Numbered from the whole stretch's first letter, positions 1 to 63,867 are shown. The stretch: DNA of 63,867 nt, filler included, from Vermamoeba vermiformis (GCA_045837725.1; 3 parts of 3 records of this genome joined end to end with filler, not necessarily neighbours in it), one strand, 5' to 3'. Notes: generated by a model not told the origin, from the letters alone. Program-made: numbers and translations.

Positions 1-23
1 GAGAGAATATACGACAAACAAAA

Positions 24-1931
24 ATGCTTGCTATATTTATATTGTTAATAGACCTATTATCCACACATGATACTAGCCCACAAAATCCGAAACAAATCCA
101 AAAAAATAACATTCCGAAAACACAAATTCCACGCAAAAAACTATTACAAGTAAGACTCAAATATAAACATAACCGTGCACGCCAAAGCACTCTAAAAAAC
201 ATTGGCCCCGCAGTTTCAAACTGCCTAAAGAACTGGAAAAACACGATATACAATTTAAAAACACTCTTAATTATTCTACTAATGTATATTACTCTAAACA
301 TAAATAAACAAAAATTTCCTGAACCAATCTCATCTGAACCCGATCCCAAAATTACACCCAAAATATGTCTTATAATCACCCCTACGATAATAAATGGATC
401 ACTACTAAGCCGTCGTATCAGCTTAACACAAACGGAAAACCTTCTAGAAGCACAAACGGCCCGAACACGAACACATCCTGAAACATCGATCGAAACTTAC
501 ACCAACACAACATCACAAAAAGAAAGAAACACAGAAATAAAGCTCATAGGCGATATAACTAATCACAAGAGAGGTGAACAAAAAAATATAAATAGTAAGC
601 TGATCTTAAATCTAATTTATTCTCAAACTGTACTAATGAGCAAAAGAAGCAACCCGAGCTCAAATTGCTCATCTCCCAATAAACGGTTTAAAGCAGCGCT
701 CAACGTAAACCAATTCACAACACCATCAACGGAAGGAGGAAACATCCACGATGAGATCGAAGACGCATCAGTCGAAGAGACAACCAATATCGTTTCAGAA
801 ATAATGAACTTCTATAATGACCATGAAAACAACATAGGAGCTCCAAACAACAACAACAACGTCATCCAGACACTCGATGCACCCGATCAAGAGATCGAAG
901 TAACAAGCAACGAACCAAAAGAACACAACGCACAATATACTGAACAAACCAACCAAGAAGTTATCAACAACAACAATAACACTACTAAGCCTCCTTTAAC
1001 TACGCATCTGCCCAACAACGGATCCCAACTAGAAAACAACACGAATGGAATAACCGAAAAAACAACGAACGATAACGACATCGACATGGAAGAACAAACA
1101 TTACTTGACTTCCTCTCAATCGGAGATGATGACAATGATTTCTGGATCGGAGCTCAACAAATCTCACAGTCCCAACTAACCACGATCAACTCAAGAATCC
1201 GCAACATCGAAAACAAAATCGACATAAGTCGCAGCGTCACAGTCCTTATGAACAATATCAAAACTACCTACTGGTGTGCCTTCTCCGAACAAGCGAGAAC
1301 TGAGATCAGATCTCTTATCCCGATTGGACATACAATTATCACAGAACCACCAAGAGGAGAAGCGATAGTCCTTGATCGAGCAGCGATTATTATATCAGTA
1401 CCATTAGGACATAGAAACGAAGTACAGCAACAAGTTCAAACTAAGCTCCCCACCAAACCGTATTTCAAATGGTTTCTCGATGATTTCAACGCTACAAGAG
1501 AGAAGTGCTTAATTGTGTTCGATGCAGACGAACAACAACTTGATAAGATAATACCAACCAACGGTACATCGATCATCATCAACGGCACAAAATACTCACT
1601 CGAGATCAGTCATCCCAAAAATCTAACGTTATGGATGGGCCCAATTCCACCAAAATTAGCATACAACATCAAAGCAAGCAAATTGAAAATATTCTTAGAA
1701 GGCCAAATCTCGAAGACAAAAACGCAAGTAGTACGAGTATATATACCAAAATCGGACGGCCTACGCAAAGGAGAGTACGTACAAGTACACTGTGACAGTG
1801 AGATGGACGTCGCGACAATCAAACGTTTCCACAGAAAGATCGGATTCACCCGTGGCCACATTTTCGATATTTTCACACCAAGAGAATACGCTGAATCGAT
1901 TGCACGAAAGATCGCCGAGAAGAGAAAATGA
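24..1931 (+). CDS. LINE ORF1 nucleic-acid-binding protein (disordered N/T-rich region, short coiled coil, C-terminal RRM-like domain); real start may be ATG 637 (MSKRSNP)
   Basis: 635-aa ORF upstream of the pol ORF; heptad-like LTTINSRIRNIENKI; RNP2/RNP1-like LWMGPIP...KGEYVQVH. Confidence 0.8.
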   Translation: MLAIFILLIDLLSTHDTSPQNPKQIQKNNIPKTQIPRKKLLQVRLKYKHNRARQSTLKNIGPAVSNCLKNWKNTIYNLKTLLIILLMYITLNINKQKFPEPISSEPDPKITPKICLIITPTIINGSLLSRRISLTQTENLLEAQTARTRTHPETSIETYTNTTSQKERNTEIKLIGDITNHKRGEQKNINSKLILNLIYSQTVLMSKRSNPSSNCSSPNKRFKAALNVNQFTTPSTEGGNIHDEIEDASVEETTNIVSEIMNFYNDHENNIGAPNNNNNVIQTLDAPDQEIEVTSNEPKEHNAQYTEQTNQEVINNNNNTTKPPLTTHLPNNGSQLENNTNGITEKTTNDNDIDMEEQTLLDFLSIGDDDNDFWIGAQQISQSQLTTINSRIRNIENKIDISRSVTVLMNNIKTTYWCAFSEQARTEIRSLIPIGHTIITEPPRGEAIVLDRAAIIISVPLGHRNEVQQQVQTKLPTKPYFKWFLDDFNATREKCLIVFDADEQQLDKIIPTNGTSIIINGTKYSLEISHPKNLTLWMGPIPPKLAYNIKASKLKIFLEGQISKTKTQVVRVYIPKSDGLRKGEYVQVHCDSEMDVATIKRFHRKIGFTRGHIFDIFTPREYAESIARKIAEKRK

Positions 1932-4900
1932 AAACGAACACACCTCGACACTTAAAATATTAATAATTATAATCTTATTCACCGCATGTATCACTTTAAT
2001 AATAACATTTATAAACGAAATAAATTGCATATTAATTATCACAATTGTTAAACCACGATCCAAAAAAAATTATAGACGACTGAGTCTAAAGGTATTATAT
2101 ATACTTATAACACTATCGAAAAACACTATTATAATACCGACAATATACCACTCACAAATAAAACCAAAATTACGACCAAAACTTAAAGATCCATCTCGAA
2201 ACCAGCAGACAAAGCCCCAACGCGCCGAGAACCCTAAACAAAGTAGCGAAAAAATTGGAAATAATATTAAAGTAGCACTTGACAACGAGGAGATTAATAT
2301 TAAAACGCATTACACAAAGATCGCAATACAGGAGATCCGTAATGAATGCTCAAAAAGAATTAACTTACCACCGGAATGCATTAAATTATTCAAAGACGGT
2401 AAGATGATAACTAATATGAATAGCACCATAGATATCACTAACAACCAAGTCTGTTTAAAAGCCGAGATTGGCTTAATCGGAGGCGATCCGCAAATATCCT
2501 ATCCCAATCCCGACACAAAAACATGGCTTGGTAAACAAGTGAAAATAAAATTCAGTGATCAATACTACGAAGGCAGAATTATGGAAGAAAAAAGCCCGTT
2601 TAAGTTTCAGATCCAATGGTCACATCCGGAAAATGACAGCGAAATTGAACTGCTACCGCATGACTACGATGATAAGGACGAAAAAGAAGATGCGTGGTAT
2701 TTCCCTGAAGATCATAAACATAATATTAGACTAATTTCGAAAAATATCAACGGAGGCGCCGAAGACAAACTACAAGATATCGTCGAAGCTATAAGGAACA
2801 ATGAAATTGATTTTTATCTCATTCAAGAAACGAAAATTACTGCCGAAGACTACCTGTGTAGAAAACAAATACACAATGAAGTTGCAATTGAGTGGAACAA
2901 TCGCACTACGAAAGACATCGTCCAAGAGAGAAAAGAAAAACTAATAAAAAAGATTATGAACGATACTACCATAAACGAAACCGAGAAAGAAGACCGCATC
3001 AACTGGATCAACCCGCCAAAAAATGGTAAACACGGGATCGCAATTGCTTTCAATGTAAAATGGAAACCATTTATTAAAGAGATCATCAAAGATAAATACA
3101 AGCGTTTCATAATCTTGATCATTGAAGTAAATAAAGAGACGCTTGCAATAGTAAATGTTTACGGTCCGGCAACGTCAAATAAAACCGAAAAGAAAGCATT
3201 CTACGAACGCTTTCTTAAAAAGATCGATAAAATTATCGACAGAAATACAAACTCTCATATAATAATAGGAGGCGACCTAAATATCCGCCTTAAAAAATCA
3301 GATCCGAAATTCAATAAAACCTCTAAACATGCAAACCACTGCGAAACGGTAACGAACAACTTTGATATACGCGCTCTCGCCGATTGCTTCCGATATTGTT
3401 ACCCATTACGGAAAGGATTCACGTTCGAAAGAGAAAACAAAGACGAAACGTCACCAGAGATCTATCGAACACGATCCAGGATAGACTATTTCATTACCAA
3501 CAAAAAAGGACGTATTATCAACTGCGATATATGGAAACAAGACAGAATACATTCCGATCACCGCGCAATCATACTCGAATACAGCTTTACAACAGTCAAA
3601 GATAGCGCGACAAGCCAAGAACGGAGAGAAAAAATCGATACCCACAACCTTGATAAAAAATCAACGCCAAATAAGCTACAAACCCTCTACGAAAGCAGCG
3701 GATTCCACTTGACAGGCACCGAACCAATGTCCAGAATAAACGAAAAACTTAACGAATGGCACGAATTAATATTCCAAAAGTTCAAATCTAACAACAAACG
3801 AGAACCGTACAAACAAGATGCAGAACTAAACAACATCAAACGAAATATACATCAAATACTGAAAGCTCTCCGACTTAAACACAAAATATATATGCTAGCA
3901 TCGCCATCGAGAGAAAAGAAACTAAAAAAGATACTCGGGAAATGCAACATCAACACGAATGCGTCTGCAGAGGAAATCAAAGAAAGAAAACGCGAAGAGG
4001 TTAAAAAATATAATAAGAGGATAAAACAAATGAAAACAAATGATATCAATTCAAGAGTTGAACGACGACTTAGCCTACGAGACACAAATTTCAAAACATA
4101 TATCGGACTAATCTTCGAAACTCTAACAAGCAACAAGACAATCCCATTCATCAAACAAAACAACGTAACAATAACAGACAAAGAAGGCATCCGCAACCAA
4201 GTGCGCTCATTTTGGGAAGCAACACTCACGTCGTCTACCCCCCCAAGAACCGATACTCCTGTATGGCTCGAAAAAGACATTCACATCGAATATAACCTTG
4301 ACCTAATGCGTAAGATATCACTGCGAGAAATTCGAGAGACAATCGCTAAAATGGCAAACCATAAAACACCAGGTAGCGATAAAATACCGATCGACATACT
4401 TAAACACTGCTCAAAAGACGTACTGAAAGAGTACAAAAAGATATTCAACGCTATATTAATACAAAAACAGATCCCAACCAAATGGAAAGAATCGCTGATC
4501 TCATTAATCCACAAAGGAGGCGACCAAGGAGACCCGGGCAACTACAGACCGATTAGCCTACTCCAGGTAGAATATAAAATCTTCAGCAGTATTATAAAAG
4601 ACCGCCTCGAAGAGTACTTCGAAACAAATAAATTACTTTCGCAATTCCAAGCAGGGTTTCGAAGCAATATGAGCACGGCAAGACAAATTTCAATACTACA
4701 AAATATCATCGAAGACAATAAAACAACCAAAAAGCTACACCTAGAATATATCGATTTTAGTAAAGCCTACGACAGCGTAGAACATTGGGGACTTAAACAG
4801 GTTATGGAATACTATAAAGTGGACCATAACTTTATCGAATTAATAATTAACATGTACACTGATAATACCGCAGCGGTAATTGTAAACGGAGAGCTGTCTG

Positions 4901-7353
4901 CACCGATCGATATCAAAAAAGGAGTAAAACAAGGAGACGGACTCTCACCACTACTATTCATAATATTTATTAATCCAATTCTAAAACATATCGAAAACAA
5001 GTACGACGGATACGTACTCAATGTTGAAAAACCAATACGAATACCCACCCTTGCATACGCCGACGACATTGCACTAATTGCACAATCATTCAAAGAGCTA
5101 ACAGAAATGAGTGCGGATCTGGAAAAATTCTCGACGTACTACAACATACTCGTTAACCACGATAAGTCAGCCTTCACAGCGAATGAAACGACAGGAAAAG
5201 AGATTAAATTCTACAATAAAAACATCAAAACACTGAAAGCGAACGAGAACTACAAATACCTCGGCATACCTATGAATATCGAAGGTGACCTAACGCAAAC
5301 CTTTGAGCACTTCCAAAAGAAATTCTTAAATAAACTAGCCATAATTCGAACAAAAAACCTATCGGTGAACTGCAAAGCCGAACTGATAACACGAGTAATA
5401 CTGCCAATAATACAATACCCATTTCATAACATAATATTTCCAACTAAAACGCTCAACAAAATATCAGATAGCATATTCACGTGCCTCAAGAGGTCGATTC
5501 CGATACGACAAAACCTCAACAATGCACAATTCTCAATAAGTAGAGACGAAGGTGGATTGAACGTCCCCAACGTAGAAGACCTCAACTACAGAACATTCGC
5601 AGACTTCATATTCGAAAGAGGTCTCAACAGAAATGATATATTATCCGACATCCTGGAATACAGAATGAAGGCAGTTGATATCGATAACATCAATAAACTA
5701 GAGTCACCGAAAACCAAAATACAAAACATTAACCCCAACGACAACATTATAATAAATGCAATTAAATGCTGCCACCGATTTAAGGTCGGAATCACTATCA
5801 ATGAAAACGGCAGCCCCTTATTACAAAGTATTAACTCGTTACCGCTGCGAGATAAACTACGAAACATGAATATCAAATACACCAGAGATATTTCCACTCA
5901 AACCAAACTAATTAAATCGCGCTTCCATCTAAACCTAACCAGCAGTAGCCCATTAACGAATAAAGAATACCTAGCAGTCAGGAGAATAATCACAGATAAC
6001 GGCCAAATCAAGAACGAAATCATTGACAAAGAACTAGCCGAGGAGCGCAGCAGAACCAGAATAAACGCCGAAACCACTGAAGAAGACCTTATAACGATTG
6101 ATGGAGAGACGTGGGTATGGACAGATGGCTCATGGGACAAAGAACAAAATAAAGCGGGATTCGGTGTTTTCTTTACGCGCAACTCAAAACTCAACACAGC
6201 CCGCAGAACCAACGATATACAAGACTCGTTCGAGTCGGAACTAGAAGCTATAGAATATGCTATCAACACACATCAACGCCAAGACCTCAGAATTTTTACA
6301 GATTGCACGAGCGCGATACACGTACTAACGAATAAAAAGAAAAGACCACCACCAAAATACGAAGCTGTAATCAACAGGATAAAGGCAACGATCGCGGAAA
6401 AGAAAATTGGAGTAAGCTACGAACACGTACCTAGCCATATCGGCGATAAAATGAATAAACTACAAAAAGACCCCAAAAAGCTAAAAGAACTCAAAGAAAA
6501 ACTCAAGACCCTACAAGATAAATACGGAGACAACTACTCGAGAATAATCGTAGGCAACGAAGCGGCAGATCAACTAGCCAAACAAAGCCTCAAATTAATG
6601 AGAATTGGTGTAGTGCCAAGACTCGCCAGAAAATACATATTTACAATTGATGACACAATACAAACGGATAAACTAAGCAACCTAATCAAACTAGAAGAAC
6701 AACGAAGACACCACGAGACTGTTAAACTTAAAGACGTCAGAAAACTCCGAGCAGCAGCGCATAAAACCAGCTACCTGCATAACAAGGACTTTACCAACAA
6801 CGATGTAAACTTCATTTTCAAACTAAGGAATAAACAACTGAACGGCAAGGTAGAGATGATGCGCAAGATCAGGAAAGAAGGGACAGACCGAGAGAATCTC
6901 CGACTCAAAACAATATACACGAACAACCAATGCGTACATTGCAAAAAACCAGAAGATACCAAACATATAATCGCAGCGTGCAGAGAGTACGAACCAATTA
7001 GAAGAAAGCTCGACCACGAAATAGACGGCATCCTCGAAAAATATAAAATACCCCCAGGAGACCCATGCAGATGGTATAGAATAAAGAATAGAAACTTTAG
7101 AGACGCGGCAGAATTTGAAAAAGAAGAAATAAATAATATTGCCGGAGTTTCCGGTTTCCTTCCAAAATACACGTATAATTACCTCAAACAATTTATAGAA
7201 GATGAAGAAAATTTAATAGAACTAAGTACTAAACTAATACATACCCAGATAAAATTCTTCCGCAAAATCTACAGATACAGATGCAAGACTTTCTTCGACG
7301 AGCTGAAGAAAACGATAGACCGAGAAACATTGGCTAAAACAAGATATAAATAA
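1792..7353 (+). CDS. LINE ORF2 polyprotein: Ubl + Tudor-like + APE endonuclease + reverse transcriptase + RNase H + zinc-binding motif (start uncertain)
   Basis: APE motifs NINGG, IQET, NVYGP, GGDLN, RIDYF, SDH (2725-3585); RT motifs KTPGSD, YRPISLL, QAGFR, DFSKAYD, GVKQGDGLSP, YADD (5056-5067), YKYLG; RNase H TDGS, ELEAI, TDC, HVPSH, GNEAAD (6112-6585); CxxC..H..C (6931-6981). Confidence 0.95.
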   Translation: MTVRWTSRQSNVSTERSDSPVATFSIFSHQENTLNRLHERSPRRENENEHTSTLKILIIIILFTACITLIITFINEINCILIITIVKPRSKKNYRRLSLKVLYILITLSKNTIIIPTIYHSQIKPKLRPKLKDPSRNQQTKPQRAENPKQSSEKIGNNIKVALDNEEINIKTHYTKIAIQEIRNECSKRINLPPECIKLFKDGKMITNMNSTIDITNNQVCLKAEIGLIGGDPQISYPNPDTKTWLGKQVKIKFSDQYYEGRIMEEKSPFKFQIQWSHPENDSEIELLPHDYDDKDEKEDAWYFPEDHKHNIRLISKNINGGAEDKLQDIVEAIRNNEIDFYLIQETKITAEDYLCRKQIHNEVAIEWNNRTTKDIVQERKEKLIKKIMNDTTINETEKEDRINWINPPKNGKHGIAIAFNVKWKPFIKEIIKDKYKRFIILIIEVNKETLAIVNVYGPATSNKTEKKAFYERFLKKIDKIIDRNTNSHIIIGGDLNIRLKKSDPKFNKTSKHANHCETVTNNFDIRALADCFRYCYPLRKGFTFERENKDETSPEIYRTRSRIDYFITNKKGRIINCDIWKQDRIHSDHRAIILEYSFTTVKDSATSQERREKIDTHNLDKKSTPNKLQTLYESSGFHLTGTEPMSRINEKLNEWHELIFQKFKSNNKREPYKQDAELNNIKRNIHQILKALRLKHKIYMLASPSREKKLKKILGKCNINTNASAEEIKERKREEVKKYNKRIKQMKTNDINSRVERRLSLRDTNFKTYIGLIFETLTSNKTIPFIKQNNVTITDKEGIRNQVRSFWEATLTSSTPPRTDTPVWLEKDIHIEYNLDLMRKISLREIRETIAKMANHKTPGSDKIPIDILKHCSKDVLKEYKKIFNAILIQKQIPTKWKESLISLIHKGGDQGDPGNYRPISLLQVEYKIFSSIIKDRLEEYFETNKLLSQFQAGFRSNMSTARQISILQNIIEDNKTTKKLHLEYIDFSKAYDSVEHWGLKQVMEYYKVDHNFIELIINMYTDNTAAVIVNGELSAPIDIKKGVKQGDGLSPLLFIIFINPILKHIENKYDGYVLNVEKPIRIPTLAYADDIALIAQSFKELTEMSADLEKFSTYYNILVNHDKSAFTANETTGKEIKFYNKNIKTLKANENYKYLGIPMNIEGDLTQTFEHFQKKFLNKLAIIRTKNLSVNCKAELITRVILPIIQYPFHNIIFPTKTLNKISDSIFTCLKRSIPIRQNLNNAQFSISRDEGGLNVPNVEDLNYRTFADFIFERGLNRNDILSDILEYRMKAVDIDNINKLESPKTKIQNINPNDNIIINAIKCCHRFKVGITINENGSPLLQSINSLPLRDKLRNMNIKYTRDISTQTKLIKSRFHLNLTSSSPLTNKEYLAVRRIITDNGQIKNEIIDKELAEERSRTRINAETTEEDLITIDGETWVWTDGSWDKEQNKAGFGVFFTRNSKLNTARRTNDIQDSFESELEAIEYAINTHQRQDLRIFTDCTSAIHVLTNKKKRPPPKYEAVINRIKATIAEKKIGVSYEHVPSHIGDKMNKLQKDPKKLKELKEKLKTLQDKYGDNYSRIIVGNEAADQLAKQSLKLMRIGVVPRLARKYIFTIDDTIQTDKLSNLIKLEEQRRHHETVKLKDVRKLRAAAHKTSYLHNKDFTNNDVNFIFKLRNKQLNGKVEMMRKIRKEGTDRENLRLKTIYTNNQCVHCKKPEDTKHIIAACREYEPIRRKLDHEIDGILEKYKIPPGDPCRWYRIKNRNFRDAAEFEKEEINNIAGVSGFLPKYTYNYLKQFIEDEENLIELSTKLIHTQIKFFRKIYRYRCKTFFDELKKTIDRETLAKTRYK

Positions 7354-7365
7354 ATACTACATAAT

Positions 7366-7440
7366 CAGGACGGGACCCCAGCTTAGCTGAACTCGCCAAT
7401 CAGGGCGATGGGCCCCGCCCTGGCCGAAATTTTCTCGGCC
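7366..7440 (+). other. GC-rich structured LINE 3' UTR
   Basis: Stems GGCCGA/TCGGCC, CAGGGCG/CGCCCTG, TCGCC/GGCGA, CAGC/GCTG within an otherwise A-rich element. Confidence 0.6.
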
Positions 7441-7451
7441 GAAAAAACCTC

Positions 7452-7470
7452 ACATAACATAACATAACAT
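7452..7470 (+). repeat. (ACATA)n microsatellite tail marking the LINE 3' terminus
   Basis: ACATA ACATA ACATA ACAT right after the 3' UTR; base composition changes after it. Confidence 0.8.
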
Positions 7471-8001
7471 TTTACCCGTATTCATCGTCTAGCATACCAC
7501 AATGTTATAAGTGTTGTCTGTATTCAAGTAGCTGCAACGATCGTCGATACGATGTTTCAGATTCGGATTTCGAGATTTGGAAAGTTTTTTTATTGTGGAA
7601 GAAGACGGCAATCGAATAGCGTGACTGCTGCAGTATTAACGGTATAATAGCATGGTTGTTACAGACAATATACAATTTTGTTTGGATTGATCCGTTAAAA
7701 ATCGTTTTAGCCTTCTAATTTAATTCATTACGCACTATTTATTTGCAATTAATTTCGCATTTAATTTTTGTAGCAATCTCGAGTGCACGAGCGGATAAAT
7801 TCAATCCCAACTACCTTTCATCCGCAACATGTTAGTTTTAATCTTACAGCGCACTGTAGCAGCAACATTATTATAATTTTAGCATTTACTGTAATAGTTA
7901 AGAGAAAGGGTGTTGGATGCGGAGCTGTGCCAGTACGCAACTCGAAATTTACGCGTGCAAAAAGATTATTGGCAGTCCCGACAGCATTTAATGGCCGCAA
8001 A

Positions 8002-9042
8002 TCAAATTGATTTTTCATTCAAATTACACTTATAATCCACCAAATCATCGGTGACGTAGTAAGCAGAGCTACTGTCATCAAAGCCAGTGAAGGGGTCGTA
8101 AAGATCGGGCGTGATCATAAATTGAGACGCATTGTTGATAGCGTACGCCGAGGCTGAAAAGTAAAGATTAAAAATCGGATGACAAAAAGAATTCTCTGGA
8201 TGGCTTATTTAGCCAACTTACTGAATTTCTTATCGAAGAAATAGAGGCCGTGGTTGACGACATCAGGACTAAAAGCGAAATATTCGCCTTTAAAAATTCC
8301 GGCCTTCTGGATGTTGAGATAGTAATCGCCATAAATTGGGTTGATAGTCTTGACTATGCCGCCTTCGTACTTTCGCAAGATATCCTCGGCAGGATCTATA
8401 CAAAGCTAAATTTTAAAATCCCGTTTAAAAATAATGTCACATCCCAAAACCCCAAATTTGAAATCATTGCTTATTTAAGTATCGGATCCGAAAATATGAT
8501 TCTGCTACGTACCAACGGTATAAACATCCCAAGTCGAGGTATTATAGTTGTACAAGGACACCCATAAGGTTCCGCCGAAGACGTAGAATCCGATCTGGTA
8601 ATCTTTTTCAGGGTTATAGAAAGGATCCTTAGCGTAGGCATCACCTCTTTGCGATGTATTAATTTCATTGAGCAATTTGGTGCCTTCGGTAGTTCCATCC
8701 GTAACGACGATCTGCTTGAAAAGCTTGCCTGTGAACCGAATTAAGTTAGATATTGCAAAAAGACTATAAGTACATATTCGTATTATTAAGTAGACGCATT
8801 ATTCGCTTAAAACTAATCACATTCGAACTTTAAAAAAACATAATCCGGATTTGTTGCATACCTGTAATGTTGACGCTGGTATACGCCTTGCCTGCACTTT
8901 CGATAATATACCAAGTGCCAGGAAATGACGAATCAGGTCCTGGATTAATGTCGGCGAGCAGTGTGTCGGGATAGCCGGATGCATCTTGGCAGTTTGCAAA
9001 CGCTGTCAACGCGACAATGAAAATTATAATGATTTTCATCAC
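8002..9042 (-). CDS. Secreted protein with ELWxxDGT-type repeat (multi-exon; 3' end uncertain)
   Basis: Signal peptide MKIIIIFIVALTAFANC; LLADINPGPDSSFP and spliced exon VVTDGTTEGTKLLNEIN; GT-AG introns. Confidence 0.55.
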
Positions 9043-10703
9043 TTAACAAGCTTTGTGGTATTGTTGTTTATGTTATAATACTAAAATGAAAGCTTTAAAC
9101 CTGATTTTAAGCCAGCCGCAAAATCTTTGTGACAATCTGTCGCTTGTGAATTGCGCTCAGTTCACTGAAAAGTCTACTTTGAAAGCAACCGCTTCAACAA
9201 ATTCTAATAATTGTTTAAATAATATATTTGTGATAAATTGAGCGAATTGTTATTCCAAATACGTTTGTTAGCGATTTTGATCCACACCAAAAAAAATATT
9301 AACTTTAAATGGAATGCGCTTAATTAATACTTTCTCGTGGTAAATAACATTATTAGAAATATGTAAATGGCCTCAATTAATTGTAAAACATACTGGTTTG
9401 ATCTGAACTTTTGAATTACAATCTGCTCGCCCGCAGTACAGAAGCATATCGATAATAGAGCCCATATTAGTGACCAACTTAGCCAATAGTATCAAATAAA
9501 AGCTTACTTGTGTTGCACGAGGTTAGACAGGAAATAATTTGAATTAGTATTTTCATTCGCGCCAAGACAATAGCAGACCAAAATGAAATAGCATATTATA
9601 ATTGAAATCGAAGTGCTTGCAAGTACGTATTACTCAGAGAGTTGTAATGTTGAATGGGTGTTCGACTTTTCGCATCTCCGCAGAAAATAAATCTGCTTAC
9701 AGTGGGCATCGTTTTAACTGCGGTATAATTATTTTACTATTTTCTACTATTTTTAAATATTTTTTATTCAATTTAGGGCCGTAAAAATAGTTGCTCGACA
9801 TCCGAAGGACGCACTCTGTTCAACCAACAATGAACCCACAATGCAGAATAACAGTATGGTCCGATAATGATTCAAAGGTATAATATTTTGCTAGTTCATA
9901 TGAGTTAAACTCACAGAGCAATGTTTCTAGCTAAAAGTGCCAAAGAGGCACGCTCCATCTGCGTCAAGAAGAGTTCAAACCTCGAGATAAAGACGTTCGT
10001 ATTATATCTAAGCATCACATGACCACTACGAGCATTTTCATCAAGCAGATAGATGCTCCTGGTATTTCCCACTAGCGAGCAAGTAAGTCGCATCTGGATC
10101 GGTCTGTTACACGCCGTTACGTGACGAAGCCTTTCAGCAGATTTCATCTAATTTGCCTTCATAAAAGACCCACTACACAGCTAAACATATTTGGCATACT
10201 ATTGATACAAAGGTCAATGCGCCGAAGTTCGTTGTGACATGCAAGAAGACGCACACAGTTCAAGTATGCGATGCAGCTGCAAGTCAAGACTGACACTTGT
10301 GCAAACACTGTGCACGTGACTGAAGATCAGTATCATAATTACAGACCTATTTTTGGCTTCTCGCCACGCGACGTGCGCTCACGCAACGACACTTGACAGA
10401 CAGATCGTGTTATGACGACAAACCCAAATATAGCAACAGTCACTCACCACTGAATTGATCATGTGGGTCCTCATTTTCAAACTAAGCTTTGCACCATCAA
10501 GACAAGCATTGAATAGCATAGCTGTTGCATTGCAATGAGTTACTCACTGATCTTCAACTGGTTCTACTTTTATACTGTCATGATGTAAGTTGTAGACAAC
10601 TTGGATCTGCTCAGATTCACATTAATGCTGACAAATCTCAAGTTTAAACTCAAGGTTTATTCATTTCTTATTCCAAGTTTCATTGTTACAATTTGAAGCT
10701 TGT

Positions 10704-13378
10704 TCAATACAAATGACGTTTTGGTGGATCTAAACCATAACATTCTTTAACAAATGTTTTGTACCAATCAGGAGGTGCCATATTTGTATGAACTGTTTCT
10801 GGATAGAAAAAATGATGAGCTTTCAATTTCAAGATCTGCTCTGTCATTGACTTGGTGTTGGGTTCCAGCAAAGCATTGTAGCATATCATTAAGAATACAT
10901 AGGCATCTTCTAATGGCCATCCAAGTAATTGTAATAGATCATCAAGTAGTTGAGCATTTTCTTCTCCAGCCTTTTTTGGGAGTACTTTGTAAACAGTACT
11001 CAATCTTGGATGCCAACAAACAAGTCTGTAGAACTGTTTTCCAAGATAAATTGTTAGGCCTCCAGTACTGTAATGCACTTCACGATGCACTTCAAATTCA
11101 ATTTGACCAATACTAATTTGCATAGCCCGTTTTTTCTCTTCATAGTACTGTGAACATTGTGCTCTTTGTATAGCTCTATACAGCTGCAAAAATTGATTTC
11201 GTTTGCATTCATTGTCCAAAAAAAGAGTCCACCTCCATAATTCCTTATTAGGAAACAGTAACCTGATTTCTTCTGGCATTGCTGCAAATATTTGCACTAA
11301 ATTTGCACTTTCCATACATTCAATTGTGTCAATGCACAGGTACTTCAGTGGTAAAATTGTGGTGCTGTTCAATTGAGCAATCAAATTAGCCATTGACAAC
11401 AAAATTGGCTTGCCTCTGCTGATCCATTCCAAGGGAAATTTCCCCCCTGATAACAGAATTAGCTAATTCTCAAGGCAGGTTAAATTCAATCAAACATGAT
11501 GTCTACCAATAGCAACTTCACAGAGGGATTTTACCTTTTTTGGCAAGAAACCTGACAACATCAGTCCACCCAGCAATGACAGCATCAGAACAGAGCAATT
11601 TGATTTCTGCCAAAGTGAGAGAACTGAAATTGAACCTCTTCAATACAACATCAGCAGTTGGCCGATGCAAAGAGTGAAATGCAGTGGTGACATGTGCAAA
11701 TGTGATATTTGCACCTATGACTAAGACATGAATTAGCTACTTTTGCAATACAAAGATTACAGCTGATGCATGTACATACCAAGCTTTGACAAGTAATTTG
11801 CAACTGAGGTGTGGCAATGGGACAAAGCAGCAGTTAACATAGCGCCTTTATCATTGGCACCTATAATATAGTCAAATAAGAAATTTCATCCACAAACAAT
11901 AGAATAAAACAAGTATTAGCTTACCTGTTTCAACAAAGAATTGCACAGCATGCAAAGAATCAGCAGCATTCTCAGCAACTGTTTTGTATGAGAGATAACC
12001 AATGACAGCTTGTGACAGTAGTTTTGATGTGTCATGACACTTTGTGACTTGACTCCATGCATCAACATTGGCTACTAATGCTTGAAAAGCTGCAAATATC
12101 TCTTTTGCTGGCATCTGACACAACTTTTCAATGCCAGTTTCATTCTTCTTGTTCTTAATTGAAAAGTCCCATGGTAATTCCCAGAATAAGTTCCAGTTGA
12201 AATATGAAGGATCTTTTTTGCGCAAATGCAATAATCCTACATTATGCAAAGGTGTGTTGCCGAAGATATTTTGAATGTTAATGAGCTTTGGATGGGTCTT
12301 GGCTATTGTCATAAACACGTCTAAGAACTGATTGAATATTGCTAAATGTGCTATAGTGTTGCCAAGTGGATCTGTCGCTTGGATCGGATCTATTTTGCGA
12401 TGTGACAGGAACCTCTTTAAACTTCCCCAACGAGCATCAGCTAAATACTGGTGCTTTTGTCTAAGCTTCTTGTACTCTCTAAATAGCTATTAATCAGTAA
12501 AGAAGCGTTACGAGGTGGATCAGATCGACTTACGGAATATTAAATTCTTTTGCGAGAGCATTAGCAAGCTTCTTTGTCACCATAATTGACATATTGCGAT
12601 TTTGAATATCAGTTGTTCCGTTTGATCTGAATGATTAGCGTCAGTAAGATTTCAAATTGTTAGCATCGTTTTACGTACACGGATCCGATCCACTTGCCAG
12701 CGGCATTCAAAAGTTCATCAGGGATCTGTTCAGTCATTGACTCATATTGAATTGCAAGTATCATGTAGCGCATAGAATTATTGACTTTGACGGAGTACAA
12801 AAAGTTCTGAAGAAACAAATACTTAGTTTCGGATCCGCTTGATGAAAAATAAGGAAACAAAAAATAAATATACACGCTTACTGTATCGAAAACACCACCA
12901 AATTCATTCTCGTCAAACGAGCCTACTAGCAGAATTAAGCCTTGGTGTTTAACCACTTCTGGCTTGAAAAACCATGCGTTCTCGTACTCTTGCAAGAACG
13001 ACAGTTTTACGTCGATAAATATACTTTCGGAATGTATTTGCAGTTTAACTTCTATAGATGGAGTTTGTTAGATCCAGAGACTAACAAAAAAATTGCGAAT
13101 CCAAACTTCGAATGAAGAAATTTTAGTTTAACTGTCGACGAATATAATGTCGCTATTATACTATAATAGTTAACTACACTACCATTATTTTTGTATTGAG
13201 TAGCCAAAGAACTTCTGGCACCAGTCAGGTTTACCAAGTGATCCGCATGCACGCCACAAAACGCGAGCGAGACATCTTTGCCAGGTGCGTTGATTTCCTT
13301 GAATTTATATCCATAAGGATTTTCATTCACGTTGTCGCTGGACTCGAACGGCGGATGTTCCATGAGTAAATCTGGCAA
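10704..13378 (-). CDS. Ankyrin-repeat protein with possible BC/SOCS-box-like motif (multi-exon; could be two genes)
   Basis: DPLGNTIAHLA and NIFGNTPLHNV ankyrin motifs; LPLKYLCIDTI in last exon; same-strand ORF pieces separated by GT-AG introns. Confidence 0.55.
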
Positions 13379-13973
13379 TTTTCTGATTATTGTGATTCTG
13401 TTGTTTCAATAATGTTTAGTATTACGAAACGCGTTTAGAATGGTAAACTATAGAAATAAATAATGAATTATTCATTGCATAATTATTCAAATACTAATTG
13501 ACATCCAGCTAGTTTCTTACCAGATGTATTTCAGCGTCCGAGAGGTGCTTTAGGCTTGCGAATTCGTGAGACAATGTTATATCTACCTATTTTCTTATTA
13601 TTTAGCGTAGAAAATGTCACCTCGAGAACTCGCTTGTGGTCGTCAATTCGATTAAATACTTACCTTTAAATAGACGAATGGACAGCTACCGACTTGACGT
13701 TGTTCAATAGTGACGATAGTGCCTTATTAGGTACTGTCAGTGCAAGATCAACGTAATCCGAGAGGGGAGTAAATTTTGCCGTTGCAATCGAGGACTTTAG
13801 TATTCCTTACCTTAGATCTGCCTTAGACAACGTATTAATACTCTTCATTTTCACTCGATAACTCACCCTATTGTTTATCGTTGATGTTCATTTAATTGGA
13901 ATAAAGAGCGTTGTTTTTGAGGACTTAGATCGAGAATGGACTTTATGTAACAGGTACACTGCGAATGTTACTA

Positions 13974-14779
13974 TTAAAAGAACAATGCAGCAATAATAGT
14001 CATAACTACGCCTATAATAGGACGCAAGGTAATTGCCGCATTGAAGCACTGACCGGATGCAGTGTAAGCGCTGATCTGCCCGTACATGTTGGTGAATGCA
14101 GCAGCGCAAAAGTCATCGCTGCTCGAGTAGTCGCTCACTGCCTTGCCGTTGAACTTGTCGCCCTTGCACGAGTCGAATATTCTTTGACAAAAATTCTTGC
14201 AGATCTTGTATTGCAATCGACCTAAATTAACTTTGCGTTAGATTATTATATCTATAGTCTAATTATAGTACCTTGGTTATCCACAGACAGAAATACGGAA
14301 CTTTGGCCCGAGCAAGGAGCGCAGTAAGCCAGATTTACCAGCTCGCGACAGTTCTTCGAGGCGTCTTTCCAAACGTAATCTTCAACGATGGTAGAGGTAT
14401 TTACTGAAGCTTCGCAGCAGCTATCAGATTCGTACCACTGGCAGCTCTCAGCGTTGCTCTATAAATAAAAGCGGATGTCAATTTTGAGATCACATTGTGG
14501 CGCGTATTGCCGAAAATCTGAATCGAAAATCATTGAGGTTGCTTCTATATATTATATGATATACGTTATTAAATTGTCAGTTGAATACGTACGACGCTTT
14601 TCGAGTTCTGAAGAAAAGGAGAACCAAGTTGAGATGCAGGGCAACTGCCGCCAATAGCCACTAAAAACAATAAAACTCTTAATATATCGAACAATAAAAT
14701 TAATGGCTATATTTAATTTATGAGTTTGCTTACCTTGAGCTATGGCAATAACAACAACGAGTAGCAATAGAGATCGCAT
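13974..14779 (-). CDS. Folate-receptor-family (Folate_rec-like) Cys-rich secreted/GPI-anchored protein
   Basis: Signal peptide MRSLLLLVVVIAIAQ; CQWYESDSCC, CAPCS, ICKNFCQRIFDSC, FC, CF pattern; hydrophobic C-terminus. Confidence 0.7.
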
Positions 14780-14820
14780 TGATTTAGAGGTCCAGTTTAT
14801 AACGATTATTCACTATGGAG

Positions 14821-14920
14821 NNNNNNNNNNNNNNNNNNNNNNNNNNNNNNNNNNNNNNNNNNNNTTAATTAATTAANNNNNNNNNNNNNNNNNNNNNNNN
14901 NNNNNNNNNNNNNNNNNNNN
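14821..14920. other. Artificial contig spacer (N-run with TTAATTAATTAA)
   Basis: 100-nt N block containing a six-frame stop linker. Confidence 0.98.
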
Positions 14921-15612
14921 TACGATTCGTCGTCAATCTCGCAGCAACAACGACTAGGACTCAATCACATTGCAGTATTTGCGGCGAATATGGCTATCGG
15001 AGGTACTTCCGAGATCCATCCGGCGAGAAAAATCGATTGATTTTTTATATCACAGAACGAGTGCGCAATTCAAATCTGAAATACCGCGTGTTTGTAGTGC
15101 TACGGCTGATAAGAAAATTCAATCCTGTGGTCACAGTAGCAGAGGCTGAGTTCAATGTGGGATACGCGTGCGAAAATCCCAAGATTTATTTGCCAATCAT
15201 TGAGACAGATATGATCGATGTGCAAAGATTTGGTGCATATGTTATGGCTGGCATGAGTACGTCAGGTAAGTATAAAAATATAGTCGTAGTTAGTTTTTTC
15301 GCCACAAACATTTAAAACTTTCATTCAATTTAATAATTTGTGTCAACAGGCAAGTCTTTCACGAGCCAGCTCATGTTTGCAGAATATACTAGATCAAGGA
15401 TGATCGAACAAAACCTTGTCGAAAGAATTCGACTGTTGACATTCTCTAAGGACCCAGAAACGCAATCTTATGCGCTACAAGCATTGAGGGAGTTTAACAC
15501 AACTGGTCTTAATGTTCCGTCACTGAAAATGACGTGTTATTGGCACTTGATGATGTCATGTGGTGTTGAAACTTGTAGAAAGATTTTGCAAGAGAATAAC
15601 ATCAACTATTAG
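14921..15612 (+). CDS. 3' part of an ARM/helical-repeat protein with a BC-box-like motif (5' truncated by gap)
   Basis: Helical ORF pieces (VQRFGAYVMAGMS, LVERIRLL..TQSYALQALREF), VPSLKMTCYWHL; introns. Confidence 0.45.
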
Positions 15613-15822
15613 TACCACGTCACCAGCAAGTAATTAATGGACCACTAAGAGGTTCTCCGGCACCATATGACAACTTCGCTCAAGTACTCCGTGGGGTGCT
15701 TTTGCTCTCAGAAGAAAACCAGACAAATCTTTGAAGTTTGCGACCAAATTTACAATCACTCACAATTACGGAGATCCGTTTAAATAAATCAACTTTTAAT
15801 TTATGGCACAATCGAGTATAAT

Positions 15823-17241
15823 TTATTGCGCACTATCTTCCAGTAGTTTATAATCGTAACTAGGAGTTAATTCGTTATTGTTCGTGACGTTAGAAACGCT
15901 CGATCTAGATCTACTTAATATTTTTCTTCTAAATGCAGCGTAAATCACGACAATAGCAGCGCATAAAGTAATGCCTGCAATAGAAAGGCCGATCCCAAAC
16001 CCAACTTTTTCAGCTGTAGACCAGTTGTTGATATCCGTGTCAACGTCTTTGCAATAGTACTGCGAGTTACGACAATCGAGTATTGTGGCGGGAACATCGG
16101 CCGCTAAAAACAAATTCGTTAATTAATCGGAAATTTCGCGGAATAATTTTGTTTGTCTTTTTAAAGTAATTTGTACTAACCTGCAACGCTAAAAGAAATA
16201 AACTTTGGATCTGACGTCAAATGTCGTTCAGGCACAAAGTTAATGTACCACTTGCCAGGTCTTATGTATTTGATGGTAAGCGTCGTATTGAAACTGAGCG
16301 AGATTGTTTCACCGTGTTGGCAATCGTCCACTACATCCGCAAAAAAAAATTAATGCACTTTAATTAAACGCAATATAAAGTAAAGCTACTATAATAACAT
16401 GAACATATATATAAATATTTTACCTGGTGATAAGGAAATGGAACTAATAAGGTCGTCTAGATCCAACGCAGAATTTCCGTTCTTGTTCGTATTCACGGTG
16501 AGTACGTAAGCAATTTCGCGACTTTGACTCGGCAATTCAAATATATATGTACCAAACAAAAATTGTGGGTCCAAATACATCTCTGTTTTCAACGGCAAGG
16601 TCGCATCCTCTGCACGAAAAATTCAACATTAGAAATCGAAGAGCAATGCATAATTACAAGCTTTATGGGTACTTACGAACTATAATGTCGTAATTAAGGA
16701 TGCTGTTGTTTCCGGTTGCGAGATTCATAGCGAGGCTGAGCGAATCCAAAGTCCAATCCGGATGAGACTCGAAGATCTCACGCAAATCGCAGCCAGAAAA
16801 CTTCACCACGTCTGCACCTACCGCGGTGAAGGGAAAAGCTATTTCAAAGTTCCTGGAATAAATAGGAATGAGTCCTGCTGAGGTTTGGAAAGCCAGATCG
16901 AAGGTTGCCGAACAAAGACCGCTTGGTTGTGTTTGAGTAATAGAAGGAATAAATATAAAGTTCTGCGTGCCGTTCTTCGATAATGAGTCATGAATGATTG
17001 GCGTGAAGCTCCAAGGCACCTGCTTTGGTTCGAAACTATCGGCTGTCCTGGAGATCTCGAAGCTATTCGGCGCTATAAGCATTAAAATCATTAGTATTAT
17101 TCATATTATATTATAGGAATTTTTTTCTAATTTTTGGCTAATTTTTAATGGTTGAAAAGCCACTAAATAAAATTTCGTACCAGCAGTGATAACCGTTACC
17201 AGTACAAATAAATAATAGACAATAGCTACTCTTAAAAACAT
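15823..17241 (-). CDS. Type I single-pass membrane protein, unknown function
   Basis: Signal peptide MFLRVAIVYYLFVLVTVITA; beta-rich exons; TM VGFGIGLSIAGITLCAAIVVIYAAF followed by RRK; tail with YKLL. Confidence 0.7.
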
Positions 17242-17331
17242 ATTTACAGGTGTATATTATTACAGAAGATTGATTAATAATAAAAATTTTGATTTTTGAG
17301 TTGCTCGAAAAACCGAATATTTTTACTTGCC

Positions 17332-19282
17332 TTATTGAGATCCAGATTTTACAATGCTGAACGGATGATCTTTTTTGAAGGAACTCACGTTAGCATCGAT
17401 AACGGGCACCACTAATTTGAATATGAAAGGGCAATGTCGGTCCATAGCTTCCATAATCAGCTTCGTGTTTCTAGTGCGTGATCCGGCAATATTCAAGTGC
17501 TGCAGCGTTTGTTTTCTAGCTTCTATTAACTCCAAAATGACTTCGTCACTAACATTAACTTCGTCCAAGTTGATAATCGACAATCTGGTACAATTTTTGG
17601 CCACGATCTGGATCGGTACTTTGTAAGAACAAGGTTGACATTCATAATAGTACTCTTACCGCTAAGCCTTTATCTGTCACTTGTACGCACTGTTGCAGAT
17701 TTAAAGTGACCAATGAATGCCCTGAATTCATGCACAGTTGTTCCACAGCATCGTCGCTAATGCTCGTGTTACGCGAAACATTTACGACTTGTAAGTGCTT
17801 CAGCGATTGAAAAACGTGTGTAATTGTCTTGGCGGTGACAAGCGGTAGTTCTTTGACTTCTAATCTTTTGAGTTGGGGCAAATGGCTGACGAACATCATT
17901 CCTTGATCCGATATCCTCGCACAAGACATAATATTCAGTTCTTCCAAAGCTGGACACGCCGTGCAAATGTTGGTTAGTTGCACGTCTGTTATATCAGCGT
18001 TCTTAAAGAATAATATTAAATTAAGTAATGCGAGTAAGGTACGTACTTGAAGATCCAGTACGCGAAGCGAAGTGGATTCAGAAAAGTTAAAGTTGAGCAA
18101 ACTCGAAGGTGAGTCAATTAGATTCAAGCTCTCCAATTTGAGTGTATTCATGGTAGGATTAAACATCTCGTCCGTTATATCCTTCATTATTTGCTTCGCG
18201 CTCTACGATCCAAAATGTTAGATCCGCTCGAAGTCCATTAAATTAATTCTTACTCGTAGATTCAAGTCCTTTAGCTTCGTTAAGCGGGATAGATATGTAA
18301 ATGAGGCATTTTCTATATTAGGAAGTCCACCCATATCCAGCGAAGTCAGCCCAACAAATCGTTTGCTCAATAAATCAATGGCTTCTTTGGTCAATAAGAA
18401 ACAGCCTCTAATGCCTAGTGTATGTAAAGAAGTATACGTATCTATTTGTAGTTTCAGCTGCGACACGTCGCTGACTTCAGGATCGAACAGCAGATTTGGC
18501 GCGCAAAAGTTGGCGAATGCTAAATCATCTATTTTTCGACATCCCTATCGAAATATTAATTACGTAAAGTAATATAATAATTCTTACGTTGAAATTTAAA
18601 ATTTGCAAGCGAGGACAGGCCTGTCCAATTAGAACCAGCGAGGCGCGATTAATTTTGAGATTGGTCTGTATTAATCGAGTCAATAACGCAGCATTAAATA
18701 TTATATTGATGCTAAACTTACCGAGACATCGAGTTCTGTTAATAAAGACCCAATAGCAATCAAAAATGAAAGATTGATCTGGATGTACGATTAGCTTCGC
18801 TAGAATGCTAGGTAATTAGACTTACATTGCTGCATTTTGCTAAAGAGAGTGATTGAAGACGCGCCAATTGCGAGACAATATTAACAGCGACTTTGTTGCC
18901 AAGACCACGAAGATCTTTTAAAGATGTCAAGCTGATCTTCGTCAAACCGGCAAATATAAATTTAAATCTTTTACAGCACTAAAGTTAATAATTAATTATG
19001 TATTCAAAGCTTGATCTCGTTGGTTTGGCCCGAAAGAAAAAAATCATTCATTAATTATCGGGTCATAAATAGGCACGAATCGCCAATCAGGCATAAAAAT
19101 ATTGATATTGTATTTTGTTAAAATTATTTCAGAAATTTAGGAACAGATCTATGCGCAACAAGAGCAACCTGCAGAAAGAAGTCAGATCTTACCCGCTGTA
19201 ACTTTGCAAGAGTGCGTATATCACTCGCAGCAAACTCGGAGCAAATCAATCGCCAAACGTCATTGGGGAATGTGTCGCTCAT
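17332..19282 (-). CDS. F-box/LRR protein (FBXL-like, Cys-containing LRRs)
   Basis: First exon MSDTFPNDVWRLICSEF; repeats CPALEELNIMSCARISDQG, LVTLNLQQCVQVTDKG. Confidence 0.85.
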
Positions 19283-19348
19283 CTCCAAAAATATAGGAAT
19301 ACAACCTGGATCTGGTTCGGGAATTTCTTGGCCAAGTACAAATAGAGT

Positions 19349-20286
19349 TTATTTCTTAAAGTACCAAGTATTATAAGATTGAGTAACTTCAAATCCGCAC
19401 TTTTTGTACAAATGAGAGGCAATCTCGCGAGGAGTTTCCAATTCAACGGGAGATCTCTTCCTTTCATCGAGCCAGTACGAAACAGCATTGCGTAAAATAG
19501 CTTCTCCATAGCTCTTTCCTCTGTACTTAGGTCTGACGAAGAAGTTCATAATATACGGCGGCTCAGCCTCGTTTCTGGAGACGTATTCGATCATTCCTAC
19601 GTATTCTTTTTCTTCGTTAAAATAAAACCTGTATTCTCGTCCTTGCTTCAAGTCATCGAGATAATCTTTCATCGTTGCTTCAGAATTATACTCTTCATCC
19701 TCGTTAGCCTTCGCGTCTTCTTCGTACACGAGAGCAACGAGATGCGCATCCGCTTCTGTTCCAATTTTGAAAGTGATGCTGGGCAAAGGTTTGTTAGGGG
19801 GCGTTAATTTTTTGCACGCCATGTAGTAGTCAATCTTTGGCTCGGATATTAAGCCAAGATGATGAGCACAAGCGATCCCGGATTTAGATTGGTCGCAGAT
19901 TTCGAGCATGAACTGTTTTGATCTCTCAGCAACCACTCGCAATGCATTCAACAGTGCTTTGAACACACCTTGACGGCGATATGTAGGATGAACAATGCTC
20001 GTGACGTCGATACCATCGTCATCGTTGAAGCCAATCATTAGACCAATGACTTTGCCTTCATTGAGCGCTACAAAGACCATATCACTATCTAAGCGACTGT
20101 ACTCGGCAAGCGAAGGCAAATGAAATCGGTAGCTGTGATTTATGCCGTCATGAGCATTCGCTTCAGTGAACAGAACTTCGAGATCTGCAACATACTAAAA
20201 TGTCCGTGTGAGCATCGATTTATGATAAAGACTCCTTACTTGATTCAAAACAGTTTGGCTTGTTTCTAGTGTCAATTGAGCGACAT
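19349..20286 (-). CDS. Tandem GNAT-family acetyltransferase
   Basis: Two acetyl-CoA motif A copies (VHPTYRRQGVF; VRPKYRGKSYG), LYKKCGF; one 5' intron. Confidence 0.85.
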
Positions 20287-20935
20287 TGGACCAAGGTTTG
20301 GTCTCCAATCGAGTTTCAGACTGAGAATAAGCGTTAGAAAATGAGACAAAAAATTAAATGATCATACTAACTGCCCAACGATGCCTTCCATTTGCTTATT
20401 ATAAATGTGAAAACATTTGGTGCCAAGATTTTTGTTAACCAAAATTGTTTCGCGAACTAGCGTTTTGCGATTTTTTACCGAATGTCTAATTAATAGCTTT
20501 TCGAATTTGCATAATTTTGTAACAAATATCGTGGTAATATTCATACCGTTTGTCAGGACTTGGGTGTGCGCTGAGCGGATTCGACTTGCTTTCACTGAAT
20601 ACTGAGGCATCGACGATAATGTTTCCCGCATACACTTAGGCCTATTAAATGGTCACAAAAAGGCTAGGTTGTGGGGCTGTGGTTATCAACGGGAAGGCGG
20701 AAGATAAAAAAAAGATTTTCTGTTGCCAGCATAACACCCAAAAGTGATTTAAATACACAGTATATTAATTGGAGGATACGTAATGAAGGCGGAATGAGTT
20801 TGCAGGGCTGTATGCGGATGTGCTCCGGCCGTGATCTGTCGAAGTTTTTGTCTCTGCGGAACGTTCTTAGGTAAAGCAACTTCGAACGTAATGATATTTA
20901 ATACATGATATTGGAGGCCATTCTGTACATTTATG

Positions 20936-23785
20936 CTACAATTGCTCGAGATCTTCGTAGACTTGCAAAACTTCGTCGATCTCGTCCGTAGCATTCAACT
21001 TCAACTTTTTTAGCGTTGGTAATATAATATTAGCTTTGCTTATTTTCAGTAGCTCTTTAGGCACCATAACCAACGGATTATGAAACAAGCGTAACGAGAA
21101 TAGATTAGTTAAGTTTCCAATATCGCTCGGAATAAATTGCAATCTATTCCTAGAAATATGGAAACATTCTAAACTACTCATCAGGCCTATTTCCGTCGGT
21201 ATTATGCTTATTTGATTATTAGATAAAATCAGCTTATTTAAGCTCGTTAACTGGCAGATCTCTTTCGGGATCACCTTGATCTCGTTGGCGGTGAGGTTGA
21301 GCACTGACAAATTATGCAATCTTGATATATCCTTGGGCACTACACTAAGTAGATTGCCAGGAATAACAAGCCGCAATAAACTCGTCAATTTGAAGATGCC
21401 ATCGGGGATCTCGCGAATCCGGTTTTGGATCAAGCTTAATTTGGTCAATAGCTGTAAATTTTGAATCTCGTTTGGTATCTCCTGGATCGAATTGAACGGT
21501 GCGTAGAGCTCGAGTAGTTTGGTTAATAAGCCAATTTCTGATGGCAATGAAGTGATTCTGTTGCTGCCTAGATCCATCGCTTCGAGCTGCGTGCACGCTG
21601 TGATCATGTGCATCGGCACCGACGTTAAAGAATTTCCTTTTATGGAAAACTATAATAAAATATTCGTTAATTATCGCACTCGATTTTAACGTAGCAAGCG
21701 ATAAATTTTTCTTGTCGACCACATCCGGATTAGGTTATGAACAAGAAGCTACTTAGTAATATATAGATTGATATTATTACGTACCTTCTTTAAATGAACA
21801 AAATTGGAGAAAAATTCCGGTGCTGAAGCAAGCCAGTTATTTTGTAGGAAGAATTTTTGTAGCTTTGTTAGCCGTGACATTTCAACTGGTAATTCGGCGA
21901 TATTATTATCGTTTAATTCTAATGTTCGCAATTCTGTCATGACTCCTATATAATAAAGCATTAAAACAAATTGTAACGGATGCGATCCAAACAACAAAAA
22001 AATTTCCTACTAAACCTCGTAACAATAATTAAATAAAGTTAATATTTGGATATGCGACTTAGTATTATAATTACCTATAGACGTTGAAATTTGCGTCAGA
22101 GCTACACCACATCCGCCACATCCGAGTCTCGTCAACTTTTCCAAAGTAAATACATCAGCAGGCACACTACATGGATTCCTTGAGAATGACAGCTCCATAA
22201 GATTGGTCAATTTCATTAATTCTGGCGGAATTTCTGTGATTTGATTCGAATTCAGCGTCAAGACTCGTAGCTGCATTAACGCTGAAATTTCTGACGGCAA
22301 TGAAGTCAAGCTATTTGAATGTAATAATAGGCCAGTGAATCTAGTCAAGTGGTGCATATCTTCTTCGGATACGGCCATTTCGTGGACTCGATTTTGTTGC
22401 AGATCCAACGACTCCAATCCGGTCGCTTTCCAAATTTCTCGTGGTATTGATTCAATGGCATTAAAACCCATTTGCAACGTATCCAATTCTAACAAGTTGC
22501 TTACTCCTATTTAATTAAGCTCGTTAGCTAAGTATCATTCGAAATTGCAAAAATATCCAGATCGCGATCTAAACAAAAAAAATTGCGAAAAATCCCTAAA
22601 CTAATATTTAACGAAACTAAGATTATTTACATATATTATAAGTATAATTCTATCGTTTAAGACGTACCTTCGGGTATTTTGGTAATGTTGTTGTAAGATC
22701 CGTAAAATGCTTTCAATTTAGTCAAGGCTGAAATACTGTCCGACACGCTAGTCAAATGATTTCTGCTAATTAATATCGTTTCTAACTTTGATAACGTGAA
22801 TAACTCTTCGGGCAACTCTTTCAACTCGTTTCCACTTAAAAATAGCTCTCGCAAATTTGTCAATTGCGAAATTTCGCGCGGTAATTGCGTTAATTTGTTT
22901 CTTCCCACCAATAATGTTTGCAGCTTGGTCAAATTCATTATAGGCGTGATAACACTAAGGTTGTTTTGTCGTAGTGATAAGAAAGATAGGGACACCAATT
23001 TTGATATGTCATCGGGCACTGTCGTCAAATTATTGGCTCGTAATGTCAATTCGTGTAAATTTGTGCAATGTAACATTTGCCGTGGAAAATTTGCAAAGTA
23101 ATTGAAGTGTAATAAACACGTTTGAAGCTGGATCAACCTTGAAAATTCCTCGGGCAAGCTGCTTAATGAATTTTTCCATAGATTAAGGACTTGTAAGTGC
23201 GTTAATAGTCCTATTTCGGGTGGAACGTTTGTCATGGGCGGATCCATTTCTTTCAAAACTAACAAAGGCTGTTTTGATTCGTAGTTCCGCATGATTACTT
23301 CCGTCGCATCTTTACGACTATTATCTTCCTAATAATGAATAAAAATAAATAATTGATTACAACGATTTAGGTCAATCGGACAAATAAAGGTCGATTAAAT
23401 ATTCATGAAATTTATATGACTACTTTAAGCTAAATTAAATATGGCAAAAATATCTCTATAAATATTAAAATCCTCAGTATAATTATTACGCTATGGTGTT
23501 CAATTATAAGATAAAAATTTTTCGTCAAGACATTACCTGCCACGGATCGAGCTTGGAATGTTTTGACATCGAGGGGAAGTCATCGTCTTCACTAGATATT
23601 GGTCTATCTTGAAGACCATCGGCCAAGTCTAATGATTGCAATTGATTAGAAAATTTTTTCAGATTTATTTTTCCATTATTGTTAAAAGTCAAGACCGAGC
23701 ATATAATTAAATATGCCATAATTAATTTTAAAATATTTTCGATATTTTTAATAAGCTTAATTCGAATAATACCTTCAGCATCCAT
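20936..23785 (-). CDS. Leucine-rich repeat protein (SHOC2/LAP-type LRRs)
   Basis: More than 20 LxxLxLxxNxLxxLPxEI repeats over several exons. Confidence 0.9.
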
Positions 23786-24023
23786 TTTTAGATGAGATGA
23801 CAAAAAATTCTTTCAAAAGGTCTGAAGGCGATAGTTCGTGCCAGTTTTATATTTACATAAATAAATAATAGAAAAGTTGTTGTTTCCACAAGCGGTCAAT
23901 AAATAAAGTTTGATTCTTTCAATTTTGATTTTTACACGTAGATCGACGACAACACACGTGTATTATTATGCAGATAATGCAATATACACCACAGTGCCTG
24001 GTATTTATTGTTCTTTTCAAATA

Positions 24024-25763
24024 ATGGAGCGAAGTGTGTTGGAGCTGCCCGAGGATGTGCTGCGCGACATTTGGCATTACTTATCTCTGCCTGATGTAAT
24101 TAGGTTAGTAAATATTATTTTAAATCCAGTATAAATACCAAAAAAAGGACTATTTAACGCTTATTAGTTGTATTTATTAATAGTGCAAATTAAACCAAGT
24201 TGATCCAAGCTCTTTATTTAATTAATTATTATTAGGTTCGGAATGACCGCCAAAAATATGTTTGATTCAACGTGGCCTTACTACCAAATTTTGCAAACGG
24301 AAAGGGATTGGCCGATCCGCGTAAATATTTTCTTTCTCTCACAGGATCTGTCTCATATTCGCGAACTCGACATATTCTATGCTCCCGATGATGGAAGACT
24401 CGAAAAAGACAGACAAAAAATATTGCAACTTCACGATCTGGTAGCAGCAACAAGACTACCAAATCTTCGATCGTTGAAAATAGATCTGACTTTTCCAAGC
24501 ACCATTTGCGACGATATGACCGTTGTAAACGAACTTATACGCACTCATACTCATCTCCAATCGTTGGTTTGGTACTCAGCAGAGGTCGAAGAAAATTTCA
24601 ACGTGGGTCATTTTTTCAAGAACTATACAAGACTGACTTCCTGAACTATCGAGACAAAGAACAGACGTAAGTACTTGTCTAAAAAATCCATTGAATTAGG
24701 AAAAGAAAGCGAATTAAAATTCAATTTTTCATCCAGTTCAGTCTTGTCAATTCACCATAAAGCAAAGTACAATAATAATAATTTACTGAAACTGACCCGC
24801 GCTCTCGTATTGAAGTACGTGGATTTAATGAACTGACGCAATTGAAGAGTTTGGATTGCTCTTTCTATGGACAAATGGACGATGCAAGTTTTTCAGAAGT
24901 CGTGGAACTACCGCACCTTAAAACTCTCGATGTTAGGCTCCGCAACCTCATATCCGACGAATCATTCACAAAAATTACAAAATTGACCGAATTAGAGGAA
25001 TTAGATATTAATTGCGATGCTGGCATCCCCAGCTTGACTCCACTATTGAAATTACCTAGTTTAAAATCATTAATGTATGATTCTGTGGGGGGGTTGCCAT
25101 TAGTCTCTGTAATTGGACAGCTATACAACCTCACGAGTCTCCAGATCGATCTTTTTTCATTACGTCAGCACCTTGATTTCAACTTACTAACAGGGCTAAC
25201 GAACCTGTTAGAATTAGATATGTACTGCGCTACTACGGCAGCCAATTTAGCAAATTTTACAAAGCTAACGAAACTGATCTGGCAAAATCGTGGTACCAGT
25301 CAACCGAGAATGTCGAATCTGCCACCAAACTTGAAAACATTCAGCATAAGCAGCCTAATTGCGGGTGAAAATGCTATTCAAGAGATCTGTAGCTTGGAAA
25401 AATTGCAGGAACTAAAATATCTAGATGTGGAATTCAATCCAGTAATTATGGCGCACTGGATCACGCGATTAACTCACCTTACTGACATAACTATGGTACC
25501 TAGTATCCCTCAGGGTAATATTTAATTCATTAGTAGTATTATTATTGAATTCTAATTCTTTAGTAGAGTTGATCCGAGCCCTTGAAAAACTACCGAATCT
25601 GGTTTTTTTGAGCTGCAGAGATATTCCAGTTAATTCGAAAGAAGATTTGGCTAAACTAACGCAGTTGATGGAGTTATCATATTGGAAAGGTTATAAAAGG
25701 GGACTTCAGGTCAAATTTCCGTTCAGAGTTACCTTCGTTGGAGATCTTACTGACAAATACTAA
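24024..25763 (+). CDS. F-box + LRR protein
   Basis: MERSVLELPEDVLRDIWHYLSLPDVIR F-box; LxxLxxL repeats in later exons. Confidence 0.8.
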
Positions 25764-26234
25764 ATTGTATGTATTTTTAGTAAATCGCTCTTTAATTATT
25801 AATAATCTTTAGCAGTGTTTGCATCACATACTACGGATTCTGGTCTTTCTAAAGTGTTTGAGATCGACAAACGCATCTTCCCTCGTTTGAGCTTCAGGGT
25901 GCTGTTAAATATAATCGGTTGATTATATGATCTGTGACCCTGATTAGCAAACTGACTCATGCCACAATCAACCGTCAGTAGCTCGAATGTTCGGTATCAA
26001 GTACTAGCTATAATTGACCGGTTGAATTCAGATCTGCCAGCGGAGGTGTTACAGTGATGTGTTTTCTTTATGTACATATAGTGCCCGGGTTATGGAGATT
26101 TCCAACTAGACGGTCATTACCGTTCAGTCATGTCAACGGACATATTATTGATTTTTATGTCGGATCAAAAAGTGTGAGTTATTTTTTGACCCTTTGCTGC
26201 ATGCAAATTTTTTATTAAAATACATGCTTGAAAA

Positions 26235-28427
26235 TTATTTGAGTCCTAATTTCTGCTTGATGAATGCCCAATGATCGAGCGGTGCAGCTCGTTGCCACGC
26301 ACCATTCACTTTGGTCTCGTACATGATCCAACACGGTCTACGCGCCATTGGTCGTGTTGAGTGAGGCGTGATGAAGACTTCTTTCTGTCTATCAAAGTGC
26401 ACGAGTTGAAATATAGATGCTTTGTGGTACTCAACTTGGTCTTTGTTGCGCCAATCACGTGCATTGTCTACGTACTTGTTGTATTTATTTTTTTCATCTT
26501 CTTTGTTGGTAAAAGAGAATATGATGCAATATCTAGGATATATATTAGCATGACGGCATTATAATGTAGAAGACAAAATTCATACCTTGAACTCTGAATC
26601 TGATCTTCGAACACGATCTGCGACGACACTAAAGTTGGGCTGTATTCTGCAATCTTCTTATTTAAGTCACCTTGATGCATATGCAAGATCTATTACAGCA
26701 AGCTCAATAATCGCTGATTCGAATATTAAGCACATGTACGTACCTCGTTCTCGCCGTTTGGCTCGATCTGCAAGACTTGAATAGGCAACTCAATGTCTTG
26801 ATCCATGAAGCTTAATATATGCGCATACAAGCTCGACATACATGAAACAGCACCATTAGGCAACTATAAAGCGTTAGAATAAGTTGTGATTTGCAATGTA
26901 CTGGCGGATGTGACCATAACATTTTAAGAATAAGGTTATAAACAATCGATATTGCATAAATAATAATATTATAATATTTGTAGGTTATTTTAATGAATTT
27001 ATCGCTTACTTGAGAGAATTTGGGTTTGCTCCAGCCAGGTAACGAAATCCACTTTAAGACTTTACAAGTAGTCGCTGAAGAAATTTCGATTAAGGCTATG
27101 AAGCACATCGAGAATGAGAATGTACCCTTCCTAAATCCAACAGTCAGATCCCGAAATCAAAGACTTGAAGAACGTACATCGCGGTTTTGTATAACTAATT
27201 TGTTGTCATAGAATTGGGGGATATTCAAGTGCGTCTTATCATCATAGTTTTTTTCGAGAATTTTTGATCCAGTACGCAGATCGTAAACCTGAATGAATTT
27301 CCTCCTAAAACATCGTTAAATACGCTACATATAGTAGTTTTGCATATACGCACCTTAACTCCCAGTTACTCCATGTTAAAGCAATGAGCGAGCTACTTTT
27401 ACTCCCATTCTGAATCCAAGACACAACTACAAAAACGTAATTTTAATGAAATCAAGGAGAAACATGAATAAATAGTAACCTACACCCGGAGTTGAGGTTT
27501 CTAACAGTTACTTTGTTGCTAAGCTTCGGTTCGTCGTACAGATTTGTGGGATCGAGCTTAACGTAGTCTGTTTCATTCGAGTCGTCTTCATAATTTGGAT
27601 CGTGCTACAAGAAATGTTATATATTATTTACAGCACATTAGATCATGCTTACATGTTCCACAAAATAGTCGTTCATCAGTTCTAAGCGTCCTGAGGAATA
27701 TTTCTAAATTCAACGGATCAGAATCAATTAAATTATGCCATAATAACTTCTGTAGTATTACCGCTATTATAGTACGCGTTTCGAGGTCCCACAACTCTGT
27801 TGCAAGATGATCATGTGTCGAGTATGAGTAGCTGAAAAAAACGACATTCGCGTTAGAAACCATGTTTTCGAATTGAAATATCCTCTCATACCCCGACTCC
27901 ATCACCTCCCATATTAATAGGCAGTACTTGCCGCCAACTGATTGATAGCGTAATACGATCTCGGCACGTGGATTTGATGTCGGGCAACGAACGCCTAAAG
28001 TGTGCTGCACGCATCTGACAAAAAACCATTAGCCGCGCATTAATAATATTTCTCTTCACTTGGAAGTGTTTTTGAACGATTTGACGCCAAGGAACATCTT
28101 TTTGTGAGTAAGAGAATGGATGTGGAAATGGCTCGTTAAATATTGCTTCCTGAGTAATTAAAAATTATTTTATATAAAAATAATCACAATCTAATTCATA
28201 AAATATGCCTAGGAAAATATTTCGTGAAGTATTAACAAAAATTAATTATAATTATTAGGATCGATGTGTCAACCGTAATAATTATTGAAGCTCACCTTCC
28301 AAATGCTGTCATACTTTACGAGATTGTTCCATGTTCGATTAACACAAACAGCGCTCATCAGCGATTTGCAATTCGAAAACGAGAAGATCGTTTCTAAAAG
28401 TTCTCTCGGTAGCGTTGCCCAGTCCAT
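26235..28427 (-). CDS. F-box protein with probable beta-rich C-terminal domain
   Basis: MDWATLPRELLETIFSFSNCKSLMSAVCVNRTWNNLVKYDSIWK; multiple short exons. Confidence 0.7.
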
Positions 28428-28854
28428 AACGAGTATAAAACAATTAAAACTTCGAGATGTCAATAGGCGGATCGTTAAGAAGAGTGAAGGTCTTGTGTTG
28501 ATTCTGAGATCTTGATTTCATTTTTCGTCCAAAAAAACGAATTAGTTAGCCGGGAATATTCTAGAAGAATTCTCGTTCTACGTGAGCTCATAGCGCTGAG
28601 AAGTATGTTCCAGAAGGACGAGGGCAAGGAACAGTATAAATACCGATTGTAATCGAGCTTTCCTTTTATACCACGCAAGACTGTCTCTTGAGCTGCAAAA
28701 GTCTAGTTTACCAGTGAAATTACTATTGTATTCTTCCCAGCGGTACGTAAATGAATATTTTTTTACCTCTGAAATGACGAGAAAATGAAGACATTTCACG
28801 ATCTATTTTTTACCGTTTTTTGATCTCGCGAACACGCCACACTCAAGCGGAAAA

Positions 28855-30973
28855 ATGGACTAATCAACGCACCATTTAGTGGATTCCTTTATCGTATCTA
28901 TCTGGTACCACAATAGTTACGAATGTAAGGCCGCTAACCTGTTGATCAAATTTAGAGATCGAATCTGATCGAGCGTTTTCTTATAGGCAAGCACGGGTGA
29001 TTATTTACTTAATATCAGTCAACCTACTAGGAGGATTGATCTTCGGCTACAACACAGGTGTGGATTTAAATTAATTTTTTAAATCAAATATTAATTTTTT
29101 TTAATTATTAGGCGTTATTGCACTGACTTTAGGCACGATTTCAGATGAATATGGATTAAACACTATATTACAAGGAGTATTGACGACGAGTATTCTGGTT
29201 GGAGCATTTGTCGGATCTGCAACAGGCAAAGTCTCGCGAGAAATTTTCTTTAACGCAATCCTAATATGAAATATTATTATAGGCGTTTTAGCGGATAAAA
29301 TAGGCCGTAAAAAAGCCGTGATAATATTCAGCGCCGTTTCTTTTGGTGGTGCCATCTTTTCAATGGTCTCACCTGTCTTTTGGGTCCTTTGCATTGCTCG
29401 TGCAATCCTAGGTTATGGTAATTAATATTAATACTTATTCCCTCGCTGTAACAAGCAGATTCACATCCGATCTAAACTTTATCCTTCCGTTTCTTGAATG
29501 ATTAATCGTTTGAATTTGATACTAATATTATATAAATGATTAATATATGTTATTTTAGGCGTTGGATTGGCGACGAGCGTTTGTCCGTTGTACGTGGGAG
29601 AAATGTCGAGTGTAAAATTGCGAGGCCGATTGGGCAGTTTGTTCGAGCTTGGCTTGACGTTAGGAATATTCATCAGTTACATAGTGTGCTATTTATTACT
29701 GCTACGTGATCCTAACGACTACATTGCCCGAGGTACGAGTAGATCGTGGATCTGGATCTATGTTTTCAGATCCAGATCCAGCATTTGAAAGTAATCTGAA
29801 CTTAATACTAATATTAAATTAGGATGGAATTGGTATTGGAGAATAGCTTTTGGTATAGGAGGAGTGTTTGGAGTAATGGGTGTTATAATTGGAATTTTCA
29901 TGCCCGAATCTATCTTTTGGATCGAGAAACAGAAACAAAGCATGACAAAGAAATCCAATGATGATGATTATAAGAGTAATAGAGGAGATAATAATAACGA
30001 AGATGAGCCTAAAAAAGGCATGCAAATGTGGAAAGAGTTTTTCAAGCCGAAGAACGCCAAGTACGTGATCTTAGGCGTCATGTTAGCCGTGTCGTATCAA
30101 CTTACAGGTATTAATTTCCACGAAAAATATTCAAATTTAATGAAATTTATTAATTTTATTGTTGTAGGAGTAAACGCAATTAATTTTTACACGCCTACCA
30201 TTTTGGAGAGTGCTGGGCTTACAGATACGAATCTATTCACTTTGGTAGGTTTATATAATTATATTAAAGCATATTATATAATATCAGTGGTATTTTATAA
30301 AGTCTGGTCTTTTGGGCAGATCTAACCACTTTTTTGTCGCCAGATTATTGGTGCTTGGAATTTCTTAGTAACAATCCCACCGATCTTTTTTGTGGATAAA
30401 TATGGAAGAAAACCATTAATGCTCGTAGGACTATCGACTATAGTGGCTGGATTGGTCATGATTGCTTCTTCGTACTACGCATCCGTAAGTCAAAACCTGG
30501 ATCTGTTTTATGTACCGTAGCTAACAGCTTTAATTAGGATTTATTGACTGAAGGCATAATAGCTATGGTTGGTATTGGAATATTCATGATTGGTTTTGAA
30601 GCTGGACCAGGGTAAGTTCTCGATCGGATTTGACGATTTTTTTTTATCTGTTGTCTAATTCCAGTACAATTATAGAATAGTTTTTTGGATCTTAGTAGGC
30701 GAAATATTTCCAAATTCAATGCGCGACGCCGCACCGAGTTTCATCAACGCATTCGAACAGCTCTTAATCATCGCTCTGACGCTAGCGTTCCCTTCGTTAG
30801 TCGTTGCTATTGGTGGCGCAAATATATTTTGGATATTTGCAGGCATAGGAGTGTTATGCACGATTTATATTGGCGTTATGTTGTCTGAGAGCAATGGCGC
30901 CGAGATCGGACAAACCGAACTGACTTCACCTGGCAACAATAATCGCGATACAAAGACCGAAGAAGTACCTTGA
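28855..30973 (+). CDS. MFS sugar porter
   Basis: GGLIFGYNTG, ADKIGRK, PLYVGEMS..LRGRLG, PES, QLTG.NAINFY, VDKYGRK, GPG, EIFP motifs over about 10 exons. Confidence 0.92.
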
Positions 30974-31151
30974 TATATGCATATACATTTGTGGGCAAGA
31001 AATATGTTTGCTATGAACTAGAACACGCCCTTGGATCCGAATCTCAGATCGACAAACTCTAACAACACAATTCCTGGAAAAAGTAAGTCGGCAATTTGAA
31101 AGCAACAATTATTCTTGATCTTTATTGCCTTTAGTCACATCAATTAGTACT

Positions 31152-31893
31152 TTACTCTGTTAATTTTCGGAGTACGCCACATCCGCTAACAACTAATTCG
31201 GAGTTAGCAGAGAGCCAGTAATGATACACCTGGATTAAATCGCCCTCAACGCTTATCAAGCCAAAGCTAGGAGTTATGAAGGGCTCATCAGGACTTCTCA
31301 CCGCTGAAAGACTAGCACCGGTAGCGGATCCAGGATCAATAAAGAACTTGCCGTCGTTTGTAAGCCTTAAACTCGTGCGTGCCACCTGTAATTAATACAT
31401 CGCAATCTAAACGACGTTGAATTACTGCGAGATCTTCTTTGTCGCTGGCAAGGAATGGATTCGTTTGTACCAGCCCAAACTTGAACGATCCGACCGTTAA
31501 AACTGTTTCTTTTGGAAGCGTAGTATCCTATAATGTTTAGATAAATTATTAATATATTTAAATACAGATAATGCATATTTACCTCGCCGCTAACACCTTG
31601 CACAATGAGAACGTTTGGCGCTATCGTCTTTAAAGAATCGTGCGTTTCTTTTGTAGTTAAATTTCCCGTGCATAAAATGTGGTGAATTATGTTAGGCCCC
31701 TGTAAAAATATATTAAATAATTATTCTATAATTATTTTAATATTTACCAAGGGACGTTTAAATTCGTTTGGTACATCCAACGCTCGTTGCGGAATGTGGA
31801 AGTCCCCGATCACCAAAACCAATATACCATTACTCTGTTGAACACGTAGTTAGATTCAACTATTTAGTTTATAAAAGCTTGAATTGTTACCAT
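31152..31893 (-). CDS. VPS29: Divergent VPS29-like protein with an apparent frameshift near 31358
   Basis: ATG-only first exon; LVLVIGDFHIP, HILCTGNL, LDCDVLITG.TH, DPGSATGA, PSF. Confidence 0.75.
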
Positions 31894-32008
31894 TTTGCCG
31901 CGAATAAAACTTAGTTTAATTTAATTCCGTTTTCCCTACACAACAGCGCTAATATTACGCTAAGGTAATAATCTAGTAATATAGTATTGCTAAGTTGATA
32001 TATTTTAA

Positions 32009-33165
32009 TTAAGCTGCGGGGAATAGCAATCCCAAACCTCGCATCTGCAACAAAGCGTTTTTGAACGACGTTCCTTCGTGTCCAGTGATTTCTTTAAAAT
32101 CATTGGTGGGCTTGGCGAATACATTTGATTTGCCTGCTAGTTCATACAGCTCGATCAAGCCTTCCGCCTAAAAGATAAAATTGATCTTTCTTTACGTACA
32201 TTTAATTATTTTAGTTACCGTACCATATACTCGGGAGACGATTTCTTTATCATATCAAGAAGTTCGTTTGGTTGCATATCTTTGAATTTCAGCTTCTTTT
32301 GCAATACTTCCTCATAGATCTGGTTTCGATAATTTTGGTTAGGCGAAATAAGTTCATTAACCTGCAGAAGAGGTATTCCATTTACCTTAGTTTGTTCCTC
32401 ATTAGTTAATGGCTCAGGTCCGGATAACAAATACTCCTTATTCAAAAATCTGTCAGGGCTCAGTAAAATCGTGCTGGATGCGTCGCCAATGTCATGCGTT
32501 GAAAGAGGACAAGACACAGCGCTACGATCAATCATAGGAATCATGTAATTGTCTAGTGTTTGGTCTTTAATTGACATAGTAACACCATCATCCTATACAA
32601 AAAAATTGGTTTCGAGATCCAAAAGTACATCCGTGACGCTAAACTTACGATTATAGGCACGGTACGAAGGAAACAATACGATATTCCTGACGCCTTAATA
32701 TGTTTTTCAGCTGCACTAGCTTCTTTGCCAAATACAGTAAATTCCTTGTCCGCACCAAAGGCCGACACGAAGACGATCATTTTGACACTTTTGACACTTT
32801 GACATTCGTCGACAAAGCTCGTGACTAAATTTGTTCGATCGTACATTTTCATATCTTTCTCTGGCTTAGGTGATATCACCCAAACTCTTTCGACATTCTG
32901 AAAAATATCAGATCTAGAGATTGCAATACTAACAATTTAAACGTACCTGAAGAGCCTTTCGAACCGACTCTTTGTCCGTCAAATCCAAATCAACAATTTC
33001 TACGTTATTTATAGCTTCAAATTGCTTTAATTTCTTGTAGTCTTGGAATGGGCCACCAACGCGAATTATAGCAGATCCGTCGTTCTTGGAAATGATCTGT
33101 CGAATAACAGCTGCTGCAGTATTACCCGTAGCATTAGTAATCAAAATAATAGGCTTGTTGCTCAT
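32009..33165 (-). CDS. NmrA-like / atypical SDR NAD(P)-binding protein
   Basis: ILITNATGNTA, IVFVSAFGA, EKHIKASGISYCFLR, THDIG, YLLSGPEPLT. Confidence 0.85.
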
Positions 33166-33247
33166 TATCGCGCTGAGTCTTAAAAATAAAGGCGAAAAAA
33201 TTTTCTTTACTTGCGAAAAATCACGTGCTTCATTTTCTATTCTGGAT

Positions 33248-33540
33248 ATGCTCCAACCAGAATACTCGTCGTTAATACTCCTTGTAATATAGTGCTTAAT
33301 CCATATTCATCTGAAATCGTGCCTAAAGTCAGTGCAATAACGCCTAGTAATATATAATTAACAATTAATAATATTAATAATTAATTTAAAATCACACCTG
33401 TGTTATATCCAAAGATCAATCCTCCTAATATATTGACTTGATATTAAGTAAATAATTAGCCGAGTTTGCCTGCAAAAATCTTGATGAGTGTTCGATCTTC
33501 AACCAATCTCACAATCGTTAAACTTACATTCGCGGCTATT
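33248..33540 (-). pseudogene. Truncated inverted copy of the 5' exons of the MFS sugar porter at 28855
   Basis: Near-identical to 28990-29208 including intron position; 1-bp insertion (ATCAAGTC vs ATCAGTC); homology stops abruptly at 33248. Confidence 0.8.
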
Positions 33541-33579
33541 TTGATGTGTAAAATAATATTTAATCCATATTCTTTTAGT

Positions 33580-33679
33580 NNNNNNNNNNNNNNNNNNNNN
33601 NNNNNNNNNNNNNNNNNNNNNNNTTAATTAATTAANNNNNNNNNNNNNNNNNNNNNNNNNNNNNNNNNNNNNNNNNNNN
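33580..33679. other. Artificial contig spacer (N-run with TTAATTAATTAA)
   Basis: Same linker as 14821-14920. Confidence 0.98.
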
Positions 33680-33819
33680 AAAACTCGTTTGAAAGAAAAT
33701 TAAATTACATGTCATGAAAACGCGCTACCGATTGCTCCATAGTATGGTTGCTGCGTACTATAAATTAGCCATTATTTACTAGATTTATCCAATGTAAATT
33801 AAGAAACTTATTATTTAGA

Positions 33820-35565
33820 TTCGATCGGCTCGTTGCCCGCAGAGTTAATGCAACATATTATCCGCCTGACTTCATTGCAAGCAGTAGCTTCGATATGGAT
33901 GTCCAGTCGCTATTGGCGGTCAAAATTGAGAAACTTAATGGAACATCCGAAAATTCTTTTTGTGACTTGCCGTAAAGACACCATATCTCGGCATGTCTTC
34001 ATGCTAAATAATGGCTTAGGTACGAACTATTGATTATTTTGGCCATTCTAACAGGTTGACCAAAGGCTACAATATGCGCGTATCAGAAATAATCCCGAGG
34101 TTTCGTGGCCAAAAGAGTCCCCCGCTTACAGCGAAATATGGATGGTTCAATACTGTAGCAGAGCTCGAAGAATTTTTGGCGGAATTTAAAACACTAATAG
34201 TCGACAAGGATAAGGATCCGTGCTACGACCTCGATCCTGAGCATTTTTTTTTAAAGATTAAATACAAAGAGCCTAGCGCGTCCTATAGCGACATAATATC
34301 AGTAATGGACAAAAGGACTTTCGATGGATTGAAGAATTTGATCGACAAAGCGCAGATAGTGGCTCCGATACCTGAATCCACTGAAACTTTTAACGGCATA
34401 ATTGTGTGCGTTAAAAACTCTCCGACATGGACGTAGTCGTACATTTATATCAACCCTGAAGGCGACATTAGCGTTACAACGATGCCGAGGACGAAGTTAT
34501 CACAGAAGATTCGTTACGGCGGTCCTTTGGGCGGTAAAATGCCGTACAGCAGGGAGATTCATCTGCCAATCACCGTGCAGCTGCGCACCTCGTCTAAAAT
34601 ATTCAAGCAGCTCGAAGACGCCATTGTGTACAGCAAACACACCAAGTCACTGCCGGAACTGGATGACGATTGCAGATGCATCAGTTTGTTTGACACGCGC
34701 TACGTAATGGACGGCAAAAGTAAGTACTTTATATTCAATACTGTCAATAACTTCCATATTGGAGCTGTTTTTTTGATCGCGTACTCTCCCGCTCTGTACT
34801 CCATTCTAAATTTACGTCGTCGAGTCTAATCTACCCCAACAAATTGAGCCTGGGTGCTGAAGAGCATCGCGATCTGACATCAAATAAAATCATTTTTTCG
34901 TTCTTTCACTGTTACGAGTTCACACTGGCTGACAATCGATTACAGAATACTTCGTCCAAGAATATACCGCGAATCAAAACAAGCAATTTGTCGTTGAAAC
35001 GAACGGATACAAGAACGGCAGTATTAAGAAGATTCTACACATTCTCGAGTCAGTGCTATTCGACAAATCAATTCCGAGTCCTTTGTACGAGGGACAAGTG
35101 ACACCTGCTCCTCACACTTTTACCGGGTAATTTCACTATCGCGGCAAAGATAACATCGCATGCGCAAGTACTGATATCATAATAATTAGCTATAGACATC
35201 AATTGATTCGTTTACCACGGTTCAAAATGCCTGTCGATGAAGATCTGCCGTCAGTTCTTGCCGTCGAATTAAAAGCGAAGCACGAGATGAGTGTGCGAGC
35301 CGAAACTTATACCCTGCATCTGAATAGCGACGTTCCATTAGACGAAGTAGTCGCGCTGTTTCGTGAAGTTGAGCGGAGTTTAGATCCCAAAGATACCAAC
35401 CTGTGCGAAGTCGCGATTAACGTGCAAATCAATGTTCGAGTCAAATATCTTCAAGTCCACTCCTTGAAGTGTTTTAAACCAGTTACGAAGCTGCCGAAGT
35501 CAATTGTGGTAAAAGTATGGAACATGTTGGTTCGTACTGGTCGCATACCAATTGGTATTTTATGA
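33820..35565 (+). CDS. F-box-like protein, uncharacterised (multi-exon; structure uncertain)
   Basis: SLPAELMQHIIRLTSLQAVASIWMSSRYWR; successive + strand ORFs separated by short introns. Confidence 0.5.
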
Positions 35566-35758
35566 TTGAAATAAACTTCGACGTGTCAAAAATATGCCTT
35601 TTGGCGTACAACGGCCCGAAAGCGCCCTGTCGTCCCCTCGCGAACTCATGAAATTTCAAAGCGAGCCATTCTGAAATTTCAAATTCAGTACCATCAATTT
35701 GCCTGATTGTTTTCTAACAAATTAAATTACATATACAACAGCAAAATAACAATACATC

Positions 35759-36433
35759 ATGGCACTCGAGAAAATAAACAAAAAGGAAATTAAATCGGAC
35801 GACACGACGCCGATCCATCTCGCAATTATCCAAGTAGTAGGCACCTGTTTCATTCTTGCTTTTGTGCCGGGCAATATCACGAAGCTTCTATCATTTTTGT
35901 TATTTTGGGCATCGACTTTTGACAGGCCGAGCAAATACGAGCTGATTATAGCACTGTTGGTCAACGTCCTTTTCACGTTCATGAATCTCAACGCCCTGAT
36001 GCAGGGCATATTTGCCTTCACTCAGCCTGATATTGCCTCGTTACTGCCAGTATGGGAGCTAGTAATGTGGAGTTTTTACGTCATTCACACACGTAGAATT
36101 TTCAGCGGATCAGGTCGTGCAGCAGCGAATCCAGACAGACGAAAAGCAATTCTATGTGCACTTGTATATTCAGCACCGTTTGGCATAGTCACCGATCAAC
36201 ATTGGCTCTTCATAATCACCCTCTCTCTGCTGCTACTATCATTTGCATTGTTCCACGAGCGAATGGATCTGGCGTACGCGGGCTACTTCGTGTTGCTTGG
36301 AGCAATTATCGAATACACTGGCGTTTATAGTGGGCAATGGTACTATCCATCGCAGCCTTATACAGGAGTTCCTTTATGGTTCGCAACGATGTGGGGAGGT
36401 GTTGGACTATTCACTCATCGGATCCTCTGCTAG
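35759..36433 (+). CDS. Intronless multi-pass membrane protein, DUF2878-like two-fold repeat
   Basis: About 7 TM segments; repeated G.F.F..P....LPVW...MW / G.W.Y...P..GVPLW...MW. Confidence 0.65.
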   Translation: MALEKINKKEIKSDDTTPIHLAIIQVVGTCFILAFVPGNITKLLSFLLFWASTFDRPSKYELIIALLVNVLFTFMNLNALMQGIFAFTQPDIASLLPVWELVMWSFYVIHTRRIFSGSGRAAANPDRRKAILCALVYSAPFGIVTDQHWLFIITLSLLLLSFALFHERMDLAYAGYFVLLGAIIEYTGVYSGQWYYPSQPYTGVPLWFATMWGGVGLFTHRILC

Positions 36434-36743
36434 CGGATCAAACCAACTTGTGTCGGACATAGTCAACCCAACCTAAAATGTAGGTTTAATGGTGAGAAAA
36501 GCGATGTTATCGAATAAATCGAGCAATGTACATACTTGTAGAAAAGATTTCCGAATCACAAGCCTGATTATCTTTGATTTAGCCTAAATACTTTGTAACG
36601 AGGTATACCTGGCATTTTGCATAGTATAATAAATGCGAAATAATTGAGCTATTAACAAAATCTTTATTGCAATAAATAAATTAGAAAATCTTTTTTTCTT
36701 TACAAGAGATTACTCGACATCGCTCGAGCCATGCTTTTCTTGT

Positions 36744-37013
36744 TTAATGTTTTCTTGACCTCTTAATGATGATGTAGAAACCGTGAATGATACCTACAAA
36801 AAGAGACATGTCAATGACACGATCGATGAAATACGAACTATGGCCTTCGTAGTGATATTGCCATTATATCATTTGCTACTTACCAGGAATTACACCAAGA
36901 ATCCAGAGGACTAAGTTGATCCAGAAGTGCTTGGAGCATCCGACCTTGATCAAGACAGCCAAAGGACTGATAAAGATACAAAGGATAAGCAGAAGAATAT
37001 CTCCGACGTGCAT
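36744..37013 (-). CDS. Pmp3/UPF0057 stress-induced hydrophobic peptide
   Basis: Spliced MHVGDILLLILCIFISPLAVLIKVGCSKHFWINLVLWILGVIPGIIHGFYIII. Confidence 0.9.
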
Positions 37014-38033
37014 TGTTGAGTAGTGTTGCTTTCTATATTTTGGAAAGTTTTTGAAATGATTTTGCGGTGCGGAAGGTGTTTTGTATCGATACGATCACGT
37101 GCGAATGTGAACCTGGCGTAATTTTGCTAAAATTTCGGCGGAAATCATGAATAATTACGAAAAAACAGCTTCTTCGAACGATCGATTACGCGTGCTAGCC
37201 TTTCTTTACGAACCAATTCCGCACGGGATCAGAAATGTCTCGATGGATTCAGTATCTTGACAATATCTTTGCATACTCGAACTATTGCTAACAGATCCCA
37301 CTGCTAACTTGCGTAATCCCTTTCTTACCAGCCGATTTCCAATCCTTACTCCATTTTAGTGAATTCCGATCCTAATCCAAAACAAGGAAAAATTTTTCGT
37401 TCTTTCGGTTTTTATAGCTATAAAAATAAGAAAGTACCAAAAAAACTCTGAAAATGCATGTTGTTTACCTCGCCTAATTTGCGAAAATAAAATAAGCGCG
37501 TGATTTGGTTGCGAAAAACTTTCTGCTTTTTTCAATCAAAACAATCGAGCTCCGCACGACAGTCGACTGTCGACAGTTTGTAGGACAATAATTTACTATT
37601 TCTCAATGAAAATGTCGCTGTTCGTTGTCAAATAACACTCGAGACAGTCCCGCAATTGCTTGCGTGGTCGGACCACTACAGTCTTGCATCTTACCTTTCG
37701 AATCGAGGGACATTATTCTGAATTATACATATACGTGCGGTAATAAAATTCAGGCAGATCAGCTGCGTCCTTGCTTTTGAGATCAAATTAAAACTTTAAA
37801 ATAAAACAAAAAAGGGAAATCTTTGCGACCTCACTCGCTATCGTACATCAACAAAGGTAGCAATTGATAGAGAACGCAATGAAAATTGATTTTTCAAGGA
37901 CTTGTCGCAAAAAGCAAGCAAAAATTGAATTTGGGCAGCGCGACACGAAGATATTTCGCACATAAATTCAGCAGCTGGCAAGCGTTTTTATCAATATTAA
38001 ACATCTTATTAAACATACCACAACAAATCAATC

Positions 38034-38856
38034 ATGTCCGCTCTTAAGAACGCCATCCAAGACATTTTACTGAAGGATCACCGCGCCATCGAATCTGCTT
38101 TCACTAGGTACATTTGCTACTCGTTAACATCCTATAATCATCATATACTAACATATTTGATAGATTATCTGGCACTACTGAGCCCGCCAAGCGCCTCGAG
38201 TTGACTGAACAACTGATCCGCATGGTTGTCGTCCACTCTATGACTGAAGAAACGGTAATTATCGCAGTTTAACAATATTAGAGGTCATATGTGATTCGCG
38301 ATCGTGATTGTTTGCGAGACTAAGGCTAATTTGTCGCAAAATCAGGAATTGTACCCTCGCTTCTCCAAATTGCTGGACCACGGCAAGGAACAACAAGAGC
38401 ATTCAGTCGACGAGCACAAGGATCTCGATGTTAGGTACGAGGATGATAGTTAATATTGCCAGTCAAGAGACTAAGATTTCGTTTAGTTTGCGAGATTTGG
38501 AAAAGATGGATGTTGCTGATCCTTTGTTCGCTAACAAGGTCAATGAAGCCTACCAAAAGTTCAAGGTAAATTATAATTAACGTACGTTAAACCATTGCTA
38601 ACAAAATTATCAATAGTCTCACATTACTGAGGAGGAAACCGTGATCTTCCCTAAAGTTCAAGCCAAGATGACCTCCACCGAGTTGAAGGACTTGGCCGAT
38701 CGTATGGAGACCGTGCGTATGATGGTACCCACGCACCCTCACCCCAATGCTCCTCAAGCTATGCGCGAATCTAAGATCGGTGGCTCGCTTGTTGGCATGC
38801 TCGACAGAATGCGTGATTTGTTCAACAGCGCTGCTAAGAACGAGCTTAAGGTCTAA
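38034..38856 (+). CDS. Hemerythrin HHE cation-binding domain protein
   Basis: DH, HSMTEE..LYP, EH, HITEEE..IFP, PTHPHPNAP over 6 exons. Confidence 0.88.
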
Positions 38857-39610
38857 ATATAATGCTATTTTTCACTTCACTCGTTGAGCGAAGTGTTTTA
38901 CGTTTGTTTGAGCCTGGTTCGCGTCTGATAAACCAGGCTTTGATAATTATTTTGTTTAACGGTTAATAAATTAGCTTATTTTATAAAACCCTCGTGTATA
39001 AAGTACACATACCTCATTAATATGATGCAATTGCTTTCTTGGGCATTATTGTGCGTAGCACCAGCAAACTCAGCATCTACGTAGATGCGCTAAAAGCTTT
39101 GGGTAAGTCTGCGTTAAAGTTTGGGATTAATTTACAAAGATGGGCATTTAATATTAAAAAAATCCTTATATTGATTTGAATAAATTAGTAAAATACCAAG
39201 CTGGATGAAAAATATTATTGGATTTTGTAAGCGTGCAAATCTATCCAATCCTAGCACGCGTTAACTTGATTTTCAAAACGTTATTTAAAATAAAGCGCAC
39301 CACCATTAAATTGCAATTTGTAAATTTAATGCGCTCCAGACTGTTGTTATAAATCTGCCCACCAAATCTAACTGATCAATTACCTGTTTGCGTAGCCAGC
39401 CTATCACCACTCGTGCTCAATCACTGTCATGCAACTCGATTAACTATGTTGCCTGTTTCTCTGATACACCTCGCAGTGTAACGGTCAAAAAATTTCTCTG
39501 CACGTGATGCTTGGTCCTTCCGACGAGGCTGCCCGACAAAACGCAAGTCAAGTCACTCTTCGACACATCGCCAACAAGTGAACACCACACGTAGCATAAA
39601 CATCTGAACA

Positions 39611-41229
39611 ATGACAGAAGTAATCGAGAAGCAAGTTGAGCAGTTGCAGATCGAGCAACCCGCACAACCAGAACTCAGCTTGGAAGGTAGCGTGGCCGAA
39701 TCCAATCCCGTATCTAGTCAGGTAGGTGATCATGTGTACTATCGTGCCGATTACTGACGCATTTGAAGGCTGCTAAGAAGAAGAAAAAGAAGAAAAAGAA
39801 CAAGAAGCCTGCGACTGCATCCACTGGCGACAAAATCAATTCCGATGGCGTAAAAGGTACGTTAGACGTGCATTATTACGTTGCATGTCATATACACCAT
39901 CAAATCTATTAGCATAATGGACTTATCGAGCGGATTCGTTGTTTTGTCATCGTACATCCGTTCAAAAGCATCTCTCATCCAAATTTTGCTATTTAACATT
40001 TACTTGACCTTCTTTTGCATTGAAGTAATGCTACTGAAGATTCGAAATACGCTACTATGCTATATAAACTTAGTTGCAATGCTTACAAATCATTTCTTCT
40101 AGACTCCGAAGATCCCGCTCCCTCCAATGAGGTCAAAATGATGCTAGGTGACCTGCCTAGCGTTCCTATATCAAAGTTATACCCCAACGGTGATTTTCCA
40201 ATCGGAGAAATTCACGAGTACACGAACCAGCCTTGGCGAAGCACATCTCGCGAAAAACAGGAGGTTGATAAGCTGACACAAGACGTGCTTGGCAATCTGC
40301 GTCGCGCAGCTGAAGTGCATCGAAAAGTACGTCAGTGGACTAAGGCACATGTTCTACGCCCTGGAGTGCCATTGATCGAGATCGCGCAAAAACTTGAAGC
40401 CGAAGTTTGGCGCTTGGTTGAGAAGGATGGACTCAAAGCTGGCTCTGCTTTTCCTACCGGACTGTCTTTGAATCATATTGCTGCTCACTTCTCGCCCAAC
40501 ACTGGAGACAAAAACATTTTTGGCGCATCGGATGTGCTCAAGGTCGATTTTGGCGTGCACGTTAATGGCTACATTATCGACAGTGCATTCACGGTTTCAT
40601 ATGACCCTACATTCGATCCATTAATTAATGCGGTCAAAGAGGCCACTAATACTGGTGTCAAACTTGCCGGCATAGATGCGCGACTTGGCGAGATCGGCGA
40701 AGGTATTCAAGAAGTGATGGAGAGCCACGAAGTCACTATCAATGGAAAAGTATACCCAGTGAAGTCTATTAGAAATTTATGCGGTCACAACATCGACCCG
40801 TACATTATTCACGCGGGCAAGAGCGTGCCAATCGTCAAGTCCAACGACAACACGAAGATGGAAGAGAACGAGCAGTACGCCATAGAAACGTTTGGCTCGA
40901 CGGGCCGTGGTCAAGTGAATGAAGATCTCGAGTGTTCTCATTATGGCAAGACTAGCGATGCTCGCGCAAATGTTCGATCTGCAACTGCCAAGCAACTCTT
41001 GTCGCACATTAACCAACGTTACGGCTCAATTACATTTTGTCGCCGTTGGCTCGATGATGAAGGCCAGACACGACACCTCCTAGCTCTCAGACAATTAGTG
41101 GATCAAGGCATTGTGACACAATACCCACCGCTCGTGGACATCAAGGGATCTTACACCGCGCAATGGGAGCACACGTTGTTCTTGCGTCCTACTTGCAAGG
41201 AAGTACTTTCTCGTGGTGATGACTATTAA
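39611..41229 (+). CDS. METAP2: Methionine aminopeptidase 2
   Basis: Poly-Lys N-terminus; AFPTGLSLN..AAHF, DFGVHVNG.IIDSAFT, NLCGH, AIETFGSTG, QWEHT, RGDDY. Confidence 0.97.
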
Positions 41230-41871
41230 ATACGTATTTAAACAAAAATCCAATCATCTTTCGCACGGCTTGAGTAAATTGAAAATTCGAATTCTTTTCT
41301 TCGCTGGCAAGGTGATGTGACCTACACTATTTCGCCTATTAGGTGTAGTGCGAGGTCATATTCACTTTCTTGATTCCATTAGTTTGAAGCTACTATGATT
41401 TATGAATAATACGAAGATTTGCGTTCTGTTATACCTCACTTTTTTGTTTCGCAGTAGCGCATTCAATTTAGTCATTGCTCCACCGCACAAGTAATCATGA
41501 TTAACCTAGCCGTATCACGCAATACTAGTATCTTACGGAAGCTGCTGAGATATTGCATCACGTGGTTTGAATTCACTCGGAGAGCAGCGAGATTGCCCGA
41601 AAATTCATCTGTCGGCATTTGATTCACTTTCAAATATTCGAAAAACAAATAGAACTAACAATTGCTTGATCTGGCTTCGTTATGAAATGGATGGATTTCC
41701 TATAACGACATACTTGCGTCGCAACAATGGCCGTAAAGTGGATCACAACAACTTCCGTTTAATCTCGGGTTGACGTTGTGCCTCGGGAAAAAGCAGCTGC
41801 TTTTAAAAAATCTTGTCACTCACTGATTTTTGAATTCACTCGCAACACCACATCATCATTCTAAACTATCA

Positions 41872-43451
41872 ATGAAGGTATTGCTTGGCTTAGTGATTGT
41901 TATTTTGGGCACCGTCGCGTTCTCTCAACGTCCCGTAAGTCGAAGTCGCGAATCAGATCTTTATCATCTGGTTCAAATCCAGCGAAACTGAACAAGCGTC
42001 TAACAATCATGATTTAGCACATAACGCTGGAGCCTATGGACTGGTCTGATAAAGTTTCATTGGGAATGCTTATGCCTGCCGCAGGAAAAGATCTGCTTAT
42101 TTACACCGTCTATGATTCCTCTACTATAGCAGCCATTCACCGCCGTAACACTAATGGGACCTATGAATTAGTGGCAAACATTACCGGAGCAGATTTTTCA
42201 ACGATATCTACGAACGGTAACTGGATTGCATTGGGCCGAAACGTTGGTCTGGGAACCGATTTCTTCAGCATCGACACTAACAACAACGTCTCCTACTCTT
42301 CTTTCGTTGGTACTAACGGCGGCTTCTTGCTCTCTGACGACACGTTTGTTGGCTACTACCCGCTCTCTCCGCACCAAGATGGCAACTACAACATCCATAC
42401 TTACAGACACGAAGCCTCAAACAACAGCTGGGTCGTCATTCCTGAGCTAGATGTTAGTGTTACTACTCCTGTGCAAACGGACGCTGCTTCATCCACTTAC
42501 CGCGCAACGGACTCGCATTTGATCATCGCCGACTACTCGGATCAATCCAGCATCACAGTGGATATCTACGAGCGACTGCCAAACCGATCATGGAGTCTCA
42601 CGGACTCGGTGCCAGTCAACAGCACTTTTGGATGGGGAAGTGTGACTTACAATGGTGTTGATACCTTCACGTACTTCGTCCTAGACTCAGCCGACGGAAC
42701 GAGTTTAGGGACTGTTTTCATTTACACGAAGCTCAATGGTGAATGGACCTATCAACTTGTTACGGGAACGAGTGTAGGATACCGACCGCTCGCTGCTTTT
42801 GGCACCACTATCGTTTTCCTTGACAGCAACAACATGCTTCTAACTGCCTATTGGGAAGGACAAAGTACTCCTGCAATACCCACCGGAAATGTTGGCAAAG
42901 TGCTCTTGATGACTCGCAACAGCAGCACTGGTTTGTGGGAGCCTGCCGCTGATTTGCTAGGCCCGAACTGGTGGGGCACTTCAGTTATCGTGAATGATTA
43001 CGACGTGATTGTTCCTTCGGTAGTAGCTTCGAACAACCCCCAACAACCTGCGAACATAACGTTCTTTGTTCTTCCGCCTTGTTTTACGCAGCCGATTAAT
43101 GTGACATGCCACGATGTTGAAGTGACGGACTGTTCGCTGGTTGACGTCTCATCGCTGTACACTATCGATAATCCTCAGTGCGGCAATGTTGCCGTCGAGA
43201 GCAGCGTCATTGTTGAACGTGCAGATCAAGTGACTGTTCAGTTCAGTTTCGCTCGTGCCGCACCAAGCGTCTATTGCAATGCGACAGTCACCTGCCCCCT
43301 TCCTCCCGATACGCAGGTTCCTGCCGATACGCAAGCTCCCGGTATGCAAGTTCCTCCAATTTCGAAGCAAACGCCTACTCAAGTAAGCAGTGCTGGTGTA
43401 CTTCAACTCGGGTCTGTGTTGCTTTTAGCTTGTGCTATTGTGGCCGCGTAA
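41872..43451 (+). CDS. Secreted, probably GPI-anchored beta-propeller-like surface protein
   Basis: Signal peptide MKVLLGLVIVILGTVAFS; beta-rich repeats; Cys domain; P/T linker; SSA + hydrophobic C-terminus. Confidence 0.75.
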
Positions 43452-43856
43452 ACAAATAAAAGGTCCAAAAAACTCGGTCTGCAGTGTAATAGAATTTTAA
43501 ATAACGACGTAGTTTGCAAATTAAAAGCGAGTTGGCATCAAGATGCGACAAATCTGGTTTCGTAAATAACTGTACAATTTTCTAAAATTCACTATGTGTA
43601 TTATAATATTTGATAAAAATAATCAGTAATTACCCGACGATTAACTAACTTTTGGCGCATCTGGTTTTGACTATTTTCTTGCACCCAAGCATCGTATGTG
43701 TTCTTCCACGACCTTCGACATTGTTGAATTAAATAGCTACTAATGTTGACTATTGTCTCGTGCACATCAAAATAAATTAAACGCGAAGTGACAGGTCAAT
43801 AAAAACAGATCTTGCGGCGTGAGTGTAACACCGACTTGGAAGACCTAACACCCACA

Positions 43857-44350
43857 ATGGATTGTTTTGTACTATTTTGTTTGCTCTTTGTTGTATTCTT
43901 TCTACTGGCATGCTTGTCTTTCAAGTTAATTCTTTGTTGTTGTGGGTTTACACGCGCGGGTATTCGCAGAGGTAAAATTCCTTCACAAATAATTATAATA
44001 TAATGCCACTATTATTTCAGGGTCGGCTGGCGCAGCGCTTATGAGTGAGACGGCGGTAGAATCTGGTGGGGGTGTCAGGGCTGGCACGTGCGTAGCAATT
44101 TTACAAGCGCTTGGAGCAAGAGGTAGCCAACAATATTCTACAATTTTCGAATACAATTATTTTCGGTTTCGCGTCAAAACTTCAATTAATTTATTTTTTT
44201 TAAAATGCAGCTTTGTCTCCTTGGATTCTCCTTGGAGCAGCACTAACTGCTCTTGCGCTGTCCGCAATTATTGTTTATGGCACTGATTTAATAGAGAATA
44301 TTAACAGCATTGTCTCGCGGTTGTTTCCGGAGAGCGCAGAGCAAAATTAA
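43857..44350 (+). CDS. IFI6/IFI27 (ISG12)-family small membrane protein
   Basis: Spliced (introns 43972-44020, 44123-44210): GFTRAGIRRGSAGAALMSETAVESGGGVRAGTCVAILQALGA, flanked by TM helices. Confidence 0.8.
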
Positions 44351-44831
44351 TCACTTTGGGACCCACCGTGAAGCGATTAATAAACCAAAAGGTACAAGCT
44401 GTGGAATAGAAATGAACAAATTACGGTAAGAAATTGAGTTATTTGGTGTTTCAAATTAGGATATGTTTCTCGATCTTGACGCAGACTGATTCTAAAATTT
44501 AGGAAATAATTTTTGCGGATAAAATTTATTAACTCGACGTTTTAGACAATCCGTCGTCGTATGTTGAGCGCCCCATAACTTTCGAAGACTCAAGTGGCAA
44601 TGCCTGCCGGGATCCAGCAACAACTGCCAAAAGAAAACTGTCAAAAGCAAACCCATGCTTTAAATTCGAAAACACGCAGACAGTACTGTCCGTATTGACC
44701 AATCACTGCGCGTTTATGTGGAATTGAACGAAACCTACAAACTATGCTCTGAAATTTCCAGCTGTGCTTTTTGCCCAGGAGCACTGGTGCTGTCGCGACA
44801 GTTATTCAATGTCAATTTATCTTAGATTATT

Positions 44832-47800
44832 ATGGACAGCAACAGCTCAAGTGAACTATCAAGAGAGCAGCTCGAGTTAGGCGATCTGCCCGTGCCGCTC
44901 GCACCGTCTGAACCACGAGCACCAGTGAGTCCTGCAAGCAAGAAGAAGAAGAAAGGCAAGAAAAAGGACAAGAACAAGACCGTGGAGCAACCGCCCTATC
45001 ACTGCGACACGTACGAACAAGTTCTTCAAAAGTTCGAAACTTCGATCGACGGATTAGGCGACGAAGAAGTGACGAAAAGACTCGCTCAGTATGGAGACAA
45101 TCAACTGAAGGGAGAAGGAGGCGTACGTAATATTTATTAATTATGGATTGAAAGCTTATCAATTCCAATTCCTTTTTAGGTGAATCCTTTTATTTTATTG
45201 CTAAGACACTCTGTGAATGGTTTGACAATTATTCTGCTGATCGCAGCAGTATTATCAATCGTGACTGAACAATGGATTGAAACAGGTAATCTTTTCCTTT
45301 TCAATAATTTCCCTTTCAAATTTGTGACGTGATCTAATTTTAGGCGTGGTGCTGTTTGTAATTGTAGCCAATATCTTAATTGGCTTCTTCCAAGAATTTA
45401 AGAGCGAGAAGACTATGGCTTCATTGCGCAAATTGTCGTCGCCGACAGCCAAAGTAAGTTACCGATGTGTGATCCAAAATCGAAGTGCGTAATTTGCGTT
45501 TGCTGGATTTACTTATTTTTCAATAGGTTATACGCGGAGGTCAAGTTATTGAGGTTTCTACGAACAAAATTGTTCCAGGCGACATCGTAACCATGGATGC
45601 AGGAGATGTGATCGGAGCTGACATGCGACTGATCGAAGCTCTGAATTTAAAAGTCGACGAGGCAATGCTCACTGGCGAAAGCGAGCCCGTTGAGAAGTCG
45701 TAAGTGAATCTCTTAGGAAACTCCAACAGATCCGCCCATTTACGCAACTTTTTTTGTGCACAGTGTCGAACCATTCGCTGGCGAAACAATCCCTCTCGGC
45801 GACAGAAAAAACATGGCGTACATGAGCACTATTGTGACGCAGGGTCGAGGCAAAGGTATGACACGGTAGAATTTTTTAACGGACCACGCATTAATGTGCA
45901 TCACAAAGGCGTTGTAATTGCAACGGGCATGTCGACACAGATTGGAGGCATTGCTAAAGCTGTCGCAGGAAAGGGTTTCAAGAGCAAAACAAAATTGCAA
46001 AAGAGGTAAGACAAAATTGATTGCGTGATTGAAATAACTCGGATCCAGACTCGACATCATGGCCTACATTTTGTTCGGCATCGCGTGCGTTCTAGCTGTC
46101 GTGGTATTTGCTGCCAACAAGTTTGATTTGCAAAATGAAGTAATTCTGTACGCTATCGCCCTTGGCATTGCAATCATCCCCGAGGGTCTCGTGGCAGTAG
46201 TCACGCTGACTATGGCTATTGGCGTCAAGTCTATGGCCAAGCAGAAGGCACTTGTGCGCCGTTTAAATGCGCTGGAGTCGCTCGGATCCATCACGAACAT
46301 TTGCACGGACAAGACTGGCACGCTAACCCAAGCCAAGATGGTCGTGAAACAAGTGTGGTCTACCGAAGGCGAACTGATTTCAGTGCAAGAAGAGAGCAAG
46401 GGCACATTAAACAAGGACGACGAGCACTTGCGCTTGATCTTGGACACGTGTGTGCTGTGTAACAGTGCTATGTTACGCCGTAACTCGGAAGAAAAAGAAG
46501 ACGATCAAGGACGAGGCGAGCCTGAGCGTGAGGCAGACATTGAAACAGGCAGCGGTGCCGGATTGAAGGCTATTGGTGATCCCACTGAAGTAAGACAAAA
46601 CTTGTTGTCAAAAAAGTGTTTGTTCACTAATTACTTTAGATTGCATTGTTAATGCTCGGTGTTGACCACCAGATCTTCAAGAGTGATTTATTGGCTGAAG
46701 GATATTCGTTGGTGAATGAACATCCCTTCGACTCAGCTTTAAAAAGAATGGCGGTCGTGTACGGTAAAGAAGGCACTAATATGGTGTTCATGAAGGGTGC
46801 CACTGAAGTCGTGTTAAGTTGCTGCAAGTACGTCCAGCGAGGCAATGAGCGCGTGCCGATGACAAGTGAATTCAAGCTACAAGTTGAAGAGAACTTGCAA
46901 TCAATGAGCGCTGACGGTCTAGTAAGTAACCTACGCGCCTCACATCCTCGTGTTAACCTCGTTCTACTCAGCGTGTGTTGTCACTGGCCTATGCACCCAC
47001 AGTTGCTGATCCTCGTGCTCCCCGCCAAGCCGTTGAAAATGCCCCTGAAATAACTTACCTTGGTCTGCTTGGCATCTACGATCCTCCCCGAGAAGGTAAA
47101 ATTTCACAGCTCTTTTTGTTCCCATTTTCTGACGTGCTTTGGTAGAATCAAAAGGCTCCGTTGAGTTGTGCCACGGTGCTGGTATAATGGTGCACATGGC
47201 TACTGGTGATCATCCCAAGACTGCAGCTGCTATTGCCCGCGCAGTTAGTATCGTGGAAGACGAACCCAAGTCCAATGATCTAGTCATGGTCGCAACAGAC
47301 TTCGATGCGATGGATGACGAACAAATCGATGGCATTGAAGAGCTCCCGCACGTCATTGCACGCTGCAGTCCGACATCAAAAGTGAAGCTTATTGAAGCTC
47401 TGCACCGTCGTGGCAGATTAGTGGCCATGACGGGTGATGGAGTCAACGACGCTCCTGCTCTGAAACAAGCTGATGTTGGTATTGCCATGGGCATGAACGG
47501 TAGTGATGTCGCAAAACAAGCGGCTGACATCGTGCTCACTGATGATAACTTCGCTACCATCGTCGTGGCTATCAAGGAAGGTCGTCGAATTTTGAGCAAC
47601 ATTACCAAGTTCATTATTCACCTGATGTCTGGCAATGTTGCAGAAGTCATAGCCCTTGTTATTGGTCTCGTAGTGCAAGACATGAATGAGCGCAGCGTTT
47701 ACGTCATGTCGCCGCTCGAGATCTTGTGGCTCAACATGATCACCAGGTAAGGCACTTTAATTACTATTACTTGTCACACGCTAATGTGTTTATAGTACTC

Positions 47801-48345
47801 CCCCAGCGCTAGGTCTCGGTGTGGAGCCAGCAGACAAGAAAATCATGCAGCAACCTCCGTCTAAGCGCAACAAACTGTTCACGAAAGAAGTCATCATGGA
47901 CATTCTAGTCTACGGCTCTATTATGGGTGGATTATCTTTGGGTGCATTTTTATTCGTGCTCAATGTATTTTATGACGGTCTCGTGGGCCAGAACTGCAAC
48001 ATCGTCTCTGATGACTCGATCGATTGTGAACCAGTCTACCGATCCCGATCTACTGCCTTCATCACCATGTCGCTGCTTATCCTCCTCCATGCAATCAATT
48101 GCAAGCACTTCCGCAAGCCAATTTGGCGCATGAAGTTGTGGAAGAACAAATTGCTGTTCTGGACCGTCCTTGCTGGCATGGCTCTTACAGTCCCAACGCT
48201 CTACATCCCTGTCGTTAACACGGCTGTCTTCAAGCACGTTGGCATTGGCCTCGAGTGGGTCGTTGTCATAATATGCTTAATCATCTTTTTCGTGCTTAGC
48301 GAGACTTACAAATTTATCAAAAGATCCACCATGCAAAAATTATGA
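44832..48345 (+). CDS. P-type IID (ENA-type) Na+/K+ efflux ATPase
   Basis: [47 protein letters not shown]-like context (DE..LTGES, LWLNMITSTPPA). Confidence 0.9.
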
Positions 48346-48554
48346 CCCGCGCGTGCATTTTTTATTTTACTTTTTTCATTTTATGGCAACGAACAATCTC
48401 AACGCTTGTTACGTGCTTCTCATTGCAAAATAAAACATTTTTTCGGTAGATTGCCTAAATAGGAAGGTCAATTTCAAATCTTGTGGTTCTTTTAATTCAC
48501 TCGCGATTATTTAATCAAGTCACCACATGTTGCGAATATAAATTCACCTTCAAT

Positions 48555-51500
48555 ATGGATTTTACTCAGCTGCCGAATGAGTTAGTCCTTTGGATCATAG
48601 AACAAGTTGATCGTGCAACAGATTTGCTAAACCTGTCACAAGTTAGCGGCAAATTGCGTCACTTAATAGTCAGTTTGCCGAATGCTAAATGGCGAAGCTT
48701 ATATAGTACGCGGTGGGGCCTTGATGATTACGAGTTAGCCCTGATGCCGGAGAGGTAAGGAAACCGTTATATTTTCATAAATAATTCCTCTTAAATATTT
48801 TCTTTAGTTTTTTAATACGTGCTGAGCGCATTTAAAAGCCCTCAAATTTTGTAAATTTTGGATGTACTTATTTTTTATTTTGATTTAGTTTGCAAATTCG
48901 AGACTTTAGCAAATACAGCGCTACTGTTGTATTTAATATAACCTCAAAGTAGAATTTACAAATAATAATTATGCACGTTATTTTCGCTGAACCAAATCCG
49001 AATTTTGCGTGCGTTTATTATCCCGCTCCAAGATAATTCGCCTATTTCAATATAATACGCATTAAATATTTATTTTTGAAATAGATCTTGGCTCGAAGAA
49101 TACAAAAAACGACACAGCAAGGAGAATTTCCTGCGGATCAACTCTTCCGACGATCTGGTGATTGAAAAATTGAAATTATTGCTCGAAGACCAATCCGCGC
49201 AAGACACATTGACCATTTTAAAAGATTTATCGCATTGTGTGCCGTTTAAGAAGAACACAGACACCGTATTGGAATCAATACAAGGTAATATTTTTAAAAT
49301 TTCTTGACCAACCGTACATTTCTTATTCTAATTGCAATGATAGTATTGACTAGTAATATAGAGGTCAATATTGATAAAATTTATTAATAGGAGCGCGTCA
49401 TATGTTTATCGAAATTGGCGGGTTGAATATTCTCGTTTCGTTATTACGAAAATATTTAGCGCAAGATCAATTCGTGATAGTCTATTTAATACTCAAGTTG
49501 ATAGTATTCCTCGGTAAGAATCAGAATCATTGTTGACGACAAACTGATCCCGGATCTCGATCTAATTTTTATTCGTTTAGAAAAACAAGAGAATTTTCTG
49601 ACAGCCATTGGTGTATTTAAATCTTTATTGACCATAATAGGCAATAAGAGTCTATTAACACTGTACCCCAAATTACCCAAAGCTCTAACGCACATCATAA
49701 TGAGTTTTGCCGCAAAAGGTAATTAGTACTTAAATTTAAAATAATTGTTAATAACCATATTTAGACATATTTCAATCAATTTTGGTGAAATTAGGTACCA
49801 TTCAAATAATACTGGGCCTAGTCAACGATGAAAATATGAATGTTGGAACAGTAATCAATTCGTACGGCATTCTCAGTTATTTTAAAACACGTAAGTCATA
49901 ATTTAAATTATCAAAATTATTATAAATATATACAAATAATTTTATGTTATTTAGCTGAAGCAATTAAGCAATTAAAGAGCGGTACAATTATCGAAAAATG
50001 TATCAATTGCTTGCTCAATCAAAAAGCAGACAGTTTGAAACGTAATGCAGCATGTATATTATGGAATTTTATTAGATGTGGAGGTAAGTATAATTAAACA
50101 TCAATTTTCTTTTCCGGAAAAGCTGAGTAAATTTTTTTTTTCAGAGCACGACACGATTATTGAAGCCAACGGCGTGGACGCATTTCTTGAACTTGTAAAA
50201 TATGATTTTAAACTAGGCATAGGATGTATTATATATTTATCGACGAGAAATGGTACGTTAATGTTGATACTTGATCTGTTTCAATTGTTTAACAAATTTT
50301 TATTCGTAGAACAAACGCTGGGCGTGGTTGGCAGTTCAAAAACGATTAAATCACTCATAGACTTGTTGCAAAAAGAAAAAAGCTTTGAAAATAGAGAACA
50401 AATTGTTCGGGCACTGTCAAAATTGACGCAAATAGGTACGTGCAACCCCGCACTTCGAGACTCCAAAATCATTTCTCTAACAATCTCATTAGAATCCAAC
50501 GCAGCTAAATTTGTCGAGCTTGGCGGCCTCGAAGTGATGTTGGCCTTCTTTCGGATAGCACCAGTCAGGGCTGTGCTGTATTCACTGCTCATCTTGGCGG
50601 ACTGCATGGTCGTGTCGATGCCGTCAACCAACCGTAAGTTTTTTTCAAAGTCATCTTATATTATACCACTTATATTAATATCGTTATAGATGCTCTCCGC
50701 GATCGATGTATAGCCAATGTTACGCCTCATTTTGATTACTTGATAGAAATTTTGAGTTTCACGCAAAAAGTGAAAGAGGCGTGCGTTGATTTTTGGAAAC
50801 ATTGCGTGTGGGGTACGTAGTAAATAATAAGTATTATTATGATCGATATTAATATGGATGGCATTGGCCAGTGATGAATTTGCCGCAGAATATTTTGTTC
50901 AAGTTGGTTGAACAAATCATCTTCATGTTGAACGACAAACTGAACTCCGATGATTTGAAGTTCTTATTGGCGACACTCTTCTTCAATTTATCGGACAAGA
51001 ACGTCACGATTCATTTTTACTACGACGCCAAACAGCTCGTGAATCTCGCGTTGAGTGCGCTGCAACACTTGTCCGTGACTTCAACGCCGAAAAGAGCGTC
51101 ATGGGCCATATCAATTTTGACACCATTGGCGAGACTAGGTACCTCTAATCGCAATTGTTATGCCTATTAGATGAGATTATAACGAATTTTTTTGGTCTAG
51201 AGTTCATTCGTCAGAAGTTGGTGAAGAAACAAAAAGTCCTCAAGCGCGTCAAATTTTGGGCTGAAAGTCGATTAGTGCCTCCCGAGTCTCGATTTAGAGG
51301 CGTGCTTTGCTTGTCATACTTTAATGCTACAGGTAAACCTCAGCCTGAAAAAACCTACATTCGTACTAACAGGACTAGCAGCTAAACTCGAGCCCAAGTA
51401 CCTAAGTTCACTGGTGCAGTTCACCGAAGAAGTTCCACTCGATGTCAAATGGTCACTCGTGGTGCAGTCCTTAAGACCTCATTACGTCCACTTGTTCGAA

Positions 51501-51785
51501 ACGGATGTCGTCGAGTTTAACTTGCTTGCAGCTTGGTTGTTAGCCAAGATCACCCACAAAGGTATAATCGTTTCTGTGGTACCATATGGTGCTAATATTG
51601 GTATTGTAGAATCGGGCCAGACAGTTCCTGCGTACTTAGATCCGGCTTTGCTTGTCATTTTGGAAAAAGTCACGCACCCTCGCGTCGTGCACTTCTTATC
51701 GCTATACAAAAAGAACATTGAAGAAGCTACCGATAGAACGGCGAGAAATACGACGAGAACGCTACAATTGTCGCAGGGAGCTTGA
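48555..51785 (+). CDS. F-box + armadillo-repeat protein
   Basis: MDFTQLPNELVLWIIEQV..LLNLSQVS; ARM-like IIEANGVDAFLEL, FVELGGLEVML. Confidence 0.75.
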
Positions 51786-51887
51786 AAACGCTTTGTAATT
51801 ACAACTCAAAAACTATTTATTACAACCCAACTTTGTACATAAAACAATCCGCAATCAAATGTTTTGCATTAGAATTAGGACTAAGAG

Positions 51888-53630
51888 TTATTCCTCGTGC
51901 ATGTTATCCTCGTCTTCTAACTGAATGCCAGGCAAGGCGGTACCTTCGTCCTCTTCGTTGTGCTTCTTTTCGAGTTCAGGTCTTTTCACTAAAAACACAA
52001 GCTTCTCGTCGTTATCGTTCAACTCGCCTTGTTCCATCAAATCTTGTCGATCTTCTTGTTCATCGAAGTACGACATGCCTTGCCACAAAATGTGCAGTTC
52101 TTTTTTGATCCGAGCTTGGATCGTGACGGGCACCAAGATGAACGGCACTAATCCGTGTTAATGACGACTACAGCAGTGTAATAATAGACTTACCGAGATA
52201 AAGTAAGGCTGGTTGGCCTTGGCGCATCAAAAACACAGCGATTTGAGTGGCAAACATTCCGAAGGTGTATCCGACCATGCCCGTCAAGAAATACCCGCTC
52301 TTCCATGACTTGCCCATGCGATCGTCGAGTCGATACAAGAAATTGATCCACACGCCTGGTAAAATCTAGCGCTGGTCAGTAAAATTGCTTCAAAGATACC
52401 ACGTGACACGTACTATATCACCCATGCCTATTAAGAACCAGCTGATCGTATAGTCACTTGCAGCTAATGTCACGTAGCGATGGACGAGTTCATTCAATGG
52501 ATTGGGCATGACCTTAAAACATTCATTAGCCTCGTGAAAATAGTGCAGTGAACACGAATACTTACGATATAATTTGTCGCGTTCCACAAGTAGCTTAGCT
52601 TGGGATATTTAATAACAATAGGTAAGCCGAGTGACAAGCTCTTCGTTGCTACCGACACCCTAGCATTGAAAGTCAGATCTGGTGTGCAATACTTTTGAAC
52701 TCTTAAGTCAACTTACATGACACTCTCTTTGAAAATCAAATGCGAGAAAAACACCCAGAATATATCGTAGACGAAGAACAGGCCCAACAAGATCGAAGCA
52801 ATTTTCAAGTTCGGAATGCGCATGAAGGACAGCGAGGCAATGCCGTTGCAAATAGCCAGGACTGTGACTGTTAGTATCGATATTATTGGTGTAATTATGT
52901 ACTTACAGTCAATGACGGCCCAATTGTTCGTGACAATCCATAATACGACCACTACAAGCGAAAAAAACATCGCGATAAGTGTGGAGATCGGCGTTGGATC
53001 ACACCAACGCAATAAAATGCTGAAACAAATGATTAGACGCGACATACCAATTAATAATCTTACTTGAACTTCCTCGGCTCACGATGCAAAATATCTTTGA
53101 TTATGCCATCCACGATCGGTTGCCAAACGTAGATCATGGAGAAAAATACAGCGAGGCCTAATATTACTACAAGCAGCCAATAAATAATATTTAAAAAATA
53201 AAACAGGACCACTAGTGATACGGAGCCTAGAACAGGCATAATAATTGCTTGTCTTAATTGGATCGAGGTATTTTCTTCGCCTAAGCATTGCAAAATAAAA
53301 ATAACATTAAAATATGTTATATATAGTTAAATAATACGAGCTATAGAACTGCGGAATAGCGAATTGAAAGAGCGTTAGAAATTTACCTCCTGCTTCTTCT
53401 TGCACTTCAGATGATTCCAACGGCGATGATTTTGATCGTTTTGAGCCATACCACATTACAAATAATGCGGTGGCTAATATTAATAGTGAACTCGGGTCGA
53501 ATAATTGGCTCCTGTCAAAAAACAAATTAGATTGCAAGACCACGTTAATTAAATTGTATTATTTGGCAAAAATAAATTGTTATAACATATTGTCGCTATT
53601 ATTTGCTATTAATTCTTACAAGATCCCCAT
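51888..53630 (-). CDS. Signal peptide peptidase-like GxGD intramembrane aspartic protease (A22B)
   Basis: YDIFWVF, IGMGDI, QPALLYL. Confidence 0.93.
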
Positions 53631-53873
53631 CTTTGTTAACGTGCTAAGTATCGGTTCGCGAGATTAGACAAGCATGGACTTAATAAACGCCACAAATATT
53701 TACACGTGGTATATACAATACATAAATAATACTAATAAGCTTTCTCAAAGTCTGCAGCCGAAAAAAACGTCGCAGGAAAAACTGCGCCAAAATCTTGGCA
53801 GAAATTGAATCGAAAGATTTTCTTTAATTTTATTTTGCTGCAGTTCCACCACTATTGCATTATTATATTCAAG

Positions 53874-56346
53874 ATGTCTATGTTCGGTGGAAATGCAAAG
53901 GCCCCTGTTTTTGCCAAGTTGAACGCAACGATCGCGCAAAACCAAGCTGAAAACCCGTCAAGTAATCAATCTACGCCAACAAGTGCGAGCTCCTCTAATA
54001 GTAGTGAATTATTGAGAAATAATGAGGTAAATGTTTCGTTGTAATTAGCGAGCCAGCGTGAAATCCGAATCCGGAAAAAATAATTAAAATCTAAATTAAT
54101 TATACAGGCATTGAAAAATCAACTCTTCGAAATAAACACAAAACTAGATTCGCAAGTCAAGACAAACAATACTTTAAAAGCTGAAAATGAAAGATTGAAC
54201 ACGGATTTGACTATCGCGCGGCAAAAAGCGACTCAAATGGAGGGTCACTTTAATCAGCAACAACAATTAAATAAGGTAACATCAATATGATATTTTCACC
54301 ACCGTTTCGGAACTCGATCTGAATTTTTCGTTTGTTAGCAACTTCAAGACGACAAGCAAGTCTTATCAGACAAATTCAACGAGCAGATCAAGTTGATCGA
54401 AACCTTGAAATTGGAAAACAACAAATTAAATACCGATATTCAGCATAAGAAACAGCTGCTCGAAATGGCCGAAGCGCAAGCTAGATCCTTCAAAATGAAT
54501 TTAGAAGTACGTCGCACCGCCTTTAGTTTGGCGTATTGAATACTAATGATATTGATATTTATTAAACAGAAAACACAGCTGCTATTAGACGAAGAAAAAG
54601 CGCAAACAGAAGTCCTTTGTTCACAAACCAACAGACAAAACCAAGAAATTCAACAACTCAAACAAGTGCAGCGTGAATCCGACGTGCAAATCCAATCTTT
54701 GCAAACGACTGTCACGGTACGTATTGTCATATCTTTGAGTAATTATGCGCATGTCTTTTTTTGTGATTGGCTCCGACACTTTACCTCACAATGAGCGGTT
54801 ATCATACCAATATCATAGTATCTGTGCAAAGTACGATATCTAACAGTATTGTTGCAGGCCAATCAACGCGAGATTGGTAATTTGAACTTGCAATTGAACG
54901 AGCAAATCAACCAAGTGAACACGTTGAAACTGAACAATCAAGCCTTGAAACAAGAGCTGGACTCGACTAAGACCAAGTACGAGATGGAAGTTCTCGCGCA
55001 CAACACGACCAAGCAAGATTTACTTGACACACAGGCCAAGGCCAAGTTGATGTTGGAGAAGATGCAGGGCCAGTTGAATGAAGTCAGGTGAGCTAATCCA
55101 CAAGTGTAGTGCTGTTGTACTTGACGCTAATATAGTGTCTTAGGAGCGACAAGATTCAATGGGACAACGACTACATGGATCAGAAGACGAGCATCGAAGA
55201 GATGAAACAGACCATTGCTAACTTGCGCACGGAGATTTCAAACAAGAACGAGTTGTTGCGTGGCGCGCAGCTCAAATACGAGAGCGAGCAGCGTGATAAC
55301 GTCAATTCGAAGAACAAGTACGTCATAACCAGCGATGTCGAGGACATTGCTAATTATATTGAAAATAGGGTCCGTGCAGTCGAGGAAGATTTGCGAACTG
55401 CGCGTGAAAAATCAACGAGTGAAATCAAGAATTTGAACGCTCAACTTCAAGAGTTGCAACAAGTGAAAGTGAAGCTCGAACAAGAGATCAAAAACAACAA
55501 AGCAGTCGTTAACAAAGCCAAGCAAGAGGTCCTCACGGTCAAAGAACAAAAAGAGAAGGCCGATGCCAAGATTGCTTCGTTGACAAAACAATTGGCTGAG
55601 GCAAAGTCTGGATCTAAAGGCAAGTCAAATGTTTAACGACATTTTGTGCGTGACATGTGCTAATCTTTCGAGCTACAGCCAGCACTCCAGCGAGCACTCC
55701 ATCAAAGTCCTTGGCGACTCCTTCCAAGTCCTCGGCAACTCCGTCAAAGACACCTGCCAAAACAACGATCTCAACGCCGACTGCTAAGACTAAGACGACG
55801 AGCACAACCACGACGCCAGCGAAATCTGCGCTGAAAACACCGTCCTCGGTCACCAAGCCCAAGACCACTGCAGTCACAACGCCCACAGTGACTTCATCGC
55901 CTTCAGTTGTCAAGCCACCCACAATCAAGGGAGGTACTAAAGTCACCATTTCAAAACCGGCCACAACAGCGGCACCTACCGCAACATCCACGAACTCATC
56001 GGCAACTACCACGCCTCGTGAGGATCCAATCCCAACACCATCTGTCGAGGAAAAGAAACTCGAAGAAGCCGAGCCAGAGGTCAAGGAGACTCCTGCACCA
56101 GTCGAAGAGAACAAAGTCGAGGACGAGATCAATCTGAATGACGATCCCGAGCTCGAGTTCGACAACTACGACATTGACAAAGAGCTGCTGGAAGGTGGTC
56201 AGGCCGACGAGCACAACGAAGAAGGGGACATCGTGGAGTTCATCGACGACACAGCACATACCATCGAAGAGCACAATGACAGCGGTGAAGACACGGAATT
56301 TCCGCTGGAGCCGCACGAACAAATCCTGGCTTTGGAAGACCAGTAA
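53874..56346 (+). CDS. Long coiled-coil protein with T/P/S/K-rich linker and acidic tail
   Basis: Heptad-rich exons; low-complexity final exon. Confidence 0.75.
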
Positions 56347-56885
56347 GGACAAAAAAGTTGTAAAATATCGTTTATTTATTTCAATAAAACGTCAGCAGAA
56401 ATGGCGGACACTAAATTATGTAGCAGTAGTGATATCGGCTCTAATAGTTCTGCAGCATTGAGGGAAAGGATTTGCAAACAAGATCTAAACATGTCTCGAA
56501 AACAATAATAATATAACAAGTTTGTCTGAAATTGTGCGCATAATCGTATCCTGAAAGTGCCGCAAAAACTTTGGCCATTTACATAATTTTTTTATTATCC
56601 CGAAAACTCAATTTTTTGTTAAACGCTCGTGGAAATTTTACTCCCATTCCGAGCGGTACTACTAGTTTTGGTGACGCAACGCAAATTCTCAAGAAAACCG
56701 AACAGAATGAACTTCGTTTTGTTCCTTTGTGCGGTAAAGAAGCGGGCTTGCCTTGCAATGTGGTGTTTATTCCGACACGGCAAACACAATACAACCGATT
56801 TCTCGCGTGATCGTCTCGAGATCTTGACTCTTCGCAGTGCGCACAAAGCAGTAGTACCGACGCTCGTTTCTGATAGAATAACACC

Positions 56886-57757
56886 ATGTTAAAGCGATCT
56901 GGCATCTCCGCCGCCCAAAATCTTTTCGGATCGAAGGCTGGAGTACCCTCAAAGACGATTATGTTGGGCAAAATGATTTTTAACAAGAAGCAAGGCCGAG
57001 GCATGTTGTTCGACAGTACGTTCTCACTAATTAACATCGGAAAATGTTTCTAATTAATACGTTTCTGGTTCTGTGATAAATTATTATTATTAGAGCACTT
57101 CGATATGAGATATAAAGAAGAACCCGAGAAGCACGTAACCGGGACTGTTACTTTTGAAATATATCGTGTTAACAGAGAATCGACCAATCCAAAACCATAC
57201 ATACAAATCTTCAAAGTTAACACAGCTGAATGCGGCCCCATGATTCTCGATGCTTTGATTAAGATTAAAAACGAAGCGGACCCTACTCTCACCTTCAGAA
57301 GATCGTGTCGTGAGGTAAGGACGCTGCTTAAAATATCAAGGATTAATTATTGCTTAATTATTGGTCTATTGTCCAAGTTATTACAATTTATTTCTTGATA
57401 TGAATAGGGTATTTGTGGCAGTTGCGCCATGAACATTTCTGGAACTAATACACTGGCTTGCACAAAGAAGATTGCTGATGCTGTTGACTCTAAGAACAAT
57501 GCCAGGTAAGTTTCTATTAAAACACTTCAGTGCTTTTCCTTACAACATTTCAAAGTGACAAAAATTTATACATTATCTTAGGATCTTCCCCCTTCCCCAC
57601 ATGCCTATTATTAAAGATTTGGTTCCTGACCTCAGCAACTTTTTCCAACAAGTAAAGTCTATCAAGCCTTGGCTCGAGCCTCGTATCGAACCTGGTCGTG
57701 AGAACAAAGAGGTTCTTCAATCTCCTGCTATGCGTAAACAACTTGATGGCCTTTATG
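56886..57757 (+). CDS. SDHB: Succinate dehydrogenase iron-sulfur subunit, 5' part; interrupted by a transposon
   Basis: [55 protein letters not shown]; the expected ECILC.CC continuation is replaced by the TIR. Confidence 0.95.
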
Positions 57758-57831
57758 GGACGAACTTTTAACAAGGTGAAAAATATCCCACTATCAAACT
57801 GTAGACTTTACACTTTTAATATAAACTTTAC
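57758..57831 (+). repeat. Left TIR
   Basis: Reverse complement of 63794-63867, 5 mismatches in 74 nt by manual comparison. Confidence 0.95.
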
Positions 57832-57859
57832 ACTTTTAGTCTAAACTTTCTGTTAATAA

Positions 57860-60604
57860 TCAGTGGGTGCCTTCCTTTGCTCGGTATTGTTTTGCAACTT
57901 CATAAACAATCTTTCTAATATACCCTTTGGTATATTTCTCTTCAAATACATCATGTGCCAAGAAGTACAGGAGATTGAAGGATATGCCTTGTTTTTCAGC
58001 TTTGACCCTATTCAAGCCTGCAATGCACTTTTGAATGTCTTCTTGTGAAACCTTTGGATAATTTGCTTTTCGTGTTGTAAAGTGAAGGAACTTCAAATCT
58101 TCCATTGTACTGAAGGACAATAGTTGTGCAAAGGTTTCTCCAGCATTAAGAGAGTATGGCGTAGTCAGCTTTAAAGATAGCTGCACCATTTCATGTAGTT
58201 TAGTTGCCAATGGATTATCATTCAGCTTATTTTCCTTGCTGGGAAAATGCAGTGTTAGTAGTGAGTGTAAAGTTGACAGTACGCACCTGTAATTGAACAG
58301 AAATTGCAAATGTGTAATAATAGCATTTAGTAGCTCGAATGAACAGGAACCACTGTAGAAAGGTGAAGATTTTTTCAGGTACTTATGCCATGCCTCATTT
58401 GCATTAGTTCCCCGTTTAAACTCTTTTAAAGACGCTGAGTTCAAAACTGCTTTTGAGTATCCAGCTTTGTCACTCAAAAAATTGTTTACAGCACCTTCCA
58501 CTTTGGTGGTAAAAATTGAAGGGAAGCTTGCTGGCTTTGGAGAGCCACTGAACGAGTAATGTTAGTGTAAAGTGTAAAGTTTGCACTTTAAATTTTACCC
58601 TGTTATTGTTTCGGCCAAATTTTCGATAAACAGCTGCATATCTTTGTCGTTATCTCGGTTTGCTGCCCTATATGTATCCAGCCATAAATGTAATTCGTTA
58701 TGTAGGAACTCTGCCGTTGGGGATTGCTTGTTGGCAAGTTGAGCAAATATGGCACTCAAATCCTTTTTACAACTGTAGTAATCTGGTAAAAGAAGTCAAA
58801 ATGAGAATAACAATTTGTTATGTTACCTGGGTGATTGTGGGCTAACACAGTATCTATTCTATGGATCACATGCCACACATCCTGGCAGGTTTTTGGTGGA
58901 TTGTTTGCATTTGGAAATGAATTCCAAAAAGCTTTTTCAATCACACTCTTATCTATGTGCATAAATTTAATAGTTAGTAGCTGGTTTTAGTAAATTGTTA
59001 GGTACCTTTGCGGCTATCATCAGTAAAAATGTGAGTTGTCACAGGAGCAGGTAGAAGGTCAAAAATTGCTTTCAACTCAGAGAACATGTAACTTCGTTCA
59101 TCTGATGGTACTAATTTAGTACGTAGCACTTGGCCATGTTCATTTAAGATGGACAGCAAAGAAGCCTTGACTTGTACCTGCAATGGTAAACTGTAAACTT
59201 TACAGTAAGAAAAATTTATTGTCCCTTACCCTTTTGCCATCAGACACAGCAGACAAAGCAGAGGCTATTTTATATGTGTGGTCTATCCGCAGAACAGCTC
59301 CAGTAGATTTTACCAAATGTGATGTGTAGTTGTTGAAAAACTGTTGTTGCATGCGAAACTTATACAGATACAGGGCTTCCAATGTTGAAGAAGATATTAC
59401 ATAACTATCTTCAACAGATTGTAGAACTTTAGGAATATCATCCTCAACGAATACATGTGTGAACAGTGCCTGAACAACCTCATTATAAAAAAGAATGTAA
59501 AGTGTATAGTTTACACTTGCCATTCTAAGTTTATGCGTTAAGTTTGCAACCCAACCAGTAAATATTGCTCGGGATAGAGCTGAAAAGTTGAAACAATGGT
59601 CTGGGATTGTATTGAATATGTACTCAAGGAAGTGGGTTGTCACCACAGTTCTATCAAACACTACAATTTGAGGGGTAACTTCATAGTCCTGCAGTTCCAA
59701 CTGTAGTAAAGAGAATCTACAATCATGTATCTGGCAATAATAGCGGTGATATTGAAGGAGGAATGGTGTTGAAACATCATAGCAGCGGTGTCGTAAATTA
59801 TGGCCGTTCAATGAAATTTTGCACTTCTCATCCTACAATAAGTTAGTCAAAATGACAATAAAAAATGATACACGGTACCTGTTGGTGCTTGTTGCAGTAC
59901 TGAGGAATGTACGAAAGCATATTCACTTTTTGCTTAGCTTGCCAAAGTTGAAGGTGTTCTACTGGCATGACTGATTCGATTGATGAAGCAAGATCATCCT
60001 CTCGTTGAGTATTAAAAACCGGTGGCTCATGGTCATCAATTAACAGCTGAGAAAGGCTTGAAATAAGAGGCTCCATGGGGTCAGTATCTGCAGAATTGGA
60101 TTAGTGTAAAGTGTAAAGTGTAAAGTATAAAGTGTGCCACACGGTAAACTTTCCAATGGGCGAGACCAATTCCCGCGCTTTTTAACCGTTACCTTTTGCT
60201 TTTTCTTCTTTCATTAGTTGTGCCTTCGATGTCTTTGACCTCTCTGGTTTATGTACTGGGGCAATACGAGCCTTTGTTTGTTTTTGTGTGTGTGGTAACC
60301 GTTCTTTGTCCGTTTTCAAAGTTGTGGCTGTTTTAATTTTGAGCACATCTGTTAAAAAATTAGAAAAGTGTGGGAAAATATATTAAAATAATTGACCTGC
60401 ACTATGCATCATAGCTTGTTGATGCTGCTTCATCTCCTTTTTAGATCTCTTTGTTATGCCACAGATGGCGTTTTTTTTGTAATTGAAAAGCTGGCAAGTG
60501 TAATAAACCTTGTGGTTACCAGCCTTTCCAAAAGTAATTTTTTGGTGACAGGTGTAATCTTTACTGTCACTATCAAGTTGCACCAGTGTAAACTTGTTCG
60601 ACAT
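57860..60604 (-). CDS. Spliced MULE-like DDE transposase
   Basis: N-terminal C..C..H..H zinc motif, Cys/His cluster, LRIDHTYK (D1), IFTDD (D2), CQDVWH (DxxH), RGTNANEAWH (E); the exons checked join without stops. Confidence 0.8.
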
Positions 60605-60647
60605 CTTGGTCGCCAAAAAATAAATAACTGCAACGAGTAACGCAACG

Positions 60648-63600
60648 ATGTCACAGTATAATACAAGATCTAGGGGACGTGCCCTAGAAGCAGATAATAA
60701 TAATAACAACTCAAAAAAAAGACGTCGCAGCTCAGATTCGAATTCGGCAGAGCACTCAGGTGAAGAAAATGTTACCAAAAAACGTAAAACAGGTAAATAT
60801 ATATGCAAAATATTTTTTTTAACGTCCCTGTATATTTTTTATAATTTTCTGTGTCGGATTCCACATTTGCTAATCCGCGCCAGATGGCAACAACAACGGA
60901 GCTGAACGTGATGCTAATAGCATCAATAAAGAGGACGATCAACGTGACCACGCGCCCGGCAAGTCCCGCTCCGAGAAGCAAACAGGTAAGGCTTGTCCCG
61001 AATTTTTCAAAATTCCGCATTTGCTAATCTCGCACCAGATCGCAACAACAAAGCTGAAGAAACCGATGCTGATAGCATCAATAATAAGGACGACCAACGT
61101 CCTCACGCGCCCAGCAAGTCTCGCTCCGAGCAGCGAACAGGTAAGTCTCATCTCGAATCTAAAGAAATTCCAATTTCGCTAATCTCGCACCAGATCGAAA
61201 CAACAACAGTGCGGAAGCAGAAGCTAATACTGTTGATAAGGAGAATGACCAGCGTCCTCACGCGCCCAGCAAGTCCCGCTCCGAACAGCTAACAGGTAAG
61301 TCTCATCTCGAATCTAAAGAAATTCCAGTTTCGCTAATCTCGCAACAGATCGAAACAACAAAGCGGAAGAAACCGATGCTGATAGCATCAATAACAAGGA
61401 CGACCAGCGTCCTCACGCGCCCAGCAAGTCCCGCTCCGAGCAGCAAACAGGTAAGTCTCATCTCGAATCTAAAGAAATTCCAATTTCGCTAATCCCGCAC
61501 CAGATCGCAACAACAACAGTGCGGAAGCAGATGCTAATAGCGTTGATGTCGAGAATGACCAGCGTCCTCACGCGCCCAGCAAGTCTCACTCCGAGCAGCA
61601 AAAAGGTAAGTCTCATCTCGAATCTCCAAATCTAATTTTTTGCTAATCTCATGTCAGCTAACAACAATAACGGAGCTGAAAGTGATGGCAATAGCGCCGA
61701 TGAGGAGGACGATCAGCGTCCTCACATGCCTGGCAAGTCCCGCTCCGAGCAGCGAACAGGTAAGTCTCATCTCGAATCTAAAGAAATTCCACTTTCGCTA
61801 ATCTAGCACCAGATCGCAACAACAAAGGTGCTGAAACTGATGGTGATAGCGCCGATGAGGAGGACGACCAGCGTCCTCACGTGCCTAGCAATTCCCACCC
61901 CAAGCAGCAAAAGGGTAAGTCTCATCTCAATCTGAAGCGAATTCGCATTCACTAATCCCGCACCAGATCGTAACACCAAAGCTGCTGAAACTGATGGAAA
62001 TAATGCCGATGATGAGGATGATCAACGCGCTCATGCACCTGGCAAGTCCCGCTCTGAGAAGCGTACGGGTAAGTCTCATCTCGAATCTCAACAAATTCCA
62101 CTTTCGCTAATCCCGCACCAGATCGCGACAACAAAGGTGCTGCCAAGAAAACAAATAGTCGTAGCAAACGCACAAATGATCGCTCAAACATTTCCGACAA
62201 ATCCGATGAAGAAAAAGAGCAAGGTAAGTTACATTTAAAAAAATCTTTGGTGATCTAACTCTGAATTTGCTCTGCAGCTGACTTAAGTGATGCAAATAGC
62301 AGCGAGGAGCGCAGCAATCATACTACCAGCAAGAATAGCAAGCCTCGCAGGGAGACAACAGCAAAGCAGCAGCAGGAAAAGAAAACTAAGCAAACATCCT
62401 TGCCCGAAGGTACGTACAGCTGTAGACTTTACACTGTAAACTTTACACTGTAAACTTTACACTAACCGCGTTCGTTGGCAGGCTTACGTGACGCCTCAGC
62501 CCAACCATATGCTACTGCAGATGTTTTAGCAACTGTCCACAAATCGTCTCTTGTTGCTGTTCTGGGGCAGGGTGAAGAGACATGGTATGCTATTGTGAAG
62601 GCACCACCAAAAAAGAAGACCTCTTCTGCACATCTGACTGTTGATTGGTTGGAAGTTGCACGAACAGCTAGCAATGGTGCTCTAATCCTTCAGAATTCCG
62701 ATGAAAGTCCCTCAATCATTGAGCTCGGAGCAGTGTTGGATGTCGTGCGTCACACACCCATAGTGGGTGGAACTTCAATGGTGGACAAGGCAGAACAAAA
62801 GAGGCTTGCTGGAATTCGTATGTCAAACAAAATATCATTATTTGCTCTAATTGTGGCAAAGGGGAGAGAATAGTGACCCAAAGTGCAAAAAAGAAGAGCA
62901 AAAAGGGAGCGAAATCGTAAGTGAAACTGTAAACTTTACACTTTACACTTTACACTTACTTATTTTCCAGGGTACCAATTGATGTTGAGGAGGAGATAGA
63001 AGAAGGCGAACCTGAACAAGCCCGTACTCCTGTATCTAAGCATAAAAAGGCACCTTTGTAAGCATATTAATTACACATATATGCACTGTTACTAATTGCA
63101 CTAGGCCTGCACCAGCCAAACAACAAAAGCCTGTAGACGGTTACGATGCTGGGGAGGTTGGTGAATCTGGTGAAGAAGAAAATAACCTTGAAGAAACACC
63201 AACCGCCATTTCAGAATTTTCGCATGAATGTGGAGTCACAGTGTCTTCAGTCTATGAAAAAACTGATGCATGTAAGTGCCCCATTACTTGTTTTATTTAA
63301 TCTAATCTCTGTTCAAGGGGAACTCAGGCTTGGCAAGTTCATACTTTGGTTAACAAAAAGAGGACTGATGCAAAAATCGTTTTTGCTGGGCCCTACTGGG
63401 CAAGCCAGGGGGGCTACCTCCTCTTCCCTGCACCAGTATTTATACTACCGTACGTGCCACTGAAATATGTAAACTGTAAACTTTACACTAACAACTTTAC
63501 AGTAACCCACGCTTTTCTGAATGTCAAGCTACCTACTGCCCAAAAAAAGCGTTCTGTGTTGCTTGGTGCTGGATTACCTGAAGGTGCACATCACAACTAC

Positions 63601-63777
63601 ACTTTGCTGCAGTACTCTTTCATTACAAAAGAGGTCGAGAATGAGACTCTTGCGTTCAAGACTTTGGCTACAGCTCATAATTGGATGCTTGAAAAGTCAC
63701 TTGCTTTGTTTGAGTTCTCAGTGGGCGCAAAGAACAACACAATTTACATTTGTATTCCTCCATTGAGGCCATTTTAA
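60648..63777 (+). CDS. Transposon accessory gene: NLS-like start, 34-aa tandem repeats, small beta-barrel-like domain (3' end uncertain)
   Basis: KKRRR near start; many phase-1 GT-AG introns; globular exon LVAVLGQGEETWYAIV...LTVDWLE. Confidence 0.65.
60884..62223 (+). repeat. Tandem array of 154-155-bp units, each a 102-bp exon + 52-53-bp intron
   Basis: Donors at 60986, 61141, 61296, 61451, 61606, 61760, 61915, 62069; intron consensus GTAAGTCTCATCTCGAATCT...GCTAATCYCGCACCAG. Confidence 0.92.
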
Positions 63778-63793
63778 GTTTGTAACGTTAGAA

Positions 63794-63867
63794 GTAAAGT
63801 TTATTTTAAAAGTGTAAAGTTTACACTTTAATAGTGGGATATTTTTCACCTCGTTAAAAGTTCGTCC
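63794..63867 (-). repeat. Right TIR (window ends at the element terminus)
   Basis: Inverted copy of 57758-57831. Confidence 0.95.

Follow-up and report, generated by a model that had tools for sequence, protein, structure and literature searches.

Why should a short repeat from the ends of a DNA transposon recur in the introns of that transposon's own genes? The question is raised by a 63,867-nucleotide stretch of Vermamoeba vermiformis DNA (here 'the window', meaning the whole stretch analysed), the right end of which is a two-gene DNA transposon of 6.1 kb (57757-63867) with 74-nt TIRs. The element is inserted in coding sequence and interrupts the host gene for the succinate dehydrogenase iron-sulfur subunit. 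An inverted-repeat search paired the two TIR arms, 57758-57831 and 63794-63867, over 74 nt with 93% complementarity, and the outer boundary of the left TIR (57757-57831, plus strand) was set from the flanks of other copies. Two contigs of DNA run X1 come in from other left flanks, at 57756 and 57757, and summed contig depth in that run was 443-1345 over the element versus 265 over the flank. The TIRs bound a multicopy unit, as in a TIR cut-and-paste transposon. The element ends begin GGGACGAA and, because the single ends visible in the related elements L001 and L003 finish ...CCC, the window apparently stops one base before the element's true right end.

Both ends reiterate a short motif in both orientations (57800-57849 on the left, 63796-63825 on the right), the core of which is the near-palindrome TGTAAA-C-TTTACA. 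The left subterminal sub-repeats (57800-57849, plus strand) consist of a motif-bearing 20-nt unit present in 2.2 copies (tandem repeat 57805-57849), with matches to the 14-mer at 57800 and 57820, and the right TIR (63794-63867, minus strand) holds one exact copy at 63812-63825. All 16 exact matches to CTTTACAC fell in the element (57806-63819) and none in 57,756 host bases; 2.10 matches were expected for the window and the largest count in any shuffle was 7. Allowing up to two mismatches, the 14-mer matched 27 times, always within 57800-63826 (0.96 expected). Density followed the same division, with CTTTACA occurring at 15.5 per kb in the element ends (3 matches in 193 nt) and 11.6 per kb in the element introns (16 in 1381 nt), compared with 0.22 per kb in the element exons (1 in 4494 nt) and 0.07 per kb in host DNA (4 matches). 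Clusters of the 13-mer TGTAAACTTTACA with at most one mismatch numbered nine in the element, two in the TIRs and seven internal, and 7 of the 7 internal clusters lay within candidate introns (chance 3.8e-5, given an intron share of 0.233). With the last array counted as coding, the probability of at least 6 of 7 clusters falling in introns is 7.9e-4. The density and cluster counts bear out a sequence-only reading of this locus, which had placed the arrays almost exclusively in element introns, and the scan of element against host, with no exact CTTTACAC on the host side, agrees with its failure to see arrays in host introns. Only 8 of the 25 candidate introns bear the motif, the other 17 being free of it. 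Measured from the left end, five arrays lie at distances of about 510, 810, 1435, 1745 and 2350 nt; the other three are about 390, 925 and 1425 nt away from the right end.

Gene 1 (57860-60604, minus strand) encodes a putative DDE-type transposase of ~748 amino acids, and a splice model with nine candidate introns yields one open frame. Its conserved motifs DHTYK, FTDD/N, QD[VI]WH and NE.WHK are common to L001, L002 and ORF fragments; candidate catalytic residues are the D of DHTYK, the D of FTDD/N, a D-x2-H and the E of NE.WHK, in a core split over five exons. Among the minus-strand introns of this gene, I2 (60088-60192, 105 nt) carries four 7-nt repeats that run into CACTAAT, and I8 (58548-58598, 51 nt, splice model) carries an array that runs into CACTAAC. 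I5 (59178-59229, 52 nt) has a palindromic motif ahead of its acceptor and is the sole array in the opposite orientation. In I4 (59470-59520, 51 nt) the motif stands directly after a GC donor, and this donor, earlier flagged at 59520 as a possibility, is real in the window copy. The 17 in-frame residues that I4 would add are missing from the exons of L001 and L002, its homologue in L001 uses a GT donor and contains an in-frame stop, and another copy in X1 has GT instead of GC at the I4 donor (59519 G>A, plus strand). An eighth motif intron, I9 (58239-58286, 48 nt, in frame without a stop), had been overlooked; it holds one motif copy, and its donor position is where three ORF fragments from relatives end. 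Relatives confirm I4 and I9 as introns.

Gene 2 (60648-63777, plus strand) is divergent to gene 1, with 43 nt between their start codons, and has ~16 candidate introns in splice models. One of these (62410-62481, plus strand, 72 nt) contains 3.4 copies of a 14-nt unit running into CACTAAC, and a second (62917-62970, plus strand, 54 nt) contains one 14-mer followed by three 7-nt repeats. The last array (63450-63502, plus strand) combines a GTACGT donor with a CACTAAC branch site, and CTTTACAG may serve as its acceptor. Three models are frame-compatible here: the interval would be a complete 53-nt intron in one, the 3' part of a 231-nt intron (63272-63502) in another, and coding sequence in the third. 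Codon-usage scores upstream of it are non-coding-like in both frames (A, -1.4; B, -4.2), and a protein search with the C-terminal piece of gene 2 gave as its sole match a 98% identical copy, which is uninformative on frame. The seven intervals proposed earlier agreed exactly with the splice-site models, although 63450-63502 is only a candidate intron; seven motif intervals have the GT/GC-AG borders, frame and position of spliceosomal introns. A brute-force splice-path search was set aside as too permissive. RNA runs X13 and X15 had zero depth on 57980-63643 and matched host exons at only 90-95%, and may derive from a strain or paralogue without the window copy.

Four of the arrays had been described as running into the branch site, and CTTTACACTAAY indeed occurs four times where 0.01 is expected. 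The proposal that orientation follows the sense strand of each gene fits the 15 sense and 1 antisense occurrences of CTTTACA in introns and the 7 of 8 arrays in sense orientation (P = 0.035), but the core is near-palindromic, so that orientation is meaningful for the 7-nt direct arrays only.

We compared the window with two independent elements in metagenome contigs, L001 and L002, over the 3' part of gene 1. L001 shares 70% amino-acid and 69% exon nucleotide identity with the window copy, and only 34 of 92 fourfold sites are identical (37%), meaning that synonymous sites are saturated. Of seven homologous introns, the same four have the motif in the window copy and in L001, and the other three are without it in both (chance 1/35). 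The best ungapped blocks shared with L001 were 18 of 19 identical in I4, 16 of 16 in I5 and 21 of 25 in I9 (shuffle p = 0.000 for each) and 12 of 14 in I8 (p = 0.073), or 67 of 74 positions over the four introns, and the motif-free introns I3, I6 and I7 had at most 6 nt in common with L001. The positions of I4, I5 and I8 are identical in all three family members and that of I9 in the window and L001. Because these positions are common to family members and ORF fragments of further relatives end at the I9 donor, these four introns are old. A suggestion that the motif seeds new introns was not upheld, given the age of these introns and the lack of motif arrays in host DNA; nor did the 57,756 motif-free host bases contain the element-derived introns in host genes that characterize introners.

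The motif also covaries with the element ends. L002 is distant (40% identity) and has the half-site TTTAAA both in its end and in its introns. Clusters of TGTAAACTTTACA and of its counterpart TTTAAACTTTAAA, at one mismatch or fewer, numbered 9 versus 0 in the window, 3 versus 0 in L001 and 0 versus 4 in L002. Introns I3, I4 and I5 of L002 each have a 13-nt exact string in common with the L002/L003 end, and I8 has 10 nt, whereas L002 introns share at most 9 nt with the window ends; the motif introns of the window likewise have strings of 10-17 nt in common with their own ends, and of at most 9 nt with the others. The two positions that differ between the window and L002 motifs are symmetry mates in the palindrome (G..C to T..A), the pattern expected of an altered half-site. 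At matching stringency, no such motif was found in the 4.1-kb L002 flank or the 57.7 kb of window host DNA (Poisson P = 1.3e-6 for L002). The one visible end of L001 has only a degenerate copy, with three mismatches to the 14-mer, and the L001 introns match the window ends (10-16 nt) better than their own end (6-9 nt), both of which count against a binding-site reading. The CTAAC/T branch-site fusion is absent from L001, and fusion of motif and branch point is specific to the family of the window copy.

We think it somewhat probable that the arrays are conserved internal binding sites for whatever factor recognizes the element ends, accommodated in introns because this compact element offers no other non-coding DNA. 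Since two relatives have retained a motif version of their own in corresponding introns, the intronic copies probably function as binding sites and are unlikely to be debris. The recognition site would be the 6-nt half-site TGTAAA / TTTACA, at 7-nt spacing and in either orientation, and a protein encoded by the element would probably recognize it in double-stranded DNA. Candidates are the Cys/His-rich domain at the N terminus of the transposase and the gene 2 product, and the reader could instead be a host factor. The element is tightly packed, with TIRs that include the 3' untranslated ends of both divergent genes and 43 nt between start codons, which would leave introns as the sole internal DNA free of coding constraint, where selection may retain the sites. 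The sequence-only reading had likewise proposed that introns host sites without coding cost; the placement stands, conservation in L001 and end-motif covariation in L002 lend the idea indirect support, and from these patterns we infer protein binding, the protein responsible and its effect. The most likely uses, inseparable here, are an extended subterminal platform that would help or limit synapsis of the ends, and a roadblock or titration device through which protein level would feed back on expression of both genes. The motif-free majority of introns weighs against binding sites, and the 15:1 sense bias and four CTAAC/T fusions are not predicted from DNA binding alone.

Several other accounts have to be weighed. 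One, which we offer tentatively and consider doubtful, is a self-dosage sensor. The arrays that adjoin donors and branch sites, within the 3' half of each gene, would be occupied by the element's own DNA-binding protein, which would stall polymerase or hinder spliceosome assembly on the nascent transcript, the same sites also extending the synaptic platform. An RNA-level role in splicing seems improbable to us. There the repeats in the pre-mRNA would be reiterated weak branch sites or pyrimidine-rich enhancers, or would pair with the 5' splice site and so tune removal of the intron, and their likeness to the TIRs would be secondary. This would suit the excess of sense over antisense CTTTACA, the four introns whose final repeat leads into CTAAC/T at 11-16 nt from the acceptor, and the motif adjoining the I4 donor in all three elements, yet L001 retains the motif without the CTAAC fusion, the core is palindromic and present in the TIRs too, and host DNA is without it. 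The L002 variant, moreover, moves with the end motif, which splicing signals would not need to do. Folding points in no single direction: the 62917 intron folds with its donor inside a stem (z = -5.0) and I8 has z = -2.7, but values for the eight motif introns run from +0.67 to -5.0 with no common structure, and RNA structure as a feature common to motif introns was rejected for these inconsistent folds. The sequence-only reading had also raised a possible coupling of splicing to the element's own proteins; the observations that bear on it are the zero RNA depth over the element interior, the lack of the branch-site fusion in L001 and the same inconsistent folds.

Equally improbable, in our judgement, is that the arrays are non-functional by-products, namely TIR fragments or slippage products copied into the element through gap repair or recombination and surviving only in introns, where they do no harm. 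Units per array do differ, from 2-4 in the window to 1-2 in L001, and X1 unitigs break beside arrays, with one contig joining 57791 to 59190 and two having loose ends at 62924, in each case at an array edge; such breaks, however, may reflect cross-matching arrays of other elements. None of the three indels listed for X1 falls at an array, which makes the arrays unlike unstable microsatellites. Debris would also have to stay 67 of 74 identical, at the same place in the same introns, against 37% identity at fourfold sites, and to agree in each family with that family's own end.

More doubtful again is an origin of the motif introns from end-derived, MITE-like sequence, which is not exclusive of binding sites. 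The motif contains splice-like strings that would give a GTAAA donor, a TTTACAG acceptor and, with TAAC added, a branch site; CTTTACAG is the candidate acceptor of the 63450 interval, and the motif directly follows the donor of I4. Family members as little as 40% identical nonetheless have these introns in common, which makes any such origin ancient. It would also leave retention of the motif unexplained. Neither introns nor exons of the host carry the motif in the window. Forkhead-like and poly(A)-signal readings of the motif were considered and given up, since neither agrees with the L002 variant.

Internal recognition sites, the reading we favour, have partial parallels in known transposons. 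In Ac/Ds (hAT), AAACGG hexamers in both orientations are recognized by the transposase N terminus; they occupy ~250 bp at each end, in the untranslated leader and trailer and not in introns. The scattered 6-nt half-site in both orientations is alike, and its intronic location differs. The internal activation sequence of phage Mu is a site for the transposase DNA-binding domain and promotes transpososome assembly, and the half-repeat enhancer of Sleeping Beauty is reportedly an extra site that does the same, although each is one site per element, in non-coding DNA of an unrelated system. The ends of introner elements carry splice-like signals, and a TIR-triggered RNA excision system is said to operate in animals; introners and spliced-out transposons are introns of host genes, whereas here the motif sits in the element's own ancient introns.

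The element resembles En/Spm (CACTA) in having a short motif repeated near both ends in both orientations and a second element-encoded protein. TNPA of En/Spm binds the subterminal repeats and can block RNA polymerase, and motif and binding protein diversify between families (PMC2613891), as they may here. The En/Spm repeats lie at most a few hundred base pairs from the ends; ours extend up to about 2.3 kb inside, in spliceosomal introns of both genes. Unlike En/Spm, the element has no CACTA termini and no Pfam match on exon pieces. In piggyBat, an internal transposase site restrains activity, and subterminal suppression was suggested to be possibly widespread (PMC11707139); this piggyBac-family case involves a single non-intronic site inside the end, and cross-family conservation is not at issue. 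A search of article text in the literature turned up no account of a transposon that retains its end motif within its own introns.

The family is unclassified and rare, with 9 matches among 1.84 billion representative proteins. The conserved motifs of gene 1 presumably resemble MULE signatures, and MULE and Transposase_mut profiles had no match on exon pieces from the window, L001 and L002, a weak result as the pieces are short. More generally, 15 short exon pieces or fragments of gene 1, gene 2, L001 and L002 gave no Pfam match at E values up to 1 or 10, KDZ transposase and CxC profiles included; gene 2 had no Pfam match and its domain no Atlas match. KDZ/Zisupton elements are marked by KDZ transposase or CxC profiles and an 8-bp TSD (PMC12730594). 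The sole lead in that direction came from the Atlas (DUF6729 clusters, 0.92-0.97; CxC4/5 clusters, 0.85), and the term DUF6729 was absent from the literature searched. Gene 1 exon 1 had no PDB match by sequence, and AlphaFold models built from single sequences, with pLDDT 52 for that exon and 43 for the gene 2 domain, were too poor for a fold search. A 210-amino-acid piece and the three-element alignment, compared with longer proteins, found no homologue, and no relatives turned up in viral_contigs or genome_contigs when these were scanned with alignment A2, a profile of the exon 9 peptide.

Subterminal repeats are usually regarded as belonging to the ends of a transposon; in this autonomous element the end site recurs throughout the body, in introns only. 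If the sites are bound, the element would be a compact case of cis-acting DNA placed inside transposon genes without coding cost, and possibly a self-limiting circuit running from transposase level to transcription or splicing. A practical warning follows for work on such elements, since intron-less transposase constructs would lose these cis sites. Should the self-dosage sensor prove true, transposase output would drop as the protein builds up, and introns would serve as the transposon's cis-regulatory genome, with the specificities of ends and introns co-evolving.

The terminal inverted repeats (TIRs) of the element, a DNA transposon that takes up the final 6.1 kb of the window (57757-63867), contain a sub-repeat that recurs within the introns of its two genes. 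All 16 exact matches to CTTTACAC were inside the element, compared with a whole-window expectation of 2.1, and none occurred in the 57,756 host bases of the window. The density of CTTTACA per kb was 15.5 in the element ends, 11.6 in introns, 0.22 in exons and 0.07 in host DNA. Each of the seven internal clusters with at most one mismatch to TGTAAACTTTACA fell in a candidate intron (P = 3.8e-5, or 7.9e-4 when the last array, 63450-63502, is counted as coding). The motif core is a near-palindrome, TGTAAA-C-TTTACA, with 6-nt half-sites at 7-nt spacing. These results bear out a sequence-only reading that had placed such arrays almost only in introns of the element and seen none in host introns; its seven intervals coincide with our intron models, and an eighth (58239-58286) had been left out. 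Its remarks on orientation and branch sites also agree with our counts, with CTTTACA found 15 times in sense and once in antisense, and CTTTACACTAAY, in which the motif runs into the branch site, found four times compared with 0.01 expected. Of the 25 candidate introns, 8 contain the motif. All eight lie in the 3′ half of one or other of the divergent genes, at distances of about 510-2350 nt (left end) and 390-1425 nt (right end) from the termini of the element.

The TIR arms (57758-57831 and 63794-63867; 74 nt) are 93% complementary, and the window ends with the right TIR. In contigs of a DNA sequencing run (X1), two other flanks run into the left end at 57756 and 57757, and summed contig depth, which is not equivalent to copy number, was 443-1345 for the element versus 265 for the flank, indicating that the element is in more than one place with its left boundary at 57757. 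The insertion disrupts the coding sequence of a succinate dehydrogenase iron-sulfur subunit (SDHB) gene (57105-57757). The exon upstream of the element matches Pfam Fer2_3 (E = 4.3e-10), and the last host exon can be aligned to solved SDHB chains as far as ...LDGLY, where the alignment breaks off precisely at the insertion point (residue 148 of 235), so that the C-terminal, cluster-binding portion is severed. An X1 unitig spans the junction and, among the loose ends listed, none points to an empty site. In animals, TIRs reportedly trigger an RNA excision system (PMC12779559). A few reads of an RNA run with the same species label (X13) hold just the outermost 33 nt of the TIR (57757-57789) with unrelated sequence on both sides, which suggests transcription in that sample of other elements that share the termini but differ in their interiors. 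A run labelled as another organism (X3) yielded low-depth pieces of the element (57830-63595, mostly 95-99% identity) and no SDHB flank; these pieces may represent a shared element or a close strain, at a depth too low to separate the two. Elsewhere in the window, a non-LTR retrotransposon is represented by a single open frame of 1873 aa (1732-7353) that encodes endonuclease, reverse transcriptase and RNase H domains and lies in a region with a strongly A-rich plus strand (AT skew about 0.3). An N run at about 14875-14925 (X in an open frame) was read as an assembly gap.

Gene 1 runs along the minus strand from a start at 60604 to a stop at 57860-57862. Removal of nine GT/GC-AG intervals, 44-105 nt long, leaves a continuous frame of 748 aa. 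The gene product is read as a putative DDE transposase of the D-x2-H type, with conserved DHTYK, FTDD/N, QD[VI]WH and NE.WHK motifs that are common to relatives and presumably resemble MULE-type signatures. Pfam gave no match on exon pieces of the element genes, and word-indexed searches aimed at longer proteins had no hits. An exhaustive HMMER search with a 228-aa C-terminal piece returned 9 proteins at E <= 0.001 among 1.84 billion, namely eight ORF fragments (89-188 aa) and a protein of 445 aa; the six looked up were all in Logan assemblies, one also in JGI/IMG. Atlas matches to DUF6729 clusters (0.92-0.97) and KDZ-associated CxC clusters (0.85) serve as a lead only. Gene 2, on the plus strand (60648-63777), requires about sixteen candidate introns, nine of which fall within a 155-nt unit, comprising an exon and an intron, that is present in 8.3 copies. 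These tandem units (60858-62142; ~102-nt exon and 52-53-nt intron, 79% identity among copies) keep their donors, GCTAAT branch sites and acceptors and encode a repetitive acidic, serine-rich segment. Intron I2 of gene 1 (60088-60192) is twice the usual length, and its GC-rich first half carries ATTGG, the inverted form of CCAAT, twice at about 450-500 nt upstream from where gene 2 starts, which, with the 43-nt gap between start codons, suggests promoters inside the partner gene.

Reads from two RNA runs (X13 and X15) under the same species label covered host exons only, at a 90-95% match that on the SDHB exons may reflect a paralogue or another strain, with zero depth on 57980-63643. Frames, splice signals and relatives support the motif intervals as predicted introns. 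In the window, I4 contains no stop and preserves the frame, but exons of two related metagenomic loci, L001 and L002, have nothing that corresponds to its 17 residues; in L001 the homologous intron has GT as its donor and is interrupted by an in-frame stop. The possible GC donor flagged earlier for I4 (59519-59520) is indeed GC in the window copy, but GT in L001 and in another X1 copy (59519), making it a copy-specific change. The I9 donor is the exact end of three ORF fragments of relatives (P0002, P0004 and P0006), and two others (P0003 and P0008) read through it. For 63450-63502, on the plus strand, three models are available: a separate intron of 53 nt that goes together with 63272-63317, the 3′ portion of one 231-nt intron, or coding sequence with 63272-63337 removed. 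The two open frames upstream score -1.4 and -4.2, both non-coding-like, and the sole homologue found for the region is a 98% identical copy. Lengths divisible by 3 occur in 6 of 8 motif introns versus 2 of the 17 introns without the motif (Fisher P = 0.0036, or 0.031 with repeat-unit introns counted once), a property not kept in relatives (2 of 4 in both L001 and L002); as I4 and I9 are also stop-free, their retention would add 17 and 16 in-frame residues.

A single metagenome scan provided three related loci. L001 (3.5 kb) spans exons 3-10 together with one end of an element, with 70% amino-acid identity to the window over five equal-length exons and 69% nucleotide identity over seven. The two elements agree at just 34 of 92 fourfold sites, meaning that neutral positions are saturated. 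The L001 homologues of I4, I5, I8 and I9 nonetheless carry the motif at the same place, with best ungapped blocks of 18/19, 16/16, 12/14 and 21/25 identical positions (shuffle p 0.000, 0.000, 0.073 and 0.000, respectively), whereas those of I3, I6 and I7 lack it and have <=6 nt in common with the window (p >= 0.63). Fusion of arrays to branch sites does not extend to L001. Host flanks in L001 (2290-3135) and L003 (780-1140) code for leucine-rich-repeat proteins, as do window genes (for example, 20936-25525), and the relatives therefore probably reside in similar organisms.

Another family, at 40% identity, is represented by two copies, L002 (6.3 kb) and L003 (1.1 kb). The intact end visible in L003 terminates like that of the window, ...TTCGTCCC, with the subterminal motif TTTAAACT(T/A)T(A/G)AA, and L002 introns I3, I4, I5 and I8 carry this variant rather than that of the window. 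At <=1 mismatch, window-type clusters numbered nine in the window element, three in L001 and zero in L002, versus zero, zero and four of the L002 type, which was also absent from 4.1 kb of L002 flank. The longest exact strings shared by motif introns and their own family's end were 13, 13, 13 and 10 nt in L002 and 10-17 nt for the eight in the window, compared with <=9 nt both across families and in exon windows. Within the palindrome, the two positions at which the variants differ mirror each other.

Subterminal repeats are bound by element proteins in En/Spm and Ac. Selection on the intronic copies, their identity with the end motif and the joint change in a distant relative are together best explained by one putative sequence-specific factor that reads ends and introns on DNA. 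Start codons lie 43 nt apart and the TIRs directly follow the stop codons; as the element has no other internal non-coding DNA, introns offer a place for extra sites. Against a DNA-reading factor, the one visible end of L001 bears a degenerate copy only, and L001 introns match the ends of the window element better than their own; the independent relatives number two and cover part of gene 1. DNA binding also leaves the sense bias and branch-site fusions unaccounted for, although these may reflect splicing fit in 50-nt introns, where an array would have to abut both donor and branch site. The arrays may instead act at the RNA level, and one motif intron does fold with its donor buried in a stem (z = -5.0), but the folds of all eight have no feature in common. 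X1 also contains junctions at array edges (57791 is joined with 59190, and 62924 has loose ends), which may be rearrangements or cross-matching arrays of other elements.

If a DNA-binding factor does read both sets of sites, the intronic ones might help synapsis of the ends, might restrain it, as documented for inhibitory internal sites in piggyBat (PMC11707139), or might block polymerase, as TNPA is able to do (PMC2613891). Literature searches turned up no description of a transposon that keeps its end motifs within its introns. Subterminal repeats and inhibitory internal sites are thus known, and what appears to be new, judging from sequence comparison, is an end motif maintained in the element's own introns.
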